A stretch of 64,000 bases of DNA from Spongospora subterranea f. sp. subterranea (lineage: Eukaryota). Of the stretch, positions 1 through 64,000 are shown piece after piece. The DNA is taken from contig JAUGWO010000085.1 in assembly GCA_049724395.1 (NCBI GenBank), positions 1 through 64,000 of the forward strand, written 5' to 3'. Every line of letters begins with the position of its first letter. Within the stretch, counting starts at the first letter, position 1. The translations under genes were made by a program, and so were the position numbers. The notes below the pieces were generated by a model. It did not search any database. It was not told where the DNA came from and saw only the letters and a program-made list of their open reading frames with translations.

Positions 1-2
1 GG

Positions 3-2078
3 CAAATATCAGAATGCAAACGGTCACCGGAGTCAACTGCAGACCAAGTTATTCTCGACCCTGATCCGTTACCTCCCGCAGAGAGATTACCTAACGCATT
101 GGACACTACACTTGAGCAAACTGACGACGACCTCATTTCTGAGAACGCTTCTATCTCTCAGTCAGATGCTACATTCAGTTCACAGGATCTACTGTCATCT
201 TCCCACGCATCGCTCACCGAATCAGACCCTGAAGAGGGTGTCAATTCTTTACGAGAAGAACCTATTAGCCAAGTCGTGGATTCAATTGAACCGGCGGTGC
301 GGCGGTCGTCTCGCATCCGTGGTCCTCCGACTGAATTTTGGAAATGTAACGCTGCACGTGTTTTTGGACTGTCACGATCGAATCTTCCAGCAGATGGTGT
401 TGCACTACCCCGACCCGCAATTTCCGAAATTCACGCTTCGTTAGTTTCAATTCCTGCTAATTTGACTGAAGCCCTGAGCAGTCCTCACGCTGGTCATTGG
501 TATGACGCGATTCGAGCTGAGTATCAACAGATGTTAGATTTTCAAACCTGGAGTTTACAAGATTTGCCTCCCGGACGAAAGGCTATCTCGTGTAAATGGG
601 TTTTAACGGTGAAACCAAGCCTTTCTGGGGATGGCTCTATCAGGAAGTTTAAAGCCCGTTTGGTGGTTCGAGGATTCTCACAAAGACATGGAGTTGATTT
701 CGATGAAACCTTTGCCCCTGTTGCTCATCAGGCGTCAATGCGTGTGTTACTTGCTATTGCTGCTCAACACAATCTACAGATCCGACAAATTGATATCGTT
801 GGGGCTTTTCTCAACGGCGACGTACAAGAAGATATTTTTATGCAGCAACCTGAAGGATTTGTTGTTCATGGTCAAGAACATCAAGTTTGCCGATTGAACA
901 AAGCTCTCTATGGATTGAAACAAGCTGGAATGGTTTGGAACTCTAAACTAGACAAATTTTTGACCAAAGACGCTGGACTTAAGAAAGTTAAGGCTGATCC
1001 ATGCATTTATACAAATCGTCGTGATGGCAGTTTTCTAGCTCTCGGAGTCCATGTTGATGACATCCTGTTTGTTCACAACGACACCAACTTCTGTCAAGAA
1101 GTCATCGATCAGCTGTCTTCGAAGTTTGACATCACTGACCTCGGAGTACCAACCAGACTTCTCGGCCTGAGAATTCATCGTGATGAGAAGACCGGGTCAA
1201 TTTCGTTAGACCAAGAGGAATATGTTAAGCAGCTTTTGATGAAGTTCAACATGTTTGATTGCAATCCAACTTCAACTCCTCAGCAACCTGGTGTTCATTT
1301 ATCCTCCCTTTCTTCACCCTCAGAGTCAGAAGATGTACTAGCGATGAAACAAGTTCCCTATGGTGAGCTTGTCGGTAGTTTGATTTGGTTAGCAAGCAAC
1401 ACTCGCCCAGATATCAGCACGGCTGTCGGATCCCTTTGCAGGTTTATTAGCAATCCTGGTAGGCCCCACTGGGTTGCTGCACAGCGGGTTCTTCGTTATT
1501 TGGCAGGAACCACCAGCTTCGGCATCACATATCATCGTCAAGAACAGGGCAGTTCCGATCTCTTTGGTTACTCTGATTCTGATTGGGCAGGTGATCCCGA
1601 CACAAGAAGATCAACTTCAGGTTTTGCCTTCATGCTCGCAGGGGGGCCAGTTTCGTGGAAGTCTAAGCTTCAATCATCCGTCTCTCTATCATCTGTCGAA
1701 GCAGAATATATAGCACTATGTTCCGCAGCAAGGGAAGCGTACTGGCTTCGTCAACTTCTCCAAGAGATCGGCTTTGCATGTCCACAACCCACAGTCGTAT
1801 TCGAGGATAACCGAGGATGCGTCGCTATTAGCAAGAATAATCGTACTGACGCTCGTACAAAGCACATTGACGTCAAATATCACTATACTAGAAAGCTTGT
1901 TGAGGACAGAATTATCGACGTCAAGCCAATATCAACAAAGGAAATGGTTGCCGACGTAATGACAAAGTCGCTCGATACACTGAAGTTTGGTTGGTGTCGC
2001 AACAAGATGGGCATCATAGACACAAGCAACCGAGATACAACCTCGAGGGGACGTGCTGAAATACGAGGTTCTATTTAA
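3..2078 (+). mobile_element. Ty1/copia pol, 3' part (RT + RNase H), open frame, 5'-truncated by window edge
   Basis: KWV..K..KARLVVRGF, DIVGAFLNG, KALYGLKQ, HVDD (RT); YSDSDWAG, EAEY, EDN, KHIDVKYH, ADVMTK (RNase H). Purine tract GAGGGG at 2045-2050, then TG at 2054. Confidence 0.96.
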
Positions 2079-2190
2079 TTCAATATGATGCCCTGTATGA
2101 AGTGAGGTCCCATAACTGCTGAGCACCACGGAGTTTGTATTTATATCTGACGAGATGTCAATAAATAACCACTGCTTTTCTCCATTAATA
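2054..2190 (+). repeat. Probable copia 3' LTR
   Basis: Starts with TG just after the PPT; contains TATA-like TATTTATAT and AATAAA. Right end uncertain because no partner LTR is in the window. Confidence 0.5.
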
Positions 2191-2265
2191 AAGGCCAGGC
2201 ATTAAATTGTCTGAGAGATTTCGGGTACCTTAGCCCAGTTCGACTACCGTCCTACCACTTTAGAA

Positions 2266-2324
2266 TACACAGGCTTACTCAACCCATTAGAACCCGCGAT
2301 TTTTTGTATACCATACCATACCAA
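2266..2324 (+). repeat. SINE/LINE-type 3' tail ending in (TACCA)n
   Basis: 53/59 identical to 5071-5129 by manual alignment. Confidence 0.75.
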
Positions 2325-2429
2325 GCAGTTGCTCTAAGAACTTCGCGATCGCATGCAAGCCAGGGCTCCACGTCAGCCCTCCGTTGTCCATTCCCGTTCC
2401 CCCCAGCATCACTGCCTCTTCGCCATGTT

Positions 2430-4020
2430 TTCCGCTTAATTGGCTATCCCTTATTGCTTGATACTGGTGCGGATGTTTGTGTTATGTCGGTGGACGTGGT
2501 AAAGTGTCTGACCGTCCTCGACATCCCATTCCATCGATGTGCCAGTCCGACTTCCTCGGTTTTTTTCTGTTCACCGACTGTCCCAGTGAAAGTTGAATTC
2601 TGCATTATTGTGCCATCGGTGACCTTCCTCACCATCACCGGTTCCGTGGTGTTACACTCCCTTCGGTTTCAGATTGTGTCATCTTCTCTCAAGGAGGTTC
2701 TCATCTGCAAGCCAGTGTTGGATTATATCGGGCTTAATGTCCAGGATATGTTTGAAACCTTATCTCATTCGAATCCCAAGTTCGATGTGTCCGATGTTCG
2801 TGAATTGTCACCATCTGGTCTTCATCGCGTCGGTTCCATGTCAGATTGGACAGCACAGACTACTTCTTCTGATTCCGACTCGAGGCTTTCCCTGTCGGTG
2901 ATGTTCCACCTGACCTGGTTCACTCGGCAATGCAAGAGGTGGTGTCACAGTCGGACCTATTGGCAACTCATGAAAAAGTCCAGCTATTGTCGCTATTAAC
3001 GGATTTTGTTTTCCGCATCGGCCTCAACAACGCGCCTCCAATGGATGTACCCCCATGACTGTCGAGCTCCTGCCAGGAGTGAACTCCATTCGCTGTCCAC
3101 TGTGTCGTCACTCCCCGTTGCCACGACAGTTTCTTCTCGATACGACACAAAAACTCCAAGATTGCGGCTGTCTGTTTCTTAATCCTGCATCACCTCTTGC
3201 TTCCCGTGCCTCTGCTACCCCCAAGCCCTCTCAGCCGGGACAGTTCCGCCTCACTGTAGACCTGCGACGTGTCAACGCTGTTTCGAAACCGTACCTCTGG
3301 CCATCATTAGACATTGAATCTGTTTCCACTCGGTTGTCGGAGTCGCGGGTATTTTCTTCTTTAGATGCCGACAATGGATATTGGCAAATTCCGTTACATC
3401 CTTCGGCGCAGGAGAACTTCTCTGTTATGTTGCCTCATGGTTTTTTTCCTCAACACGATCTTTACAAGGTTCCGTTGACGGCGTGGTTTGGGGCAAGCAT
3501 GCATCATGTGTTCGGCGCACTTTCCGGCGTTGAAATTAACATCGATGGCATTCTGATTCATTCATTTGATATTCAATCTCATTTTCCTCTCCTTCGTCAT
3601 GTGTTTTTGAAAGCCCGCACTCATCGAGTTCAGCTCGCAATACGCAAAGCCAAGTTGTTTCGTTCCGAAACACCATTCTATGAGAAATTATATTCCAAGA
3701 CTGGAGTTCGTCATGATCCCTCCCGCATCTCCGGCATCATTAATCTACCACCTCCTACGACGGCAGCCGACTTAATGCAATTCCTTTGTTCCATCAATTG
3801 GCTTCGTTCCAGTCTGCCACAATATAGCGACTTAGTTGCGCCGCTACAGTTCACTTGCTGCATTCTTGTTTGGCTCTCACCGTCCGTCGAACATCTCGTG
3901 AAGCCGCGAAGATTTCCCTCTCGCAATTATGGACGGACGCCCACTCTGATTGCTGGTCCACGGTCCGTTCAGCTCTGAAGCACTGGTTCAGTTATCCCAC
4001 CTCCGACCCGATTCGACGGT
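2430..4020 (+). pseudogene. Degenerate Ty3/gypsy pol (protease + RT)
   Basis: LLDTGAD (protease), FRLTVDLRRVN, SLDADNGYWQIPL, decayed NIDG in place of YxDD; frameshifts. Confidence 0.85.
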
Positions 4021-4229
4021 TAATTTTTTTTAAACGAGACTAAAGAGTTGATCAACTTAAGAAGTGAGTTTATTCAGCGGATGATTGCCAGATTGCACTC
4101 CCCTCCCCCAGCGTTGATCCAGCAATTGGTCACTGTAAGCCAATGGCTGGAAAGTCCGGCCGGACAGTCCTCTCCGTCGCCAAGCTCCGCCGAGCGACAT
4201 CATCACTGTCATGCCCACAGCTCGACGAC

Positions 4230-4700
4230 TCAACGGTAATTTCAACACGGACATCTGTGGCGGGCGACTCTGAGTCCAACGGTCTTGCTGAACGTTTGAT
4301 CTGCACTCTCACTGACATTGCAATGAGCCTTTTTGCTCACGCTCATTTATTTACCAATAGCATGTTTTTGCTGGGCTATTTCTACTGCAGCACATATCTA
4401 CAATCGCAGACCACATTCGTCGCTCAATAACAAATGACCCCATTTCAAGCTCTTCGTCAAGCTAAACTGGATTTACGCTATCTACGAATTTTTGGCTGCA
4501 CTGCATACCGCCGGATTTCGGAACATACTCAGACAAAACCAAGCTTTCGCTCCCACAAAATGGTTTTATTGGATATGCAGCCTCCCAGAAAGCATACATT
4601 CTGGTTGACCCTGTGGACAACGAGCAATATACCAGCCGAGACGTCGAGTTCGATGAAGAAAATTTTTCTTTCGGCTTTGGGAGAGCTGCGGCGACACCCA
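4230..4700 (+). pseudogene. Degenerate copia integrase C-terminal fragment
   Basis: SNGLAERLICTL, TPFQAL...LRIFGCTAY and SRDVEFDE-like motifs spread over several frames. Confidence 0.8.
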
Positions 4701-4705
4701 TTGCT

Positions 4706-5128
4706 AGCTTGGTTCCTGTCTGTCCCTGTTGGTGGCAGGCATGTCCGGGTGAGTGTTAGGCATGAGTTCGAAACACCGTGAGTGATGGAATTTTGGGAGA
4801 CCCCACAAGGTTGCATCCAATACGGAAAAGTAGAGTGAATGTTGAGCATGAAGGTCAGACCACATGGCCTTTAATGAATGTGGGAGAGCGGGCTGCGTGC
4901 AGTAAACTCGGAATCTCTGGATAGGCAATATAATCGGGTGGGGGCGGATCCGACACTCGGTGTGGTCGTTAGGACAGGTTATGTTGCTGAATCCAGCTGG
5001 TCTAATAGGTTCCTTTAGTGGATACCCAAGCTAGTTGTATCGGCCAGGCGGAAGTAGGGAAAACCAGGTGTACACAGGATTACTCATCCCATAAGAACCC
5101 GCGAACCTTTGTATACCATACCATACCA
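4706..5128 (+). mobile_element. SINE-like element, divergent member with (TACCA)n tail
   Basis: Head AGCTTGGTTCCTGTCTGTCCCTGTTGGTGGCAGG...GAGTTCGAAAC aligns with the heads at 6756(+) and 9591(-); tandem-repeat tail; no TSD found. Confidence 0.65.
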
Positions 5129-5489
5129 ATGAAGTAGCCCCCCCGATCTTAGTTTGTTGAACCGCAAAATGACACGTTTCGATGCCACTGGCGATAGGTG
5201 AAACGTTCGATTATTTTCGGATTCACGTCGACATAACTGCCTAAATTCTTCCACAAGCTGGGGGATGTGCATTGTGCAATCGACATCTGCCCAATGCCTG
5301 CAATATAACAGCCAGTTGCAGCCTGTTGAAAGACGAATATGATACCCCTTTGGTCCGGGCATTGAACCCTTCATTGGGGTTGTTGGTGGACGATCGTCCT
5401 GGTTCCGTATAATGCACAGCCCATCGCGAGAACCTACCATGTAGCATTGAGTTTCAAAATACTGGGCAAACCGCTGGACTGCAGGAGGA

Positions 5490-5702
5490 TGTAACATATG
5501 TGTCAACGTATTGACCCTATGTTATAGCCTACGACAGGCTACCCTATTGTATTGGATATAGCTGGCAACGGAGTTCCTGACGGACTTTACGGACCAGATA
5601 TCGGATCTAATACACAGAGAGTATATTGGCTCGGAATAGGAACATCTATTGTGTGGCATCTATAGTAATCCACCTGACCAGTGTATACCGATGTATGTTA
5701 CA
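5490..5702 (+). repeat. 5' LTR (213 bp)
   Basis: About 3 substitutions and 1 indel relative to 12182-12395. Confidence 0.97.
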
Positions 5703-6755
5703 AAGAATTCTTTGGTATGAAAATGTATGTCATTTTATACAAAGGGAAGGATAGATCAGGGACGACACCGGGTGTCAGAAATGGCATGGACTGGTTGATA
5801 CTGATTGTTGGATGATTCGTATTTATACAATAGTTGTGTATTACGAATAGTGTCTGTTATGTATGATGGACACATGGACTCGACAACGTTAGCAACAGAT
5901 TCAAAACCTGTTGGTTGTGGGTAGACTAGGGACAGTCAACGGTCAACAAATCGGTGATTTGAACGACCAGGTCAGAGCAGGACCATGGGATCGGCAAGTT
6001 TCAGACAACGAAACTCCGTGAAAAACTGCGACAGTAGAGGGCTGCGGCACAGTGCCGTTAGAGATATGCCACAGATTCCAGGAAACTGCAACCCGAGGTG
6101 AGACAATGCCCGGCGTCAGAAAAAAACGTTAAGCATAAGAATGGAAAGTTCTTATGTCTGTGTTGCGGTTTGGAGGGACATAGTATGTCCAAGTGTCCAC
6201 AGAAACCATCGAAGACAGAGATGGAATCGCTCTTGGTTAAACACAAAGACAAAATGAAAGTTTTGTTTAAGAATAAACCATACAGCGATGGACAGTATAT
6301 GAGGATTTGTCGGATTGGAGTTGCTAGCATAGAGAGCCAACAGAACGGTGATCTTTATGTCAGGACTACGACAGAATCCAACAGTAGTGATTTCTACAAA
6401 GTGTCAGAAATGCTCGAACCGTCAACTGCAGACAATCAGTTGAGTGTTAGAGTGTCGACTGCAGGAATGATATTTCCAGGGTTATTAGACAGTGGTACAT
6501 AGTTGACAGTTATACCGATGAGCATTGCGAAGAAAGCGCAGAGGCTCGATGATAAGATCGGTATAAGGAAACTGGCAAAGGCAATTAAGTTAATATTGCC
6601 AGATGTCTTCTAAGACAGTGGCGGAAGCAACACATGAGATGTTGGCTGATCTGGCCCTGTATACAGCAACGGGCGAACTGATCATTCGGAACCGGAGATG
6701 TTTGCTGTGGGATTCACCATTAGATGAAATATTGCTAGGTGAAGATTTAAGATTT

Positions 6756-8052
6756 AGCTTGGTTCTGGTCTGTCCCGGTTGGTGGCAGGTTAGGACCAAG
6801 TCAGTGTGAGACTTGAGTTCGAAAACCCCGTGGGCAGGGATTTTGGGGAATACCCTAAGAGCATCTCCACCGGTCTCTCTATCTGTATCTCTAAAATATC
6901 GCGTTTGGAGAGTCAAAATGTGCGTGATTCGATGTATAGCCAGACGTGCACACACCGGTGCACTCTCTATCTCTATATTTCATCATGACTGTTAACGCAT
7001 TTGTCAGCCTTTTTCTGCAATGGGATAAGCTCGATTCCGACAGCGAAGATGATGACCAACGCATCAATGGAGGTTCTGCTCCAGGACGGTCTGGAAGCAT
7101 CAACAGGGATCGGATCTTAGGTCACAATCGATTATATGCCGACTATTTTGCTGCAGAACCCAGTGTATACGCCAGCTCAATTTCGTCGACGATATCGAAT
7201 GCGACGAGACTTGTTTCTACGAATCCAACAGCGTGTCGTTGAGACGGATTCATATTTTCGGCAACGTCGCGATGCCACTGGATGTCGGACTCAAATTGCA
7301 AGGCAACCTTTCGCCAAAATGTATCGGCCTGCTGATCTGCGCCGTTAATCGGATCGCATGAAACAGCCAGCCAGCAAGAAGCAAGCATAGCGCTCTCTCC
7401 TGGCCGGAAATTCTTGCCCCGTTTGACAACAGTTGTTTCCACAGCTGCAGGTACGAGGTCCATTGGCGAAGCAACGAGGAAACCTCTATGAGCGTAGTCC
7501 GGATGAAATCTGCGCGACTGCGCATTTCTGTTTTAGAGATTCTCTACTCGACTCTCTATTTTGGAGAGGATTATGACAATCTCTAACATTTAGAGAGACG
7601 AATTTGAAGATAGAAAGACCGGTGGATGTCCGTGGCTCTCTAAACCGCGCAGTATTCCTGTTTAGAGATTCAGATAGAGAGACCGGTGGAGATGCTCTAA
7701 GGTTGGCCAGCTAATACGGAAGTAGAGCGCAGGTTGTTGAGCATGCGAGGAACGAACCTCTTGAAAAATAGACAGCTGATTTGTAATGATGCGACTTGGG
7801 TTCAAGGCATTGTGGTGTTCCGTACAGGGAATTTCCCCCGTGTCCAACCATTGGTTAGGGGGTTTTAGTGAGTCGGGTCATGGGATCAACCTCACACTAT
7901 CACAATGTCGGTCAGACTGCAGAACATTCAGCGAAGGTAATATTGTCTAGCGAATGAGCTTTGACACCAAGTTCGTCTTGGCCCTCTTGTAGATATGGGT
8001 ACTACAAACCTGGCACCAAAATGCCGAACACAATAAAAAAAGAAAAAAAAAA
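6756..8052 (+). mobile_element. SINE-like retroposon copy A (poly-A tail), interrupted by a Harbinger derivative
   Basis: 13-bp TSD TAGGTGAAGATTT (6736-6748, 8053-8065), A-tail, B-box-like GAGTTCGAAAAC. Confidence 0.88.
6859..7697. mobile_element. Non-autonomous PIF/Harbinger (Pong-like) deletion derivative
   Basis: 37-bp TIRs GAGCATCTCCACCGGTCTCTCTATCTG... (1 mismatch), TAA TSD; transposase N-terminus (GGSAPGR..RDR..GHNRLYADYF..FRRRYRM) on + and Myb/SANT-like remnant (RGKNF..WLAVSCDPING..FW) on -. Confidence 0.93.
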
Positions 8053-9114
8053 TAGGTGAAGATTTGTTGAAAGAGCTGGGGATAAGTCCTAAGGATGCTC
8101 TAGAGTCGCTAATTCTAAGAAGACATTAGGCGCCAACAATGAGGATAATATCAGTCATTGGGATTTGTACAACGATGAGGATATTATTTTTGGGGAAGAT
8201 TTCCCAGAAGACAGTTTGAAGTCAATGGAAGACATGATGTCTCGTGCTGTTGATAACGGATTGCCTATAGAATGGCAAAGTCGACTAAGGAAGTTGATAT
8301 GGAAGTATCAAACTGTTTGGAGAAGGTCGGTGGGACCTGATCCACCTGCAAATGTCACTCCTTTCGTAACGAACCTGAGGGAGGGAGTTGATCCTGTCAG
8401 GTGCAAATCCCGACGGTACAGCAAGGAACATAGTGAGTTCCTGGCGACATTTGTCAGCCTTCTGGAGAAATATGGATTGGTTTATGAAAACTACAACTGT
8501 GAGTGGGCCTCTTCGGTTGTGGTGGTCAGAAAACCCGGTGGTAAAGGATTACGTATGGTGGTTGATTTGCGAGAAGTCAACGCTCTATGCAAGGCAACTG
8601 CATGGCCCATGCCGTTTCTTGAATCAATAGTCAAGCATTTGGGTGGCTCCAAATATTGGTTTTCTCTAGACGCTTTCAAAGGTTTCTGGATGATGCCACT
8701 TGACGCCGATTGCAAAGAAATGTTTTCTTTTATGACTGATCGAGGGGTTTACACTCCAACGAGATCCATTCAGGGACCACTGAATTCTGCCACACAGTTC
8801 CAAGCTAGAATGCATGAGATATATAGGGAACTGCTGTATCAATCATTAATAATATGGATTGATGATAGAAACGACACTTAAATTGGCACAGGAACACGAT
8901 ATTAAATTCAACTTAGAGAAGTGTGAATTGTTCCAGATTAAGGCCAAATTCTGTGGAAGAATATTCACTCCTGAGGGTGTGAGGCATGATCCGGCTAGAG
9001 TTGAGGCATTAGTAAATATGCAGAAGCCAACGACAGCGCGAGACTTGCAACAGTTTGTTATGGCTATTCAATGGATGAGTAGTGCCATTCCAGATTATAA
9101 TAGATTAGTTCTGC

Positions 9115-9591
9115 TTTTTTTTTTTTTTTTTTTGTGATTGAGTTCGCATTTTTCATGCAGGTTTGCCGGTCCCTTGGCTATCGGGCCAAGATTCACTTTT
9201 TCGGCTCTCGCCTCTAAAGCTCCTCCCAGTAGCAAGCTCGCACTTGCAATAGATACCTTCGCTGAATGTTCTGCAGTCTGACCGACATTGTAGTAGTGTG
9301 AGGTTGATCCCATGACCTGACTCACTAAAAACCCCCTTACCATTAGGACACGGGGGAAAACTTCCCTTACGGAACACCACAATGCCTTGAACCCAAGTCG
9401 CATCATTACAAATCAGCTGTCTATTTTTCCAGAGGTTCGTTCCTGCCATGCTCAACCTTCGCTCTACTTCCGTATTAGCTGGCCAACCTTAGGGTGTTCC
9501 CCAAAATCCCTGCCCACGGGGTTTTCGAACTCAAGTCTCACACTGACCTGGTCCTAACCTGCCACCAACCGGGACAGACCAGAACCAAGCT
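9115..9591 (-). mobile_element. SINE-like retroposon copy B (uninterrupted, ~477 bp)
   Basis: TSD (T)AGATTAGTTCTGC at ~9101-9114 and ~9591-9604; poly-T on +; reverse complement matches copy A over ~340 bp. Confidence 0.9.
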
Positions 9592-12181
9592 AGATTAGTT
9601 CTGCCATTGCAGAATATCTATGAAAACGCAATGAAAGGTCAGCCTAAAAGGATCAAATCGGTGGCCAAGGGAATTTCATTGAGCGCGTTTGGTTGGAATG
9701 CAGTTCATGATGAAGCATTCAGCAGTATGAAAGCTGCGATCAGTAGACTAACTCAGCTGAACTATCCTGACGAGAATATGGTTCAATGTGTGTTCACTGA
9801 TGCGAGTCAATATCATAGTTCTGGTATGGTGACACAGATTCCACATGAGGACGTTGGGAAACTGCCGTTCCATGATCAGAGACATGAACCGTTGGGATTC
9901 TGCGGACACAGATTCCATGAATCAGAATTGAACTGGTCTACGCCAGATAAGGAAGCATTCGCTATCTGGGACACAGTTAGGAAATTGGACTATTTAGTTC
10001 AATCTTCTAAACCCTTTCTGCTTTTTACGGATCATAGGAATTTGACTTCCATGTATAATCCTAAAAGTGCACGAAGCAAGCTGGGGAACGCTTGGAAAGA
10101 TGGGGTATGGATCTCAGATCATTTAGATTCAACATCGAACATATACCAGGAGACATGAATGTCTGGGCTGATATGATGACTCGATGGGGGGCTGCATTAT
10201 CAAAATCAGACATTGATAATGGCCTAAAGGGATCTGGATGCGGTTCTGAGAGATGCAATAGGATTACAGTTAATCGTCGTACTCAAAGGAGTAATGGATC
10301 GATAACTGATGAATCTGAGCATGTTGAGAATGATATCGATCATGATGCTAGGATAGACCCAACTGATGCATCACTTGGACCTCAAAACTTCAAGGATCAA
10401 TTTCGGACTCAACCCATGAGTAAGTTGGTGTGGCCAACTGTTGATGAGATTACTCAAGAGCAGAGTAATTGGATTAAGGGTCGAGTCAGGGATTCCTTAA
10501 TCTTGAATTCAGATGGGCTGTTGCTAAATCACTCAGACAAAGTGGTTATCCCAGATGAATGTGACAATCTAAAGACTAGATTGTGTTATTTCCCATGTTG
10601 GGGCAAATTGTGGACATTATGGAATTAATGTAGTAATCAAACTACTACAAGAACAATTTCATTAAAAATCGATGATCGATGATGTCACATCTATATGTAA
10701 CTTGTGTTTACATTGCATTCCTACCAGAAGAGGGAAGAGAATCCCACGACCTTTTGGTGAAGCATGTCATGGAACTAGACCAAATCAAGTATTGCACTTT
10801 GATTTCATGTATATAATGCCTAGAGTGAAAGGATCATATCATGAGTTTGAATGGGTTCTAGTTATTGTAGATGACTTGTCAGGTTTGGTTCACTTGACAC
10901 CAGCAGTGACTCCTGATACGGAGACGACTGTTGATGCGTTGATGGAATGGCGATCAAAGTTTGGAACATCAGAGGTGTATGTTTCAGATCAAGCTTCTTA
11001 CTTTCTATCAGAAGTAATGAGGAGCTTTGCCAAGAAAGCGGGTGTGGAACAACATTGGACCACAGCGTATATTCACTATCCTAACGGGACAGTTGAGGTT
11101 GTGAATAAGGCACTGAAGTCTTTATTTCAAGCTCTGATTTCAGAGTTGAAATGGAATAAAGAGAATTGGCCATGGTTGTTGAAAGCAATAGAACATGCTA
11201 TCAACCATCGACCAAAGAAGAGACTGGGGTGGAAAGCACCAGTAACGGTTCATACGGGATTAAAGAGTGATAATCCGCTGGAACTTATCTTCAAAAAGCC
11301 TGGAGAGAACCTGGGTAAATGTCAGATGACAACAGAACAAATTGTCAGCAGAACTGAGACATCAGAGAGTGCTATGGAACAGCTGCACAAAGAAGTTGCG
11401 GCTATTACGAGTTCTGAACGGACCCAGAATCGTAAGTTGCCAAAGACAAGGAAACCTCGGCAAAGACCAAATTTTGGTGTCGGAGATTTCGTCTTATGTA
11501 GCCCTGATGTTGAGAAGTCTGGACAGAAGCTCTTTCAGAGATGGAGAGGGTCATATCAGATTTTTGTTGAGAATAACAATGGATATGTGTTTACTGTCAT
11601 GAACTTAGTTGATAAGTCAATGCGGAAAGTTCATGGAGATAAAATCCGATTTTATGACGATTCAGAGATGAATGTTACTGAGGAGATTAAGAAAATGGTT
11701 GGGATTTTCAGAGACCGAAAATTCCTGGGAGCCATTAGAGCAAGTTGCTCAGGATGCAAGGACATTGGTCCAAGAATTCTTGATTGCAAACAAAACTCAT
11801 TCACTGAGAAGTCAGATTGAGGTTTTGTTAGAGAAATTGATGGACAAATCAATTAATGTGGTTGCTTCACCAGAGTTGAAGTGTAAGGCCAAGTCATATC
11901 CCAGGCGTCGGAAACTGAGAGCCCACAGTTAGCCTACGATATGATTGAAGCAGTGTTGCGATATTATTATGATTGGATGAGGATTCATTCATGGTCTCTA
12001 ACAAGATAGTCAGTGAGGACTAGATTGATATCAGAAACGATATTGATTAGGGAAAGTATAACCTACTTGTAAAAGATTCCTATTTTTTTGCATAATAATT
12101 ATAGACGCAACCTGGTTTCAGGAAATTTCGGATTTTTATCTAAAATTTTCATGGGTGGGGCATTTCTTTTAAAGAAGGAAG

Positions 12182-12395
12182 TGTAACATATGTGTCAACG
12201 TATTGATCCTATGTTATAGCCTACGACAGGCTACCCTATTGTATTGGATATAGCTGGCAACGGAGTTCCTGACGGACTTTACGGACCAGATATCGGATCT
12301 AATACACAGAGAGTATATTGGCTCGGAATAGGGAATATCTATTGTGTGGCATCTATAGTAATCCACCTGACCAGTGTATACCGATGGATGTTACA
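12182..12395 (+). repeat. 3' LTR (214 bp)
   Basis: Matches 5490-5702; preceded by PPT, followed by TSD. Confidence 0.97.
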
Positions 12396-13291
12396 GAGGA
12401 CTCGAGGCGTCGCGTCAGCGGTTGATAATGATACTGGACTTCTGAGCGATATCGATTTCGCTGCCCGACAGATGGAGTGAATAAATATCATGGTAAATGA
12501 TTTTCCCATTCGGCCAAACGAGCGCCATCGCGATGGTCCCAACACTGTGATTGTCGCCTCATCAGTTGAAATTACAACAAAGGGTGAAGATATACCTTTT
12601 TGAGCAGATGAAAAAGCACACGAGGTATGAACAATCTCTAAACACACTGCTCACGGCGTTGATCTGAGCTCCATCAGCATCGCCCACGATAAAGTCGGGG
12701 CCGAAACTGAATCACATTTTTCAAGGAATATGTTTTGAGTGATAACAGCGCGTATTCGCAGTCTCTCTACTGTCTTGTGGAGCAAATGCTCATCGACAAC
12801 AGGCGGAACTTTCCCGCGAAATCAGAATATCCAACAACGAATACCGGATATGAAACCCTGCATGTCTTGAACGTTGTGTCCATATGGCACAATACATGAA
12901 CGTCAGGGTTTGCCCTAACAATTTCAATAAACTTGGTCAGAAGCCTTTTACAAGTCAAGCCTGGAAATGCAGAGTCAATAGTGATTCAAGTTCGATGAAG
13001 ATGAATCTCAACTGATGCGGAAAGGACGTTCGTCGGAACCGACTCCAACAACGACGGCACCGTCACGGACGTCAACGCCGAAAATAAAAGCATCATGAGG
13101 GTCCTGTTCTTCCCATACCTTATCTGGCTTGAGTGCTGCAAGTTTCGTCAAAATTGCATCAAGCGAGTCGATTTGCCCGTTGTCTCGCCTAAATCGCTTG
13201 ACGACGCTTTGAATTTGCTGGAGCGTAGCATTGGAGTTTATTCTAGTTCCCCAAGTTTTAGTGTCCTACGACACCGGGAAATAGGTTTTTC

Positions 13292-16200
13292 GTATGAGGC
13301 AACAACGATGTGTTTAGTAAGAGTTAGTAATTCGATCTGTGGCTAGAGCTCAGATCGAAGGTAATACGAGTGTAATATGGTACATGTGGGGCTCGTCATG
13401 CTCAAGTCGAATTCAACGTTACTTGGAGGTGGAGCGCTTAAGTGGGGTCATAACAACACCCCCTCTGTAAACCGGGACCTGGCTTGTCGGGGTGTTGTTC
13501 ATGGAATTGCCTGATGGCCTCGCGCAACGGCGGAGAGTTGTCGGCCAGGCCGCGCGCTGGTTCCCACGAACGCTCAGATGGCGGATATCCTTCCCAATCG
13601 AGCAAATACTGCAGCTGGTTCCGGTAAATTCTTGAATCCAACACATCTCGAACGGTATAGAATGGCTGGGAGTATTCATCTGGTAGGTAAATTGGATCCG
13701 GTGGACTCACCTGGACTCGTGCAGGAATGTCAATAGCGTAATAGGGTTCGAGCTGCGAATCGCCGAATGTGCTGTGTAGTCGCCTGGACGTCGGAAGCTG
13801 TAGGCAGTATGCAATCTCATTTATGGCAGCAGAGATTGGAAAGGGCCAGCGAGTCGGTCTTCGAGTTTTGAGCAGGGCCGGGCTGTATTCCATTTCGTCC
13901 GTTTGACCATCACCAAATCGCCGATCGCATACTTGGGTGCGTCGGATCGGTGCTTGTCGGCCTGCTTCTTCATGGAGTCCACAGCTTGTCGGAGTTGCGA
14001 GCGAAGGAATAGTCTAATTCTTCGGAGATGGTTCGCCCTTTCGTCGGCCGTCGGATTCGACCGCGAATGGCATATTGACGGGACGTCGATGGTGCGAGAG
14101 TGGAAGTCGTAATTCGCAAAAAAAGGTGAAACTTGAGTCGATGAATGTTCCGCATTATTGTACTGGAATTCAGCCAGCGCTATGCAGTTCTCCCAATCAT
14201 CCTGTTGGTACGAGGTGAACGTCCTCAAGTATTGTTTAACGATCTGATTAAGCCGCGTTGTTTGTCCTTTAGTCTGAGGGTGTCGGGCAGTGGATAGCTT
14301 GCGCTCGATTTGCAACCTCGAGAAGAGACTTTTCCAAGCTCCTGCGATCATCTTTGGGCCCGGGTCGGATATGATCTCGTCAGGAAGGCCATGCAAAAGG
14401 AGCACGTGTCGTAACATTAATTCGACCAATTCAGGTGATGTCGTTAGTCTCATTACACGGGATGAAGTGCGCCATCTTTGAGAACCGATCAATTACTATA
14501 CTAAAGTGAAATTGAACCCGTTAGAAATTTGTAGCTTAACAATAAAATCGAGAGATATCGACCGCCATAACTCTGTTGGGATGAGTAAAGGACGAAGCAA
14601 ACCTGTTGGTGACCTTCAGTTGCGATGTAATTTCGTCCGCTGGCGGTGCTCACAAGACTGGACATAACGACGAATGAACTTGGCCATGATCGTCCACCAA
14701 AAGTGTCGTTGAACAGTTTTGAGCGTTTTCCAACGACCAGGATGACCTCCTAATGGTCCGTCATGGGGCTGTGCAAGCACCTCGATTTGCCCATGTTCTG
14801 TGGGCACCTCTAGCGCTTGTTGTCGGTAGAGTAGTCCCTCTTGGACGTGGAAGGGGTTGGCGATGTTGCGGATGAGTTCCTGAACTGACTGATCGTTGGC
14901 CTGAGCTTCCCTGATGATATCGACAAGCAGGCGGGTGTTTTGACGGTGTGGTAGAGTACAATTTAGCTGCAACGGCCCAATGTCCAGATTGTGGTCCGTT
15001 CGCAGTGAAGTTCGCCGCTGTTTCCAGACAGGGTCATCATGTTGAATCTCGTATTCAGGCCGCCTCGAGAGCGCGTCTAGCTGACCTGAAAGTGACTCAG
15101 CACGATGGCGAATGACGAAGTCGTACTCGAATAGGATCATTGACCAGCGAGCCTGCCGGCGGTTGAGAATTTTCCAATTTGTGAACAATCGAAGATTCTT
15201 GTGATCAAATAGAATTTTGACCTTGTGCGAGTTACCTCCAACTAATGACGCCACCGAGTGAGTGCTACCACGATTGCCAGTAATTCTTTGTCATGCGTCT
15301 CGTAATCAATCTCAGCTGGTATAAACTTCCGCGAATGAAATGCAGCAGAACGTAATTTACCATCGGGTTGTAACTGCGATAATATCATACCAATGTTGAA
15401 ATCGGATGCATCAGTTTCCACAAAGCAGGGAGATGAAGGACAGAAATGGGCCAAAATCGGGGCTTAAGTGGGGCGTGTTTGATCGCATTAAAAGCTTCCT
15501 GATGCAGCGGCTGCCATGAAAATGGTACATCTTTCGTAGTCAAATGGTAGAGTGGCGCCGCGAGTTGGGAATAACGTACAATGAAATCTCGGTAGAAATT
15601 GGCGAAGCCAAGGAAACATTGAAAACCTTTGACCGATGTAGGAGCCACTACTTGAGGGCTGATATTATACCCCAGAAATTCGACACGACAGAACAGGAAA
15701 GCACATTTTTCGAGCTTGGCAAATAATTCCTTTTCGTTTAGTTTCTGTAAAGACTTTAACGTGAGCTTCGTGCTCTTCCGGATCCTGCGAATAGATTCAA
15801 ATATCATCCAAATATTTCACTTCGAATCTCCCAAGGAATTTTGAAACGTCTTGTTCATCAGTCGTTGTAATGAAGCTCGAGCGTTCCTGAGCCCGAACGA
15901 CATCACTTGGTATTCGAAGTGCCCAAACTTGCCATTGAAAGCTGTCTTCCATTCATCCCCAGGGTGAATTCTAACAAGATTGGGTGCGCCGCGAAGATCG
16001 ACCTTGGTGTAGCATTTGGCTCCAGCTAGCTGTTGTAATATGTCATCGAAGAGAGGAAGAGGGTAGGGTTCTCGTTTCGTAATGTTGTTCACATCCCGGT
16101 AGTCAACACATAATCGTAGTGTACCATCTTTTTTTCTTGACGAAGAGGATGGGCGCCCTGAGTGAAGATGGGGAATTCCTGATGAAGCCTCGCTCCAGGT

Positions 16201-17030
16201 TTTCCTGAATGTATGACTGAAGGACTAAATCCTCTTTCGCTGATGTAGAATAACAGGGTTTATAAGGAAAATTTCGTACAATCTCCTCGAAATTGATGGC
16301 ACAATCTACTCCAGGTCGCTGTGGAGGAAGTGTCTCTGCCGCTCGCTGAGGAAAATACGTCTGCAAATTCTACATATTGAGCTGGAAGTTAAACCGTGTC
16401 GTGAGGTAGTTCAGCGTCATCGAGAACTTTACCAGGGGATCCTATTTCGTCAATGGTGCTGTGGCCAGTTGAAGATTCGCAGAGGGAGGTTTGGTGGTTC
16501 CAGCAGGATCGTCAAGTTTTCCCAATCAATGAGAGGGTTGGCTTGCTTCAAAAACGCCATCCCAAGCACAATTGGATATGCGGGGCTGTCGATGATGTAG
16601 AAATTGGCTTTAAATTGAATATCGGCTACTGAAATATCGAGGAGGTGAGTCTGATGGGTTACGGGTCGGAGCTGTCGACTATCGATCCCGGTGAGTGAAA
16701 TTGGGTTCGTAAGTAGCTCTAAAGGAATTTGATGGATGTGAGCGAATGTCCTGTCGATGAACAATGAGGTGGCACCACAGTCAATAAACTCGAAGGTGCG
16801 AATGGGAGCGGCATTCGGCGGCCAGATAATGAAGCAAGGTGGGCATAACAATGTGGGGGTCATGTTGTGCGACACGGTAGTGGATATGAAATGGCGAGGA
16901 ATCGAATAAGGGTCATCTTCAGGATGTGTATTGATTAGTGGCTTCTGAAATGGTCGTTGGGGAAGGTTGTGTGCTGAGATAGTGTGGGCTGGCTCGCCAC
17001 AATAGAGACAGAGGCCGGCTCGGCGACGTA
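13292..17030 (-). mobile_element. Degenerate chromodomain Ty3/gypsy element, 5'-truncated in gag
   Basis: GLCLYCGEPAH knuckle, FIDCGAT protease, KVDLRGA/EWKTAF RT, VETDASD RNase H, integrase, chromodomain QYLLDWEGYPPSERSWEP; PPT AGAGGGGG then LTR TGTTATG (13292-13455). Confidence 0.93.
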
Positions 17031-17151
17031 TTCGGCTTGAGCATGACGAGCCCCACATGTACCATATTACACTCGTATTACCTTCGATCTGAGCTCTAGC
17101 CACAGACCGAATTACTATCTCTTACTAAACACATCGTTTTTGCCTCATAAC
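17030..17151 (+). repeat. Partial LTR in opposite orientation to the 13292-13455 LTR
   Basis: Near-identical reverse complement of 13293-13412. Confidence 0.9.
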
Positions 17152-17224
17152 TACTCCCTAGCTCGCCTTCGTCCCTAGCCTCTGCCTCCGTCACTGAAAG
17201 TGTAATTCGATCTCTGGCTAGAGC

Positions 17225-17444
17225 TCAATATAGTCTCTTTCATTCACCATTTATCATATCCTATTAGGATATACCCCCTGTTTTCATACCTCAATTCATA
17301 TCATTTCGCCAACCGGAATTGCATTTCTAACGTCGCTTCACTTGGGGAAAAGTGGATCTTAGAGATCTTCCATTTCTGCAGTTGATATTGTCAGGAACTC
17401 AACGAAATCAATGCGATTGTCATGATTAATATCGGCATCCTCAA
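17225..17444 (+). repeat. 220-bp direct duplicate of 29711-29930
   Basis: Ungapped match with about 10 substitutions; includes the 3' end of the EF-hand gene. Confidence 0.93.
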
Positions 17445-17949
17445 GGTATAATTGGGGACCTAACATATAAGTGCATGATTTGTACAATGGATCGCATTGC
17501 GTTTGTGATTGGGTCTTTCCATAGTTGATGGGCAGATGTCATGTTATCAATGTCCGATTTTTTTTTACAGATGATTGGTTAATCCACACCTAATGATGCA
17601 CGGATAGAACCGGAAAGACACTATGTACTCTACGATGTCAACCGAATATCGGCACTTTTGCTAATCTGAATGAGAAGCGCACAGAAAAGGACTAAACCGG
17701 ATAAACATTCAGGGCTCGGAAAATCAGCAGGGCATGGGCTGAGATTGCCAGGCCAGGTGGCTGCTGGCACGACACGATGTCATTAATTCCACTTCCCTCA
17801 AGGGCTCGCCTTCGATAAGACAGTTGAAAGCCCACCATTTTAACAGGCGACGCTGCAGCGGATTAAACATTGTCCAGTACGAAACCTCAAACCATCACTG
17901 CCTGAAACGCCGATTGTCGTTCATTACTCAATGTCGTGATCGGCAGGTT

Positions 17950-19313
17950 CAGCAGGTAGAAGACGTTTTTGCCAAAGCTTGTACTTCTCAAGGGTTTCTG
18001 TTAAACAGCGGCACAAATGAAATTACTTTATCTGATTCGAGAGAAAGGCATTTGCATTTATTCTTCAGCTCAGGTTGGAGCTCGCCCTTCTTAAATTCAC
18101 CGTTTACCGCCCTTCCCTCTGCTCTGGACTACATTCTCTAGTACTTCTTCGAGTGTTCGAACTTTTTGTCTTCCAACTGGTTTACCTCCTCTTGCATTTC
18201 ACTCATCCTGACATTGCTGTTTATCAATCGCTCCTCCAACTGTCTGTTAGCATCTGATACGGTGGCCAGTGAAGCCGTCATTTCCTTTATCACTGCCTCT
18301 CTCTCGTGTACCCGTTCCAGCACTTTTTCCTGGGTCTCCTGACCCCATACCATAACATCAATGTTCTGTTTTTTCGACCCTCTTTTGTTGTACCTTCACT
18401 TCGTTATAATAATCGCCGTCGTTTGCCATTGATTCCCTGTTTACCTGAACACAAATATTCCCAATCAACTCGTTGCAGTGGGAAAAAGGGATGAAATAGT
18501 TTGATCACAATAAACGGTCACTGATGCCAATGTCATCCAATATATCAGCCTCAACTTGACAAAACCATCACAATTCCTACCTGCAATGCTGCGCGACCCT
18601 GGTTGCCCCAAGAACTCATATGAGCTTTTTCATATGCGCTGCCTCTCAACTGCACATGTTCTCCCAACACTTGCTCCATATGTTCCAACTTGTCTCGATA
18701 GTTGCTATTACATTGTTCCAGTTCATTGACCTTATCATTCAACAATTCGTTCATATGGGGGTGTTGCCCAGCCATATTAATCTCATAGTTCAGAAGCTGA
18801 TTCCAGCCTGATTCCATATCTGCAACTTTCTCCTATAAGGCATGGGTTCTGATAGGTTCTAGCAATGATACATTATATGGCAATGCAGCCCAGTACCTGG
18901 TGCAACCTATCTTGATATGTACAGTAATCCTTGACCAGCTCCACCATGTCTATATAGGTCCTGAAGAGCTCATCCACCGCCTTAGCCCAATTCCTCACCG
19001 ACATCACACCGTCTTCGATCAGCATGTGATTCTGATCCAATACTCTAGCCAAACAGGCCGTTTGATACTGCAGATAGCAGATAATGTCATGGCTCTCATT
19101 TATGCTATGATGGGCATGATCATTGCACTTATGAATTGCCTGCATCAGCACCTGCTCTTGATCACGCATCATTTTCAACATATTCCCAGAGCGAATTGTC
19201 AGAGCCATAGAGTCGGATATAGCCCAAATTTTCTCCTGACAAAAACAAGATGAAACTCGGTTAATTGGGGTATGGCATTGGCCAAAATATGTGAGTATTG
19301 GTGGTGCAATCAA
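17950..19313 (-). CDS. Coiled-coil exons, probably the distal and possibly disrupted part of the NT-C2 gene
   Basis: Heptad-like E/K/Q/L-rich ORFs at 18138-18353, 18551-18817 and 18873-19313 with splice-like junctions; frame unclear near 18140. Confidence 0.45.
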
Positions 19314-19719
19314 GATAAGACCTAACAGGCAAATCGAAAATAACGATCAACATTCATGATCCGATAAAATCGGGTGCCCGATTCATAGCCCCATTGTCAA
19401 TTTGTTGTAGTCCCAATCATCGCCCCTCATTCCTAGAGATTGGCTCAACTGACATTCTCTATCATTCTGCTCAATTCCCAACATCACCAATTGTCTATGC
19501 GTCATCCTAGTGCCAGTCAATCCCTATCATTCTACTATATTCCTCAGTTCACTCCATTCTCAGTCATTCCCATATCGCCAATTATTACAACACTCCTCCA
19601 TCAGTAACATGATTTAAATTGTTCCTCGTTCTCGTTGCATGCCTAATATAACGACGTCTAAGCAGTGTCGGCTTATCACAGCCAGCTCTGTCCCTTAACT
19701 CAGCCAGTTCCGTCCCAGC

Positions 19720-20025
19720 GGTGCCCCGATTCCATGTCCACTCCATGGCATGCATTGTAACCGTGTTACCTGCATCTCCCCTCTCACGAGTACGTCCCAA
19801 TCCCCCTGTCCCCAGGTTTACAGGCCTCCAATCCCAGTTCCACCCTTTGTCATGCCGTGTAGTTGTGTTACCTGCATCTCCCCCTCTCAGTATCCCGGTT
19901 CATCCCAACCCCTGTCCCCCTATCACATCAGTCCCCGTTCCAGCATCACCCAAATCCCAAGTGTGTGCACCGTTCCATGCCCACCCTTTGTCATGCCGTG
20001 TAGTGTGTGTTACCTGCATCTTCCT
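19720..20025. repeat. Imperfect ~100-145 bp tandem repeat (3 partial units)
   Basis: GTTACCTGCATCT occurs 3 times; CACCCTTTGTCATGCCGTGTAGT occurs twice. Confidence 0.8.
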
Positions 20026-22675
20026 TCTCTTATCTGTATCCTGGCTCATCACAATCTCTTCTGCTCCCGCCTTATCCTTCATACACTCCTCCGCCTCCTT
20101 CCTCCCTTGTTCATATTCCGACAGCTTCTTCTGCCAGTTCACCACCTCCTCCTCTAAACCATTTGTTGAGCTCCCATCTAATTGCTCAAAGATAAGTTTT
20201 TGATGTGCTATTGCACTCCTACAACGGCTCTCAATTTTTCTGCAAGCGCCGAGTTCCAGTACCCGTTCATTGATCATAGCATCAGAGTTCATCTTTCTTA
20301 CGGGGGCTTCCTGTTTGTCCTGTTCTACCCATCTTCTCTCTTTGATATGAATTTCTGATGTCACATGGTCGATGATGTTCTCACATTGCCTTAGTTTCTC
20401 TAACACCATGTGTCGCTCTTCTTGTATGGCTGACCAATTGCACATAACCTCAACTTGTCGCAATGAGGGTCCGATATCGTGTGCGAGTTTTTTCATATCA
20501 TTAATGATTCTCCCCTTTTCAATACATTCCGTATTCAAGCGATCATTTACTATTGCCGTATTAGCCACTGCTTCTTCCCTTGTGATTTCATTTAGTTCGT
20601 GGTCCTTAACCTTTTCCCTTAGACGAGCGATTTCTTGATTCTGTTGAAGACAATGAGTTACGAGTATGATTCCAGCACTTCATACATTATCATTCATTCT
20701 TGCTATCCATTCTTTAGTCTGGATTTCGAAGTCATTTTTCAAAGCTTGCAGCTGATTATTTGCAACCTCCGCGGCAGTTTTTGCCGATGTAGACAGAAGC
20801 TCTATCTCTTCATTCTTCACCGTCGATATTTCTCGTTCACGTTGATTGGTTCTGTTCGTTATGCTGACAATCTCTTGGTCCTATCAAGTAGATTATCCTA
20901 TTGTTATGAACAAGTGGTTTAGTTTCTGCGCACCTTGTCATCCATGCTTTTCGCAAATTTTGTTGTCTGGTTTTCCAAGTCATCTCTCAGCGCTTCAAGT
21001 TGACTATTGAATGCCGTTGCAGCATCTCTCGAAAGGTTAGTCAGCTGGTTGACTTCCTGATCTTTCATCGCTAGTAATTCCAACTCACGTTGCATGTTTT
21101 TGTCCTGTAAACTCTTGATCTCTTGATTCTGATAACCAATTTCGGAAATGTACGAATTCTAAATACGAGTGCTGCACACCTTGTGATTTAATGCCATCAT
21201 CCAACCTTTCTCTTCTTCCTTCAATTTATCTTGCAGTAATGTCAGTTGATTTTTGATGATATCGGACGCGGCGTGTTCAGACAGAACCAGTTTCATTTCT
21301 TCATCTTTTGCCTCCAACTTCTTTTTGATTGCTTCAATATCGTGTCTGAGCTGGACATTCTCATCATTTTTTGCAGTCGACCCTTTCTCTGAGGCAAAGA
21401 TCTGTGCTTTCAGTTCGCCCAATAATATGGAGTTGCCTTCGTGAAATTTCCCGTCAATTTTGTCACGATCGGCGGCATACGGAGTAACGGCCATTGTACT
21501 GCCGGTTGTCAGCCCATTTTCAGCCTGTTTGAAATACGTGAGAGTTGACCTGGCAATATATAGATGACCGTACACAATCACGACTGGTTGGGTCGCCGTT
21601 GACATTGATCATCCTGTGTTGAGACACATCTTGAAACGAGAAAAACGCTTCAGTGGTATTCGTTACTCCATTTCCCTTCTGTGTAACATTTCCCTGTGAG
21701 AGCGTCAATTCGTTTCGAAAACCTGCCATGCCACAGGGTCATGTACCGTTTCGTCTTCCTTCTTATGTCCCAATCTTTCTGTAACCAATACTTTCATGTT
21801 TCTGGGTTCAACTTCAATCATTGTGACCCGTTTTTCAAATTCCGGTTGCTGTGCATTCAGGATCTCGACTGGTTGATGATTAAGTTTGTCTTCAATCAGT
21901 ACCTTCTCGTTTTGACGCTCAAGTTTATCTACATTCATTCCTTTTTCGTTTCGACGCACCAAGGCAGCCGCATCATTTACCATAAGATGCTCATTGCTTA
22001 CAACACCAGTCTTTTCCGACGTTTCTTCATTCATGATCTTGTCACTATGATGCTCATCTTTGCTGCGGTCACCAGTCGGTTTCACGTTGTCCTCTTCCTG
22101 TTCGTTGAAACTGTGCTCTGGTGATAATGCCATTGATTCTTCATCTCTACATGAATCAGACTTAAACCTTGATACAGCATCAGATGAAAACCCATGACTT
22201 ACATAAAGGAGCGGCCGGCAGTCTCATTGTCAACTCTATGTGATATTGTCATGGAAACAGTGCCAGACTTTTCGGTGCTCTTATTTAGGATCAACTTAGT
22301 TTGTTTCCCTTCGGCAGACTGGCAATATTCGGCAAGGTTGAACTCAACCTCGCCGATATTCTTGGTTGAGGATTTGGTGGCTCTTTTGAATACCAATTTG
22401 GCAGGTTTTGATTCATATACCTTGTTAGGTTTTTTTGAGGGAAACATAGTTGAGGTGATCTGAAGCGGATGCGCCCAGGTGAATATTTGATGTCCATCAG
22501 GTCCTATTACTCCATGAACTGGTTCAGCTGAGCAGGTCTTAGATCCTCGATAAAGCACAACCAGAACTTTATCTTCAACGCTAGGCACTACATCCAACGA
22601 ATGGATGTGAATAATAAACTGAACTTTGTCCGGTTTAATTCCTTTGTGGCGTGCAAACCTCAATAGTCGTGCCAT
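19900..22675 (-). CDS. N-terminal C2 (EEIG1/EHBP1-type NT-C2) plus long coiled-coil protein, multi-exon
   Basis: KVQFIIHIHSL..LVVLYRGSK..FTW..L.ITSTMF..YESKPAKL..IGEVEFNLAEY, followed by coiled-coil exons. 3' end unresolved. Confidence 0.8.
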
Positions 22676-23349
22676 TATTCTCCTGTCATAAGAAGACAAG
22701 GGCTGTAAGTATACACAGAAGATTATACTTTCTTCCGATATAGGCGATATCGATCAACTAACGTACAACATTAACCGACATTAAATGAAGATATTAATCC
22801 AACCCCCAGAACAAACTGTCGGATTGTCATGGTCAATTCTGATAGGAGTGGAATTGCAGACTGCATCCGTTGTCAACGTCAATAATCACCTTTCTATATC
22901 AACTGGGTTTTAGCACCGCCAAAAAAATCAGAAAGTGAACAGGTTGGTTCACCAAATTCCAAGTTTATTCCGTTGGCATAAAACAAAATAAAGCTACCGG
23001 GAGGAACATTGAAAATAGATTCGTATACAAGGCTAATGAATCATTATTCAAAGTTTGTAAAAAAATGTCCAAATTGTTGTTTAGTATGTCTGCCGCCAAA
23101 ATCTTCATACAATCTTCGTCGAACGTTTTGTTGATAAATCATCAGTACACGGACCAGGATGAACGCGCACAGTATCATTCTAACTCGTGATGTTCTTCCA
23201 GTTGGCAACGCCTTGACGTCCGTACTGTACCTTAATGTTCCGGCTGTCCCACTTCGTCACATATTTTGCCAAGCTCATTTTCTCCCCTTAGGCACCTCCT
23301 CGGCTTCTTTTGATGAAGATTTCGATGAAGATCAAGCCACGTCGAACGT

Positions 23350-24240
23350 GCCAAATTCCATCATGAAAGTAATGGTTCTAGCTGCAGTGTCGAGGCCAGG
23401 TTTCGACAGCAATTGCAAGGCGGGCTTTTATGGAGAACTCGGCATCTGGCACTGTTTCTCAACGCATCTAGCTAAAACGTCAAAATACCAACCGAATTGC
23501 CAGTACAATGATCACTACGAGATGAAGGTGAAAAGACTTTTACCGAAGCTGCTATTACCTGTGATACAAGCGGAATGGCAAATCGGATACGATCTTCGGT
23601 TCCCGATTTGATAGCCTGTTGTGGAAATCCCGCAAATTCAAACGAACGCGTTCCAACTGTTTCCCACAACGCCTCGATCATAGGCCCAGAGGATGCGCCA
23701 GTGTTTTAAGTCGCGGGCGAGACTGGAATGCAGATAACGAAACGCAAGTTCACACATCGACAGCAATGGCGTAACCTTCGTCGAAGCAGCTGCAGCCTTA
23801 CACGATTTCCAACTAAACATTCGTTTGGGATCCAATCAACAAACAGTCCCTATTTCGATGTCCTGAATTTAGGATGGTTTCGGTTGATTCAATTTTAGCA
23901 GCGCAAAATGGCGCCAAGAAACATCGATAAATTGATATCTGCGATTGAGCAGTCTTGCAACAATACATCGGTACAGTTCTTTGAATTCGGTCATCACTTT
24001 ACAGAGGTGCATGATCGAGGGCATAAGAAAGATGACGGCCACAACTATAAAATCCCAGATCTGGGAAAGCATAAGCTTAAAACACCGGGCCAAACTTCCC
24101 GAGGCGTTAACCTGCCAGAAGAACGGCAATATATCAGGCCTTGCCATGTCTGGAAGACCAATACAATCTCACTGCTCGTCACGAATACTGTGCCGGTAAC
24201 GAAATGCGACATTGATCCTGAGATAAACGGATGAATAACA
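23350..24240 (+). pseudogene. Degenerate mariner-like (plant/oomycete DD39D-type) transposase
   Basis: IMKVMVLAAVSRPGFD..FYGELGIW and PRNIDKLISAIE..GHNYKIPDLGK motifs; broken frames. Confidence 0.75.
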
Positions 24241-24893
24241 GAATGAATTTATTTAGTGATTGCAACCATTTGCAAATTCCATATCCGACTTGAGAACAAA
24301 AGGAAAGAGTATATGCATTTGATGTTAAAGATTAACAAGGCCTACGCAAGTATGGAAGCAAACTCGAAATATGAAATATCTGGAATGACGCTTCTGAAAT
24401 GTTTTATCACTGCTTTCTTACTTCCGAAATTGAAAAAAAATGTAAACGGTGGCGAAACGTTTTGTGACGGAGTGTATTTCTTTTTACGAAACGAAGTGTA
24501 CCGAAATCTCTGTAGTTAGTCACGGAGAAACCTTCATTGCAATTATCATTCTATCCCATTCCCATAGTTGAATAATGTCAAGAGCGTGTGTCAGGTTGAA
24601 TATCCATTTTCGGATTAACAGACCAGAGAGCTGACACATTTTGAAGAAATTAGACGTTGCCTGCACGACATATTCTCCAGTTGACCGCATCCTCGTGCCT
24701 ACACCCGTGTAAAGGGATTCATGGGCCGTTCTGTCCGGGGACGACAGGAGGAGTCAGTCAACCATGACCCTTTGTCGTTACAGACGCAGTCCGTCACTTG
24801 AGTGCGGCAAAAGGATTATCTGGCCTTGCTGACCAGAGGTGTGTAGACGATTGGTGTAATTTCCATCACGCCAGGAAACTACAAATAAACACC

Positions 24894-26195
24894 ATGTTTG
24901 ACGCTTTAACCGTGGAATCCGATTCAGATGGGTCGGATAACCAACTCAACACCGATATTGCACCAGAGGCATCAACCCTGTCCTATATCTTGGATTTGCC
25001 CCTTGATCTACTTGATTGTCCAGATTTCAAGCCTAGGGGGTTATTAAATCAGGTTTTTTTCTGCAATCGCATCCAATTCTCACTTTCCCTTGACACTCCC
25101 ATCCTAGAGAAATAATTGTTTTTCTAACAGCGTCTTGCAAAGCCTATTTGCGTTTTCCGCTTTTCGATCTTTCCTATGTCGATTAGCGGTTGTCGCTGAG
25201 CATCTCGACAATTTCTCAACCCCTGTTTGCTTTGCGTGCCATTTTTTATTCCAACAGGTTTGATTGGTGTACAAAATGTTTGCAATCGGTGAACTCTAAT
25301 CGATCTATAGTGGATAGCTGAACAGGATCTCATTGAATGGAAAGCCCCCGCTATCTATCCATTCTCCCTCGATTTTGTTATCAACCGTTTTTCTGACAAT
25401 TATTTGGGACGCCATGAAGATGTTCATGATTTCTTTCACTATTTGATCGAGGCCATTCACGATGAGCTTGTCCGCCTCAAAACAGGCCTTTCACCTGAAC
25501 AGCTGACCGAATCGCTCAATTATGGTTTTACCCCAGTCCGTTCTCGAAATAATCGCAAACCAGTTGTGCATGTTCTTCAGGATTCTCTTATTAGCAGAAT
25601 ATTTGGAGGTCGTGTTCGTACCTGTTTAACTAAAGCAAATGGGAAAAACACTTCTGAAGTTGCTCCTTTCTTTTCGTTGCCGTTGTCAATTAATTCTAAC
25701 GATATTACCTCTGTAAAAGACGCACTCTTGGCATTTGCTGAAAAAACCCAAATTCGAGGGCTAAAAGTTGCAGATAGCGAGATAAAGGCTTATCAGGCAT
25801 CATTTATCCTTGATTTGCCCAAAGTATTATGCCTGCAGTTGAAGCGGTATTCTGTTTCTCGGGCTCGTTCTCATATTCGATGATTCTGATTGGTTTTTTC
25901 TAGGTTCGCCATGCTGGACTCCCAAATAATTAAGATCTCGAGACATATTCGGTTTGAAGAAAGGTTCCAGTTCCCCAATTCCGTTTTGGTTTCCCCGTCC
26001 TCGGAAGTCAATTGTCGTCTACAAGCCGTCGTATGTCATATAGGAGACGATGCTACCCATGGTCATTATGTCACCTGTTTTCGTCATAAAAACTTAGGCT
26101 GGCTACTCGCTAATGATGCAACCATAACCAGGATAAAGTGGAAGGACGTGCAAATGCAGCAAGCTTACATGTTGTTTTATGAGGTGCAAAAATAG
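24894..26195 (+). CDS. Ubiquitin-specific protease (peptidase C19, USP10/UBP3-like), multi-exon
   Basis: PRGLLN/NNCFSNSVLQ Cys box across an intron, HEDVHDF, LPKVLCLQLKR, His box VVCHIG..HGHY, W..ND, AYMLFY. Confidence 0.92.
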
Positions 26196-26350
26196 ATGGT
26201 GGCTCATGTCGTTCCATGAAATCGTCAAACTTATATCTATTGTAATTCTCTGTCTCAAGTGCCAGAGTAGAATAAAATATTTCGCGAATTGTGTTGGCCT
26301 AACCCAAGTAATCAGTATGGCGAAATGCAACAAGTTTTTGCAATATATAT

Positions 26351-27976
26351 TCAGGTAAAATTAAGAAGGAACTGTACATATCCTGCGACGCCTCCAAGGA
26401 CAATGACAGCTAGAACGGGAAATGTGAGAAACTCTATTGCCACAAAGGAGACTGCTGATGTAGAGACTAGTATGGGATACATCTCCAATGATTGGCCTGA
26501 TTGCCCTCCAACCACAGCCTCCTTCCATAACAGATATATGGCGCCAAACACCAATCCAACAGCAGCCGAGTTAAATCCCTGGATTAACGGCACCACGATT
26601 AGCTGGAGAGGGAGAATAACTAGCGCTGACAAACCTTGAAGAGTGTCTTGGCCATAACCATGTTCCTGTGCTGTTGCCATATGGGCAAGACTCCAGCTTT
26701 GACAAGCAGCCCGGGTGTGAATATCGCTATCCAGGCCAAGACGCCACCAGTAATGCTCGAGAGAATGGATCCACGACTGACTAGAGCTCCACAATAACAA
26801 GCAAAATTGAAGTTAGGACCTGGTCATAATCAGGGCTTTGACAGTGAGATGATGGATAATCGGTACCAGGAAGGGCGTTGATTAGGGTGAGACCTAGGAG
26901 AAACTCATGGTCTGAAAGCCAGCCGTTCGAAACAGTGTAGTTGAAAAGGAGAGGGATGACCACCGGACCGCCACCAAATATGATCAGTCCGACCAAGTAG
27001 AATTTGGTGAAGACATGGAGATAGAGGGAGTGATGATTGGGAAAGGCCAAGGGAACCAGGGCCAACAGGATCGCGGTCAAGACCAGCACTGAACCGGTAC
27101 CCGGGGAATAGCTTATAGCCGAATTAGGCAGAAGGCCAAAGGATGCCACCCGGGTTTGCTCAGAACCAGGTTCGGGACCAAGCAAAGGATCACTAGCGGC
27201 ATTGATTGGCCAGCGTCTGCCTGCCAGCAACCCTTCCAACACAGTGATCGCCCCGGCCGCCATCATCAGCGATGGGATCATATAAGGGACTCCAGGTAGG
27301 TTGATGATGGCGACACCAGCGCTGCAGGCCAGGATCATGCAGGTCCGGTCCACAAGGAGCTTCCCACCCAGTTTATAGGCGGCAGATGCGACAAGGGCGA
27401 TGGCCACCGCGGTGAGGGAGTTGTGGATGAAAAGGGCTGAGGGCGGTAAAGCGCCCATATCGACCCGAGTGACAACGTAGCCGAAAGCGGTCATGATAAT
27501 AGCTCCAGGCAAGCTAAGGCAGTGGTGAGCTAGCATCACATCTTGTAGGTATGTTATGGGCCCACCTCCAGATAAAGAACGACAGCAATGCACATAGCAC
27601 ACCAGCATGGATCAGGGCAATACTGAAGGCGAGTTGGGTACTAGCTGGCCCTGGCAATGCAGCTGATATCGCTAATAATTCAGCAAACACCCCTTCCGAT
27701 ATCCAACTCCTTTTCACAACAAACTCGTTGAAGAGAACGGCGACATGAGCCTGGATAGCATTATGAGGTGGTCAGACGTTGTTCTGTTTTCTCCACCTAC
27801 CCCAAACTGACCTGTGGCCCCCCGAATGTTATCCATGGTAATGGTGCATATGCCCATATTGTCTCGTATAACAGACCTTTGAAGGAAGTCGTTGGACCGG
27901 GACCCGGATCATGATTGTTATTGACCTCAAAACGGGTCTCTGTCATAGCGGCCTCCATCATCCCGACAGATGACAT
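26351..27976 (-). CDS. chrA: Chromate ion transporter (CHR family, long chain), multi-exon
   Basis: TFGGPQ/AHVA, ALPGPASTQ, IIFGGGPVVIPLL, ALPGPNFNF repeats; many hydrophobic helices. Confidence 0.92.
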
Positions 27977-27994
27977 ACAGCCGATTCAACCGGA

Positions 27995-28320
27995 TTGACT
28001 CAGGCGTCTAATCCAACCAACCGTAGTCAGGGGTCTGAGCCGATGGACTTGACTCAGGCGTCTAAATCCAACCAACCGTAGTCAGGGGTCTGAGCCGATG
28101 GACTTGCCTCAGGCGTCTAATCCAATCAACCGTCTGAGCCGATGGTCTTGACGCAGGCGTCTAATCCGATTTACACTAGTCAGGGGTTCGAACCGATGGA
28201 ATACACCTAGTGGTATTGACTCAGGCGCGTCTGATCCTCTGCCAGTCAAAAGTCTGAGCCGAATGGACCTGTTCTGATCCTATCTACTGTAGTGAGGGGA
28301 GTCAGGGGTCAGCTTGACCT
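27995..28320. repeat. Degenerating ~55-bp tandem array
   Basis: Unit TTGACTCAGGCGTCTAATCCAACCAACCGTAGTCAGGGGTCTGAGCCGATGGAC, 5-6 progressively diverged copies. Confidence 0.9.
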
Positions 28321-28956
28321 CAATACAGTCTGATTTCCGGCACACTGCGCCAGTTCCGGTATATCGTGGAAAATAACTTTAGTCATTTGTTTCGTCAATT
28401 GTCTAGCCCAACATCATCGAAAATAAATGAACTGCACCTGAGAACCTTTTTACAGTTTGCAGTACTGTAGTTATTTACCTGCTAATTTCACTGGTATACC
28501 GGGTCAACGAATCACTTTCTGCTAATATTGAACTGGTCGCACTGGAAAACATAATTTCCAAACGGAACAAGATTATCATGCAGAGAACAAGATCCGTATC
28601 GACAGTGTTTATTAGATTGTGTTGACCAACACAACAATCCTGAAATACCAACCAGAGAAAACAATGACTGTTCTTTTATGGCGAGGAAACAGGAGTCACG
28701 TGCTTCTATGCTTATGAAGGTCTCTCATGAGTTCTGTATGATTATTTCAGGAAAAGCACAAACTCGTCGGCTAATCTTTTACAAATGCAATCCACGGTTT
28801 TGGAAATCGTCAAATTTTCAAGGTCACGGAGTCCGTGAGTTAATCCGTCAGCTGATGCCGTGACTGCCATCGCACACGGCTACTGCCCTAGCCGCGGCCA
28901 CAGCCCTCATCAGGCCCAACAATATCTCCTCAGGCACAGCATCATATCCCTAGGCC

Positions 28957-29719
28957 ATGACGACTCGCTTCTCTAGGATGGGCAATCGTACGGCTCGTAA
29001 TCCTACCGGATCTGGACCCGCCCATCTCAATAAGTTCGCCTTTAAACACAATCCACATAGTGCTGTCACCAAGGCGATTGCGGCGATACCACAACGGCGA
29101 GTCTGCTCCCGTTGCTATGATATCCTGGGTAGGGTTCCCATAATCTGGATATGCCCATGTGGTGATTGTTCAACCTGGCTCAGAATGGAGGAAATCCTTT
29201 CGTAAATACAAACCTTTAAAGAAGCCACGTAAGTGTGATCAATGTAATAATCAGACAATCATTACATCATATCATGTGATATGTGAGCAATGCTCTCATC
29301 GTCTCGACGCCTGTTCCAAGTGTAAAGCCAAGTTTACTAAAGAGCACCCGCTTAGAGAGAGCGAAATAGTCATCGTCCCATCCGAGGAAGAAGTTGCCTG
29401 CGCCCTTGCAGGATATAAAGAAAGGCACAGGCGATCGATGATCCGCGCCATTCAGAATGGAGTCATGACATTAGAACAGGTTCTATCTAGCAGGGATGCG
29501 GTTGGCAATCCCAGACCGGAAATGCGGTTAGGTAGTCAACGGCAACAGGTCGGGACAGATCAAGACGGATCCGACCACCAATCTGACGACTCCGATCTGG
29601 ACTCGGAGGAAAGTGGTGATGATGCGATCGAAGAAGGATGCGCCATCACCGATCATCAGATCAGCTCAACTATTGTGAACACCTTACATGTCTCAACTAT
29701 ATCCACATCATCAATATAG
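28957..29719 (+). CDS. DUF2039 / C9orf85-like zinc-binding protein (one intron)
   Basis: HLNKFAFKHN, VCSRCYDILEWRKSFRKYKPL, CxxC..YHVICxxC..CxKC; acidic tail. Confidence 0.88.
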
Positions 29720-29844
29720 TCTCTTTCATTCACCATTTATCATATCCTATTAGGATATACCCCCTGTTTTCATACCTCAATTCATATCATCCCGCCAACC
29801 GGTATTGCATTTCTAACGTCGCTTAACTTGGTGAAAAGTGGATT

Positions 29845-30123
29845 TTAGAGATCTTCCAGTTCTGCAGTTGATATTGTCAGGAACTCATCGAAATCGATGC
29901 GATTGTCATGATTAATATCGGCATCCTCAAACATTCGTTTGATCTCCCGCTTTGTCTTAATCTCACCGAGTCTAATAAGCGCTTCTTTCAGCTCCGATCT
30001 GGTGATGACCCCGTCGTGATTCATATCGAACACGTGAAATGCGGCTTTAAGCTGCTGAAGACGTTCTGGATCAATTGTGGAGCTAATCTTTAACCTGGAT
30101 TGGGTTTGCTTTTTAGCCGACAT
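29845..30123 (-). CDS. Small two-EF-hand calmodulin-like protein (92 aa)
   Basis: FDMNHDGVITRSEL and ADINHDNRIDFDEF loops. Confidence 0.92.
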   Translation of the reverse strand: MSAKKQTQSRLKISSTIDPERLQQLKAAFHVFDMNHDGVITRSELKEALIRLGEIKTKREIKRMFEDADINHDNRIDFDEFLTISTAELEDL

Positions 30124-30339
30124 ATTCTATCCCAGCTACCATTCGGTAAAATGGGTGGGCACGCGCTGGCGACTCGTTCCATTGGTGTCGTTTGAGACAG
30201 GACGGGAAGGCGCCTGACCGGATAACCCATTGATGGAGGCGATCAAATGGGTACTGGCTCTCTGATTTGATGGGATATTTACAAGAGGGTTGTGCTGAGG
30301 CGTTGCTGAGCCTGGGCCCTGGGGCGATAAACCAAGACC

Positions 30340-31377
30340 ATGGGGATCTGCCATTGCGGGTCAATTGGACCTGACAAGACGCCAACCCCTCCATCGCCTA
30401 TACCAGAGATCATCTTAGACGAATATGGGTTTATCCTTCACCATAATCGTTATCGCCTATCGGATCTGTCGTTAATATCCGATCAGGATCAGACCCGGTC
30501 CCTGATATGGCAATCGATTATCGCCGGGTCGGATACGGTAACCACATGGCGATCTGATCTGGTGATGGCGAGGGAGCTGTCTTGGTCTGGTATCCCATGC
30601 ACTATACGCCATAAGGCCTGGTATATTCTATCTGGCGCCCAATCGCTCAAAGCGTTATCGCCAATCAGTTATGCACAATATCTCCTTGAGCCTTGCCCAA
30701 CCGCTCACCGCCAGATAGAGGTCGATATACCCAGGACCTACTCTGAGCACCGCTATTTCACAGAATCGGGTCTGGGCAGGGAACGATTGAAGCGATTGCT
30801 CCATGGCCTGGCGATTAGATTAGGCCCAGATACAGGATATGTACAAGGGATGAACATGATCGCCGCTCTGCTACTGCTCGTATTCGATAACGATGAGGAG
30901 TCGGCATTCTGGACACTAGCCGCCTATATGGAGCAATTGAATATGAAGAGGCTCTATCAAGATGGGATGGATTATTTAACATTATGTCTACATCGTCTTG
31001 GACGACTCATATCAACAACATATCCTCAACTTGAACACCATTTCGGGAAAGAGAATATTGAGCCATTCTGCTATGGTACTCCATGGTTTCTTACATTATT
31101 TGCCTATAACTTACCAATTCGTCAATGCTGTCGTGTATTTGATGCGGCGTTTGCTTTAAATATGGGAGAAGAACTGATCTACAGGTTCTCATTAACTTAT
31201 ATAAGGAGGGTGCTGCCAGATTTGCTGAGATGCCAATTCTCTGACGCTACCACATTACTGAAGATAATCGAGATTGACGATAACGACATTGGTGATATAA
31301 TGAAGGAATCGTTGACTATGAAGATTGAGTTGGAGTTGGATCAATCCGGCGAAGCGGGAGCGAAAAAGATTTCATAA
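30340..31377 (+). CDS. Rab-GAP TBC-domain protein
   Basis: DEYGF, GIP..R..W, IEVDIPRT (Arg finger), GYVQGMN (Gln finger), PWFLTLF; MGICHC N-terminus suggests acylation. Confidence 0.95.
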   Translation: MGICHCGSIGPDKTPTPPSPIPEIILDEYGFILHHNRYRLSDLSLISDQDQTRSLIWQSIIAGSDTVTTWRSDLVMARELSWSGIPCTIRHKAWYILSGAQSLKALSPISYAQYLLEPCPTAHRQIEVDIPRTYSEHRYFTESGLGRERLKRLLHGLAIRLGPDTGYVQGMNMIAALLLLVFDNDEESAFWTLAAYMEQLNMKRLYQDGMDYLTLCLHRLGRLISTTYPQLEHHFGKENIEPFCYGTPWFLTLFAYNLPIRQCCRVFDAAFALNMGEELIYRFSLTYIRRVLPDLLRCQFSDATTLLKIIEIDDNDIGDIMKESLTMKIELELDQSGEAGAKKIS

Positions 31378-31667
31378 AACAGATGATCCAGTTGACGTGT
31401 ACAGCGGCTATACCGAGAACGGTGCCACCAAAGATCATCACATATAAACTAATCAGCATCTATCTGCTTTTATACGTCGAGCAGCCAAAGTGTCATAACC
31501 AATAGATCATAGCTCCCCGACAGCGCCATGGCCAACCCACAACACGGACCCTCACCGAACATTCTCAATGTGGACTGTACACACGTACGACTGGAGCAGT
31601 GACGTGGCGCGTCGTGATCAGTGGTGTAACGCCACGGGGCTCTGTCCGTGACTGGACATGAGTGCCC

Positions 31668-32624
31668 ATGGGGGGACCCGCTCCACGTCCAGCTCCATCA
31701 CAATTATTCAGACATTCCACATTCATCGACTGGCTTGTGCGCCAACCTTCGTCACCCAGGATCATGGACCAACGAACCGCAACTCCTTCGACTGTATATG
31801 TTGTATGCTCGGGATGGCTATCTAAACGCGGTGGCTTCGTGTCAGCTTGGAAACGCAGGCTAGTTTGCCATACCGATTCCTAGTGAAAATTCAATTGATA
31901 ATGACGGATTTTTAGATATTTCATGCTTCGCAATGACCGCTATCTTTGCTATTTTTCTCAAGAAATTGGCCCTGACACTCCAAAGTCTGTAATTCATCGG
32001 TCGATGCTTGGGATGATACCTTTGGTGCACGCATTGGCGATTGGGGATTCAACAATGGCTGGGCCTGGGGATGAGAATTCCACGTTCGATATTGTGACGA
32101 TGTCCAGGACCTATGTCTGTCAAGCCAGTTCCATTGAAGCTAAAAAGCAATGGATATTGGCACTACAGGCTATGATCACACCACTTCCTGAGTTCTCATT
32201 TTCTAAACAAGGGTTCCTTTATAAAAAAGGCAAATTCAAGTGGACTCGTCATTATTTTGCAGTCAGTTTACAGAAATTTCGTGGTCTTGTGCATTTGGCC
32301 TGATTGTGTCTGGTTGTAGGTAGGACGGAACTGTGTCTACATGTTCGAAGATGAGCTGAATTGCCGAGCTTTCGCTCGAATAGCGTCGCACTCGGGGAAA
32401 GCGTTCACGCTGGCTATGGAGCGGCACTGTCAAGAAGCGATTCCGTTGACCCACTCCCAGATTGATACATTCCCCAAAACGGGGGCTCAGATGGGATGTT
32501 CAACACGTTTTGCATCATCAATGGCTCCAGGAGTAAACTTTGGCTCTCTGCCACGTCTTCGAAAGAAGTCAAGCGCTGGGCAGACGGCATTACAATGGAA
32601 ATCCTCACAAGGCAGAACTATTGA
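31668..32624 (+). CDS. Tandem PH-domain protein (2 introns; apparent 1-bp frameshift near 32475; start uncertain)
   Basis: SGWLSKRGG..WKRRYF..KKQWILAL; KQGFLYKKG..WTRHYF..LSATSSKEVKRWADGI. Confidence 0.82.
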
Positions 32625-33169
32625 ATGATTATGTTCAACCCTTTGGAATCATATTCTATACCCCTTTTGCACTGCCCAATACCCAAAGATTTATTCAGTC
32701 CCTTTTCCGACACAAATGAGCGAATCAGGCTCAATTGCACCTATATCTGCTACTAAAATATTATCTCAATCCCTTGGCAATGTCTCTGAGTGATGATGAG
32801 AGGAAATATAGTCGATTGGGTGGTTGGACCCATCCAAGCTGGACCCTGCTAATAAGATTTCCTACATATGCACCCAATGGACAAAGAGAGGTTGTGTATC
32901 GATAGAGATAATCACGAACTTATTTACCACCGATGTCGATCGCGACAGAAAATCGTGTATCGATTACGTACCAGATTTTCACAGAAAAAATTCACAAAGA
33001 TACTGCATTGGAAGGTAAGATCGTTTTTTGATATCAGTCGAACGCAAGCGAGATTCATCAAAAACGAAACAACAGCAGATATTATAGAGAAAATGATCGA
33101 AATATCGAACTTTTGAACAATTTTGGAGCCATTTACAAATCACAATCAAATTTCGTGTGGCAAGTAAAG

Positions 33170-34983
33170 ATGGCGCCATCCTGTTTAATCCTGATATCTT
33201 CATTCTCTATTGTATATGTGGTGATGAGCCAATCTAATCCAGGCAGATGTGGACCTGATTTTGACAACGCTCAATGCAGCCCTGATAATTGGTACCATAT
33301 CAACAGGTTCTCATGTTCTGTCTGATTGATCATCTGGGATTGTGTAGTTGCTCTGAGTATGGATATTGTGGCAATACTCCAGCTCATTGTAAACCTAGAC
33401 AATCAGCAGGGTCTGCAATATTACCAGTTCCAGGAGGACTTGCACCTCCAAGACTCGATGGTCGATGTGGCCCAGCATTTGACAGCGCAAGTTGCATCAT
33501 TGGGAATTGCTGCTCGAAATTCGGTCAGTGTGTGATCTGTGGTGCTACGAAATATGGGAAATGTCTCAAGACATTGTCGTCTTAGGATTCTGTGGTAATA
33601 CACCAGTTCACTGTGATTCTCAATCCATCTATCCGGTATTCAAAACTGCAACTCCATCAACGTCCCCTGTCACCAAACCCCCGGCACCGGGATCCAATCC
33701 GGTTCTGCCGCCCGCGACCAAATCAGCTGCAGCTTCACCGTCGCCCCAACAATCAACGGGTGCTCCTACAACAGCAGCACAACCATGTGGATTACAGCTG
33801 CCCTCATGTGCTCCTGGGAATTGCTGTTCCCAATGGGGATTCTGTGGTATGGTCCTCGTGGTCATGATCCCTAGTCTAAATGTCCATGATTGAGTCCCTG
33901 TTCCCCTACAGGTTCCAGCCCAGATCACTGCAATGATCGGTCGATATACCCTCTGGTTCCATTCCCAACTCCCCCGCCAACCATCAGGGGAGATGGCAGA
34001 TGTGGCAAGGATTACGATGGTGCTGCCTGCCCAACTGGTCAATGCTGCTCACAATTCTGTAAGAGCCCATGGCCAAACTGCCCTGTTATGCTCATCCCGG
34101 CCTGTTATAGCCTTTTGTGGTGTTGGTCCACAGTTTTGTACAAGCGCTCCTTCTATTTCCAGCTCGTCAATTCAGACGCTTTTCACAAGGTCAATGTTCG
34201 ACAGTCTGGTCAATACCAATCCATCTTGTGAAGGGCGTTCGATCTACACGTATGACGCCTTCATAAGGGCGGCCAGCTCCTTTCCCAAGTTCGGAAACGA
34301 GGGATCGCTTGATGCTCGCAAGCGTGATATTGCTGGATTCTTTGGCAATGCTATGCATGAATCACTGCAATTCTGCTACATCAACGAGCTCGCCCCAACG
34401 GTACGATCATCATATCGTGAATTAACGGATCATGATCTGATGTCTGGCCTTTACAGACCCCTGCAACATATTGCTCAGCGTCGCCGACTTGGCCATGCTA
34501 TCCAGGGGCGAATTACCATGGACGTGGGCCATTCCAATTGTCATGGGTAGTTAACCACTCATATCAATGCCAAAACCCAGATCCGGTTGACCTTTTGTTG
34601 GCAGAATTACAACTATATTCTGTTCGGTCAGACCTTGTCGCAAGCGCAAGCTAAGGCGATCTTCGAGACGCCTGATGCATTATCGGCGGATGGGGAGCTA
34701 TTGTTCCGAGCTGCGTTGTGGTTCTATATGACACCACAACCCCCTAAACAAGCAATGCACAGCGTTATGATTACAGATGTGCCACGATTCGGTGAGAGTA
34801 TCAACATCATTAACGGTACGATGATGGTCATTGGAGGCTGTGCGATATCTGATCATGATCGAACTTTTAGGCGGTTTAGAATGTAATGGCGGTAATCCAG
34901 CACAAGTACAATCCCGAATCACCAATTACCAACGCGTCTGTAAGCTTCTAGGAACTGATCCAGGAACAAGTCTCACTTGCTGA
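33170..34983 (+). CDS. Secreted GH19 chitinase with four hevein (CBM18) domains, multi-exon
   Basis: Hydrophobic signal peptide; 4x CG..C..CCS..(G/S)(Y/F)CG..C; P/S/T linker; YTYDAF, KRDIAGFFGN.MHES, YINE, YHGRGPFQLSWNYNY, ALWFYMT, INIINGGLEC. Confidence 0.95.
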
Positions 34984-35383
34984 GTAATTGTCATTATCAT
35001 CATATAATCCCAAACCTCAAATGCAGTTATCAACCACATTGTGTTATTTTCAAAGTCGCATTCTGTTTTATTTCAAAAGTCTTAATAAATGACAGAACTG
35101 CCAGCCAGTAATTGTAAATGCCTCGATCCCAATTGCAATTAGGTCAATTTCAGAATTGAGCTTGAACCAAAGTTTTACTCTGACTGAAGTACGACAACAA
35201 TATGATTATCAAACATTCCGATTCTATGCCGCTGATGGTAATACTGATCAACTGTTGGGCTCATTCGAAGTATGAAGGTCATAAATCTTGTCGCGTACAA
35301 GCTACGGTTGCCAAATATCTGTCGGATTCATGACGTGTTTCACACCTCTCAGTTAGACCCGTTTATTTCCGATAACACTGTTA

Positions 35384-35582
35384 AGATCGGTCTCGGGTAA
35401 AGTGCCGCGCGGACGGGATCGGGGCCAGGAGCGGGAACAGACCGGGGGACTAACCGGTTTACTCAAGTCGTTGCTAGTCTCGTTTCCGTTGCCATCGGTC
35501 CCCGGTCCGTTCCCGCGCTTCGTCCTCGCCCAGTCTCCTGACCCCTAGCCCGTCCTCGACTCCGCCCGCCCGAGACTGATCT
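35384..35582. mobile_element. GC-rich MITE (~200 bp)
   Basis: TIRs AGATCGGTCTCGGG / CCCGAGACTGATCT, flanked by TA (or TTA); purine/pyrimidine-skewed foldback arms. Confidence 0.8.
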
Positions 35583-36023
35583 TATTGTGGATTTCACTAA
35601 AAGTGGACAGTCTGAGGAGTATATAAAACCCGGTCCGCAGTTTCCTTAAACATGGCTCACCACGGATTTTTTAATCAAGAACTACCATTAGAGCTGGTGG
35701 TTGGCCCGTTCCAGAATCGAGACATCTTTGGAGACGAATTTTGATCTTGTTTCATTAAAACACTCGTGGGAAATGTGTTATTTATTACATCACGATTGAT
35801 AATAGCGCACAACACGTCATAATCAAGTCATAACATGCATTGAATTCAATATCTGCAGCAGCAATGTTGTCGTCTAAATCTCCTTTGAAAACGGTATCTT
35901 TGCGGTTGTAGTTTTGGGATGGCCTCGGTCATTTGACAATGAATGACGTGGGAAGCATGAGTCAATTACAGTTGACGTTATCTGTTTATTCTACTCTGCA
36001 TGTCATAAGTCATTCATCGCCAA

Positions 36024-36884
36024 ATGGACGAGACCGTCCCCGACAATTTGACCGCATCCTTGACCGTTTTCAAGGGAGATGATACTGTCAGCAGACGGCA
36101 CCATCATGCTGCTGCAGAAACTGATAGTATTCAATGGACTCTGTCACTTGGATTTTGCGTTCTGCACGCCATCATTGTTCGCCACTTACGAACACAGCTT
36201 CCTAGGTCGAGTGTTCCTGATGAAATCAAACTGAAAATCAAACCTGCTGTCCAAGCACCCCAAAGCAGGTTCATCGACCTTTCTGAAGACAATTTCGACG
36301 TGACTGTTCGACGCGTATATGCACAATCAGTGATTCGTCAGCGATTGTCGCCCGAAAACGTCCTGATTCCACTGGTCGTTTTTATTTCCGAACAGGCGTC
36401 TGTAAGAAATTCGGGATCAACAAACCCTTCTGGTTTGCGAAGGGCGACCATAGGCAGGGTCCGTCTGGCAACAGAAGAAATCGTTGCTGCCATCCAGGCA
36501 AACCCTCCCAGTCTTCCTGATCGAGCCGTAATTGGCGAGATAGCGACGAATATTTGGTCGAGGACCAGGGCGCGAGCTGTCAATCCTGAACCAGTCGAGC
36601 AATTGCCGGCCAGCAACACATTCCGGCAGGCGATGCGATTGGACTACCTCAGAAGTTCACTTGAAAATCAGGATGCGGACGAATTCGCCGAAATCGTGTT
36701 GCGGGTCAATAGGACTGAACTTGTCACTGTGGAGGTGAATATCGCAAGCCTTCGATCCGCCCTGGGTTTGCCACCATATCCGTTGTTCGGAAACGATATA
36801 TTTCATTCCGACGAACCCGTTCCGGCAGTTGTTGGACAAGACCTTAACGACGTCGATCATGTCCTATCGGACGACGAAAATTAA
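36024..36884 (+). CDS. Uncharacterised transposon-borne protein (286 aa)
   Basis: Intronless ATG-TAA ORF inside the TIRs; stop codon overlaps the transposase stop. Confidence 0.8.
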   Translation: MDETVPDNLTASLTVFKGDDTVSRRHHHAAAETDSIQWTLSLGFCVLHAIIVRHLRTQLPRSSVPDEIKLKIKPAVQAPQSRFIDLSEDNFDVTVRRVYAQSVIRQRLSPENVLIPLVVFISEQASVRNSGSTNPSGLRRATIGRVRLATEEIVAAIQANPPSLPDRAVIGEIATNIWSRTRARAVNPEPVEQLPASNTFRQAMRLDYLRSSLENQDADEFAEIVLRVNRTELVTVEVNIASLRSALGLPPYPLFGNDIFHSDEPVPAVVGQDLNDVDHVLSDDEN

Positions 36885-37885
36885 AGATAGACCCCAAACA
36901 TTTCTTTATTTAGCTCAGTGTGACCGTACCCACAGGAATTGTAAAAATTATGACCAATATGTCTTAGATTCTTCGTACACATTGGCATAGCCACTTTTAG
37001 AACAGCCTCAGGGCAAACCCTGAACGTCAGATCAGAATGTTTCTTGAGCCACTGCTTTAAAAGTGCAAAACCTTGCTCAATAGGGTTCAACTGTGGCGAA
37101 TAAGGAGGCAGGAACATGAGTTTCGCTCCTGATCTGTGTATGACCTGTTCCAATTCCCGATACATATGGATCTGTGCATTATCTAAGATAACAATGCTCC
37201 TTGGAAGTGGCCACGGATTCAACTTCGGAGCGACGATTTCCAGGAAAGCATCATGGAACTTCTGGCGAGTGAACGTCCCTTCGGTGCATTTCCAAGAGAA
37301 ACATCCCTTTGCATCGAACGCGGCGAAAACAGAGACTCTGTTCCCTCGTTGAAACGGTTGGCGTACCAGAGCTGGCGTGTTGATCCTAGACCATCCATGA
37401 TGACGCAAACAGTCGCGACCGTCTTTGCTCGTTTCGTCCAGGAAAACTAGTTGCTCAGGATATGAATAGATTCGCGAAAGCTTTTGATATAATTCTCTGA
37501 GCTGTTCAGGAACGCTCTCGCGAGCGCGCTTTTCCAGGATTTTTCTGGACCCTTTAAGATCATGACGAAGGGCCCGGCAAATTGTCGCAGACGATATATT
37601 CGTCAGTTCGGGAAATCTGAGAGCCAGCTCCTCTTGGAGTTCTTCAATATAGAAACAGGGATTGTTTACGATGAAGGTGTGCACATAGTCGTAAACCTCG
37701 GTGGGCCATCTGGCAGACCTTTGTCGAACAGCGTCATTAACGACATTACCAGTCCTTTCAAACAGGGCAATCCAACGTTTGATGCTAGTTTTCCCAACAC
37801 CAAGAAGAACGGAGACGTTCTCTATTGATGTAGAATAAACGTAATGCAGAACAATGCATCGCCAACGTAGATCTCGACTCCACAT
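36881..37885 (-). CDS. IS630/Tc1-family DD34E transposase
   Basis: N-terminal HTHs; VFLDETS, VILDNAQIH, LPPYSPQLNPIE with 34 residues between the second D and E; ATG at 37885. Confidence 0.95.
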   Translation of the reverse strand: MWSRDLRWRCIVLHYVYSTSIENVSVLLGVGKTSIKRWIALFERTGNVVNDAVRQRSARWPTEVYDYVHTFIVNNPCFYIEELQEELALRFPELTNISSATICRALRHDLKGSRKILEKRARESVPEQLRELYQKLSRIYSYPEQLVFLDETSKDGRDCLRHHGWSRINTPALVRQPFQRGNRVSVFAAFDAKGCFSWKCTEGTFTRQKFHDAFLEIVAPKLNPWPLPRSIVILDNAQIHMYRELEQVIHRSGAKLMFLPPYSPQLNPIEQGFALLKQWLKKHSDLTFRVCPEAVLKVAMPMCTKNLRHIGHNFYNSCGYGHTELNKEMFGVYL

Positions 37886-39079
37886 CCGTAATACCAATCT
37901 GATCAACCGCCCCGCAGTATTTCTACCGGGTAGGACCAAAGGATTAGTGCAGGTTTTGGGCTAGTTGAACTAGTCCAATCAGAGGGGAAATAGTAAAACA
38001 TTGCAGGCCTGCACGTAATAGGCCGCTCTTTATTCAGAGAAGCAATGTTTTAACCAATTTTGGCAGTCAAACTGTCAAACTAAAAACCACCTCCGGTCAA
38101 ACTAAAACCTTGCTCGGAATTTGGTGACCCCCCTCGGACTTTTTTAAAACCACGCTCATTTAGCACTGGGAGCCCAAAATATATGAAACCCACAATAACA
38201 GATCGTTCTATTGTTTTTCTGCGTCCGCGGGTCGAGAACCACATACCGTATCCTCATTGCGTAACTGGTTTAGAACACATGATGATGATGGTTTACCTGA
38301 AACAGTTATGAGCATGTAAAATGGGATTGGGTGTCATATGCAGTTTTGCGTGATATGGCTCCCAGCTACGATAATCAGTGAAACGGGAAACAGATTCATG
38401 TTTGATGAGCATATTTCACTGAAATACTCTTGAGTTCACTTCGCCGATTGGTATGTCAGCACGGGGCAGCTCCTGATCCCTTTTAATTTCACGGTAAAGC
38501 AGTAACCAGGAGGGCAGATTTCCAGTAGAAATGTCAACATCTGACGCATTCGCCAACTTACTCCTCATAGTAACAGATCATGAGAAGCTGAGGAAAACTA
38601 CCGAATTCTGTAGAACGCCATGGAAAAAAATAATGATAGAACCCTTTTTTTCGACTACCAGCGTTCTTTGCGAACGGATTACATTGTTATGACATTGCAG
38701 AGATCATGTCCTTCCGGTGGACATCCTTTAAGATTATGACACACAGAGAGAGAGACGGATAACTGTGGCGGTATCGGAAAAGGCAGAGAGATATTATGAT
38801 AACACATGGCGGGGGGGGGGCTGCTCATCGCCATCTGTTAAGACTGTTGAAAGAGTGGGGACGTGATTATGATACCGCATGACGAGGCTCACCTTAATCG
38901 GTTAGTGTCCCACACAGGTTGGTTTACGATACAGCATGACGGGAGCCTGTGCTGAGCCTTGGGACCCCTTCCAGTGTTGACGTGACGATGGTCTGACTCT
39001 GTGACGATATCTAGAGCAGGTAGTCACACATTTAAGGCGAATTTCCGCAATACCAATATGAGGTAATCTAGAAATCGTC

Positions 39080-40450
39080 ATGATTGATGGAGGAGAAGGA
39101 GGAGGCAACAGTATTGGGCTAGGTCCTCAACCTCCAACTCATACCCGGCCTCAGATCGTCTCGTTGCTAGATATAGCACCTCAGGATGTACCGGCCGTTG
39201 TATCCGCCGTGACATCAATCGTATCTTTGCAGTGGCCTCAAAAAGCTACGCTCCTGCATATACTGCCTTTAGTGCACGATCCAGATGCAATGTGTCTTAT
39301 CATGCTCCTATCATCAAAGGTTATCGGGTTTGCTAAGCTAATACGTGTCCAACGATCTCATCGGAATCTGGTTGGATTCCTGGCATGCCTGATAATTGAT
39401 AAGGATCACCGTCATCAAGGTTTCGGTGCCTATTTTCTGGATGACGTCGAGCGTCGTGCTGCAGAGTCGATGTATAGCCGCATTTATTTATCAGCTGAAT
39501 TATCACCAATATTTTTCTCTGTGTCTGGGTATACACCATGCCCTTTAGTTCGTGACATTTTACATTCTCGGATAGTTACCTCAAGCATGCAACACTATCT
39601 CGCTCAAGCATCATCTAAAGTAGAATTGGGTGAGAAGCAATCCTGGGCGACCAAAGCGTTAATTGAAGAAAGGCCCATCGTTAATAGCAATTATGATTGG
39701 TGGTGGTCGCGCTTGCCATTTCATCTGAATGCATCCACAAGTTATTTGATGTTTGTCCATTATCTGCCATGGAGTTCGCAAATTGGTCCCTCATGTGGTC
39801 TATCTGCCCTACGTATGTCCTGCCTAGCATCATGTGCAAGGTTTCACGGTTCTGTCGTTGATGGAAAGTATAATGCCATGAAGGTGCAGGAAACTACAGA
39901 TTTCATTGCAAAATGCGCACCCTTCCAATCGATAAAAAGCGGAATCGAGACATTCGATATTTTCGAAGATCCGCCAAATATCAATCGGCGAATTTCGTTG
40001 CTCCAGACAGCGATTAAACTCAAATTCACCTGGATCGGAGAAATGTTCAACGCTTTGCATCTGGCATGTTTGGCGAAAAGTTACTGTGGTCTCAACGTTC
40101 AAGTGCATAAGGGAACATTCACCAAACGAGATATCCTTAACCACATAATTAACCGGAAAAACATCATCTTAGCGTACGACAGAGGACCGAACCATCAACC
40201 AATTCTGAATGGTGGAAACTCTGCACATTGGGCGATTATCACCGGAATCTTAATCAATATGGACACGAACCACATAGATGTCATCCTGCAGCATGGTTTG
40301 AGCCATTATCCATTGGTTGTTAAAGCTGATCTACTATTGGAATCAAACAAACAGTTGACCGGTCCAATATCAAGCGCGTCCTGTTACCGGATTGGATCAG
40401 AGGGCATTCAGCTTGCACAATATTTCTTGGTAATGGATGCAGTTGCCTGA
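39080..40450 (+). CDS. GNAT (NAA80-like) / ACTMAP-like cysteine protease fusion protein
   Basis: aa ~25-195: QWP, VIGFAKL, HRHQGFG acetyl-CoA motif, FF..SGY, WATK. aa ~230-450: QIGPSCGL.AL.M, GEMFNA..LA, AYD...NHQP, SAHWA, HGLS, ESNKQL. Confidence 0.85.
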   Translation: MIDGGEGGGNSIGLGPQPPTHTRPQIVSLLDIAPQDVPAVVSAVTSIVSLQWPQKATLLHILPLVHDPDAMCLIMLLSSKVIGFAKLIRVQRSHRNLVGFLACLIIDKDHRHQGFGAYFLDDVERRAAESMYSRIYLSAELSPIFFSVSGYTPCPLVRDILHSRIVTSSMQHYLAQASSKVELGEKQSWATKALIEERPIVNSNYDWWWSRLPFHLNASTSYLMFVHYLPWSSQIGPSCGLSALRMSCLASCARFHGSVVDGKYNAMKVQETTDFIAKCAPFQSIKSGIETFDIFEDPPNINRRISLLQTAIKLKFTWIGEMFNALHLACLAKSYCGLNVQVHKGTFTKRDILNHIINRKNIILAYDRGPNHQPILNGGNSAHWAIITGILINMDTNHIDVILQHGLSHYPLVVKADLLLESNKQLTGPISSASCYRIGSEGIQLAQYFLVMDAVA

Positions 40451-40619
40451 TAGCGCATCACCACATGCATTTTCGATCATGAAATTCGATAGATTTCAAA
40501 CCAAAGATATCTTCCCGTCGCACGAGAAGACGAAACTGGCAATAGGTGATGAAATTGCACCAGCAGCTTTGACTACTGCATTCATCTTGTAGAGCGGGTG
40601 TTCAATTTTTGGGAAATAT

Positions 40620-41482
40620 TTATTGGGGCAGTGCATTAGGATTAAGAACTCCAATGAAGGGAAGACATCGATATTCCCGATCGAGGTCCCTAATGTGATG
40701 CAGTCAGGATTCGTTTTCTATTCGAGATTACTACACATTGCTTACATTCCATATCCTACTACAAATTCATCTGGGCATTCCCAGCCTATATAATCAACAT
40801 TAACATCCGAGACGCGTTTCACCTGAGTTTCAATCAATATCCATAATATAAACAAGGGTGTGTTGAGGCACCTTCTTATCAAGTAGGCATGCAATCCGAA
40901 TAGATTTGGCCTTTTTATGTGCCAGATGATTCTGAAGCCACAACAAAGTGGCCCCGGTATCAATCAAATCTTCAATGATGAGAACATGTCGACCTTCTGT
41001 ATCAATAGAGATGTCTTTCTTGAGCAATACCTAGGCAGGAGATGTTACTATCGACAATGGGGATGCTTTGAAAATACTACATTGCCTGTGCTGTTGGTAC
41101 CATGGTATGAAGATAACGCCATAAAATCCAGTTCATATGCGATCGTCAAATGGCGAAGTAAATCAGAAGCAAATAATACTGCCCCATTGAGTAGACCGAT
41201 GGCAATAATTTTCTCGCCGACATAATCTAACAGATTTCAAACAAAGAACCTGTCTTATACAAAAATATTGCACAGACCTTGGCTGATCTGAATTGCCATC
41301 TGTTTGACTCGTGACTGGATTTCAGCTCCAGTCCAAAGAACCTTGTCAAGGTTTCTAGACCATTCGGGAGGACATGGTTCTATGCTTTTCCAATGATAAG
41401 TATTTCCATGGCATGCATCAGTAGATGACCTACAGCTGTAGCTTTTCCTCTGGTGATAATTCGGAAGTATCGGTACCGTCAT
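40620..41482 (-). CDS. HPRT: Hypoxanthine-guanine phosphoribosyltransferase, multi-exon
   Basis: GLLNGA..F.SDL, LDFM..SSY, VLIIEDLIDTGATL (PRPP loop), LLDK, EFVVGYGMD, YRCLPFIGVL. Confidence 0.95.
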
Positions 41483-42162
41483 CGGGTATCGGTACCAAGA
41501 GAGGTAGTCTGCATTTTAGAATATTGGAGAAATCGTGCAAAGCTGAAAAAAACACTTTATCGACGGCAAGGCGCTGTGGTTGCCTGGGCGTTGACTGCTG
41601 CATTTACAGAAATTGCACAAGCGATTATTATCTGCCGAGAAAGCAGGGAAACGGCCGATGCTGATCCAAATGAAACGCCGAAGATGTGCGTTGGTGTGAC
41701 GTCGTTCGGAGATCCGGAAGGGGGGAGGCAGCCCGGGTTGACTGCACTCTGGCCACTGCCTCCAATGGGCTCTACCCAACGTCCTCTGCGAAGGAACCTC
41801 ACCCTAAACACTCTTATCCCCGTTACTCTATCCAGTCACTACAGTAACAACTATGTAACGTCCTGCCAATGATACCACTCTGTCACTTTTCGTTTTCTAT
41901 TATCGTTAGCGACTCTGTTTAGTTACCACTCTGGGCATTAACGTTTTCTGCCATTGTAATGGCCCTGTTTATGAATACAAAAAATTAATTTCCTGGATAA
42001 AACCCAAATCTCGTGGCGATATTTCCCAGCAATCAACGAATAAGTACATGAATTTGGGTGAGGAATATACCGAGAGTCACAGGAGATGGGCTGGGGATAA
42101 ATCAACTAGCTGTGATCGAGACAGGATCAGGGGCAGCCAACCAGGGAGACAGACGAGGGGAT

Positions 42163-43649
42163 ATGAGCAGCGATCAGCGAGATGATGGGAGACGGCGGGG
42201 ATCGGATACCACCGTATGGCCCGACGGATCCACGTTGGCGCTGATGGATGAGGTTATCGACAAATTAAAGCTCCTCGACTACGAGACGACGTTCTGCGCG
42301 GTGAAGGCGTTTCCTCCTATTGATCGAATATTATTCACGATCCCATCTCGAATATCTCCATTCCCGTATTTCTCGGCTCTTGTCTCGTGGGCCCTGAAAC
42401 TGGCCAAGGTCGAGTTCGTGGACTGGGAATTCGATGATCCATCCACGACCTGCACCAATATGGTAATTGAGGTCACTAAATTAGGGTTCGTAGCTGATTT
42501 CCCTGCTGCTAAAGTAATTCTTCACAATTGACCTGTCTCATGATATTGACTATATCCTGTTTGTAGCTAAAGCCAGGTCTTGGAGTTCACGTCCTCACTC
42601 TGTTGCGTTTCGTTCTGGACAGAGCTCTTCGTGTCAAAGGCGTCCGCCTGATGAAACCGAGCTACGATCTGGGGAATACAGGAGATGTGGTTGAGGAGGT
42701 GATCGCGACCTGATATACGGGAGCCATCATTGTTGAGGATCTGATGGGTTTCACAGGGCAACGATGATGTGGTTGATGAGGATATCGGCGAAAGAGGTGT
42801 TGGTGGGGCGCCCGATGAGGATCAGGATGATATGGTGGGGGGCGACGATTTAGAGTATGATGAGTTATATTGTAATGAGAGTGGGCAATATGATGGGGGT
42901 GATGATAAAGCAGTAGCGCCATCGGCAATGATGGAGTCGTCTGTGCGGATATTGATATCGTCATTCGTTGTGGTCAGATTTTGAGTTAATTTGGATATAC
43001 ACAGGTAGATCCGACGGAATGGAAATTAGAGCTAGAAAGGGTGGCACCATTGCTGAAGGTGAAGATGTCGGGGAGTGCCAAGGAATGGAGAACCCATCTT
43101 GATTCGATCCTGAAGCACCATTCGCTGATCTGCGACATATTCCCGGATATCGACCAGCAATTGGGGAAGATCGGGTCGCAGTTCACTGAGATATCGCAAA
43201 GGATAACGGCACAGGAACGGCATATCCAGGAGAAATTCACACATCTTGGGGCAGAGTTCAAAGAGAAACAAGCTCAGGTATTGGGATTGGATGGGATTTG
43301 GATGAGAAAGGTCTGGTGAAGATCTGACCACAATCAGATCGATTCGATCACCGGAGAATGTGGTAAACTATCTGGGGATGTCGCCTCAATGAGCGAGTCC
43401 TTAGCGATGAAGGTCGACGAACTGGAGACGATGAAGAAGCAGCTCGATTCTCGCAGCGATTCCATGACCGATACCAGTCCATTGCGACGGATCCGGGGCG
43501 CCCTGATCGAGCTGCGGGCCGAGATCAAACGGATGGAGCTGCACATTGGTATCCTACGCCATACTCTATTGAATGAGAACTTGGCGATATCAAAGAAGAC
43601 GGGATCGGACTATCTACACCATGGGGTGTTAACAGCCCCCATTCGTTAA
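42163..43649 (+). CDS. IFT57: Intraflagellar transport protein 57 (Hippi), multi-exon
   Basis: DKLKLLDYE, FDDP, KLKPG.G, EWKLELERVAPLLKV, EWRTHL, MTDTSPL..I..A...L..EI..M...IGIL. Confidence 0.93.
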
Positions 43650-43843
43650 CCAAAATAAACCGCCTTCGAATCCGTAAGAGAATCAGTTCCAGGGGCGTGA
43701 TGGGATTCCCTCGAGGGATTTCTGCACAATAACGGGTTTGAACAGGAGTGCTTGTGCTGGATTCGCGTGCCCATCCAGCTCGACCGTTTCAGGGCTTGGT
43801 TGGGGGCCAGTAGGGGGGATAAGGCCATTTGCTTTGTGGGGAT

Positions 43844-46800
43844 ATGTCTGGGGTAATATCATCCCCAACTGGCATAGTACCAGAACGACACAATTACCGC
43901 CTGTCCGGTCACGATGAACATCAGATCCATATCGGGAACGGGTCACCGGATCCGGATGAGGTGTCGAGGCGGCCAATACCCGAGACCGTATATGCGGTCG
44001 ACGAGAGCGATCCAGACGAGGACCAGACAGAACAGGATCGGGTGGAGGCCACGAGTGGATTAGACCATTGCTTGCGTCGTGTGGATGGTCGTCCTCATCA
44101 ATATTCCGTGGTCGGGTGTAATTCCCCAGTACTATGGCGATCTCAATCCCCAGCTCTCCTGTTCAAGGGCATCACCATATCGATTGTCGTCACGATGTAT
44201 AACGAGTCCAGGTATGGATCTCGTCATCTGAAACCGCTCCATCCTGATCAAGTATCGATCAGCGATGACCTATTACTCACATTACGAGGGATTTGTAAAT
44301 GCGTCAAATTCATGTGCAAAAAAACGGGCGATCCGGAATTATGGAGGAGGATATCAGTGACGATTGTGGTTGATGGACGTGAGAAATTATCAGATTCGGT
44401 CCAGGAATCGTGCAGATTACTGAACATGACGGATCCGTTGACGATGGAGAAACTGGCCAAATCCAACCCGAACATCGCTCTGCACCTGTTCGAATGCGCT
44501 CCATCGTTTGCAGACGAAGGGGACAAAACGGCGTATCCACCAATACAGATAATATGGGCGATAAAAGAGCAGAATTGTGGGAAGATCAACAGGTGCTCAA
44601 TCGATGTCGGAAAGTTGAAAACGCAATATCGTGTTGAACAGTTGATGTTGCTGTGTTCAGCCATTGGTGGTATTTCGAAGGAATCGCTCATATACAGGCG
44701 CCAAAGTACTGCTTCCTGGTCGATATCGGAACGAAACCGCGGCGATCGAGCTTCTACTGGTTCTGGAGACATCTGACGATGGATGAATCTGTAGGTGGTG
44801 TGTGTGGACAGATAACCACAATCGATAAAGGGTTATCATTATGCAATCCGATTATTGGATCACAGCATTTTGAGTACAAGGTCAGTCCGCAATTAGCCGT
44901 GTTTTCGTCTATTGTTAATCAGATTGATTCATCAGCAAATATGGCACAGTTTCATCTGGGGGTTCTCATGTGCTGGTTTTGTGGGATTTACCGATTGGTT
45001 ACCTGTGAAGTGATTTTATTGGATGATTTAGGTCGCGTCTGTATTGGATAAATCATTCGAATCGGTTCTTGGGTATATGGCCGTACTGCCAGGCGCCTTC
45101 TCGGCCTATCGATATTCGGCAATCATTGGTCAGCCGCTTCGTGCGTACTTCCATCAGCTGTTCGTGTCTGATGTTGACCTGGACCCGTTCGTGACGAACA
45201 TGATGCTGGCCGAGGATCGGGTCCTGTGCTATGAGGTAATCCATCACATGTCGCATGCCGATTGATCAATCTCATCGCCCATCGCCATTACAGCTGATCG
45301 CAAAGAAAAACGCCTGTCATGTTCTGCACTATTTGAACTCGGCCATCGCCGAGACCGATGTGCCCGATACATTGGGGAAACTCATCAAACAGAGGCGACG
45401 ATGGCTGAACGGCTCGTTCTTCGCCCTGATTCACACGCTTCGCCATTACAACTCCTTCTACAATCAGACGAGTCATCGACCATTGAGGAAGGCGGCCATT
45501 ACCTTTGAGTTCATCTACTTCACTATCGCCGTTATCGTCCAATGGTTTACAATTGGGCTATTCGGTCTCATCAACGTCTTCGTTCTGTCGGAATTTAAAG
45601 TGAACCCCGTCTACATCTATATCATTAGCGGTATCTACATTGGGTTCGTACTGGGCCAGATCGTGTTGGCGATCAAGAACGACCCAATCGGTCTGTCGAC
45701 ATGGTATTCCCTCAGCAGCTTCAGCATCGGTGCCTGTTTCATCGCGCTGAGTATCCTGACCATCTGCCTGTCGTGGAGCCAGATCCGGTCGGCAGACCCA
45801 CTGGTGCTCGTAACGGTATGTGCCCAACTCCACCCTGGGACTGACTGCCCATCCTACTGCCGAACCAGGGTCTATGGGCCGTCGCCAATCTCACAGTGGT
45901 GCTCATAGACCCCGGTTTGGGCGTCCTCAACGTTTATAGTGGCACTGACACCCCGTTTCTTGTTTCGCTCAGCTGTTTCTTTCGTTCGGCACATATCTCC
46001 TGGCTGCATTGCTTCATGGGAGCCTGTCAACCCTGATTACATCATTCATAGCATATATCTATATGATGCCTACATTCCTGATCATACTGCCCATATTTGC
46101 CTTCACAAATGTTAATGATGTGTCCTGGGGAACGAAAAACCGTAATTCTCTGTGGGTTTTCGGTTCGATCGGCCAACGATGATTTCTTGATAGTCAACAC
46201 TGCCGCATTCGAAAACCAAAATACGACAGAAAGCGTCAGATCACAAGTGGCGATGAGGTTTCATCTGTTCAGGCTGAAGCTGTTATTTTTATGGTTGTCG
46301 TCCAACGTAATACCTATTCTAATCACCAGATCTGGCACGATTTTAACCTGTCTGATCCCCATTGAATTGTTGTTTTTGGTAATATGTCAGGTCGGTATTG
46401 CCGTCCTATCTGTGTATTATCAAATTGGCCATATATTCCTATACCTAATCCTAGCTGTATTAGTATTCCTCAACGGGTAAAATAGCTCAACGCTATTCCA
46501 CGACCGCTGACCTCACCCCGGTTTCCTCAGGTCTCGCTTCATTGGATCGCTCGTCTATCTATTCGGCCATAACGCCAGTCCTTCAATGATGGTGAAGATG
46601 ATCCTGGCGCCAATCCGTCCCAATGTCTGGCTATCGCTAGTCAAGCTACCGTTCTCGGTCATCATATCATCTATTGGACTCATTGTTGTCATGTTCTCGT
46701 TTTTCTGTCCGATATCCCCATTACTATCGGGTTTAGCTCGCCTGGATATATGGTTTAGCCATCTGGGCACATCGTCATCAAAATATGCTGTCAAGACCTT

Positions 46801-47086
46801 CATACCAACAGCAACTTTACAAAGATATTTCGGCACAATTCGATTGATGATCACATTGAGCGCGTTCATTGTTATCGCATTGATCACGCTCATGATTGTA
46901 TCCATGAATCGTTCGTTGGCGCCTTGGAATTTCTGCCCATCGGCACTGCCTTGGTGCAATCCCGATATCAATCTGCCCTCCAAGTGGACCATCATCAGTA
47001 TTCTGATACTGTTGGGCTGTAATATCGGATATGGAGCAGAATTCGCAACGCGAAGGGTCTTACAGAAGATTGCCTGTCAATCATAG
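43844..47086 (+). CDS. CHS: Chitin synthase (GT2), multi-exon
   Basis: [67 protein letters not shown] helices. Confidence 0.97.
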
Positions 47087-47365
47087 ATGTCTTTGGACAA
47101 TGTGACGAATACACGATGACGATTAATCCGATTGATGTGTGATATTGAACAGACACGATAATCGGTCAATATCATGACCGATTTCAGGATTCCGATCATA
47201 CTTTAATCAACTTTTCATACGAGGATATACCTTATCAGTTCTGTTAGTGAATCAGGTTGGAATATAATATAATGTTGGTGAAGATATCTGAAGCGGGAAC
47301 GATGCTCACGCCTGCCACAAAGGGCGCAGGTTATAGTATCAGAGGCAACAGAGCAATTAACCCAG

Positions 47366-48187
47366 GTGGTTGAGGAGCTTAATGACTTACTAATGGAAGC
47401 CGGAGCGATTGTGGGGCCTGAACAGACAACAAGCGGGACAGATCTCGGCGACAATGTTGAGACAACTTGTGTTGTTTCTGAGGGCGGCGACGATGCCGGC
47501 CAGACCGAAAATGGCCCGGTGGCCTCAATGCAACAGACTAGTAATGGGTTCAAAGTTGGTGGCATGAGCCTGATGGCGATAGGAGGGGTGACAGTTGTAA
47601 TTGGACTGATCGGCACTGGTCTATACCTGTATCGTAATGAGGTCTGTGGGGCACTGGGTGTAACGATACCAGGGGTCCATGACCTGTCAGGATCCACCAC
47701 AGCGATCGCCGACCAGCTAATGCCCGACGGTGTTGGCGATCTGGGGGAGTCCATCACCATCACCGATCGGCTGGCGGCGGCGGCCACGTTCTCTGCCAAC
47801 TTGGTGCTGTCGTCGGTTGTCACCAGTATCGGCGAGAAGACCAGAGATCTACTGGATGTGGAAGGATATATAGAGCAAGCGCAAGTCGCGCTGATTGAGG
47901 TGGTTGGAGATCCTTTGGAGGCGATTCAGGATGCAGTTCAGGATCAGGTTCAGCAGGCTCAGCAAGCCATTATAGAACAGGTCGACACAGCCAAATCGGC
48001 ATTGGTGGAGCAAGTCAGTGCAGGCGCAGATCAATTGATGGGCGATATAAACCCAACGGAAGATGGGTTATTGTCGACCATGGCCCAGGTCATGGAAAAG
48101 CCTCAAGACGAGCCAGTTGGCCAAATTACTGATGGTGAAACCGATAGATCTGATATTGATGTGGAAGCTCCACATGACAGTCTGTGA
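47366..48187 (+). CDS. Acidic low-complexity membrane protein of unknown function (5' end unresolved)
   Basis: 273-aa ORF with a hydrophobic segment LMAIGGVTVVIGLIGTGLYLY and amphipathic A/Q/E/V helices. Confidence 0.6.
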   Translation: MVEELNDLLMEAGAIVGPEQTTSGTDLGDNVETTCVVSEGGDDAGQTENGPVASMQQTSNGFKVGGMSLMAIGGVTVVIGLIGTGLYLYRNEVCGALGVTIPGVHDLSGSTTAIADQLMPDGVGDLGESITITDRLAAAATFSANLVLSSVVTSIGEKTRDLLDVEGYIEQAQVALIEVVGDPLEAIQDAVQDQVQQAQQAIIEQVDTAKSALVEQVSAGADQLMGDINPTEDGLLSTMAQVMEKPQDEPVGQITDGETDRSDIDVEAPHDSL

Positions 48188-49659
48188 GAGTATATTCACA
48201 ATATCGACCGTCAACTTCAATAAGGCGCCTTAATACAAACATAGCGAGGAATTGGACGTTCTTTGTTTCCGACGTCGGCTATTTTAGGGCAATCACACAT
48301 ATATTACTGTCCGGAGTCCGCGATTGAGGTCCGTCAGTCCCTTGAACCAGTTGACAATTGACACGTTCATAGTCGTGGGGGGAATTCGTGTCATGGTCAA
48401 TATTGCGATTCAACAACTAATGTGGACCTATAGATGGGGATTGACCTTGATTTGCCTGTTCCCCCCGTCTCAATATTTCAGCTTTTGCATTAACTAATGA
48501 AAAATATCTCATGGATGATTGCAATATCGTGGGGTATTCAGTTGGCATCTGCCACCATACTGTCTGCTGTATATTGAGCGGTTTTCGCTTTCATATTCAC
48601 GTGCCCCCACAGTGATCATCCTATATTAAATGCTGTTTACATAGTACCATATTGAGCTTACGTCAGGTTTGTCTGTTTTTCAGCCTGATGTTTGTCCATG
48701 CTTATATGGTCTCCTTCTTCTCCAACATATCGCCTCCAGATTCACGTCTCAAAAATACAGAATCGGAATATATTCACCCCCCTGACGTCGCGTAATTGTT
48801 GTAAACTTTCCTATTATCTAACAATTGTTCATAACATCAATAGAAATACATGTTTCGCTTGGCGAATATAAAATGCAAAACGGGTCTGGGTCAGAATACG
48901 ACGACCGTGGCTGGGACTAAGAGTGTGAACCCGGCAACCAATGCAATGAGAGCATTGCAGAGTTTCTGACCGGGAGTGACACTAGAGATTCATCCCCTAA
49001 TAACTGTGATGTAGGTTTAGTTGATCGCCAATATCAGTATATTTGAAAATAGTTTTGAGATGTCCTCCATTGGCCCAAGCACCAGGAATCCGGTCAAGCG
49101 CTTTTTGCGCTGTCGCAATGGTCTTATCACCCTCAAATCAGAGATTGCCATTATGTATCGGATACAATTATTAAAAATTCACTACAGACCCATTATCAAC
49201 AATTGAAGCTCGATTGGGGCCATTCGCTCGGTATGTCTGCATTCACCTTCTCCGGGTAGGGTTGGATTGTCGAGATGATGATATCCCGTCCAATTGCCTG
49301 CAACAGCACTCGAGACGAAAACTTCACACACGGCACATGTGAAATTCTCATAAACAAGAGCCCGTCTGGCAACATCGGAGTTCTGCCACTTTGCCTTCAA
49401 AACGCCAGAACGGAGCGTTATGTCATTTTGAAAAAATAAAACCGAGGAGTTTTGCAGATTTTGGTGGTCCTGGTACAAACCCCCATAATGGCCAAACTAT
49501 GGCGTCTTGAACATGGAGCTCCGAGGTCTGGTATTTTCAAGTCAAAACGCCATTTAACGGCGTTTGAAATGCACGCCATTCCAAAATGAACCTGAACGTC
49601 CTGGCACGTTGTGTTAGGGTGGGCGGTCAATCACGTCGTGAAGGACCCAAGCCACACTT

Positions 49660-50800
49660 CAGCGTTTGACTGGAGATCCGCGATTAGAGAATCCTCGTTG
49701 CTTTCGTAACCAGAAGCGTACGGGGCCGGAGACCTTTGACGCGATTCTGGACATGATGGCGAGACGAAATGTCCTCGAATTCAGTAGGTTTGTTTCAGCG
49801 AAGGAAAAATTGGCGACCTTGTATATCGCTGTGCCGCGACATTTAATCGTCAAGCTCAGGAACGATTTCAACGTAGCAGCTGGATCATTACGAAGAATGA
49901 GGTTTTGAGGCGTTACTTGTCGTTTACCCAGATGCCGTCGTTTGCCCCTGGGAGATCCACAGCAGCCCGAAAATGTTTCTCTTCTTCCAAAACTGCCTCG
50001 GAATCGCACGGAACGCACGTACCTGCATAGATCAAGGTCATTCCGCAATCGCAAGGGCCTCATGAGTTATAATGTGCTAGCGGCCTGCTCATTTGATTTG
50101 CGCTTTGTTTATGTGTTTGCTGACTGGGAGGTTTCGGCATGGGATGGTGGCGTACTGCCTGATTGCCCTGCACCGCCAAGGTTTCTCGATTCCAAAAGGA
50201 AAGATTTATATTAGGTGATGCTGAACTCTCAAAACTAATCTCATGACGCCGTACCGAGGAGTTCGATACCATAATCAACGTCCCCATAATGCCAAGGAGC
50301 TCTACCATATGGGTCACGCGCAGCAGCGTAACTGCATTGACCGGATCTTGGGGCTTTGGAAAAACGGTCCCGACTCTCATGTCGTTTCCGGAATATCCAG
50401 TTTTTGTCGCAAACTATGATTGTGTTTGCGCTCTGTGCACTTCATAGCATCATCATGGGATTAGAGCAGGACGCTGAACGCATAGGACAAACTCACCCAA
50501 GAAGCGACGTACTCGATAATTTTTCAAAAGCAACAGGGCAACTGCGGGATGAGATTATCACAGCTATGTGGAACCAGTACAGAATCTAGCCTGGATTTCA
50601 ACTGCACCAGAAGATAAAAAACTTGAAACCGCTAGTTGAAAGGAAAATTGCCGCTTTCCAAGCTTCTTTTGTTAAAACCGGAATCCGCCCTCTTGCCGCA
50701 AACGAATTGAAGCTGTAATTGACGAACAAGGCACTCGTCTCGTTCGTGGTTCCACGATGCGCGTGGAGCTTCATAGGCCTTCTTGCGAGAAAATCCCATG
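49660..50800. pseudogene. Degenerate PIF/Harbinger element (transposase on +, Myb/SANT-like on -)
   Basis: FRNRKG..SYNVLAACSFDLRFVYV..WE.SA.DG.VL and LGDA; RASWNHERDECL..Q...GKRADSGF on the minus strand. Confidence 0.85.
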
Positions 50801-51015
50801 ATAGCAATAACCCCCAAGGAGCACGTGTCTGGCAAAACTGTGCACCAGAATGCTTCACAATGGCATTTTGGCCATAATGCCATATCAGAGGACTTTCATT
50901 TTGGGAATACAGCAGATGTTATTTTGGCACCCGTGGTTACCAGACGGGCACTAACATTGTAGCAATTTACTTAAACAATACATTTCAGGTTTATCATGAT
51001 ATTGCTTGATGCACA

Positions 51016-54000
51016 TTACTGATAGACAGCGTTAATCAAGGCGTCGAATTCTCTTTTGTGCATGACGGAGAATCCAGTTGCTGGGGACGCGGACACGGGA
51101 CGTCCAACATACTCCTAAACAAACGCGCTTAAGTAACAATACTCAAGGAAACCTTCAGTTCGCGTTCAGCGATAACATCACGGTTACGATGAAGTGTAAC
51201 AACAAACAAGGGCGCCAACGAAACGCAATTTCAAATAAAAATAAAGCCACATTTAATACACAAACACATGACTTACAACATCCTGGCGTTCGCGGCATTT
51301 TTTCAACGATGTCTTTATTCTGGGTTTGACATATGTCCATGCACCCATATTTTTGGGTTCTTCTTGGACCCAAAATATTTCCGCGTCGGGATAACGTTCT
51401 GCTTCTTCGGCGACTCTATCAAAGGGAAACGGCGACAATTGTTCCACTCTGCAAAGAGCAACATCGTGACGAGTTTCGCCGTGTTGCAAAAGGTCATAGT
51501 ATACCTAAACCAGAGCACTAAACAGCCGCACACGGGCAATGGATACGTTGATACCTTGCCGGAACAAAAGACGAGCTTCTTAACATTCTTGGGAGTTTCT
51601 GTGATTGCTGGACGGGATTCACAAATGACGCGAGAAAATCGTGTGCTTCCTGACATATCTTTAAGCGAGGAAACTGCGGATTTATGTCTTAGTAACGACT
51701 TCGGATTCATGACGATCAATGGCTTCCGGAATTGCCGGTGCAATTGGCGACGGAGGCAATGGAAATAGTTTGCCGGAGTGGTAGGCATGACAACTTGCCA
51801 ATTACTTTGTTGGATTTGGGTTCGGACCTCATCGTTCATTTCAGGGAAATAATCTTCATCATCAGCAGACATTTGTAAGAAACGTTCGAGGCGAGCTGAG
51901 CTGTGCTCTGGACCCTGTCCTTCGTAACCATGTGGCAGCAAAACCACAAGACCCGTCTGACGCAACCATTTTGATTCACCGCAAGATATAAACTGATCAA
52001 ATATCACTTGCGCCCCTAGAAAACAATTTCGATGTTGAACGCAAGGAATTTCGCAAAGGGCATACCATTCGCGAAATCGCCAAATTGAGCTTCCCATATA
52101 ATAAGAGCATTCGGATCTTCAAGCGAATATCCGAGTTCAAAACCAAGAACACCAAATTCACTCAAGTTTGAGTTTGACACGGAGAATACTGCTTGTTTTG
52201 GCGAAAGGGACGTCAGAGGGACAAACGGTTCTCTATTGCCATCTTGCTGATCATGAAGAACAGCATGGCGATGTGAGAAGGTACCACGCTCAACATCCTG
52301 ACAAGGACGTTCGAAATTCAGCGAAGAAAAGACATGCAACAAAAAATATACCTGTCCGCTAAGTCGCACATGGTATTTTTCAAGTAACAAGGACCCAAAC
52401 GCCAAAGCCTCAGCAGTACCCCAATCAAAATTTTCGCCGGATTCAAACATTGCAGCCTTATTCGCTAGAATAGCGGCAAGTCGTCTATGAACATTGAAAC
52501 CTTCCGGTACTGAGCAAAGCCTGTAAAATGGCATCAACTATCGTAGAACTGAAGTAATGAATTAACATCAAAATACTTTTGCCCAATGTCTTTTAAAACA
52601 GAGGTATCGACACCAGTAGGTTTCCGCATGGAGTGCTTATTCGCACCTAAAATACCCTCCCAATTGGATGACAGCCAATCAGTGGCAACTGAAATGCGTT
52701 CCCTAGAATCGTCAAACGCTTTTTCCAGTTTTTGTGTTGCACTGAAGGAAATCTGGGACAGAACATAAATGATTTTTTTGGAAAATTTTAAATGGAGTAC
52801 CTTGTCTGCTTCGTTCCGCAGATAACTTTTCCATTGATTCAAGTTTCGCTCGGTAAATGTCCAGAACGGAACTCATTTGGCCGATTTTGCGATACATTAA
52901 CGGCTGTTTTGAAGTTAGAAAAGCCATCCAAACAAAGCGTGCAATACCTGTGTGAACCTATGGCAACGTTTATCAAGTAATAACAACAAGATATGTGCTA
53001 TGTCTTACATTGGTTCATCGATTTCGTTATGTCCGAACTTTCTGTAACAAACCATGTCGATGACAACGTCTCCACCGAACCTGGATACGAAACAATGTTA
53101 TCACATTGTAACAGAAATTACAAATATTACCGTTGCCTCCACGCTGCGGCAAGATGATGAACTCTAACAACAGCTTCGACATCATTTCCATTAACATGAA
53201 AAATCGGTGCATTGAAGGCTTTAGCGAGATCGCTGCAGTAAGCTGATGAACGCGACCTGCAAATGGGTCAACAAAAAAAAGACGAAAATACCATCAATAC
53301 TTCATGGGGTCTGTCGTGAACCCAATTTGGTTATTGACAATAATGTGCACAGTTCCTCCAACAGAATAGCTGGGCAAATCGTTGAAACCCATAGTTTCGT
53401 AAACAACTCCTTGACCTGCGAATGCCGCATCTCCATGAAGTAAAAGAGGTAAGACTTTAGAATGGTCTGAAATGAAAGGTCAGCAGCAAATATTGCCACA
53501 AACGAGGTTAAAACTTCACCATCACTATGTTTATAGAACTGCTTAGCACGAGCCTTCCCCATTACGACCGGATTCACGGCCTCCAAATGAGACGGATTCG
53601 CCAGCAAACTAATGTGCACATTACCACCACCAACAACGGGGCGGTTGAAAGACATTCCAAGATGATACTTCACATCACCACTGCCTACACATGTTGAGAA
53701 CAATCGACATCGAAACTGACGTGGCATACCTTCAAACTGGGATATGTCGCCTCCCCCGGAAAACTCAGCGAAAATTTGGGGAAGTGGCTTCCTGACAACA
53801 TTGGCGAGTACATTTAAACGCCCACGATGAGGCATTCCCAAAACAACATCGGTAACACCTGAAAAAATTGAAAGAGTGTATGTCTGCATTTTGAAATTGT
53901 GTTAACCATTATGATGTGCATGGTCGATAAGTTGTTTCATCCCAGGAATAACAGCTTCTCCTCCTTCAAGACCGAACCTCTTTGCAGTTGACCATTTTTG

Positions 54001-54877
54001 AGCAAGAAACCGCTCAAAATAGGTTGCCCAGATGAGTCTATCGAGAATATGCTCACTTTCCTGTTTGGTGAAAGAGTATGGCGAGGGAGTCTCGATCTGG
54101 TCACGAATCCAATTGCATTGCTCTGTAACCATACTTTTAGAACACAAGAATGTGTGTAGAACATGCGATATACCTGTATCCGGAATATGCATATATTCAT
54201 AGCCAATAGTATCCATATACGTCTGTTTTAGTTGTGTCAAAAGATCTTTCAACTTAAGTGGAGGGCGGGACGAATCATGGAACCCTGTGTAGCTTGACGT
54301 TAAAAGGGTCATTCGAAAACAAAAGCTCAACAGAACCTTTCATGCCCTTTACACGAATGTCAACGACTCGATCAAGATCACTTTCAGAAATTCCAAACTG
54401 GGATAGCTTGAACGCATCTGTAGAAGTTAGACCTCGGTCAATACCATGAGTGCTTATCCCGAGAGGGTCTACAAATAATAAGAATTAAAACCCTATCCTA
54501 GTTGATATATTTCCTTTCTACCTAAATCGGCCATATAATGGCCACGAACTTGATACGCTCTAATCAACTGAGTAACTTTTACTGCAAGCTGATCGAAAGA
54601 TGTGTCCGACGTTGAAGCCGCTGTAAATTCAATGACAGTTCAATGCAAAATGTAAAAAGTTCATGAACCGTTGTATACCTGAGGATCCTTTTACAGGCGG
54701 TGAAGAAAACTCCCCTGTACGAAAATACGCGTCCCAAGAAGAGTGAACCGACTTGGGATCTTTCCGCCAGTTCTCGTACATTGCTTCCATATAGACTGAG
54801 TTTGTGCCATGATATACTGATAATCTTCTAGTTTCGATACGAGGGTATCTGCGTAAAAGCGAAATAGCGCGAATCAT
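51016..54877 (-). CDS. OGDH: 2-oxoglutarate dehydrogenase E1 subunit (mitochondrial), many introns
   Basis: [85 protein letters not shown]; Arg-rich presequence. Confidence 0.98.
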
Positions 54878-55083
54878 GATCACTTAAACCCAAATCGATT
54901 ATGGTTGACCGCTGCTAATCCCGAATCGGGGTTGTAGTAAAACCCCAATCAGGAATGAGACGTTGTTGGAGCGACTATAGGTCGTCACCACAAGACCGTA
55001 TCCTGAAAGTGCGTGACAGTCTCGTACACTGCATGCACCGCAGGGCAGTCGGTGTATATCACGGTCAGAGGACCCGTCATTCA

Positions 55084-55844
55084 ACAAGAAGACTATCCTG
55101 GGTCCCTGGATGGGGGAGGCCTACCCACCGGACGGTAGTGACAGGTCGTCCACTACAAGAAGACTATCCTGGGTCCCTGGATGGGGGAGGCCTACCCAGA
55201 CGGTAGTGACAGGTCGTCCACTACAAGAAGACTATCCTGGGTCCCTGGATGGGGGAGGCCTACCCACCGGACGGTAGTGACAGGTCGTCCACTACAAGAA
55301 GACTATCCTGGGTCCCTGGATGGGGGAGGCCTACCCACCGGACGGTAGTGACAGGTCGTCCACTACAAGAAGACTATCCTGGGTCCCTGGATGGGGGAGG
55401 CCTACCCACCGGACGGTAGTGACAGGTCGTCCACTACAAGAAGACTATCCTGGGTCCCTGGATGGGGGAGGCCTACCCACCGGACGGTAGTGACAGGTCG
55501 TCCACTACAAGAAGACTATCCTGGGTCCCTGGATGGGGGAGGCCTACCCACCGGACGGTAGTGACAGGTCGTCCACTACAAGAAGACTATCCTGGGTCCC
55601 TGGATGGGGGAGGCCTACCCACCGGACGGTAGTGACAGGTCGTCCACTACAAGAAGACTATCCTGGGTCCCTGGATGGGGGAGGCCTACCCACCGGACGG
55701 TAGTGACAGGTCGTCCACTACAAGAAGACTATCCTGGGTCCCTGGATGGGGGAGGCCTACCCACCGGACGGTAGTGACAGGTCGTCCACTACAAGAAGAC
55801 TATCCTGGGTCCCTGGATGGGGGAGGCCTACCCACCGGACGGTA
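55084..55844. repeat. 71-bp tandem repeat, ~10.7 near-identical copies
   Basis: Unit ACTACAAGAAGACTATCCTGGGTCCCTGGATGGGGGAGGCCTACCCACCGGACGGTAGTGACAGGTCGTCC; one 68-bp variant. Confidence 0.98.
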
Positions 55845-56012
55845 CACCGTTCATCGTAATTAGTGTGTATTACAGTGATTGCGTTTGTGTGATTTTGGGT
55901 AACTCCACAGTTAATAGTGTGTAACACACTAATTGGGAATACACACTAATTATAGGGTGGTACGAATAGTGTGTAACACACTATTCGGGAATGTTCATAT
56001 TTAGTGTGTACT
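55845..56012. repeat. Cluster of short inverted repeats, probable transposon end or MITE
   Basis: TAATTAGTGTGTATT / AATACACACTAATTA and two palindromic TAGTGTGTAACACACTA copies, next to the pogo-like ORF. Confidence 0.65.
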
Positions 56013-56249
56013 CCAGTCGCAGTGTTGACAGGCAATACTATAGATATCCTATATGATGTCAAGGCATGGTCGAACGACCTTCATGCCATCATCGTCAAAC
56101 AAAACAACCGCTTCGGTGGCGAGGGATTTCCACCGCACACAATTTACCTCGAACATATTTCTGTTTAATTGAATAGCGACGTGCAGAGAGGTACTACGGC
56201 TGAATGGCAGCGGGTGCGACGCCGGGCAATGCAACCGCCTCGCCATCAA

Positions 56250-57520
56250 AGTGGTTTTTGTGTTTGACGATTATATCCTGAAGCTCAGGCGTAGCTGCTT
56301 AACGTGCCAGAAGCCAGTTACGTCTAGAGATAGGCCGCATCGGATCATTGCTTTCCGAGCGTACGTCAATCCGTTGCTGTCGCGCATGGAGTTCACAGCG
56401 CGGACGCAGTCGGCGGCCAGCTGGAGAAAATACGCTTTGCCTGGATTCCGGAGCTTTCCCGACCAGTTCCCGCCAGCTCTGACGGTGTTCGACCACTCGT
56501 CGCCTTGGATGAGTTCGAATTTTTTCAAATCCCATCGACGGGTCCATTCGTCTTTGATTTTAGAAATTACAAACGAATCGGCGGGCTGAACCAAATCAGT
56601 CGCGCATGGCGGAAAATAGTGGACGGCCGTGTTGGTTTCAGCCAGAGCACCGTCAAGCTCTTGAGAGGCATTGTGCCCGCCGCAGTTATCAACCCATAAA
56701 TGTATTTCCTCTCGGCGGGGATCGAGCGGGTAGGCGCGACGCTCTTTCATATACAACGGGAACACCTGTACCAATGTCATCTGCGGTTCACACTCCCGGC
56801 CAAAAAAATAGATCTTACGAGCTTATCATTCCAGGCTTTAGGACCGGTACGATATGAGGCACCTGGTATGGAATCAGGGAAACCATTTATCGGGTACTTC
56901 CTGTTCTTATTCATGAATATCATCATCGGTGCCACGATACGGGCTTGGGGACCACCCGTGATAGTCACCATCATCGTCATTGATTCTCCACCCGAAACAA
57001 CATCGGCGTATTTCACTTGGATGTCTCCCCTCATTCCCAGTGTCTTCCCGTTGTCTGATTGCAACAATATAAATATGCCAGACCCGATAAACCGAACCAG
57101 TGAGTTCACCGACCGCAATTCACGATGAAATGTGTCTCATCCATGTTTCGCATTTTATTCTCATCGTATAATCCGCTCTGGAATCCGCGATGAAGCTTCC
57201 CCAAGTGATAAAGCAACCGATCGATGGATGTGATCAAGCTTCTGTGGACTGACCAACAGCTTCCCCGTCTGGCAACGATTAACGATGTCGTTGCGCTCCT
57301 GGTGCCAATCGCTCAGTGTAATCCTCACCCTTACTGTTATAGTCTACCAGATTGTATTCCATCGTTCGACACTATGGAACTTCAGAAACCTCTTCCATCC
57401 AACATGTACACTGTCAATCGCATTGATCGGCGTTCCCGTGTTCTAAACTCACATCTCAAAGTATTCTGCTTGATCTACCTTGTCAGTTTTGGTCCTGTTC
57501 TTCAGCCTCTTTCTGTGTAA
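56250..57520 (-). pseudogene. pogo-like (DDE_1) transposase with introns and frameshift
   Basis: NMDETHF, TGPKAW, WVDNCGGH, FPPCATDLVQPAD; GTAAG...CAG intron near 56781-56818. Confidence 0.82.
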
Positions 57521-57590
57521 TGATTCCTGTTAGGTTGTGTCACTGATCATGAGCATGGTTGGTGTGTATTTTTGAGAATCTGTCATGGAT

Positions 57591-58054
57591 TCAATAATCC
57601 ATCATATCGACATATCGGGGTTCCATCTCACTCATACAAGGCATCGTGGGAGCGAATTTTGCGTTAGAAGGTCGCCTCACATATTGTCGATTTATCTGAT
57701 CGCTGTCAAGGTTTCTATGGTGCCGATAATTTTGATCGAATAACGTTCGCCGAATCATATTTGACTCATGCGTTTCGATATTATTTAGTGTTGCGTTCAC
57801 CGTATACGTATGTTTCCCTAAACACGACATAATGTGCTCGTTGATATCCATTGTAGGTTGCGAGCACAATGGATCGCTATTGCTCTGGAGCTCCTGCACC
57901 TGAAATCGACAGTTGCATTGAACTCGATATTATGTCCTAGCGGTCAGTTGGATTCTACTTCCAGCTGATAATTTTCTGTTTTACTGTTGTAATAATCTGC
58001 AGTATTTGGTTTCCAAGTAGTATAAACATCTGTTGTCGCCATTGCTGCGACCAT
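57591..58054 (-). CDS. Small hypothetical protein (one predicted intron)
   Basis: ATG exon, GT...TTTCAG intron and a 102-aa second exon; no recognised motif. Confidence 0.4.
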
Positions 58055-58305
58055 TTTTTGTAAGATCTACGCAACGGTTTTCATGTTTATCATGACGCTG
58101 GATGAATAGATCGTGAAATAGTTGTCGCTGGCTTTTCGGATCAAGGTATTGTCTTTATTATTCTGAGCCACAAACCCCCTAGTATGATTACTATATACAG
58201 ATCATGTGGTATTGTTCCAGGACGTTGTCGATGGAAATACCAGTTATTCATAATCAGTTGTTAACAGGAACGAGATCCGCTTCTTGGGAAACCCCTCTTA
58301 TAAAT

Positions 58306-58866
58306 TCAATCAGGACGAATTTCGCGGCTGACAATGGACATCTTGAATGAGGAAGTGCTCATATTACCGATCGGCGAAACAAGCCAAAGCTTATCGATGT
58401 CGTGTTCAGGAGCTATAATCCAGTGTTGAGTTCCCTTGACAATCTTCTCAGCAACGTCTGCCGTAGTTGCCTTTGCGTATAACCGGTATGTCATTTCAGC
58501 TGATGGCGGTGGATTGGCCATTATGGCACGAAGCAGCAGCAGTTTGCGGAAGAGCGTTTGAACTTGCTCAACAGGAAAATTCGAAGAAGTCAACGTTCCG
58601 TTGAACTTGATGATATGGGTTTCAGATAATGTGCCATTTGAAAAAATGGCGATGTATATATGTGATAGACGCCCTCGAAATATTTGAGCAGATAAAGATG
58701 ATACCCAGTCCTGAATGTAATTTCGAGCGTCCGCAAAACGCGGGTTCAAACTATGAACTGGAATACCGACATGGTTCTTGTTTATGAAACACTGTCTAGG
58801 GTAAACATAGCGCTGATAGAGGATCTCTTCTATAGCTAGGACGATTGATGATATAAATCCATCCAT
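58306..58866 (-). CDS. REV7: HORMA-domain protein, REV7/MAD2L2-like
   Basis: AIEEILYQRYVYP..CF.....GIPV......YIQD pattern; 186 aa. Confidence 0.78.
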   Translation of the reverse strand: MDGFISSIVLAIEEILYQRYVYPRQCFINKNHVGIPVHSLNPRFADARNYIQDWVSSLSAQIFRGRLSHIYIAIFSNGTLSETHIIKFNGTLTSSNFPVEQVQTLFRKLLLLRAIMANPPPSAEMTYRLYAKATTADVAEKIVKGTQHWIIAPEHDIDKLWLVSPIGNMSTSSFKMSIVSREIRPD

Positions 58867-59053
58867 ATTGGTTGGGCATTATATCAGAATAAGAATTATC
58901 CGCCGACCGAGCCCGCCCACCCATTCCCAAACCCTCTTCGGACAAACAGTTGCGCGAAATCAATCAGTCGATAGAAACCCAAAAGTTAAATCAATTGTGT
59001 ATTTGGCAACTGATGGAGGATACAAATTAATACAATACTCTACGTTGGCCGGT

Positions 59054-60269
59054 TTAGCTTCTGAATATTAGTTGATTTGGGACGGGAGATTGTACATCGG
59101 TCAAAGTCATTGTGAGTAGCTGAATATTGTCGTTGATGCAAGTGTTCCAGACGCTAGTGGCGTTGATTATGTATCCATCACGTCTGACCAAGTTAATTCT
59201 GAATGTAGATGTCGTCTGCGCTAAAATTATCGAGTCAAGAAACACGCACGTTAGCTCCGCCCATGATGAATGTTGGAAGAGACTAAGATGATTCGTCAAT
59301 CGTGATACAATTGTGGATAATGAGATGTCGTACCTCCAAAAAGGATTGCTTCCCATAGAATCTAGTTGCCATACATTAGAAAAGTAATGCAATAATTGGT
59401 TTAGCTGTTCGCAGGAATAATCGAGAACAGCCACGGCGGGGGGATTTAGCAAAAGTGAATACTGATATGTGCAACCGGATCTATCCATCAAGAACTGAAA
59501 AGTAGGTTCAGTTTGGTTCGTGAACGCAATGGGGGTCTGCACACAATAGCTTATTTAGCAAAAACACAAATGTTGGACTTCAACATATATACCATGCACA
59601 CTCGTATAAATACTGGCACAACGTTGAACAATCGGTCTGCATGCAGGAAAGCGATTCGATCTACTTCTGTTTTCTTTACACTGAAATTATCGAACAGCCA
59701 GGTCATGAGGTCTAATATGTCTCTTGGGGTCAGGCTACAGGATAGAATTTGCCATAGATATGCACTATAGGCGTTCGTCAGACGAGCGGTTCTACTGGGT
59801 TATCAGGAGCTTACCTTCGATGTGAAGAAACGAACTGCATAAGTTGATCATTGGTATACCTTCTGAAACAGGTTAGAACCAACAACTTGAAACTGTTGGG
59901 TTCCATCAATGGGGGCTCGAAGCTGGAGACTATAGGAAGCGATGTCTGGAAACCTAAGTCCGGCGGGGGTCTTGCGTCTGGTTGGCAGCTCGCGTCTAGT
60001 CCAAGACGAATACATCTGGGACATGGTCGTTCATCGGACTTGCACGCTACCTTCGCTTTGTGGCAAGATGAACAGGCACGAACATCCTTCAATCGCCGTG
60101 CCCAATCTCGGGGTGCTTTCTGACAAATTTGACGGTCTTCACATTGGTCGATTGTGCCTCGCAACTCACAGCGAGAACACGGCCGGTTCCGGTCGCACCT
60201 TAATTTAGCGGCAGAGCACAGAGAGCAGGCAATTTTGACTCTTTCAGGTCTTCTGGTATTGTCTGCCAT
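59054..60269 (-). CDS. Transcription factor with two Zn(II)2Cys6 clusters, multi-exon
   Basis: ACSLCSAAKLRCDRNRPCSRC.....C and ACSSCHKAKVACKSDERPCPRC.....C; downstream exons joined by plausible introns. Confidence 0.85.
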
Positions 60270-61723
60270 GGCGTTTATCCTAATTTGAACTATTTCAGTC
60301 CGACTACTGGTGCTACTCTCTCCGGACCTATTTTTAGATCTGACGGCTCAATGAACTGCGGGGTGTTAACCCGCGGTAACATACACAGTGGATCTCATAG
60401 CCCCTGGACCGCGGAAATTAGACCCTTATTCGTCACGAGCTGTCGTTTTCAAGTTTTGGCGGTCGAACTCAGATTGGTCTGCGAACATGTTGTCCTGGTT
60501 GATTTGGCGAACACTGGCGCGAGATCTCTGAGTATTATCATGTGGCCGGGTGTCTGACTATCATTCCGTACTGAAATGATGCAACATTGAGTGTGAGGCA
60601 GCACATCCAGGACAATCAGTATGATCACTAAAAAAAGAGGCACGACTAAATTCGAACAGTGCACTCGACGAATATGCTGCTGGCTATTCAAAGGCAATTC
60701 ACATAAAACAAGAAACTGTCTAGAGAATCAATCATAAGTTTGGGACGCTACAATTCGATTGACTTTCCGACAACATGTTTCTCTTAAAGACACAGTTAAC
60801 TCTAGTTCACATTGTGGGCACTTTGCGGCAGGGGTCATACAAACAACTGCATAAGGCACAATAGGTGGCAAAAGTCAGGGACATCCGCATATACAATAGA
60901 ATCTGCAGTAAACGATCCGATGAAGTTGCTCAGATAATGGTGCGTTTACCATTCTCAATCCCTGCTGTATCGGCGATTAAGTCATTGACAGCGGAAAAGA
61001 TTTTGTTCCAACTGATTTGGCATGAGAAATTCGCAACCTTCTGGTCTGCATTTTTTTCCATAGGTTGATGTTTTTGCATGCTAGTTGATCGCATAATAGC
61101 AATCAGATATATATTGGCCGCTATGCAACTTCATTGGCTTGGCCTTCAGCTACAATTTCGATCAACGGAAGCTCAATAACCTGCGATATTCTAATTATTC
61201 ATTCAGGACACCAACCTTTGATGGCAGTGGAAGTCGTTAGGCTTGGCAAACACACATTTGGATGTAGGGTCAACAGGTTCTATCCATTGCTTATTTCTAC
61301 AGTTTTTACATGACCTTCAGGTCCACTTCGAGCAACTTTTGCTGCGACAATGAGCTACATTGTGGAATACTAGATCTTTAACAACATGCACCCCCAATTA
61401 CACCAGTTAGGATTAATACCGATTTGATGAGCGGCATGATAATAGTACGGCTGCCTGATTTTCATGGTGGTATATAGTGCTAATTCACATAATATCTGAA
61501 GCCTGCCTCAGCGGTGATCGCATACTTTGACTGCGGCTCAAAACAGGGAGAAACATATTTTCGTCAAAGCTGACATAAAAACGGCGTTCCTTAACATAAA
61601 ATATTCAAGTTTTTGTCACAAAACTGAAACAAACCTATGGAAGAATATTGGCACTGCATCACGGTAATGTAGTGGCCCTCTGTTCTGAACTCAAGTCATT
61701 TACAGAATATATTAGTACAGTGA

Positions 61724-62782
61724 TTAATTATGTGTTCCAGTTTTCAGCAGCATGTCGTCGACTTTTCTTATTAAAGCGGTGCCGATCTTCTTCGCATACT
61801 GTATGAATCGTTAAACAACGCAACAAAACGAGTAAAGGCCAACAAACTTACGGAGATGGAATCAAGGATACCGGCAGGAGATAAACTGCCCGAACCTGAA
61901 ATCACAATGAGATGAAGGGAAAAATGACCAGTTGATGGAAAACTACCGAGTTTCACAACGCCACATATATCTCCATTGATATTTACAGCGACACCAATTT
62001 GAGCGGTCATGCACAACTCTTCTTGAACAGTGACGTCGGCCACAAATCGTTTTCCGATCTAGGTCAAAGTGTAAACAATACTACTAATCCATACAAAGAT
62101 GAATTTTCACACCTTGGTTAACGAGATACAAACCGGAGTCAGATCGGCAAGAAGTTGAGTTGAATCAACAGGGTCTGGCATTACTTCAAAGTCTTGTTCT
62201 TGAGGAGAGCTGGAATTGCCGGTTAAACGTAAACAAGGTACCTGAGAAATGGTGAAAACATTAAATTAAACTATGGGAAATATGCGAAGAACCATCATGT
62301 ACCTGAGCAGTTTTAACAGCTGCTCTTACACCAATAGATATAGCATCAAGAGCGCTCCCATCAGTGCTAACTATCTCTGCGTCAATGTATATTGCCCACA
62401 CTAACCGACCAGGAATAATGCAAAGCGATTCCAAATCGATCGAAGATTCGAAGATACGTTGAAGAGCGGACGTTAGCTCAGTGTTGGCGTCTTGGGAGCC
62501 TTGCCCTCTGAATTGATCGGATGCAGTAGAGGAGCACTCAACATTGCAGACAATGAAACCATCGCGAGGCGTCTGGGTATTGGGTTCAGCAACTTCAAGC
62601 TTAACACCGACGACAACATTAGTTTCTTCAAGAATAACTCGAGCGGAGCCGTGAGCAGCTGGAACAACCCCAATAGATAATTGCAAAGGCCTATACTCTA
62701 ATCTTCCCCGCCCGTCGCTACGAACGTTTTTATCTATCCCATCGATCAGGAAACTCCTTTCCGATCGCGACAACGAGAACAT
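61724..62782 (-). CDS. RRP42: Exosome RNase PH-like subunit RRP42, multi-exon
   Basis: LS.SE..F..DGI...VRSDGR...YRP, GSARV, VVGVKLEV, IDLESLCIIPG...W.IYID, ADVT.QEE. Confidence 0.92.
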
Positions 62783-63018
62783 AATGCGAAGCGTGGCGAG
62801 GTACGCCTGTTTACGCTTGCCACTGCGTTTTCCTGTTGGCCATGGCCAGGCGGCGGACTACCCCCGGCCTCCGTCACGGAGTCAGACCCTGTATACACTT
62901 TCTGTACATTAATGGTGAGTGTGCGCAACCCTTGGCCATGTTATGTGCCCTTACGAAGAGAGAGAGAGACCCTTTTATCATATCAGATGACGTCTGTAGT
63001 TGAGAAACGCTCATTCCA

Positions 63019-64000
63019 ATGAACGTCACATTAGTCGTCACACCATTCTTCGCCAGCCCCGGTGATGTAATCTCTGGCTCGGTGTCGCTCTCTTTGGCGT
63101 GCCCGGAGAACCAAATCGGTATCTCTCCGCTGCGAAGGTATTTGATTGCCAAAACCGGTGCTGTTCCCTCCATGCACATATCGCTGCGGTTAATCGGATC
63201 GGTTCGCCTCAAGCAATTTCTGGATATTGTATGTCATATCTGATTCTCCAACATCGTCTTATAGTTTGCTTTCTAAGGCTATCTTCGAGTCTGCTTCAAT
63301 CGAAGCAGTAACAGACTCGGTTGTCAACTGGGAACTTCTTCTTCCGAAAGAAAGCCTACCTCCCTCGTTCCATCGAGGAGTAATATTTCGCTGTATATAT
63401 TACCTTGAAGCAGAAATCTCTCATCCTCAAGGACCTGTTATTCGTCGATTCCGGGTCCCCATCTGTTTGCGTAATACCAGCTCAGCTTCCGCATTCACCA
63501 TTCCAGAGTGCCCTTACACCCCTGTTTGGATACGAACGGTACTGTATATGGTGCTCTTGAGAGTTGTCCATCTCGTTGTTCAACCTATGTTAGGTTTCGC
63601 CAACGGATGGCGATAATACCGTCAAGCGCCACGATGCAGTGTCGATTCCTGCCGGCCCATCTAGTTCAGACAGGATGATGGAGAAAAAACTGTCCCTACT
63701 GGAAAAAAAGCTACGTGCTGAGTTTGACGCTCTTGGATTGAAGCAGCCGGAAGATGATTGGCATTGGGTTCACTCACCATGCAACATTGATGATGAAGAT
63801 GTCAATGATGAGTGTGAAAGTCAGGACTATTTAGCTCCTCAAGCTGTTCGGTTCAACATAGACATTTGTGAAGATCATCTCGTCACTTTATTATTGTCTC
63901 AAGACAAATTCTGTCTTGGAGATGTCGTCCGTGGTTTGTTTCATTTCGAAGACGGCAAGAGGGCATGCATCAAAGTGGACATACGCTTGATATCAACCGA
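63019..64000 (+). CDS. RGP1-like (arrestin-fold) protein, truncated at window end
   Basis: F.SPGD.ISG, LPPSF.RG....YYL, FNI...F.LGDVVRG.F.F..G...C. Confidence 0.68.

Follow-up and report, generated by a model that had tools for sequence, protein, structure and literature searches.

A protein of Spongospora subterranea joining an NAA80-type acetyltransferase to an ACTMAP-type protease: a likely single-gene system for maturation of the actin N-terminus

Introduction

Can the two steps that mature the N-terminus of animal actin be carried by a single protein in an organism that is not an animal? This question is raised by an open reading frame of Spongospora subterranea f. sp. subterranea, located at 39080–40450 in the first 64,000 nucleotides of contig JAUGWO010000085.1 (assembly GCA_049724395.1; this whole stretch is called the window below). 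In animals, actin loses its acetylated first residue to ACTMAP, and the acidic residue laid bare by this cut is acetylated by NAA80 (PMC11735805). The same review from 2025 describes actin cleavage and NAA80 acetylation as confined to animal cells. The original survey gives NAA80 for animals and, as the one exception, for Dictyostelium (PMC5924898), and its Table S2 lists plants, yeast, trypanosomes, Plasmodium, Tetrahymena and Emiliania without the enzyme.

A sequence-only reading of the window had proposed that both enzymes are fused here in a non-animal eukaryote. The host is indeed one, Spongospora subterranea being a plasmodiophorid of the Rhizaria that parasitises potato.

Results

The open reading frame and its domains

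The plus strand from 39080 to 40450 is one uninterrupted open reading frame of 456 codons without introns, coding for 456 amino acids; at the base composition of the window, 456 random codons would stay open with p ~1e-11. The database protein CRZ05223.1 of the same species, likewise 456 aa long, differs from this product by one substitution, and the RNA contigs described below contain no frameshift inside the frame, which confirms the single open reading frame that had been proposed. Pfam matched the 456 aa protein twice, with GNAT (PF00583) at aa 53–138 (E 1.1e-7, 32.6 bits, cut-off 20.7) and with ACTMAP-like_C (PF21646) at aa 306–391 (E 3.5e-24, 85.9 bits, cut-off 27). The AlphaFold2 model of the full protein reached a pLDDT of 80.6 and a pTM of 0.79. 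The gene and its parts are as follows.

39080–40450, plus strand: NAA80-type acetyltransferase plus ACTMAP-type cysteine protease, 456 aa (open reading frame, Pfam, CRZ05223.1, AlphaFold2)
39149–39667, plus strand: NAA80-type GNAT domain, about aa 24–196 (phmmer against PDB, family profile, VIA-align)
39668–39742, plus strand: short linker, about aa 197–221, open in frame (open reading frame, model, bridging RNA contigs)
39743–40438, plus strand: ACTMAP-type protease domain of papain/C39 fold, about aa 222–453 (PF21646, BLASTP, conserved residues, fold)
39794–39796, plus strand: predicted nucleophile C239 (motif)
40226–40228, plus strand: H383 (motif)

The motifs on which the proposal had been built were found at their places in both halves. 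In the acetyltransferase half these are W52-P53, VIGFAKL (81–87), HRHQGFG (110–116), FF..SGY (145–151) and WATK (189–192), and in the protease half Q234..C239, GEMF (320–323), YD..NH.P (366–374), H383, H405 and ESN.QL (421–426).

RNA across the gene

RNA contigs from four runs, representing at most three samples, were compared with the window; the contigs are unstranded. All four runs show GT–AG splicing of the neighbouring IFT57 gene and therefore contain RNA of Spongospora subterranea. That RNA should run across 39660–39760 was borne out by the contigs, unstranded as they are: in each of the four runs a contig bridges the linker with no joint within it, and one contig of one run spans 38992–40689 unbroken. 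In the contigs of the four runs no plus-strand intron was seen inside 39080–40450. One contig skips 81 bases in frame inside the open reading frame, which fits a minus-strand intron. In total, three skips near or inside the fusion gene were compatible with minus-strand introns.

39525–39579, minus strand: antisense-RNA intron, GT–AG; the 55-base skip reproduces a short database entry exactly, and one of three registers has GT..AG ends
39308–39388, minus strand: probable antisense-RNA intron, GC–AG, 81 bases; one joint in one contig of one run, GC..AG register
38844–38892, minus strand: antisense-RNA intron, GT–AG; three runs

The skip at 39308–39388, which is seen in a single contig, may alternatively be a template switch or a deletion allele.

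The database also holds short entries for the fusion gene, CRZ05224/5, that contain the acetyltransferase only. Reading the minus-strand intron 39525–39579 backwards explains these entries as antisense RNA taken in the wrong direction and not as a split product. The extra N-terminus of CRZ05224.1 is the minus-strand reading of 39046–39081, just upstream of the start codon, and represents a fold-back chimera of assembly. Between 38600 and 40700 a spliced antisense RNA on the minus strand seems to cross the fusion gene; its source may be read-through of the phosphoribosyltransferase gene, which is convergent, or it may be an RNA in its own right. At 38811 and 40714, both outside the open reading frame, one base is missing in all four RNA runs; the window may carry single-base insertions at these two positions.

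As the contigs are unstranded and antisense RNA is spliced across the frame, the contigs leave a sense mRNA unproven. Judged from sequence comparison, the stronger argument for one product is conservation, since the orthologue of Plasmodiophora is also fused.

The acetyltransferase half

In a one-way comparison with the sequences of the PDB, the single protein retrieved fly and human NAA80 first (phmmer, E 3.3e-4 and 8.1e-4), the next match having an E of 0.99. A profile built from 66 fusions (see below) gave 123 bits for fly NAA80 (E 1.2e-34), 110 bits for human NAA80 (E 8.3e-31) and 51 bits for the next GNAT, and its match extends through the W-P helix/loop region that binds the substrate in NAA80. 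The N-terminal half is thus NAA80-like, as had been suggested from its motifs. The fusion of the haptophyte Chrysotila alone also puts NAA80 first in the PDB (E 3.8e-15); with the Plasmodiophora fusion alone NAA80 is not top-ranked (E 0.092). In VIA-align the GNAT model had fly NAA80 (5wje) at rank 1 (Z 18.3, rmsd 2.4, 151 aligned residues) with other GNATs within 1 Z, so that by fold alone NAA80 ties with other GNATs. Nor did Foldseek set NAA80 apart from the remaining GNATs, and NCBIfam yielded nothing beyond generic GNAT models far below cut-off.

The acetyl-CoA motif R111-x-x-G114-x-G116 is complete, and the last GNAT strand lies at aa 188–193. Of the residues known from fly NAA80, W36 corresponds to W52, which is invariant in all 66 fusions, and K73 and S124 are retained as K86 and S138. 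Fly S88 and T125 are replaced in the Spongospora protein by C103 and A139; in the family the place of S88 is held by Ser in 41 and by Tyr in 16 of 66 fusions, and that of T125 by Thr in 57. The Tyr at aa 146 is retained in 65 of the 66, the Spongospora protein having Phe.

According to PMC5924903, fly NAA80 requires both W36, in the substrate loop, and R43 for activity; R43 binds actin at its second acidic residue, and activity was not detected without it. In the Spongospora protein no Arg was found as a counterpart of R43, the position aligning with L58, L59 or H60. By a loose count, an Arg is present five to eleven residues after the Trp in 49 of 66 fusions and absent in 17; Plasmodiophora has it at W+9. 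Among the 66 fusions, Spongospora and Plasmodiophora have the acetyltransferase halves that diverge most, with a mean identity of 22% (median 32%). By these residues and profiles the fusion family passes as NAA80-type, and the Spongospora copy fails at one defining residue, R43. Lacking an R43 equivalent and having an unusually divergent acetyltransferase half, this copy is a poor prototype of the family.

One subgroup, which contains the diatom protein, has W-P-R-G-G-S followed by an acidic residue, and Tyr, where NAA80 has R43. Its sequence would be compatible with a different actin N-terminus or a different substrate.

The protease half

The C-terminal half aligned by BLASTP with catfish ACTMAP (XP_060778978.1) at E 9e-17. 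Together with the PF21646 match (E 3.5e-24), the C39/papain fold and the conservation of Cys239 and His383, this upholds the earlier assignment as ACTMAP-like. C239 is present in 66 and H383 in 65 of 66 fusions, and Q234, C239 and H383 are invariant in all 56 rows of an alignment that includes spider and catfish ACTMAP. Across the 66 fusions the invariant residues of both halves are W52, G116, Q234, C239, G240, G320, E321 and D367. In the literature the nucleophile of ACTMAP, a cysteine protease, is given as C132 (PMC13367750), and from the motif C239 is probably the counterpart of human C132.

The model of the protease domain (pLDDT 83.3), which has a low-confidence insertion at aa 256–300, matched 3erv best (Z 15.1, rmsd 2.6, 156 aligned residues), followed by further papain-like chains; the fold is C39-like/papain-like. 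A sequence search of the PDB with the protease alignment found no solved relative. In identity to the family the protease half of Spongospora is average (rank 32 of 66).

Distribution of the fusion

Scanning 1.84 billion representative sequences in full with HMMER gave 434 matches, the best 150 of which were examined. Both domains were complete in 70 of these 150, each an independent cluster at 50% identity; the query favours fusions, and 70 of 150 is not to be read as a frequency. Nine further relatives consisted of the protease with a partial GNAT domain, 70 of the protease only and one of the GNAT domain only. Among the 70 with the protease only, the last GNAT strand was still attached in nine and a proline-rich start was present in 12. 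The 66-fusion alignment includes Spongospora and Plasmodiophora and leaves out the longest and the truncated members; PF21646 and PF00583 were both matched by all 66. A word-index homologue search found nothing with the protein and one protein with the 66-row alignment, so that the family was reached by the full HMMER scan only. Three members are longer, at 716–763 aa, and contain further sequence besides the two domains.

Names were looked up for 30 proteins, 12 of which gave an organism, and one further name came from a separate search. Fusions were thereby placed in Plasmodiophora, the diatom Mayamaea, the pelagophyte Aureoumbra, Incisomonas, the haptophyte Chrysotila and the diplonemid Flectonema, and also in the hydrozoans Hydra, Hydractinia and Clytia. 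The stand-alone ACTMAPs for which an organism was obtained come from a spider (GFS32342.1) and the catfish. Animals thus include carriers of a stand-alone ACTMAP as well as three hydrozoans with the fusion, which may or may not have split genes besides. From sequence, this is a real, conserved fusion in at least four non-animal supergroups (Rhizaria, Stramenopiles, Haptista and Discoba) and in hydrozoans. The survey of eukaryotes thus turned up a widespread fusion that is not confined to the Spongospora genome. The further suggestion of a wider distribution of the pathway stands as far as the fusion occurs in several supergroups, whereas occurrence of the pathway outside animals had already been reported or inferred for Dictyostelium (PMC5924898) and Paulinella (PMC9237673).

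The distances of the two halves correlate (Spearman 0.53; none of 999 permutations as high), as is expected for any two co-inherited genes. A protease tree was calculated from 61 chosen rows (LG+G4, no mixture model); it is unrooted and has long branches. The Plasmodiophora orthologue, with 472 aa and an overall identity of 28%, grouped with the Spongospora protein (95/93). Eighteen stand-alone ACTMAPs, including those of spider and catfish, formed a branch of their own (95/95) apart from all fusions. Joining the hydrozoan fusions with the stand-alone ACTMAPs was not rejected (p-AU 0.32). This tree settles neither its deep nodes nor the choice between ancestry and transfer into hydrozoans.

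The three hydrozoan fusions sit on large genomic contigs and group with further proteins (99/98). One of these further proteins is encoded without introns at 2442–3914 of its contig; its neighbours, a jacalin domain and an interrupted INO80E-like gene with a weak Pfam match, suggest that this contig is eukaryotic. With the alignment of the hydrozoan group, 26 pattern matches in prokaryote genomes gave no confirmed member, a weak negative. In viral contigs, where 9 and 179 pattern matches were obtained, none was confirmed, which is likewise a weak negative. Plasmids gave 16 records; among the 15 matches listed the GNAT part alone was matched.

Discussion

Proposed function

We consider it likely that one protein, combining an NAA80-type acetyltransferase and an ACTMAP-type protease, matures the actin N-terminus in two steps. 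By analogy with the animal enzymes we infer the substrate, both activities and any hand-over between them. A co-translational acetyltransferase would first acetylate new actin at Met1, or at residue 2 after removal of Met. The protease domain, with C239 as putative nucleophile, H383 as putative base and Gln234 as putative oxyanion residue, would then remove the acetylated residue and expose an acidic one, and the GNAT domain would acetylate this new end using acetyl-CoA. Through the tethering, the short-lived free N-terminus could receive its cap immediately, and the polyproline/profilin route that human NAA80 uses would not be needed.

Human NAA80 is reported to meet actin–profilin via a proline-rich loop that fly NAA80 does not have (PMC7141826). 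A run of at least four prolines occurs in only three of the 66 fusions, and the linker may therefore do the coupling instead. For the rhizarian Paulinella, actin N-acetylated at Glu3 has been noted, from which the authors infer NatH in Cercozoa (PMC9237673); as a single remark on another group's table this lends indirect outside support to the pathway in Rhizaria. In Chlamydomonas NAA80 was reported as not found, and actin keeps Ac-Ala (PMC10605206). The actin of Emiliania begins with Met-Ala and three acidic residues according to the table in which this haptophyte is listed without NAA80 (PMC5924898, Table S2); the haptophyte Chrysotila has the fusion.

Compared with NAA80/NatH (fly CG8481, PDB 5WJD/5WJE; human 6NAS/6NBE/6NBW), the fusion shares the GNAT fold, the W-P end of helix 1, the acetyl-CoA motif, the equivalents of K73 and S124 and the late final strand. 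Unlike NAA80, its acetyltransferase is joined to a protease, the Spongospora copy has no counterpart of R43, and the fusion occurs in lineages reported to be without NAA80. Where human NAA80 has its proline-rich profilin loop, the Spongospora model has a predicted helix. With ACTMAP/C19orf54 the fusion has in common Q-x-G-P-x-C-G, GEMF, YD...NH.P, AHW, SN.QL, the invariant Cys and His and the papain/C39 fold, whereas the proline-rich N-terminal arm of bilaterian ACTMAP is replaced by the acetyltransferase domain.

Alternative explanations

The main rival is that the plasmodiophorid protein is chiefly an actin protease whose acetyltransferase half has decayed or changed its specificity, the rest of the family keeping both activities. 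We regard this as unlikely. The missing R43 counterpart and the replacement of S88 by Cys and T125 by Ala would fit such a loss, as would the GNAT halves of the two plasmodiophorids being lowest in identity of all 66 while the protease half of Spongospora is average (32 of 66). On the other hand W52, K86, S138 and the entire acetyl-CoA motif are retained in a GNAT domain that is of full length and confidently modelled, Plasmodiophora has the Arg at W+9, and both plasmodiophorids have kept the domain despite an overall identity of 28%. Next in weight, and somewhat less probable, comes a different substrate. The fusions would then form a subfamily sister to the split animal enzymes and would trim and re-acetylate another protein, or acetylated N-termini more widely, and not actin. 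The separate branch of the 18 stand-alone ACTMAPs points in this direction, and so do the swap of the R43 and S88 positions in the diatom-containing group and the rarity of proline runs (three of 66). Fly NAA80 is likewise described without a proline-rich loop (PMC7141826), however; the union of hydrozoan fusions and stand-alone ACTMAPs was not rejected, and the nearest enzymes of both halves have no known substrate except actin.

More remote are two explanations that deny the assignment or the fusion itself. Bacteria contain fusions of a GNAT domain with a C39-like peptidase (DUF3335, PF11814), in the same order of folds and described in PMC10318531, and a eukaryotic offshoot of these might modify peptides, its likeness to NAA80 and ACTMAP being generic. 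Language-model features place the Spongospora protein near the bacterial GNAT plus DUF3335/C39 proteins (score 0.93; Hydra protein 0.91), the protease fold is C39-like, and PF13529 is weakly matched by two of 66 fusions. Against this, in rows scoring at least 0.92 only 135–153 of 256 features are shared, PF11814 is matched by none of the 66 fusions at E 0.001 nor by the Spongospora protein at E 1, the GNAT subfamily differs, no bacterial GNAT in the PDB comes within 59 bits of NAA80, and all named carriers of the fusion are eukaryotes. As a functional assignment the bacterial offshoot is very improbable and largely refuted; a deep common origin of the GNAT plus papain-like architecture in bacterial and eukaryotic fusions is conceivable. 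An assembly artefact, or production of the halves as separate proteins, is the least credible explanation. The short acetyltransferase-only entries and the unstranded contigs might be cited in its favour, but the entries are explained by the minus-strand intron read in the wrong direction, the linker is spanned by contigs from at most three samples, the fusion is shared by the Plasmodiophora orthologue, which groups with the Spongospora protein, and both domains recur in 70 independent clusters among the best 150 of 434 matches.

Implications

Maturation of the actin N-terminus by one protein, the reading we prefer, implies that a supposedly animal-only pathway is likely to be much older and often run by a single chain. 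A conserved single-chain form in hydrozoans and four further supergroups would mean that the pathway arose near the eukaryotic root. A plausible yet tentative scenario is that the last common ancestor of eukaryotes used one NAA80–ACTMAP protein, which Rhizaria, Stramenopiles, Haptista, Discoba and hydrozoans kept, and plants and fungi lost; on the way to the bilaterian enzymes it would have been split, polyproline–profilin binding replacing the coupling by the linker. The NatH activity that has been inferred for Cercozoa (PMC9237673) also gains a candidate gene in the fusion. As a one-gene system, the fusion would allow the coupling of the two steps to be studied, and it could be useful for the structure of the ACTMAP domain and for making actin in its fully matured form in yeast or insect cells.

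In a full-text literature search we found no description of an NAA80–ACTMAP fusion; subscription papers (e.g. Haahr 2022, Science) and supplements may mention it. Databases label members of the family by one domain or the other.

Neighbouring genes

The fusion gene is intron-free amid intron-rich neighbours. Between 40600 and 44800 lie genes for a phosphoribosyltransferase (minus strand), IFT57 (plus strand) and a chitin synthase (plus strand), with introns of about 50–60 bases. On the other side, an open reading frame for an IS630/Tc1-type DDE transposase was found at 36881–37939 on the minus strand (PF13358, E 7.8e-27), tail to tail with a 286 aa frame at 36024–36884 on the plus strand that is without a Pfam match.
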